Of a stretch of DNA of 23,626 bases, positions 1-23,626 are shown piece after piece; positions within the stretch are counted from its first letter, which is position 1; each line of letters begins with the position of its first letter. This DNA is from Andalucia godoyi And28 (taxonomy: Eukaryota > Protista > Jakobida), in NCBI GenBank assembly GCA_009859145.1, contig VRVR01000012.1, forward strand, positions 382,917-406,542, given 5' to 3'. Below the pieces are notes generated by a model, which was not told where the DNA came from, did no database searches, and saw only the letters and a list, made by a program, of their open reading frames with translations. The position numbers and the translations under genes are program-made.

Positions 1-63
1 CTCTCTCTCTCTCTCTCTCTCTGCCTCTGTCTTTTTTTCCCCCTTCGTTTTTTTTTTTTTTTT
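1..63. repeat. (CT)11 microsatellite followed by a T16 tract
   Basis: CT repeat at 1-22 and poly-T at 48-63 read directly. Confidence 0.95.
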
Positions 64-414
64 GGCCAGTACGCCTTCTTCTGCGGTTTCCATTTTGCTT
101 TCTTCGGAGTGTTTTCCATTTTTGGCTTTTTCATAAAACGGTTGTAGTTTGAAAATCCCCCGCAAGAGCTTGTTTGATGTGGGAGACGCCCACGATTTGT
201 CCGATCGCTCGCTATCAGTGTCTCCGCTTTCCTCCGATAACCACCCAATCAGCATTCATCATCATAGGCAACTGAACGACTCGGACGGAATTCCCTAGTT
301 ATTGCTGTCCAAGTAAATCCACAAGAGGGTCAAGAAAGGGAAAGGAAGAGCCTTTGCAAGTACAGAGAAGAGACAAAGCATCCTTTTCAATTTCTTTTTC
401 CTTGTTTTGTGAGG

Positions 415-957
415 ATGATGGAAATGACGATGCAGATGACGTTTAAGTGGTCGCAGACTGTGACTATTCTATGGGACTCGTGGAAGACAACGACGGAAAA
501 CGAGTATGTGACTTCGTGGTTCGTTATTTATTTTGCGACGGTTGCGTTTGAGGTTCTCAAGGCTTTGTGGGAGCGGTACGAGTGGAGGGTGACGTCGACT
601 CCGGCAGCGGAAGAAGGGGAAAGCGAGAAGCTGATGGGAATCAATCGCACGTCGGCGCCACCTTCGGCGTTGGATGGTGGTGGTGCACGACGAAGTGTGC
701 TTGTCGCCGATCCTTTTTCGTTCGTTTCATTCTCGACGATTCTGCAAGACGGCATTTTCTCGCTCCTTCATGCATTTTTTACGTCCGTGCACTACTTGCT
801 GATGCTTGTCTCGATGACATACAATGTCGGCTTGTTCTTTGCAATTATTGGAGGAACAATGACTGGAAACTGGATTCTCCGGACAATTTTGCGGTTGCAG
901 CACGGAGATGCCTACAATGCAGAGGTGCGTGGTACTCGAGGCTCTTGCTGCCACTAG
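415..957 (+). CDS. CTR: Ctr-family (SLC31) copper transporter, 180 aa
   Basis: N-terminal Met motif MMEMTMQM, TM2 MxxxM (MLVSM) followed by TYNxGLF, TM3 GxxxG (GTMTG), C-terminal CCH. First ATG is at 415; the ORF track starts at GTG 409. Confidence 0.92.
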   Translation: MMEMTMQMTFKWSQTVTILWDSWKTTTENEYVTSWFVIYFATVAFEVLKALWERYEWRVTSTPAAEEGESEKLMGINRTSAPPSALDGGGARRSVLVADPFSFVSFSTILQDGIFSLLHAFFTSVHYLLMLVSMTYNVGLFFAIIGGTMTGNWILRTILRLQHGDAYNAEVRGTRGSCCH

Positions 958-1265
958 ATTGCAGCACCTTCTTTGCCCGCTGTTTGCAGAATAGAAGTCG
1001 GGCGGGAAGGTTGGTGCTACTTGTTATTTTGCGCTAGTCGTGCTACTGGTGCGGAAATGCATGCATGCGTGGATGGATGGATGGGTAGGCGGACTCGTGA
1101 ATGATTTTGTGTTAATGCATTCATGCGTTGTAGAAAGAGAGAGAATAAACAAAGGAATAACAGAGCAATGTAAGCAGTCCGATGTTTATGGCACAATAGC
1201 GGAACGAAACGGACAGAGGAGGAAACGTTTCTGCAATGCTGGTGGAGGAGGATAAACATGACGCA

Positions 1266-2594
1266 CTAATGCTGGGAGAAAAGACCCTTCTCGGGGTTCG
1301 GAATCTTTTCCCTGGGGATCGTCGCAAGGTCTTCCACAGACTGCTTGATGATCTGGACACATTCACGGAGCTGCTCATCGGTGATGACAAGGGGCGGAGC
1401 CAGTCGGACGATATGGTCATGCGTGGGCTTGGCAAGCAGTCCGCGAGAGGCCATCAGCAAGCACAGTTCCCACGCAGTATTTCCAGTTGTTTTGGCCAGC
1501 TCATCATGGTCCACCACGATCGCATTCAGCAGTCCCTTTCCTCGAACCAACGAGATCGCAGGGCTCTTCAAATTTCGGAGTTCGGTCCTGAACATTTCGC
1601 CCAGCCTCTGCGACTTTTCCGCGAGTTTCTCGTCGAGAACGACCTGCAATGCCTCTTTCGCAACTGCGCAGCCCAGGGGGTTTCCGCCAAATGTCGATCC
1701 ATGCTCGCCAGGTTTGATCGTCAGCATGATCTCCGTGTTGCACAGTACTAGCGACACGGGGTACAGACCGCCCGACACTGCCTTTCCCAGGATCAGAATG
1801 TCCGGCTTCACCCCCTCGTGATCAACCGCAAGCATCTTGCCAGTTCTCGCTACCCCTGTTTGGATCTCATCAGCAATGAAGAGAACGTTGTGCTGCTGGC
1901 AGAGCTTCTTGGCCTTTGCAATGTATCCCTCATCTGGCACAAACACACCGGCTTCTCCTTGAATCGGTTCCACAATAAATCCTGCAGCAAGACTTCCGTA
2001 CGTCTTCAGACAATCTTCCAGCGACTCCAGACTGTTGTACTCCACCTTGACCACTCCCGGCAGCAGCGGCCCAAAGTCTTCAACCATGCTTGGGTCAGAC
2101 GACAGCGCCATGGCAGTTTGTGTCCGACCATGAAATGAGCCGCACGCAGAAATGATGATTGCTCGATCGTGAGGAACCTTCTTCACGCGATAGGCCCACC
2201 GCCGCGCAAGCTTTACGGCAGTCTCGACACCCTCCGCACCAGTGTTCATCGGCAACAGCATGTCAAATCCAAACAACTTGGTCGCGAACTCTGCAAACTC
2301 CCCCAGCTTGTCATTGTAGAATGCTCGCGAAGACAGAGCAAGTGTCTGGGCTTGCTTGGTCAGCGCCGCGACAATTCTCGGATGAGAATGGCCTTGGTTG
2401 ACCGCAGAGTACGCCGACAGAAAGTCATAGTATCGACGACCTTCAGGATCCCATACATGGACACCCGCTGCGCGGGAAAACACCACCGGAAGAGGATGGT
2501 AGTTGTGCGCCGAATACAGATACTCGCGACGCATCACATCCTTGGAGGCCTCGGACGCGAATTTTCGCAGCAAAACAGAAGAGGTACGAAGCAT
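1266..2594 (-). CDS. OAT: Ornithine aminotransferase, mitochondrial, 442 aa
   Basis: AHNYHPLPVV, DFLSAYSAVNQGH, EPIQGEAG, DEIQTG, PLP Lys in LGKAVSGG, HGSTFGGNPL. The start MLRTSSVLLRKFAS is presequence-like. Confidence 0.97.
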   Translation of the reverse strand: MLRTSSVLLRKFASEASKDVMRREYLYSAHNYHPLPVVFSRAAGVHVWDPEGRRYYDFLSAYSAVNQGHSHPRIVAALTKQAQTLALSSRAFYNDKLGEFAEFATKLFGFDMLLPMNTGAEGVETAVKLARRWAYRVKKVPHDRAIIISACGSFHGRTQTAMALSSDPSMVEDFGPLLPGVVKVEYNSLESLEDCLKTYGSLAAGFIVEPIQGEAGVFVPDEGYIAKAKKLCQQHNVLFIADEIQTGVARTGKMLAVDHEGVKPDILILGKAVSGGLYPVSLVLCNTEIMLTIKPGEHGSTFGGNPLGCAVAKEALQVVLDEKLAEKSQRLGEMFRTELRNLKSPAISLVRGKGLLNAIVVDHDELAKTTGNTAWELCLLMASRGLLAKPTHDHIVRLAPPLVITDEQLRECVQIIKQSVEDLATIPREKIPNPEKGLFSQH

Positions 2595-2596
2595 TT

Positions 2597-2646
2597 CTGG
2601 AAAAACGGAAGAGTTAGTAGTCTTGTCTCGCTTGGCACCAACAAAC
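2597..2646 (-). other. Putative 50-nt spliceosomal intron in the OAT 5' UTR
   Basis: Minus strand reads GTTTGT (2646) ... TACTAAC (2619-2613) ... pyrimidine tract ... CAG (ends 2597), 2 nt before the ATG. Alternative donor at 2648. Confidence 0.6.
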
Positions 2647-2690
2647 ACCTACGATTTTAAATAATTTCTAATTACAATTTGAATTTTAAA

Positions 2691-2750
2691 AAGAAGAAGA
2701 AGAAGCAGAAGCAGAAGCAGAAGCAGAAGCAGAAGCAGAAGCAGAAGAAG
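2691..2750. repeat. (AAG)n/(AAGCAG)n microsatellite
   Basis: Tandem AAG and AAGCAG units read directly. Confidence 0.95.
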
Positions 2751-3010
2751 GAATAATATAACAATAAATACAATCAAAGCAATAATAACTCGGATTCAAT
2801 GGAAACACAAGAAACCGGTACTATTGCGCTCAGCACATACAAACTTACGGATCGTGTGAAGCGTGCGGATTGGCTGCGAACAATGTCAAGACAGAACAAG
2901 AACGAGCTCGAAAACACGAGAGAGAACGTGGAAAGACGAAAAAGCGCCGAACTTCGATTTCCGTCCAGGTATTGAAAGAAGAGCTATTTGCGAGAAGTCA
3001 AACTTCGATA

Positions 3011-3083
3011 GAGGTGTTAGCTCAGTTGGTAGAGTAGCGGTCTCCAAAACCGTTGGTCGGGGGTTCGATCCCCTCACTCCTCA
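3011..3083 (+). tRNA. trnW: tRNA-Trp, anticodon CCA, no intron
   Basis: Cloverleaf: acceptor GAGGTGT/ACTCCTC, D arm GCTC/GAGT, anticodon arm GCGGT-CTCCAAA-ACCGT, T arm GGGGG-TTCGATC-CCCTC, A73. Pol III A and B boxes and a T5 terminator at 3084-3088; CCA not encoded. Confidence 0.96.
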
Positions 3084-3381
3084 TTTTTGTCTTTTTTTTC
3101 CACCGAACAGCAAGTTGCCGGAGCCACGCCCCAGAGTTATTTCTTGTCATTATTTGATTTTCTTTTGTTTTTAAATTAAAAAAAGAAAAAGAAAAAAAGA
3201 AAGCCAAACGAAAGCTTGTATAACGGAGATTGAGGATCAACATTTAAAAAAATGCTACAGCGCGGTGATGGAAATTCCTCCTCATGTGTTTACACAACTA
3301 CTTGCACTAACGAATAACGGTTTGAAACAACGAGAGGCGGGGCAAAAAGCGCTCGTTGCAATGCTGCTGCTACTGCTACTG

Positions 3382-4365
3382 CTACTCCAACTTCTTTGCA
3401 GAGACGGCCTTCTTGCGGTTTCCAGCAGAGTACTCCTTGATGAAGAAACGAGTGAAGAGAATCAAGAACGCGATGCCGATGACGTTGCCGAGCACGATTC
3501 CAAAGAACGTACCGGAGCAGTGGACGCCGCCCATTCCGTTCCAAGCAACCCACATGTACGACGTTCCCAAGTCGACAATGAACTGGACAATCTGGCACAG
3601 CGTAATGTGTTTCTTCCACCACGGCTTGTACGTCGGGTGTGCAATGGCGAGATAGTAGTAATAGTACATCGGGGTGTGGACGAATGAATTTGCAATCACC
3701 AGCACAAGCTGCTGGGTATGATCAGTTTGCATCAGCCACCAGAACAGGAATGGGACAACCGCGTGGTGGAACCAATGCAAAAAGATGAGCTCGGATCTGC
3801 GCAGGAGCAAAAGCACCGTGTCGAACAACTCGTAGTACTTGCTGGCATAAAAGACATAGCAAACCCAGCCAAGCGGACCCTTCATCAATGCGGCAGTGGG
3901 ATCGCACATCCAGTGATAGACAAATCCGTGGCCATTGTGCTCGCCACTGGGGTGTTCCGAGTAGAATTTGATGCCTTCCCAAATGGAAAACACAATGATC
4001 GACATCATCATTCCGAGACTCAGCCATGTGAGGATGAGGTTATGGATCATTGCACAAAACTTAAGGAACTTGTTCTCCTTTGCCGCCTTCTGCACCTCCT
4101 TGACCTCCTTTCCAGTTGCTTTCGCCACATTACGGTCTCGCTGCGCAAGATACGCCTTGAAGGAAAACACAACAAACAGGTATACAATTCCAGTCGCAAG
4201 AGGCGTGATCCAGTGACTGAACGGAGAAACATTTGTCTTCCACTCAAACTTGGGATACGATCCAAACCAAAGATCAGACCACTGAGCAGGCTGCCGATAC
4301 TCTCCGCGCGCAGTATCCACAAACTCGGTGAAAATGTCCCACGATCGGAAACCAACGATGCTCAT
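3382..4365 (-). CDS. ELO: ELO/GNS1-family fatty acid elongase, 327 aa
   Basis: HNLILTWLS, SKYYELFDT, HxxHH box (LHWFHH), NSFVHTPMYYYY, TLCQIVQF, C-terminal dilysine KKLE. The upstream in-frame extension in the ORF track is pyrimidine-rich UTR-like sequence. Confidence 0.95.
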   Translation of the reverse strand: MSIVGFRSWDIFTEFVDTARGEYRQPAQWSDLWFGSYPKFEWKTNVSPFSHWITPLATGIVYLFVVFSFKAYLAQRDRNVAKATGKEVKEVQKAAKENKFLKFCAMIHNLILTWLSLGMMMSIIVFSIWEGIKFYSEHPSGEHNGHGFVYHWMCDPTAALMKGPLGWVCYVFYASKYYELFDTVLLLLRRSELIFLHWFHHAVVPFLFWWLMQTDHTQQLVLVIANSFVHTPMYYYYYLAIAHPTYKPWWKKHITLCQIVQFIVDLGTSYMWVAWNGMGGVHCSGTFFGIVLGNVIGIAFLILFTRFFIKEYSAGNRKKAVSAKKLE

Positions 4366-5267
4366 TCTTCCAAACAACCGCCAATCGTAGAAGGACACAA
4401 AAGAAGACGATCCCCAAAAAGAAGGCGGGAAAAAAGAAAAAGATGAAGATGAAATCAAAAAGACTGAATAAGATGAAAATGAAAAAAATGTATAAAGGAA
4501 GAATGTAAATGAAAATAAAACGAGGTCAGGATAATCGGATACACTGTGCTGAGTGAGAGAATGAGCGATGAAAGGCCCGTTTAAGGCGCGCCAACTGGTG
4601 GGAGTTGCATTTTCCCGTCTGCTCACACGCACACATACACCGAGTACAGTTTTGTACTACAGTGATTTAATTGCTTCTCTGTGCTGTTCAGAGCTGCAAA
4701 GTGCAAATCTTGCAGTGGCGCATGGCAACGGGGAGGCAATAAGATACCTAGCGTGCAGGGCCGGGTCTCAGCACGTCACCAGAAACAACGTCGCCGCAAA
4801 TCCCGTCTCGGTTCTTTCTTGACAGACACACCAGACACAGAAACACAATGTCCCCCCGGTCGTCGCCCATGATCAAAGGAGACACTCCCACAATAACCAC
4901 AGGAAATCAAATGCGAGAAGCTTTCGCGGAATTCCATGTGAAACAATAGGCCGCGATGGTTCGAAAGGAAGCGCGAGTTGCCCAATACGGTTGCAGCTAT
5001 TTCCATTTCCGTCCGCTTCCGGGATGCAAGACGACGCATTCCGCACACCCAACTTCGAATCGACCTTTGCACACCCGACGCTACTTTTTTTTTGTGATGA
5101 TGTCCAGCTGGCCGGTGCTCGGTGTCCAAAGATAAACACCACCCAACTTCATTCGCTCGTTTAGTCGTTCCGTCATTTGCTTGGTTCTTTTTTTCCCCCC
5201 ACTCTCCTTCCTCCTCGGTTCTCACCTCCACCATCCCTTCCAGCCTCCCAGTTCTCAGTTCTTGCGG

Positions 5268-6394
5268 ATGGGGTTCATTCATCCGATTGTGGATGTGCTG
5301 CAGCACATTGCATCGCCACTGACTTCCTCGTGGGTCATCTACGGAACCACCAAGCTCACGCATGTTCCTTCCATCTCTGCCTACATGGCCGCTCGCTCCA
5401 TCCTCGCCTCTCGCGGTACCTCGAGCATGCACCTTCCAGTGTCCCCTCCTCCTCGTCCTGCTCTTTCTCCTCTCCCCCCTCCTTCTTCTTCCGCTTTGTC
5501 TGGTACGAGTAGCAGCATCGCGACATCTGTTCCTGCAGCCTCTGCCGTGCTGATGCAAAAGAGGATGTTCTCCACCTGTCTCGCTGCTGCTGCACGTCCT
5601 GGTCCATGACGATCATCACGTTCACACTCGCATTCCGGCTGCTGGTCTTTCCGCTGAACGTCTCACTCGTCCGGAACGCCCGCAGGCTCTACAACATCCA
5701 GCCGCAAATCGACCACTATTCCAGGCTTATGCGTGTCCCGGAGGCACTCGACGGCGGCACAGCCTCCCCTTCCGCCGTCGCAGCAGCAGCACCCCCCGCA
5801 CCCCCCGCACCCGCCGCAACGGCAGAGGCAGAGGCAAGAGAAGGCGAATCGTTTGAGGAGGTAGCAGCAAGTCGAGTCCGAGCAGCGTCCTCACTGATGG
5901 CGCTGTTCAAAGAGCAAAAGTGCCATCCGCTGAAAAACGTTCTTTCGCCGCTGTTGTTCGCGCCGATGTTTCTGACGATCTTTGCGGCTGTGCACCGGCT
6001 CTCGGATCCGCACCCCTCCGCCGCCACTGCCGGTGGAGTCGAGCTGGCGACGCAGCAGCACCCGGGAATCACGACAGAAGGAATGCTGTGGTTTTCGGAC
6101 CTGACGGCCTCGGACCCGACGTTTATGCTGCCGGTGGTCTCGGCGATTACGTGGCTCATTACGATCGAGCTCGGGCTCCAGGGCGTGCCTGCGTGGGCGA
6201 CGACGTCTGCCTGGAGGCAGATCGTCCGCCTCATCCCGCTGTTTTTCATGCCGATTACGTTCCCGCTGTCCTCGGGGGTGTTTCTGTACTGGCTGACTTC
6301 CAACGCCGTTGCAATCGCCCGCACCATCCTTTTGCGGTCCGCGGCTGTCCGAAAGTTCTTCCGTGTCCCCGATCTCGCCAAGACTCTTCCATGA
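5268..6394 (+). CDS. OXA1: Oxa1/Cox18/YidC-family membrane insertase; core in 5600-6394, 5' structure unresolved (two frames)
   Basis: WSMTIITFTLAFRLLVFPL (TM1 with conserved Arg), KCHPLK, LWFSDLTASDPTFMLP, SGVFLYWLTSN. An upstream ORF at 5268-5609 is in another frame. Confidence 0.85.
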
Positions 6395-6495
6395 CGTAAA
6401 AGACGGAGCAAGGAAGGGAAGTCGGTGCGTAAAGACCGAATTAAAAAAAAAACAAAAAAAAAGAAAAACTGAGGTGGGGGGTTTCAATTTTTTAA

Positions 6496-7146
6496 TTACA
6501 GTTCCGAGGAGAGAGCAATGTACAGACCTTCCTGGGCGCTCCACTGTACGTTTTGGGACCTGTCCTTGGCAGCATATACTTCTTGCTGTCCTCGGATTGG
6601 ATCTCCGAATCGGTGGCGACCATTCGAGGCAAGCATCAGCGCCGTGTCGACATGCTCAAACATGACGGCACCCGACCGTTTCCATGATTTTGAGCCGTCG
6701 ACGGTGACGATCTTCCAGAAGTCACCCGAGTCCCTTCCTTCATATGCGGACACTTCCTGGTTCCCACTCAGCGGAGAAGCATGCAAGTGAGAGTGCAGGA
6801 GCTTGCGTGTCTGAACATGTTCAAGCGTGACGACCTGTCCGTTTTTCAATGCCTGACCAGGCTTGCATTCCGGACCCCACACCTTCCAATACGAGTTTGG
6901 ATCGCTTGACCCCGCATAGCACGTGACAGACTGCTGTCCGCTGCCTGATCCATACTTCACCTCGTGGGAATGCAAACGATAACGAGTCGCCATATGCTCA
7001 AGCTTCATCATCGATCCACACGTCACGTACGAGTGATCGTCGTTTGCCCCCGCATTCGCAGGCGGCGATCCAAGAATCAACAGCACGGCCGAAGAGATCA
7101 ACAACGCATACACAAGGCTTCTTTGTCCACCACACGTCATCATCAT
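6496..7146 (-). CDS. SDF2: Stromal cell-derived factor 2 (MIR-domain ER protein), 216 aa
   Basis: Signal peptide, VTCGSMMKLEH, RLHSHEVKYGSGSGQQSVT, LHSHLHASPLSGNQEVSAY, PIRGQQEV, C-terminal SSEL. Confidence 0.96.
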   Translation of the reverse strand: MMMTCGGQRSLVYALLISSAVLLILGSPPANAGANDDHSYVTCGSMMKLEHMATRYRLHSHEVKYGSGSGQQSVTCYAGSSDPNSYWKVWGPECKPGQALKNGQVVTLEHVQTRKLLHSHLHASPLSGNQEVSAYEGRDSGDFWKIVTVDGSKSWKRSGAVMFEHVDTALMLASNGRHRFGDPIRGQQEVYAAKDRSQNVQWSAQEGLYIALSSEL

Positions 7147-7549
7147 CTATAGCCAGCGCCAGCAATAACAAAATCAAACTAAAAATGAAAATATTATAAA
7201 AAACACTCCAATTGTAATAATAAAACACAGGAAGAATTTGATTGGGAAAGAATGCCACGTGTTTTGATGTGGGTTGATGCTTGATGCTTGATGCTGTTGG
7301 TTTTTTCTGCGATGCATCAACTGACTCTGGAATCGGCGGGGACATTTTTACATTAATAATAAAAGCAAAAAGCCATTTCAAGTTGGAATTTGCGTGGGTT
7401 TTGTCAAACAGCAGCGTTGCGTCTGCATTCTACACGTTCTTACCTGGAGCGTAGAATCCGGGATTCGTTTTTCTTCTTCGTCATCATCATCTTCCCTTTT
7501 CTTTTCTTCCTTTTCTGATTTGCTTTGTTGCGAGGAGAGTCGGCTTTAG

Positions 7550-8623
7550 ATGCATACTGCAGACATGAACAGATCAGACAACATTCTTCTAGAGCCGTAC
7601 GAGCATTTGGCAAGAATACCAGGAAAGAACGTGCGATCGATGCTTGTGGATGCGTACAACGAATGGCTCTGCGTCCCCGAAGACAAGGTTTCCATCATCA
7701 AGAACATCATTGCAAAGCTTCATAATGCTTCATTATTGTTTGTCCTTTTCACAGTTTTCGCTTTTTTAAAAATTTCTGTTTTGTTTTGGCTCGCTCATCC
7801 GAGCTTTCACGAGTGCTCTAACATCTTCTTGTTTGGTTTTGGGTTTTTGGTTTTTTTTTTGGTTGGTAGGATTGATGATATAGAAGATAATTCAAAACTT
7901 CGACGCGGAATTCCAGCTGCACACACAATCTATGGAATTCCGGCGACCATCAATACCGCGAATTACGTATATTTTTTGGCAATGTCCGAGGCAATTGCGC
8001 TTGGATCAACGGCACTTGTTGACGGATTTCTAAAGGAGATGATTGCCCTCCATCAAGGCCAGGGCGAGGACATCTACTGGAGAGACACACATACCTGTCC
8101 AACAGAGGAACAGTATGAAAAGATGGTTATGGACAAGACCGGTGGATTGTTCCGGCTGACCGTGCGACTTATGCTTGAATTCTCCAAGCACGAGAATGGA
8201 GGAGTGGCAAGACAGGACGACGAGTTTTATTTATCATTGGCTTCGGAGCTGGGTCTGTACTTCCAAATCATGGACGATTATTTGAACCTGAAGTCGACTG
8301 TGTACGCGGCAAACAAGTCGTTCGCAGAGGACTTGTCGGAAGGAAAATATTCGTTCCCAATCATCCACTGCATTCGCGCATCCCCGTCCGATCGCCGTGT
8401 AGAAAACATCCTCAAACAACGGACGCAGGATGTTGATCTCAAACAGTACGTGTTGCAACTGATAGAACGTGCAGGATCCTTTGACTATACAAGAGAGTAT
8501 TTATGCAAGATGCACGAACAAGTGGTGTCCAAAATCAAGACAAGGCCAAACCCAATGCTGTCAAAAGTTGTTGACAGTTGGTTCCAGATGTGGAACGGAG
8601 TTGACAAGCCTCTTTCCTCATAA
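7550..8623 (+). CDS. GGPS1: Geranylgeranyl diphosphate synthase (type III), join(7550..7737,7870..8623), about 313 aa; alternative start 7565
   Basis: ILLEPY, PGKxVR, LHNASLL|IDDIEDNSKLRRG (FARM restored by splicing), LHQGQGEDIYWRD, DKTGGLF, QIMDDYLNL, EDLSEGKYSFPIIH. Confidence 0.96.
   Translation: MHTADMNRSDNILLEPYEHLARIPGKNVRSMLVDAYNEWLCVPEDKVSIIKNIIAKLHNASLLFVLFTVFAFLKISVLFWLAHPSFHECSNIFLFGFGFLVFFLVGRIDDIEDNSKLRRGIPAAHTIYGIPATINTANYVYFLAMSEAIALGSTALVDGFLKEMIALHQGQGEDIYWRDTHTCPTEEQYEKMVMDKTGGLFRLTVRLMLEFSKHENGGVARQDDEFYLSLASELGLYFQIMDDYLNLKSTVYAANKSFAEDLSEGKYSFPIIHCIRASPSDRRVENILKQRTQDVDLKQYVLQLIERAGSFDYTREYLCKMHEQVVSKIKTRPNPMLSKVVDSWFQMWNGVDKPLSS
7738..7869 (+). other. 132-nt spliceosomal intron in GGPPS
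   Basis: GTTTGT donor, CTCTAAC branch-like site near 7817-7823, T-rich tract, TAG acceptor. Removal regenerates the conserved ASLL-IDD. Confidence 0.92.
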
Positions 8624-8873
8624 ATTTAAGCCAAAAACGATAATTCCGGTAAATCAGACACGGCCAATACTGGCCGACACCAGCTCGTTTGTTTCACAGG
8701 AATTCGTGCTTACGCGTAGCCATCTATTCTATCATTCGTTCAGCGCACTGCCAAGAGGCGAACTTCCAAGAAATGATCTCCAATCCCCAGCACGCAGGGT
8801 AGCCAACCCCAAGCAGAAGCCTCAGGGACCGTCTCTTGCAGAACTCGTGGTTTTCTGCTACGATGCACCAGGC

Positions 8874-8900
8874 GCAGTCGCAGTCGCAGTCGCAGTCGCA
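8874..8900. repeat. (GCAGTC)4 hexamer repeat
   Basis: Read directly. Confidence 0.9.
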
Positions 8901-9312
8901 AAACCCCACCGTCTTCCTACCGCCTCTTCCTCTCGTATCTCCAGCTGCATCAATCGCTGCAACTGAGGACACGAAAAGCGCCTGCTGCCAGGGCCGTCAG
9001 AATCAAAAAATGCACCCTTCTCAGGAACAACGTGCCACGCTGAGAACGTGGCTCACCGATTGATCGAGATTGGGAACGGAGCGCGGAGCGCGGAGCATTT
9101 ATCTGAAGAGCGCCGTGAGGCGTGTTGGGGGCCTATCCCCTTCGCGGCAACGGGATGCAAGATTGAATATGCATGTCTATTCGTATATATATGCATGTTC
9201 AGTGTATAATGTAGGCTTGCAGTGAACCAACAAAGACATTGGACGATCGGGGGGTGGGTGTGGTGGGCGGGGATTACATTGCTCGACCTGTCGAGAACTC
9301 GGAAATTCAAAA

Positions 9313-9942
9313 TCATCGTACGAGCTGACCCTCCTTGTCAAAATGGAGATAGTACTTCGCAGACTGGCACCTCAGCAGTTTTCGGACAGTCCTATAGCCC
9401 CAGATGACTTCGGCCACCCAAAATGCCCAAGACAACTGGATCATGGCGCGGTCAAGCGGAGTCATATCAAACTGAATGACGGTTAAATAGACATATGTGA
9501 GAATCTGCGGAAACACTGAGAGGAGAACAAACCCAACCATCGACGGAACCCGCTCGCCCAGATTGCCTGTGAATCCCAAGTACAGACGTCCGATTTCTGC
9601 GATGCACCAAATAGCAAACAGCAGTGAATGGAGGGCATCTTGCCACAGCGGCCAGCTATAATACCGCGATCTCCATGCAATTGTGAATATCGAGAGCACA
9701 ATCATCATCGCGCAGTAATAGGAATGCATGTACATCAGCAGTTGGAAGTTGACAGACGAGTTGATTTCAGTGTTGATCGGCCTCAAGGATCTCGACTTGT
9801 TGGACTGACCACTAAACGATTTCTGCAGAGATGTTGCGCCGTGCAACATCGAGGTTGATAATCGTTTCAATGAGGACTTTGAATGCCCATGTTCAGAGCC
9901 GGGAGGGGGAGTGGTCGATTGGTTTGGAAGAGGGGGCTTCAT
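9313..9942 (-). CDS. TMEM17: TMEM17/TMEM216-family ciliary transition-zone membrane protein, 209 aa
   Basis: SSVNFQLLMY, AEIGRLYLGFTGNLGERVPSMVGFVLLSVFPQ matches the TMEM17 signature; four hydrophobic segments. Confidence 0.88.
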   Translation of the reverse strand: MKPPLPNQSTTPPPGSEHGHSKSSLKRLSTSMLHGATSLQKSFSGQSNKSRSLRPINTEINSSVNFQLLMYMHSYYCAMMIVLSIFTIAWRSRYYSWPLWQDALHSLLFAIWCIAEIGRLYLGFTGNLGERVPSMVGFVLLSVFPQILTYVYLTVIQFDMTPLDRAMIQLSWAFWVAEVIWGYRTVRKLLRCQSAKYYLHFDKEGQLVR

Positions 9943-10535
9943 GAAGCAATATACAGGACAGACGTAAACAACAAGCTACAAATAAGAGACCAAAGAACCA
10001 AAAGTATATATAATGAAAACACAAAAAATTAATTAAATTACAAAGAAGAGGAGAAAACACAAAGTATCACAACGGTATATTCAAAAAAATATAAATAAAT
10101 AAATATTATCAGTTCAGTATGCAGGTGAGATAATATAAGGTAGAAAGAATAAATACTGGACAAACCAGATCTGGAATCGTGGAATTACTCAATCTGGGGA
10201 AACATGATTTGATCGTTAAGACACACTGACACGGAATGACATTCAAAGCAAGAAAAAAAAAAAAAAGCGCAAAAGGAAAAAAGGTCACAATGACATCAGA
10301 ATCGCGATTCGGAAATGCCCGATGAAATCTCCGATGCATTTTCCTCTTCTTCTTCACCTGCTCTTTCCGCGACTTCCCCAAGAAAAAGAAGCGAGAAACA
10401 TAGTCCGATTCGCCGCCATGCATGCGAGAGACACAAACGACTCCAGAAGGCACTTCGCAGGCTTCTATCCAGCATGGTACATTAAAGACACGGGGGTGGT
10501 CGGTGCACTCTGTAGCATTCTCCGATCAACAAACA

Positions 10536-12113
10536 TCACAGAGAATCCGACGACATCGGCACATATCGCGGACGGCATTTCAGCACAACGGCGAAATTCT
10601 TTTCCATCTCGGTTGTCTTGTAGAGCTGCAGCATGGAAACAAGAGAAGCTGAGCTCCCTAGGTCCACATGCAGCCCCTCGCAGTCCAGCAGCAGATGCTG
10701 CATTCGCTTGGCGTCCGCTACACTGCAAGACAAGTACCCTTTCGTCCACTGGTGACCGCGGTAGGTCTGTGACAGGTTGTCCCGACTCACGCCAAAGCCA
10801 CACCATCCAAGCATCATATTCATGTCTGCGCGGCTGTCATTTGAGAAAACAGACGGTCTGCAAGCTGGCTCCACAACATAACCAGAAATGGTTGGGCGCA
10901 TGGACCGCAGGAACCGCAACACGCCCGAATACAGTGCCCCCGTTCCGACGCAGTCGACAAACACATCCAGCTGCGCACCGGTTGCGGATACCTGCTCAAA
11001 GATTTCGGACCCCAGGTTTCGAAAATAAGCCAGCAGCGAGTACGGATTGCAGAACGGGTCGTAGAGAATCCGGAACGTCCCGTCCCGTGTCGACACGTGC
11101 ATCGGTGTTGACTTGACCAGCACGGGACTCGATACATATGCAGAGCCGGGTCCGTACACGTGCTCCACGCCACGTGCCCGCATGTCTGCGATATGTCTTT
11201 CATTAAGCTGCCCAAAAACGGAATCGCTGCTCGTTGCTAGTGGAATCACGTGAACGGCAACGTGGACATTGGGAAACGAAGCCTCGTGGCGTACCATCCT
11301 CGACACAATCTTGACAGATTCTCGCAAATAGGGCATGTCAAAAGTCACAATCTCGATATTCTGCACACCGGAATCCGCGACCGGAAAGATCTCGTCCTGC
11401 AAACCAAGACGGAAAAACTCCATGATTTCGCGGTCCAAGTGGCATCCAGACGGATTCGCCAATTCGCACTTTGCAAACCATTTAGAGTGATGCACCTTCA
11501 GTTCCTGTCTCAAATTACGGAGTTCCACGAGCGGAGTGCAGCCTATCCGCTGAAGAGGGCTCTCCAATGCTGCAGGAGCATACGGCCCCGATGATGCATG
11601 CGTCGACAGCACGTTGCTCGGATACGGTTGTTTCCTGACCGAGAAGAGGCCGTCAAAAGAAGGGCCTTCGTAGTACGTCGATTTTGACGGCACAATCGGA
11701 AGCCCTTTCTTCTTAAGCTGCTCGTTGGAAAGATATTCAACCGCTCCTTTCTCTGCACTTTGCAATGCATTCGACGCAGCCGGTGTCCCAGAATAGTTGC
11801 CAATCAGCTTTTCCAGAACGCCACCATCACCACTTTTCCTACTGCTGCCATTGCTGTCACTTTGAAAACACCGGATGAACAAGCAGCGACGACGGAATCC
11901 CATCCGCTCTCGGAACTCTCTGAAACGAAGTTTAACAAGGGAAAAGAGAAAACCCGATTTTCTCTTTGAAAAAGCCTTTTCCCGGTCTTTTCCCATCTCG
12001 ATTTCATTTTCCATTTCCCGGCGGGCGGCATCAAGTGAGACTGCTTGCTCATTCTCTGGCCACTGCTTTCTTCGCCCTCTCGGGGTGGAAATTGAAGCTT
12101 GTGAAATGCACAT
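10536..12113 (-). CDS. Cysteine synthase/CBS-like PLP fold type II protein lacking the catalytic Lys; start at 12113 (525 aa) or 11903 (455 aa)
   Basis: IGCTPLVEL, FAKCELANPSGCHLDR (cf. AKLExxNPxGSVKDR), PFCNPYSLLAYFRNLGSEIFEQ, DVFVDCVGTGAL, GYVVEP, EGLHV. Uninterrupted ORF. Confidence 0.85.
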   Translation of the reverse strand: MCISQASISTPRGRRKQWPENEQAVSLDAARREMENEIEMGKDREKAFSKRKSGFLFSLVKLRFREFRERMGFRRRCLFIRCFQSDSNGSSRKSGDGGVLEKLIGNYSGTPAASNALQSAEKGAVEYLSNEQLKKKGLPIVPSKSTYYEGPSFDGLFSVRKQPYPSNVLSTHASSGPYAPAALESPLQRIGCTPLVELRNLRQELKVHHSKWFAKCELANPSGCHLDREIMEFFRLGLQDEIFPVADSGVQNIEIVTFDMPYLRESVKIVSRMVRHEASFPNVHVAVHVIPLATSSDSVFGQLNERHIADMRARGVEHVYGPGSAYVSSPVLVKSTPMHVSTRDGTFRILYDPFCNPYSLLAYFRNLGSEIFEQVSATGAQLDVFVDCVGTGALYSGVLRFLRSMRPTISGYVVEPACRPSVFSNDSRADMNMMLGWCGFGVSRDNLSQTYRGHQWTKGYLSCSVADAKRMQHLLLDCEGLHVDLGSSASLVSMLQLYKTTEMEKNFAVVLKCRPRYVPMSSDSL

Positions 12114-12194
12114 TTTATTATTATTATTATTATTATTATTATAATTATTATAATTATTATAATAATATTATATAATTATATATAATTATATATT
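12112..12194. repeat. 83-nt run containing only A and T, with (TTA)n, between divergent genes; candidate bidirectional promoter
   Basis: No G or C from 12112 to 12194. The promoter role is inference. Confidence 0.8.
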
Positions 12195-12326
12195 GGTTTT
12201 TCATGGAGAGTTTTGTTTTTGGAAATCGACTGACATTCTTGCTCTCTGTTTTTGGAAAGTTGTTGTTGAGAGGAATTTGACTCTTCGCTTCTCTTTCTCT
12301 ACTTTGCTTCTCGCTAAAGTGAATTC

Positions 12327-13634
12327 ATGTTTTACAGGGCGGTTCGAGAGCGACTGACTCCACAGTTTGCCAATCACACGCGTCGATTTTTTGCATCATT
12401 CGACAAGGATCCTTATGCAGTTCTCGGGGTGTCCAAGACTGCAGATGACCAAGAAATTAAGAAAAAGTACCGCGATCTTGCCAAGAAGTACCATCCGGAC
12501 GTGAATAAGGCGGCAGATGCACGCGATAAGTTCACGGAAATCAGCGCGGCGTATGAAATCCTGAGCAATGCGGAAAAGAGAAGACAGTACGACACGTTTG
12601 GGACAGTTGGCGAGGATTTCGGCCGTGGGGGTCCATCGGCTGGTGGTGCTGGAGGCCCAGGGGGGTTTGGGCATCCGTTTGGAGGAGCCGGGTTTTCCGC
12701 AGAAGACATTTTTGGAGAGCTTTTTGGAGCTGGAAAGAGAGGGAAACGTGCATCTGCTGGAGGTCGGCCAGGAAGCGGTGCGGCGAATGGCATGTCCGGA
12801 GGTCCGGTCCCAGGAAATGATATTCAAATGTCCATCCACATTCCCTTCATGGAGGCCGTCCATGGATCAACACGAGATGTTTCTGTGAACTCAAAGGCAT
12901 CGTGCACAACATGCAGTGGTTCCGGCGCGAAGCCAGGGACGTCGGCGAAAACGTGCCCCGAGTGCAAGGGATCAGGGCGAGTTATTTTCCAGTCTGGTTT
13001 CTTTTCTTTTGAAAATGTATGTTCTAGATGCGGTGGCTCCGGGCAGACCATTGCAAATCCGTGTGTCACGTGTTCAGGCTCCGGGAGAATGGAGCAGACC
13101 AAGACAATCACGATTACCGTTCCACAGGGCGTCGACAACGGAGTCACATTGCGCATTCCGAACAAGGGAGAGGCCGGTATCCGAGGAGGGCCTTCCGGTC
13201 ATTTGTACGTGGACATTCGTGTGGATCCAGATCCATTTTTCCGACGCGAAGGGGCGGATGTCCATACGGACGTGCACTTGTCCTTGGTAGAGGCTCTTCT
13301 CGGCGGGAACGTTACGATTCCGACGTTGAGTGGCGAAGTGGAGTTGAAGATTCCCGAAGGTGTCCAGCACAACGACGAGCGCGTCCTGCGTGCGAAGGGA
13401 ATCAAGAGATTGCACGAATCGGGGCATGGAAACCACTATGTGCATTTCAAGGTTGATTTGCCCAGCCGATTGAACGCCAAGCAACGAGAACTGATTGAGC
13501 AGTTTGCTGCGGAGGGCGGCGAACGAAGTTCTGCAAAGAGAGAAGGGATGTTCAAGACCGTCTTTAACAAGGTGAAGTCGTTCATGGATTCTAAACAGAA
13601 GAGCAGCAGCAGCACCGGCGGTTCGTCGTCCTAA
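12327..13634 (+). CDS. DNAJA3: Mitochondrial type I DnaJ/Hsp40 (Mdj1/Tid1-like), 435 aa
   Basis: Presequence ending ...TRRFFAS, J domain with HPD, G/F-rich linker, four CxxCxGxG repeats, C-terminal domain (PQGVDNG, GDLYV-like GHLYV). Confidence 0.93.
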   Translation: MFYRAVRERLTPQFANHTRRFFASFDKDPYAVLGVSKTADDQEIKKKYRDLAKKYHPDVNKAADARDKFTEISAAYEILSNAEKRRQYDTFGTVGEDFGRGGPSAGGAGGPGGFGHPFGGAGFSAEDIFGELFGAGKRGKRASAGGRPGSGAANGMSGGPVPGNDIQMSIHIPFMEAVHGSTRDVSVNSKASCTTCSGSGAKPGTSAKTCPECKGSGRVIFQSGFFSFENVCSRCGGSGQTIANPCVTCSGSGRMEQTKTITITVPQGVDNGVTLRIPNKGEAGIRGGPSGHLYVDIRVDPDPFFRREGADVHTDVHLSLVEALLGGNVTIPTLSGEVELKIPEGVQHNDERVLRAKGIKRLHESGHGNHYVHFKVDLPSRLNAKQRELIEQFAAEGGERSSAKREGMFKTVFNKVKSFMDSKQKSSSSTGGSSS

Positions 13635-13803
13635 CGCAGAAATGCGAATTCCAAAATCCGGAGCACGCATCCAAAAGAGCCGCACTCCCTTTCCTACACG
13701 CCAAAAAAAAAAAAGTAGTAATTTCTAAGGTACAGTACAGACATATCTACCAAAGTACGGTAATGCTGAGAGTTTTTAATGACTATGAGCACTGCTACCA
13801 TGA

Positions 13804-14907
13804 TCAACTCGTCAATCCGGAAGAGCGAAGAGACTGCAGCTGATCTCGCGAAACAACGCCAATTGCACGACCTGTAATGGGATCCCGGTGAATTTGAGCA
13901 AAGGGCGGCCGCGGAGGTGCTTGTGGTGGCACTGCCCGCGCTGCGGTACTAGGACCGATCGATGTGGCTCCCGTTTGGTGAGAAGCGACGCTGCTTGCTG
14001 GAGTCGCCGTTGCACCAGAGACTTTCCTAGAATCGACAAACGACGATACGACGGGCTTGTGCATCGGTTCGGAAGCAAGATGCTTTGCAGAAGATTCGCC
14101 GACGACACTCGACGGCATGGAGTGCGGCTTAACAGGGACATTGATGACTGGCGTTTTGGCAACTTGATGTCGGGCCGTCAGCGGTCGTTGCGAAACTGAC
14201 TCGAATTTGTTCTCCTTTGAAGACACCGACGTCTGGTCAAAGTACGCTTTAAACACGACGAAATTGTTCGTTTGCGGGACGTACGAAACCAAGCCAAAGT
14301 GGCGTGCCAGGAAAGAAATGAGCTTCGGGGAGGGACGATCGTAGGCAAGTCTGGAGGCAGTGAGAGCAGGCTGCTGTTTGTCCAGCGGAATGGCAGGAAC
14401 CAGGGATGCAGAGCTTCTGCTGCTCGCATTTCGACTCGATCCTGCGCCAGCTGCAACAGACGAAGCAGGCGCCGCGCTTTCACGACTGCTCATTTCCTCC
14501 AGCATCATATTAAAAAGCGTTAGGCCAATTCCGCTCCGTTGACAGGACTCATGAACGTAGAAATCGAGGACGCAGAGTGGATTGATTTCGTGGATTTTGC
14601 CAACTTCATCTCGAATGAACAGGCGCTTGTGCCCGACTTTCAGCAGACCCGTGCAAAGCTTCCGATCCTCGGAGAAGGAGAGAAATAGAACATGGTCGGT
14701 GTTCTCCATCTTGGAGCCCGAAGTGATCACATGGGGAAGCCCCTGGGCCTTAGATGACAATGTGCCCATCGTGTCAATTAATCGTTCGACATCCCGCAGA
14801 CTCCCGGGGCTCCTGCGCTGCAGATTCGACAGCATCGAAGCCGTTAGAACTGCCGCAGGTCCATTCGCTTCAGCAAAGAGAGCCAACGCGCCTTGAGGAA
14901 TCTCCAT
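13804..14907 (-). CDS. ATAT1: Alpha-tubulin N-acetyltransferase (MEC-17), 367 aa
   Basis: IDTMGTLSSKAQGL, GLLKVGHKRLF, LCVLDFYVHESCQRSGIG, AYDRPSPKL, VPQTNNFVVF; disordered C-terminal tail. Confidence 0.95.
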   Translation of the reverse strand: MEIPQGALALFAEANGPAAVLTASMLSNLQRRSPGSLRDVERLIDTMGTLSSKAQGLPHVITSGSKMENTDHVLFLSFSEDRKLCTGLLKVGHKRLFIRDEVGKIHEINPLCVLDFYVHESCQRSGIGLTLFNMMLEEMSSRESAAPASSVAAGAGSSRNASSRSSASLVPAIPLDKQQPALTASRLAYDRPSPKLISFLARHFGLVSYVPQTNNFVVFKAYFDQTSVSSKENKFESVSQRPLTARHQVAKTPVINVPVKPHSMPSSVVGESSAKHLASEPMHKPVVSSFVDSRKVSGATATPASSVASHQTGATSIGPSTAARAVPPQAPPRPPFAQIHRDPITGRAIGVVSRDQLQSLRSSGLTS

Positions 14908-15308
14908 AATTTTGGTGTTTTTCTTAAAAAAGTTAAAAATGATTAAATTCAGCAATCTTGATTAAAAAAAATTTCAAACGGACGGAGCCAGAGAGCCAGA
15001 GACCGAAGAGAAAATTAAATTAAATTAATAAATAAATAGAAAACGGATGATGAATGCAGCGTCTCTCTCTATGCAATTGCTGATCAATGCATGGTGCTTT
15101 GACGAATCCGACTCCTCTTCCCAAAACGGCTCGGTACTACGACCGCGAGGTGTCTGCAGCAGACTCGGGTTTTGAAAATTGGATCTGGGAGGCGTGAAGC
15201 TTGAATGCGCTCTGCTGCAGAACAAAACGTAACTGTAGCAGTCTTTTCCCCCTCCTTCGTACTACGAAACGAAAAGGAAATAAGAGGCAGAAGAAGGAAA
15301 GCAAAAAC

Positions 15309-16130
15309 ATGAGCGATGTGCATTCTGTTGATCTTGCACATCGCGTGTACAGATTTCTCGATGAATCGGCGCGCGTACATTTTTCACGCTGTCGGTTGAG
15401 TGAGTGCGCATTATGCCGAGACTTGAGACGGCAGTTGGATCGCGGGGTCGCTGCGACTGCACACAATTCTGCACTTCCCTCTTTGCAAGCTGAATTGAAT
15501 GCTTCAGCGGGGAATCAGCCTGGAGGTGGAGGTGGAGAAGGAGGTGGAGGTGCGTCGTCGTCGTCGTCGTCGTCGTTATTCGAGAATGACCACTTCGAAG
15601 AAGTAGTCATGATGAGTGACACTGAAGATTGCTGCGAGCCAGTCCAGACCTGCGCTGATCCAAGGCAACCACAACATATTCCGGTGAGTACGCCAAAATC
15701 GATGGTTGGAGCCGAAGACCGCGACGACATTCTTGCCAGTCGAATTCTATCAGATCGGTCTTTTCGCGATGCCGACAGCGGAGAACCGACAGCGAAAAGA
15801 AACAATAGCAATACGAAGAAGAAGAAGAAGAAGAAGATCACTCCTATATTTGTCCGACCCTTGCAAGACACCGACTTTCCAGTCCAGTTTTCCCTCACAA
15901 ATTCTATCGAGTCCAATGTCACTGCTTCGAATCCTGCATCTTCCATCCATCATCCAATTCCGACATCCAGCGTGGTTCCACCCATTCCGGCTGTGGCAAC
16001 CAACGCAGACTCTGCGTCGAATACCAGCACTTCCGGCGGCACCAGTGGAGGAGGCATGTCGGTACGGCGGCGTCAGAAAACCATCAAGGACTTTTTCTCG
16101 GGAAAACCAATCAAGCACCGCAAAAGGTGA
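15309..16130 (+). CDS. Hypothetical, mostly disordered nuclear protein with C-terminal PIP box, 273 aa
   Basis: Long ORF with in-frame G/S/K repeats, K7 NLS-like run, QKTIKDFF near the C-terminus. No family recognised. Confidence 0.7.
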   Translation: MSDVHSVDLAHRVYRFLDESARVHFSRCRLSECALCRDLRRQLDRGVAATAHNSALPSLQAELNASAGNQPGGGGGEGGGGASSSSSSSLFENDHFEEVVMMSDTEDCCEPVQTCADPRQPQHIPVSTPKSMVGAEDRDDILASRILSDRSFRDADSGEPTAKRNNSNTKKKKKKKITPIFVRPLQDTDFPVQFSLTNSIESNVTASNPASSIHHPIPTSSVVPPIPAVATNADSASNTSTSGGTSGGGMSVRRRQKTIKDFFSGKPIKHRKR

Positions 16131-16340
16131 ACGCGTTTCGATTTGCGCTCCTCGATTCATTGGTGCAAAGAGCACTGCAGCCTATCCATGTATGCGTAGG
16201 CACCGATTGGTGCCGGTGTTTGTTTGGGTTTTTGGTTGGTCGGTATTTGTTGTTCTTTCCCAGCCTTGGGGGATATATATGAACACGTTGTGCGCCAACA
16301 TCCGTTGATCGCCAATTTATCATTATAGTCTCCTCATTCG

Positions 16341-17138
16341 TTACAAGTCTCGGCAGTACGGACCACGGGGTTCTCCAAACAACGACGTCTTCTTGCCCTG
16401 GGGCTCACAGTTCTTGCGACCATTTTGAGGACCAATCTTCAGTGTCTTGTCACCCTTGCGCAGCGCTTCCACAACCTTGATTGCCGTTTCCGTTGTGAGG
16501 TCTTCATAGTAGTCGTAGCGCCATTCTGGCGGGTTCGAGTAATCCGCAACTGCAATCATGGGAGCATTCACACAGCAGCCCATGCACTCCATTTCTCCAA
16601 GAGTAAACACGCCATCTGCAGTAGTCTCTCCGAGATGGATTCCAAGATGTTTCTCAAGTGCATGCAAAATCTCGTCAGACCCCTTCACCATGCACGGCGA
16701 AGTCACGCACACTTGCAAATGATACTTTCCCACAGGCTTGCGGTTAACCATTGAGTAGAACGTCGCAACTTCATACACGCGAATTGGCGCGACTTCCAGA
16801 AGCTGCGCAATCTTGTTCATGGCGGCAAGCGGAACCCAGCCTCCACACTGACGCTGTGCAAGATCCAGCAAAGGAAGCGTGGCGGAGCGCTTGCGGTTCG
16901 GCGGGTACTTGGCGAGAATCTGATCGATTCTCTTGTACAACTCGGGAGAAAAGTCAAATGGAGTGTTCGCATTGTTGTCGGGAGTATCCACATGCATAAA
17001 CGACACCGCGTGGTCAGAGTAACTGCGGACGCCGACAGATCGAGTCGAGAAGCACGAAGCCGAAGCCGAAGCCGAAGCCGACGCAGCCACAGATCGTGAT
17101 ACAGTGGAACGAACTCGAGAAAGAGCACTACTCAGCAT
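16341..17138 (-). CDS. NDUFV2: NADH dehydrogenase (complex I) 24-kDa subunit, 265 aa
   Basis: Presequence ending RSYS, HVDTPDNN, ATLPLLDLAQRQ, YEVATFYSM, 2Fe-2S ligands CVTSPC and CMGCC, YYEDLT. Confidence 0.97.
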   Translation of the reverse strand: MLSSALSRVRSTVSRSVAASASASASASCFSTRSVGVRSYSDHAVSFMHVDTPDNNANTPFDFSPELYKRIDQILAKYPPNRKRSATLPLLDLAQRQCGGWVPLAAMNKIAQLLEVAPIRVYEVATFYSMVNRKPVGKYHLQVCVTSPCMVKGSDEILHALEKHLGIHLGETTADGVFTLGEMECMGCCVNAPMIAVADYSNPPEWRYDYYEDLTTETAIKVVEALRKGDKTLKIGPQNGRKNCEPQGKKTSLFGEPRGPYCRDL

Positions 17139-17456
17139 CCTCAGGGAAATTGCACACCAGATAATCTCGTCGGAAAAAACGCAACACGACTTGGAGTGAA
17201 GCAGGTAAAGAGAATATTAAAAAATTAAAAAGCAAATGTATATACATAATTTTAAAATAAAAAGAAATTGGAGAAAAATCGGATTTCGGAAAGGACAAAG
17301 GCTAAATGCACAAAGTTGGAGAGAGGAAAAACATGAAGCGATGATTTTTGGTTTTGTGAGGACGGACCGGATACAACCGTTGGATGAGAGAGGCTCGACT
17401 GTTTTTTTAATTATTTAATTTTAAAAAATGCTTATTCACTAGTGTGCAAGACGACA

Positions 17457-19100
17457 TCAGGATGACATGCCAGTCTGCAGCGCACTGTTTTCATTGCGAA
17501 CTTGCTCCAAATCGTGCATGACGCGTTGTGCATTCAGTCCGTCGTTTCGAGCATACAGGTAGGCAATGCGGAGTTCCAGAGTGCGGTTGGAATTCTTCAG
17601 CTGTCCAGTCTGCTCAATGCTCAAAATGAGAGCCTCAAAACTCTCCTTGAGCTTGATCAAAAGACGATACGCATCCTTCGGAGCAGAGCTGGGATTTTTC
17701 ACAGATTCCTCCTTCTGTGCCTCCTTGAAGACAAGATCTTCTGTGACCGCAAACGATCGACGAAGGGCCTCGGAAACATTATTGATGTCCTTTTGGAGAG
17801 CCTGAATATCAGAAAGAACCTTGTCAATCTCCTTTTGCTGCTTCTTGACGTTCCGGACGATGTCCATGATGCTTCGCACATAGCTGGACCGATCTACATC
17901 CTTTGGCATTCTCTCCCACTCCACGGAGAGCGCAGCAGCTCTCTCTTCCTTTTCCTTGATTTCCGAAGCCATCGATCTGGACTCGAGTCGCAGTCGAGCC
18001 GTATCGCTCTCATAATCCCGAGACTTTGCAGATTTGTCTAGCAGCTTCTTCGACATGTCTTCGTACATCGACACAAACTCCTGTCGACGAACTTCCCATT
18101 CTGTGGCCATAGCCATGATCTCCTGAGCAATTTCCTTCATCTCCGTCCGAAGAAGCATGGAGTTTCCTTGCTTATCCTCGAGCAGCTTGCAGATTTTCTT
18201 GTGATTTCGATGAATTTCACGGAGAACTTCTTGGTTCTTCGTCTCCTCAGTCTTCTGCGCTTGCAAGGCTGTAGCGTTCGCTGACAGCTGGGCAGACTCT
18301 GCCGAGAGCTGCTCAAGTAGTTCTTGCATATTCTGGACACTGTCTTCAAGCTGTTCAGTTTCCAGCCGCTTTCTCTCTTCGTGGGAAACTGGCGCCTGCG
18401 TAGCATCTCTGTTTGAAGAAACAGCCGCAGAACCAGACTCGCTCTTCGTTCGGCTCTTCTTTGCGCCGTCGACTTCTTTGAGCACCGCGGTTTCCGAGGC
18501 TCGGGCAAGCAGCTGATCAAGAGTAGGGAGTCGGTCCGAGCCAGAATCATCAACGGATCCATCCATACCATATCGGAATTTTCCGTAGGCCGCATTTCGG
18601 GAAATGCAGTCGTGGAACAGGCTTGTCCCACGCAAACTGGAGAATGGAACTTTGCGACATTTCCGAGCAGCTGTCAGCAACCATGGCATCCGAACGGCAG
18701 ACCGAATGGAAGAGACACACGCATCCCGAACGCTCTCCGATTTCGAGACGGACAGTTTCGATCCGACTTCTTCTTTCGGCAGCAAGTCCACGAGAAATCG
18801 CAGAATTCGACGAGTGTCATGAATCTTTGGATAGAGGAAAACGTCGTATCCGATTTTCTCTCGGTAGCCCAAAGACTGCAAGTCGCTTGCCAACTTCTGT
18901 CCGACGCGAAACCGAAGCGAAGTCTCAGCGGGTAAAGTTTCCGACAGGGACTGGAACTTCGGGTCGATGAGGTGCAAACTACGCACTGCTGCGCTCACAA
19001 GCTCTGCAGAAGAAATGTTTTCCAGTGCGGTAAGAGACTCATTTAGCAGGCAATTGTTGGTCTTCAGCGACAGCAGCAAGATGCTATCCGACTCCTCCAT
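17457..19100 (-). CDS. CCDC22: Coiled-coil domain-containing protein 22 (CCC/Commander complex), 547 aa
   Basis: MEESDSILLLSL start, RFRVGQKLA, LGYREKIGYDVFLYP, RRILRFLVDLLP, C-terminal RSSYVRSIMDIVRNVKKQ...DINNVSEALRRSFAVTEDLVFKEA. Confidence 0.93.
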   Translation of the reverse strand: MEESDSILLLSLKTNNCLLNESLTALENISSAELVSAAVRSLHLIDPKFQSLSETLPAETSLRFRVGQKLASDLQSLGYREKIGYDVFLYPKIHDTRRILRFLVDLLPKEEVGSKLSVSKSESVRDACVSSIRSAVRMPWLLTAARKCRKVPFSSLRGTSLFHDCISRNAAYGKFRYGMDGSVDDSGSDRLPTLDQLLARASETAVLKEVDGAKKSRTKSESGSAAVSSNRDATQAPVSHEERKRLETEQLEDSVQNMQELLEQLSAESAQLSANATALQAQKTEETKNQEVLREIHRNHKKICKLLEDKQGNSMLLRTEMKEIAQEIMAMATEWEVRRQEFVSMYEDMSKKLLDKSAKSRDYESDTARLRLESRSMASEIKEKEERAAALSVEWERMPKDVDRSSYVRSIMDIVRNVKKQQKEIDKVLSDIQALQKDINNVSEALRRSFAVTEDLVFKEAQKEESVKNPSSAPKDAYRLLIKLKESFEALILSIEQTGQLKNSNRTLELRIAYLYARNDGLNAQRVMHDLEQVRNENSALQTGMSS

Positions 19101-19880
19101 GGCTGTTTGTCGTGCTGTCGGCGTGTGGGGAAAAAAAAGCAACGAGAAAAAAAAAAGTATCATTAAAAAAAAATATATAAAACAAAACAAATATTCGCAG
19201 AAATTGCACCAGGCTGGAAACAGTCCAAGAAACATGGGGACGCTTCCATTCACCCAGCAAGCCAGCCATTTTTGCAAATCGTTCGAGGGGCACTTGGCAG
19301 GCATTCTTGCTAGTTTTCATTCTTTATTTCGCTTGCATTCTTCATTCTGTTTCTTCCTTTCTTTTTATTGTTATTTAAAATTAGAAAATAACGTCATTAA
19401 ATGCATACAGTTTCGAGCGGAGAAAAATATATACATGACATCTCAAATTGCTTACATGGAGGATGGCAAGTGTTCGTTTTGGGCAAATCGTTGGAATGCT
19501 ATTTGGTTAGATGACAGCATCCAGCTTCTTCTGAAGCGGGGAGCAGAACTGTAACCTGAAATGCACACTCGACCTGCATGGGAGCGATGTTCTGCCAGGC
19601 AGGTAATAGCAATTGATGGCGGTCTCCTAATCAAAATTCGCACTGGTTCTTGTCGAAAATGAGGCGTGAAAAGAACGCATTTCTTCGCAGAATTCCAGCG
19701 CACATCCATGTTTGAACCATTGCTGCCGACCGACTCTCAGGGCAGAAGAAAATAACAAACGAGAGGGGTAATAGATTTGTTGGATTGTTTTACCAATGGT
19801 TCGTGCTGCCTGTATTCGCAGTGAATGCATGGTCAATCGTTTCTACAAGAGCGAGGTTTGTAGTGATTCAACCAACTTGG

Positions 19881-20288
19881 TCAAGGATCGGGCAAGTGTC
19901 CAAGAATGCGTTGCAACTTTGCTCCCATCTCACGGACAGTCTGCCTCAGGGTTGGTTCATTCACGAAGGACCCCAGTAGATCTGGATTCACAATGTCAAC
20001 AAATACCTGTTTCTGAGAATCCTCTCGCACGACAACATGGCAAGGAACAACGGCACCAAGAGCTGGTTGGGACAAGAGAAGATCGTAGCCTACTTTGGGA
20101 GCACACGCACCGAGAATTCGGTAATTTGGAAAGTCTGTCACATTGAGCTTTTCCTTGAACTTTGCCTGTGGGTCAAGGTCAAACAGCACTCCGAACCCTT
20201 CCTCTTTCAGATGGTCCTGAACTCGCACGAGCGCCTGGTCAAATGAGAGACCAACTTGCTTCCCTATGGAAAACGCCAGATCACCCAT
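19881..20288 (-). CDS. DUF302 (TT1751-like) protein, 135 aa, prokaryote-like
   Basis: FDQALVRVQDHLKEEGFGVLFDLD, KFKEKL, YRILGACAP, GAVVPCHVVVRE, VFVDIVNP match the DUF302 pattern EGFGV..DID, YRILGACNP, LPCNVVV. No intron. Confidence 0.88.
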   Translation of the reverse strand: MGDLAFSIGKQVGLSFDQALVRVQDHLKEEGFGVLFDLDPQAKFKEKLNVTDFPNYRILGACAPKVGYDLLLSQPALGAVVPCHVVVREDSQKQVFVDIVNPDLLGSFVNEPTLRQTVREMGAKLQRILGHLPDP

Positions 20289-20554
20289 GGTATGCAATAG
20301 TCAAGAATACCATTGCAAAAAATATATTCAGCACACAGTCTCGGGAGAGCGTGAAAAAAAAAAGTGTGGTGAACGCCCTCTGCCTGTTATGATGCTGTTC
20401 GAGTTTGTGCGCCTATCACACCCAGTTGCGATTGAAGTCGGCCGCTGTGCTAAATGACCCGACCACGTTTCATAATCGGTCAGGTTTGTCCCGAAGTATC
20501 ACTTGACGTCCCTGCCCCTCCGTCCCGCCACATGATAAAGTGTGTGCGTGCCTA

Positions 20555-20603
20555 GTTGTTGTTGTTGTTGTTGTTGTTTTGGTTTTTTTTTTTTTTTTTT
20601 TTT
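20555..20603. repeat. (GTT)8 plus T21 tract
   Basis: Read directly. Confidence 0.95.
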
Positions 20604-20637
20604 GCTTTGCGTTCCCACACATTTCAATTTCATTTTA

Positions 20638-22714
20638 TAGGGCTGTCCACCTACGGCTGATGATGTCACAGTCATGACAGAAGTCGAGTTGCAGTCGGCG
20701 GGACGGGTTCCCATAACAACTGAAATAAGCAGAATTAGTGCAGTTCACGCCGCTTCTGCAGTTTCAGCATCTCCACAAGTAGGCGCCTTGTCTGCCGTTC
20801 ATGACCAGCCTCCAATCGTACGGCAACGGAAGAGAGGCAGGCCGACAGGATCAAGAAGTGCAGGTTCGGACTGGTCGAGGATCAGTATCAGCGAGCAGAT
20901 CGAGGCCAGCGGATGTATCACAGGCACTCACACAGGAGTTTCTTGTAGCCAATATCAACGTACTTCCTGCTCCAGCACTCATCGATTCGAGGCGGCTAAT
21001 GCAGCAACAGAGAACAAGAGAAAGAGAGAAGAAAATGCAGCTGAAGAAGTTGGAGGAACACGCCTCATCGTACGCAGCGCAGCATGAGCATGTCGTGCAG
21101 ATGGCAGAGAAGAACATGGTGAATTTAGAGAAAGAAGTCCACGGTCTCGAAGCGGACGCTGCGAAGCATGGTCGAAGGGCGAAACATCCTAACGACTGCA
21201 GCTGTGTTCGGAATAACCGAGGTTTCAGCGGAGGCCGTGTGCAACAAGTTGATGGAGATGTACCATCCTCCGCAGACTATAAGGGACGCACTACTGAATT
21301 CGCAGCTCCCAGGACCGGCCAGGCTAGACTTGCAGGCAGGTCTCCAGACGGGTGCGAACAATCTTGATGCTTTCATTCGGCCGACGGACCCTGACGGACA
21401 TCTTAGAAAGCGGTTGCTGGAAGAACTGAAAAGAAAACGGAAGCCGCAGTATTCAATGGAGTTTCGCCAGCAAGTCATTGATGATCGGGAGAAAAGCTCG
21501 CCGCCAATGCACCGCGGTCGCCCATCCACTCTCTCGCCAGAACAGACCATTGTGGTGTGCAATCATTGTAGAAGTCTCGCACCTGTGTGAAAAAGCGACT
21601 TCTAATCTCTTTGTGTTTTTGTGTTTTGTGTTTTAATAAAAATTGAGCTTTCGTTTATTTCTGCTTTTCTTTTATTAAGAACGTCACACTGCCGTTCTTT
21701 CAGATTGCTTTGTCGTATGGGGATTGTTGCGTATCCATATTCAAGAAAATGCGTTTGAGCTTTTCCCGTCTCCTTGTCTCCAGAAGTTGCAAATTCAGTT
21801 TTCCAAGTTTCTGTGCGCTCCCGAGATGTTTGGTTCTGTGTTTTTGGATCCCCGATTTTCCCACATGTTTTCGACACTGGAGGTTGTTCTGAAGTTTCAA
21901 TACTACATTTTTCATCATCTTAAATAAGGGAGCGATGTAGAGTTGATGAGAGAAGTCACGTTGTGAATGAATCGTCGTTCTAATTCTTCTGGACGATCGG
22001 GTGACATGGCATCGTTCATGAATGCTGTTTCCTCGGATCCCTGCGCTCACCCAAGAGAAGTGTGGAGGACGCTGCGCGACAAGTTGCCGAAATTATCTGA
22101 GATCGCAGTCCGTTTGTTCTCCATGCCGGTATCTCCGGCTTCTGCGGAAAGAAATTTCCGTGAACATGGTAGCATCCACACGAAGGCGAGGAACCGCCTG
22201 TCTTCGGACAAGCAGCGGAAGCTTGTAAGAATCACATCTTATAGCCGAAAGGTCATACCTCATCAATCAAAAACGTATGACGTGATCGCACATTACGCAT
22301 CCAAATGTATCGGCATGGACCGAGACCGAGATCAAGATGCCCGGCGAGAGTTTGAGGACCGAAAGAATGGATTCAACAGGTTGTAGCCAGCGTTTCGGTT
22401 ACTTCCTCTGAGGGTGATGAGGTGTCTTCAATTGCTGGCGCAGATCCGGACCGTGCAGAACCAGAAGGATGGCGTAGAGAGTGATTTGGGGCCTGAAGAA
22501 TACTGCATCGAGGATGGGATGCCCTCATTTAATCGTATTTTTGATTGTGACCCTTGACCAGTGTCGTAAACAATGAGCACACCATGGAAGCAACTCCCAT
22601 GAAGCGTTTTCCCGCCAGATGGCATGCAACTGTCGTATATGAGAATTCGATGTCTTGACAGGAATGGTTTGCATGGCTTGTCACCTGACATGTCAATGTG
22701 ACATGCCAACCCTA
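20638..22714 (+). mobile_element. Degenerate, internally deleted hAT-superfamily DNA transposon; boundaries tentative
   Basis: Contains hAT transposase C-terminal motifs. Imperfect terminal inverted repeats TAGGGCTGTC and TAGGGTTGGC (8/10). TGACA/TGTCA subterminal repeats at both ends. No 8-bp TSD found. Confidence 0.55.
21679..22386 (+). pseudogene. hAT transposase C-terminal fragment with dimerisation domain and two in-frame stops
   Basis: One frame reads ERHTAVLSDCFVVWGLL...SVFLDPRF...TAA(21925)...TGA(21964)...HPREVWRTLRDKLPKLSEIAVRLFSMPVSPASAERNF...IHTKARNRLS..KQRKLV. Confidence 0.9.
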
Positions 22715-23097
22715 ACCACGGATAATCATCACTGATCACCCATAATCAATGTTGCAACCCAGCAACATGCATAGCATGATTGGGAAGGGGGCAGGCCCCA
22801 ACACGCCCCTCGGCATGAGAGACGTTCTTACATCCAATCGCCTGGAAGTGAACCCGATCTTTTTCTTGGAGTGAACTGCTGCTGCAGTTGGCGAACAATA
22901 ATTTTTTGGCGCGCACACAGTTTGCGTGGGAGACACTAAAAATGGAGTCAAAAGATGAAGTTCTTTTCTCTCCTTCTTCAATTTTTAATAAAGGAACTGA
23001 TCACACATTGGAAACACACGTCCAGGAATGAAGAAGACCACGGAAACCTTGGCACGAGAGAGCCCAGACTCAAAATCGTCGCACGAAATCGAGAGCA

Positions 23098-23598
23098 ATG
23101 CGGCACAATACCCACAAGCAAATGCAGCCGGACCCGCCCGGGAGCTCTCAGAGAACCGCGCCATATTTTCAACTTCAGCGTGGAAAGACGTGTGACGTGT
23201 GCCGTGGACCTTTTGCGGGTGCTGAAAACGAGCTTTTTCAAGAAAGAAGAGCTTCTGAGGCTTTTCCAGTCCGCCAGCCATTAACTGAGGTGTATGACAA
23301 TTGTGTTCGTGTACCTTCACTGAGGCGACGAGACGTGCAGGCTGTGGCATCTGCTTCATCTAGCGCGAGTGTTCCAAACCAGATTGCGAAACGCATCATG
23401 CCAGACGATGAAAAGGTGATTCCCATTTCCCACACGGATGTGGCAGCTATTCCAGAACTGCAGGGGCTTCAAATGAACCAACTCACATCGAGGAAGCGGC
23501 TTTCGCTGGATGCTGCAAAGGAAGTTCGGGAAATGAAAAGAGCGCGGAAGCCCAAAACAGCGAACGCTGACGATGCAAGCAGCTGTGCGAGAGCATAG
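23098..23598 (+). other. Unidentified 166-aa ORF, probably part of a decayed gene
   Basis: Protein-like C-terminal half and one CxxC (CDVC). Flanking frames are broken by stops; no family recognised. Confidence 0.3.
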
Positions 23599-23626
23599 CG
23601 AAGGCAGCTCTTGCAGAGCATCAGCG

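Follow-up and report, generated by a model that had tools for sequence, protein, structure and literature searches.

The window analysed here, 23,626 nucleotides of the Andalucia godoyi nuclear contig VRVR01000012.1, contains a gene for a CysK/CBS-fold (PALP) protein of 455 amino acids that lacks the catalytic lysine. Judged from sequence, the protein keeps the CysK fold without the PLP lysine or most of the active-site residues, which makes it, with high probability, a pseudoenzyme without catalytic activity. It is homologous to an enzyme family yet has lost residues that are essential for catalysis, as a pseudoenzyme would. We consider it reasonably likely that the gene is a maintained, lineage-specific CysK/CBS paralogue that has turned into a pseudoenzyme and acts by binding, most likely in a dimer. 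The features of the gene are listed below in window coordinates.

11904-12113, minus strand: upstream in-frame open stretch of 70 codons that precedes the annotated ATG
10536-11903, minus strand: the open reading frame, 455 codons plus TGA, deposited as gene model P0001
11580-11903, minus strand: N-terminal extension (aa 1-108), homology-free and predicted to be mostly disordered (pLDDT 30-60)
11412-11579, minus strand: large domain, conserved segment 1 (aa 109-164), with IGCTPLVEL and NPSGCHLDR
11436-11438, minus strand: TTG codon for Leu156 (Leu226 in the 525-codon reading frame), where the family has the Schiff-base lysine
11073-11411, minus strand: degenerate small (substrate-closing) subdomain (aa 165-277), 113 residues compared with about 86 in the family
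11262-11279, minus strand: SFPNVH (S209-F210-P211-N212-V213-H214), the best candidate for the collinear equivalent of the TSGNTG (Asn) loop, placed with low confidence
10581-11072, minus strand: large domain, conserved segment 2 (aa 278-441), with GTGAL and with P283, W367 and G416 in place of Gln, Gly and Ser, respectively
10932-10946, minus strand: GTGAL, the phosphate-binding glycine loop (GTGGT in the family)

The gene was first noticed in a sequence-only reading, which described a frame unbroken over more than 450 codons with an N-terminal extension of about 115 residues. Both points hold, as all 455 codons are open up to the TGA and PALP homology begins at about residue 109 of the 455 amino acid model. 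The chance of 455 open codons is small (P ~1.6e-10), and 2000 shuffles yielded open stretches of at most 270 codons. The in-frame codon-usage score is 0.136 (0.06-0.25 for ten neighboring genes), and from about residue 11 to the end the codon signal keeps to this frame, the degenerate middle region included. We ruled out a hidden frameshift or intron behind the degenerate middle third because the 1336 HSPs obtained with 76 relatives in tblastn included no significant off-frame match (best off-frame E=0.004) and the codon signal is in frame throughout. By these measures the reading frame looks maintained, unlike a decaying pseudogene. An intact reading frame is by itself also compatible with a very recent loss of function, which is disfavored because the divergence of the protein is broad.

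The frame remains open further upstream, to an ATG at 12113, for a total of 525 codons. We read the added stretch as probable 5′ UTR, not coding sequence. Within it the codon-usage score fails to separate the frames (-0.016 vs -0.062), it continues directly from a (TTA)n microsatellite, and the 525 amino acid product has no record in the sequence collection. In the assembly collection, this gene and four neighboring genes each have one genome contig as their sole record, and there is no record for three other neighboring reading frames as delimited here.

The protein matches Pfam PALP (PF00291) with 64.6 bits (gathering cut-off 35, E=1.2e-17), and its best relatives in a phmmer search of solved structures are beta-cyanoalanine synthase, CBS, and CysK. 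The AlphaFold2 model (pTM 0.73; 151 residues at pLDDT of at least 90) is predicted to have the two-domain alpha/beta fold of fold-type-II enzymes and can be superposed on solved members, with low confidence in the small domain. The top 50 Foldseek matches are all enzymes of the CysK, beta-cyanoalanine synthase, and CBS family (E down to 1.5e-17), and the target-normalized TM is 0.72-0.80 to CysK-sized chains (CysK and CAS). Identity to the family is 21-30%. The NCBIfam scores fall below the cut-offs for CysK/CysM (TIGR01136, 54.9 vs 344 bits; TIGR01139, 50.1 vs 351; TIGR01138, 38.4 vs 394), about 6-9-fold under them, and for cystathionine beta-synthase (TIGR01137, 42.2 vs 510 bits). Pfam detects no CBS-pair (Bateman) domain in the protein, and the chain ends 14 residues past the PALP core.

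Conservation is concentrated in the large domain. Segment 1 aligns to the profile HMM with 38.5 bits (model positions 9-62; pLDDT 89-97) and segment 2 with 91.7 bits (model positions 149-302; pLDDT mostly 87-97). The small subdomain, model positions 63-148, has no significant alignment; it holds an insertion of about 20 residues, and pLDDT is <50 at residues 191-201, 203-231, and 255-265. The first 13 residues of the N-terminal extension form a basic segment (MGFRRRCLFIRCF), and the first 15 residues include four arginines and no acidic residue. Among 49 columns that are at least 80% conserved in relatives, the protein keeps 29, mostly structural, and the 20 that differ include canonical cofactor and substrate contacts.

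In fold-type-II enzymes, an active-site lysine makes the internal aldimine (Schiff base) with PLP. Leu156, in the motif NPSGCHLDR (11456-11430, minus strand), falls on this lysine in three independent alignments: phmmer against the solved structures 6pmu and 5ohx, MAFFT with 76 relatives (K in 72 of them), and a profile HMM from which the protein itself was left out. The observation, in the sequence-only reading, of a TTG leucine codon at 11438-11436 in place of the PLP lysine, at least two substitutions from a lysine codon, is confirmed, TTG being two from AAA or AAG. We found no substitute lysine at any cofactor-contacting column in the MAFFT and profile HMM alignments. The lysines of the domain are K136, K141, K145, K198, K264, K388, K399, K429, K435, and K442, and K145 is the structural lysine of AKxE.

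Further residues are replaced alongside K to L156: S to C154, Q to P283 (the equivalent of Q142), G to W367 (a pocket glycine of the family), and S to G416. The family serine hydrogen-bonds the pyridine N1 of PLP. It is present in 62 of the 76 relatives and is aligned with Gly416 by both MAFFT and the HMM, although a one-residue shift would restore a serine. The phosphate loop does read GTGAL (10946-10932) for GTGGT, as had been reported. Its threonine (T or S in 74 of 76 relatives) is Leu324, and G320-T321-G322 and the helix after it are retained.

The substrate loop TSGNTG had been thought to be replaced by TFDMPY. This is not borne out, as TFDMPY (11345-11328, aa 187-192) lies inside the insertion of the small subdomain, and we rejected it in favor of SFPNVH. 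The latter stands between the anchors E207 and E235-R236, in a stretch that is left unaligned by the profile HMM and has pLDDT <50. If SFPNVH is the collinear counterpart, the asparagine is kept (N212; N in 69 of 76 relatives) and both glycines are lost (G to P211 and G to H214; G in 74 and 67 of 76). The suggestion of a probably non-catalytic protein with the cysteine-synthase fold is supported and was, if anything, understated: the internal aldimine cannot form, and the Q142 equivalent, the loop threonine, the pyridine-N serine, and several pocket glycines are changed as well.

No orthologue came up when 1.84 billion representatives were scanned exhaustively with HMMER, and only the protein itself matched at E<1e-10. 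A word-indexed search returned the protein itself and one weak CysK match. The absence of orthologues from the databases scanned supports the earlier view that the gene is lineage-specific. A. godoyi also possesses a canonical cysteine synthase, ANDGO_01180, which is listed in Table S4 of PMC7050145 as K01738 with a BLASTp match of E=6e-104 to the Acanthamoeba castellanii orthologue.

We infer that the protein is probably unable to do beta-replacement chemistry, and stable holding of PLP is improbable. Some non-covalent ligand binding may be possible, given the retained GTG and the putative Asn212. We propose that the protein would act through protein binding. Enzymes of the CysK and CBS type form obligate dimers. 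Because of this, and because the organism has ANDGO_01180, the conserved large domain would most likely serve to bind an active paralogue or a second copy of the protein, and the protein would then be the non-catalytic, stabilizing or regulatory half of a dimer. By analogy with the studied cases described below, this role as a dimer partner seems the most likely one. The 108-residue disordered N-terminal extension would give targeting or an additional interaction surface. The Asn loop and Gln of CysK hold the C-terminal carboxylate of SAT. Binding of a partner C-terminus as in CysK-SAT, raised in the sequence-only reading, is disfavored because both the loop and the Gln are altered here.

More tentatively, the protein may be a stand-alone, Andalucia-specific, CysK-derived pseudoenzyme, recruited as a partner with a regulatory or scaffolding function. 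It could form a heterodimer with the active cysteine synthase or CBS of A. godoyi and tune sulfur amino-acid metabolism, or it could have been drawn into an unrelated assembly, possibly a mitochondrial one, by way of the N-terminal extension and the remodeled lid domain. The idea, raised in the sequence-only reading, that it is a subunit of a mitochondrial complex gained no support from our analysis. The basic N-terminus has a weak helical hydrophobic moment. In the searchable part of the mitochondrial proteome tables published for A. godoyi there was no entry for the protein, but the neighboring DnaJ was missing there too, so this absence says little.

These observations also bear on a reading that we regard as unlikely, in which the protein is a non-catalytic sensor or binder of a ligand. 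Its remodeled cleft would take up an amino acid, a phosphorylated metabolite, or PLP without a covalent bond, and the protein would act by itself or together with a partner that is not a paralogue, for example within a mitochondrial assembly as the sequence-only reading proposed. The retained G320-T321-G322 and following helix, the possible retention of N212, the confidently modeled large domain, and the basic, arginine-containing N-terminus are consistent with it, and lysine mutants of OASS hold PLP as an external aldimine (cited in PMC3316156). The pocket itself argues against it, with the pyridine-N serine, loop threonine, Gln, and pocket glycines lost and a tryptophan at a pocket glycine. 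For the mitochondrial form, the weak hydrophobic moment counts as well, the protein has no entry in the searchable part of the proteome tables, and we know of no PALP-fold subunit of a mitochondrial complex.

We consider it improbable that the gene is open by chance, as a relic in decay or neutral drift or as an artifact of annotation. It is an orphan for which no orthologue was found, its only assembly-collection record is the genome contig, and its middle third is degenerate, all of which such a relic could explain. However, at 21-30% family identity, 455 codons would not remain open (by the chance and shuffle estimates above), codon usage is gene-like and in frame even in the degenerate region, the 29 conserved and mostly structural columns are kept, and the large domain still models at pLDDT >90. 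We give even less weight to a still-active enzyme of divergent chemistry, which would hold PLP through another residue or as an external aldimine, or would use another cofactor; this is highly improbable. The fold and reading frame are maintained, and reviews note that calls of pseudoenzymes from sequence alone are sometimes overturned where catalytic residues have migrated (PMC10211241). Here no lysine aligns to the cofactor-contacting columns, at least six canonical contacts are gone together, and the scores are 38-55 bits against CysK, CysM, and CBS model cut-offs of 344-510 bits.

The protein shares its PALP fold, domain order, and catalytic-core length with CysK/CysM, plant OAS-TL, and beta-cyanoalanine synthase, and like CysK-type enzymes it has no Bateman domains. 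The CysK-family motifs IGxTPLVxL, AKxE, and NPxG..DR are all present in it, as are the glycine-loop GTG and many of the structural glycines. It differs from that family in lacking the Schiff-base lysine, Gln, loop threonine, and pyridine-N serine, in its remodeled small domain (27 residues longer), and in the 108 amino acid N-terminal extension.

Dead paralogues of metabolic enzymes frequently prove to be regulators. We found only two studied dead fold-type-II PLP proteins in the literature, the N-module of nematode CBS-1 and plant TSB-like. The CBS-1 N-module (K to E) binds no PLP, is non-catalytic by experiment, is required for solubility of the active module, and has been proposed to mimic a dimer partner (PMC3316156). 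Like the A. godoyi protein, it is a CysK/CBS-fold unit without the PLP lysine, has a bulky residue at the pocket glycine, and coexists with an active paralogous unit. CBS-1 carries its dead and active units as a tandem fusion in a single polypeptide, whereas the A. godoyi protein is encoded by a separate gene; the lysine is replaced by Glu in the former and by Leu in the latter. The two are unrelated by descent, one arising from a nematode duplication and the other being a jakobid orphan.

TSB-like binds and allosterically activates TSA without catalysis (bioRxiv 10.1101/2024.08.26.609694). It and the A. godoyi protein are both stand-alone dead paralogues of fold-type-II PLP enzymes, TSB-like in the TrpB subfamily and the protein described here in CysK. 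The partner of TSB-like (TSA) is known and its binding surface is conserved, whereas any partner of the A. godoyi protein is hypothetical; TSB-like is widespread in eudicots, and the A. godoyi protein has no orthologue in the representatives scanned.

A free-standing CysK-like pseudoenzyme would be a third, independent origin among the studied fold-type-II cases. A recruited partner, if that reading is true, would be the first characterized free-standing dead member of the CysK/CBS branch. At present the gene is an annotation-level curiosity, one orphan in one species. Andalucia godoyi is a deep-branching protist with a compact genome that serves as a reference for early mitochondrial evolution, and the protein could show how its cysteine synthesis is controlled.

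Lysine loss also occurs in relatives of the protein. The lysine column is T, D, Y, or S in four of the 76 nearest metagenomic relatives (P0004, P0023, P0090, and P0141). These are of normal length and have no N-terminal extension, unlike the A. godoyi protein, and most retain the Asn loop and Gln that it has lost or altered. P0023 resembles it in having a changed glycine loop (ATGAL), at 26% identity. Another relative, P0116, is also N-terminally extended, by a segment without real similarity to the A. godoyi extension. We rejected a special kinship with P0116 or with the lysine-less proteins (identity 26-32%). The lysine-less CysK-like proteins are independent losses, not orthologues of the A. 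godoyi gene, and their occurrence among the 76 relatives suggests that loss of the lysine is recurrent and under-studied.

The minus-strand ORF at 10536-11903 of the Andalucia godoyi window encodes a protein (the target) with the CysK/CBS fold, in which the large domain is conserved, the lid domain is remodelled, and the Schiff-base lysine and most cofactor and substrate contacts are lost. Pfam PALP matches it at 64.6 bits (E=1.2e-17). In a phmmer search against solved structures, the motif NPSGCHLDR (11456-11430, minus strand) pairs with NPTASLKDR of a beta-cyanoalanine synthase (6pmu) and NPGGSVKDR of a CBS (5ohx), so the leucine (TTG, 11438-11436) falls on the Schiff-base lysine. This residue, Leu156, occupies a MAFFT column that is lysine in 72 of the 76 relatives that an exhaustive scan supplied, and a profile HMM of the relatives, with the target left out, gives the same register. 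TTG is two substitutions away from either Lys codon. GTGAL (10946-10932, minus strand) stands in place of the phosphate loop GTGGT, whose final position is Thr or Ser in 74/76 relatives. The sequence-only reading had proposed these two replacements, the distance of TTG from a Lys codon, an unbroken frame of more than 450 codons and an N-terminal extension, all of which are borne out (there are 455 codons plus TGA, and profile HMM homology to the family starts at residue 109). Further active-site positions differ from the family.

Residues conserved in the 76 relatives (count), the residue in the target, and roles presumed by comparison with the Salmonella OASS and human CBS enzymes.
Ser of NPxGS (74/76): Cys154; presumably part of the Lys motif
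Gln, Q142 equivalent (73/76): Pro283; presumed contact to the substrate carboxylate
Conserved His (64/76): Tyr293
Fourth Gly of GTGGT (63/76): Ala323; presumed phosphate loop
Thr of GTGGT (67/76): Leu324; presumed phosphate loop
Gly of the G-I-G turn (69/76): Trp367; presumed to lie beneath the cofactor
Ser aligned to Gly416 (62/76): Gly416; presumed bond to pyridine N1

Among the relatives, 49 columns are conserved at 80% or more; the target retains 29 of them, and these 29 are mostly structural (IGxTPLxxL, AKxE, NPxG, DR, several glycines, and Pro346). The NCBIfam CysK, CysM, and CBS models score it at 38-55 bits, against cut-offs of 344-510.

The profile HMM matches the target in two pieces, model positions 9-62 at aa 109-164 (38.5 bits) and 149-302 at aa 278-441 (91.7 bits). 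Positions 63-148, which we take to be the small mobile domain that contains the Asn loop and shuts on the substrate, have no match in the target. An AlphaFold2 model from the 77-sequence alignment (pTM 0.73) agrees with this picture, with the large domain mostly predicted at pLDDT >90 and values <50 at residues 191-201, 203-231, and 255-265. Foldseek places cysteine synthases, beta-cyanoalanine synthases, CBS, and enzymes closely related to them in its first 50 ranks, with E-values as low as 1.5e-17 and a target-normalised TM of 0.72-0.80 for CysK-sized chains. TFDMPY (aa 187-192, 11345-11328) had been read as the counterpart of the substrate loop TSGNTG. We reject this assignment: it falls within a ~20-residue insertion relative to the family, and the collinear match of E-A-T-S-G-N-T-G is E207-A-S-F-P-N-V-H214, with SFPNVH at 11279-11262 (minus strand) between two alignable anchors, E207 and an 'ER....A.G' helix at 235-245. 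With low confidence in every method, the Asn of the loop would be retained and the two loop glycines replaced by Pro and His.

The gene is intact and coded like its neighbours. The probability of 455 open codons at the local base composition is ~1.6e-10, and open stretches reached at most 270 codons when the ORF was shuffled 2000 times. A codon-usage log-odds score, trained on ten Pfam-supported window genes with neighbours scored leave-one-out, is 0.136 in frame, compared to 0.06-0.25 for the neighbours, and negative in all other frames of the target. In 40-codon windows the correct frame is best from about residue 11 to the C-terminal end, and so it is across the degenerate middle third and in most of the extension at the N-terminus. 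A frameshift or retained intron behind the odd middle region is rejected because the 76 relatives, compared with the locus by tblastn, gave no significant off-frame match. The reading frame is open upstream as far as an ATG at 12113; the annotated start at 11903 appears to be the better one, since the 70 codons 5′ of it show no frame preference and issue straight from a (TTA)n microsatellite. This imperfect repeat (~27 copies, 12115-12194) lies in the spacer from which the target and DnaJ genes diverge, adjoins the first in-frame ATG, and yields poly-Leu and poly-Tyr frames in a mechanical ORF list. A 264-aa ORF antisense to the target (10322-11116, plus strand) has negative codon usage in its frames and is most likely a by-product of sense-strand codon bias, not a gene.

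A word-indexed protein search returned nothing but the target itself and one weak CysK match. HMMER was then run exhaustively over 1.84 billion cluster representatives, with EukProt among the sources, and gave 177 proteins with E<=0.001. The query alone fell below E=1e-10; the others are ordinary proteins of the CysK, CysM, and CBS-like kinds that share 21-30% identity with it. Neither an orthologue nor a paralogue of this kind was detectable among these representatives, which upholds the earlier suggestion of a lineage-specific protein. A. godoyi also encodes a canonical cysteine synthase, ANDGO_01180 (K01738; BLASTp E=6e-104 to the Acanthamoeba orthologue; low predicted mitochondrial targeting score; PMC7050145 Table S4), so the target is an additional, highly divergent paralogue and not the sole copy. 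Four of the 76 closest relatives also lack the lysine: P0004 (T), P0023 (D), P0090 (Y), and P0141 (S). P0023 is 26% identical to the target and its glycine loop reads ATGAL. These losses arose independently, and PLP-lysine loss seems to be recurrent, and largely undescribed, in the CysK-like family.

We infer that the target lacks beta-replacement catalysis and functions by binding, and it probably does not hold PLP. The reading we favor, with some reserve, is a paralogue that is maintained and non-catalytic and works through protein binding. In the model we regard as best supported, it would be a non-catalytic dimer partner or regulator, pairing with an active paralogue or with itself; this step is also the weakest part of the protein-binding reading. 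The model is proposed because CysK and CBS enzymes are dimers, because the large domain is the preserved part, and because dead paralogues of fold-type-II PLP enzymes that may work alike are known in the nematode CBS-1 N-module and plant TSB-like. The CBS-1 N-module carries K->E, has a pocket Gly replaced by a bulky residue, binds no PLP, is needed for solubility of the active module, and was proposed to stand in for the dimer's second subunit (PMC3316156). TSB-like, of the same fold, is catalytically dead, and binds and activates TSA (bioRxiv 10.1101/2024.08.26.609694). Since both the Asn loop and the Gln that hold it are changed, the C-terminus of a serine acetyltransferase is unlikely to be captured in the canonical way.

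A ligand sensor or a subunit of some other complex is a possible but distinctly less likely role. The mitochondrial complex subunit of the sequence-only reading is unsupported: residues 1-15 are basic (four Arg, no acidic residue), but the helical hydrophobic moment is at most 0.5. The target was not found in the searched part of the A. godoyi mitochondrial proteome tables, and neither was the neighbouring DnaJ. We consider a neutral relic doubtful; the open ORF, codon usage, and off-frame check argue for a maintained coding gene, selection itself being a separate matter. That the target is still an enzyme is very improbable, and in the alignment with the 76 relatives no lysine of its domain falls in a cofactor-contacting column. 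The term pseudoenzyme, as had been proposed on slighter evidence, is thereby supported.

By descent the target belongs to the CysK/CBS branch of the PALP superfamily. Compared with cysteine synthase and CBS, it fails the defining functional features of both and therefore should not be annotated as either. Judged from its sequence, it would be a pseudoenzyme derived from CysK that stands alone, is extended at the N-terminus, has a remodelled lid, and is confined to one protist lineage. Pseudoenzymes are common across enzyme families (PMC5106787, PMC10211241). According to the 2012 CBS-1 paper, no other fold-type-II protein without a PLP site was known (PMC3316156); with TSB-like and the metagenomic cases described here, the class proves to be wider. 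The case is clean, can be checked, and comes from an organism of evolutionary importance; its conservation is limited to one genome.

The 455-aa product has a single record, on contig VRVR01000012.1 (assembly GCA_009859145.1); the draft nuclear genome of this jakobid has the accession VRVR00000000 (PMC7050145). The window is consistent with the compact, intron-poor A. godoyi genome and carries genes on both strands.

Other genes and ORFs of the window.
Class-III aminotransferase
3011-3083, plus: tRNA-Trp, anticodon CCA called by ARAGORN and by Rfam (64.1 bits), with the aminotransferase and ELO genes on either side
ELO elongase
4776-5558, minus: ORF of 260 aa, no Pfam match, flanked by annotated genes
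5606-6394, plus: Oxa1/Cox18, 60KD_IMP type, 262 aa
MIR-domain protein
Polyprenyl synthase
TMEM17
12327-13634, plus: DnaJ
MEC-17
2Fe-2S thioredoxin-like protein
CCDC22
15201-16130, plus: ORF of 309 aa, no Pfam match, flanked by annotated genes

The 260- and 309-aa ORFs are absent from the genome record's gene calls listed for this locus (L001). In Table S1 of PMC7050145, the entry 'CIV assembly protein Cox18a (Oxa1La), _02660' equals the product of 5606-6394 in length. The adjacent tags _02663 (DNA ligase) and _02666 (Cox6b) in that table match no window genes, so locus tags are not simply positional here.
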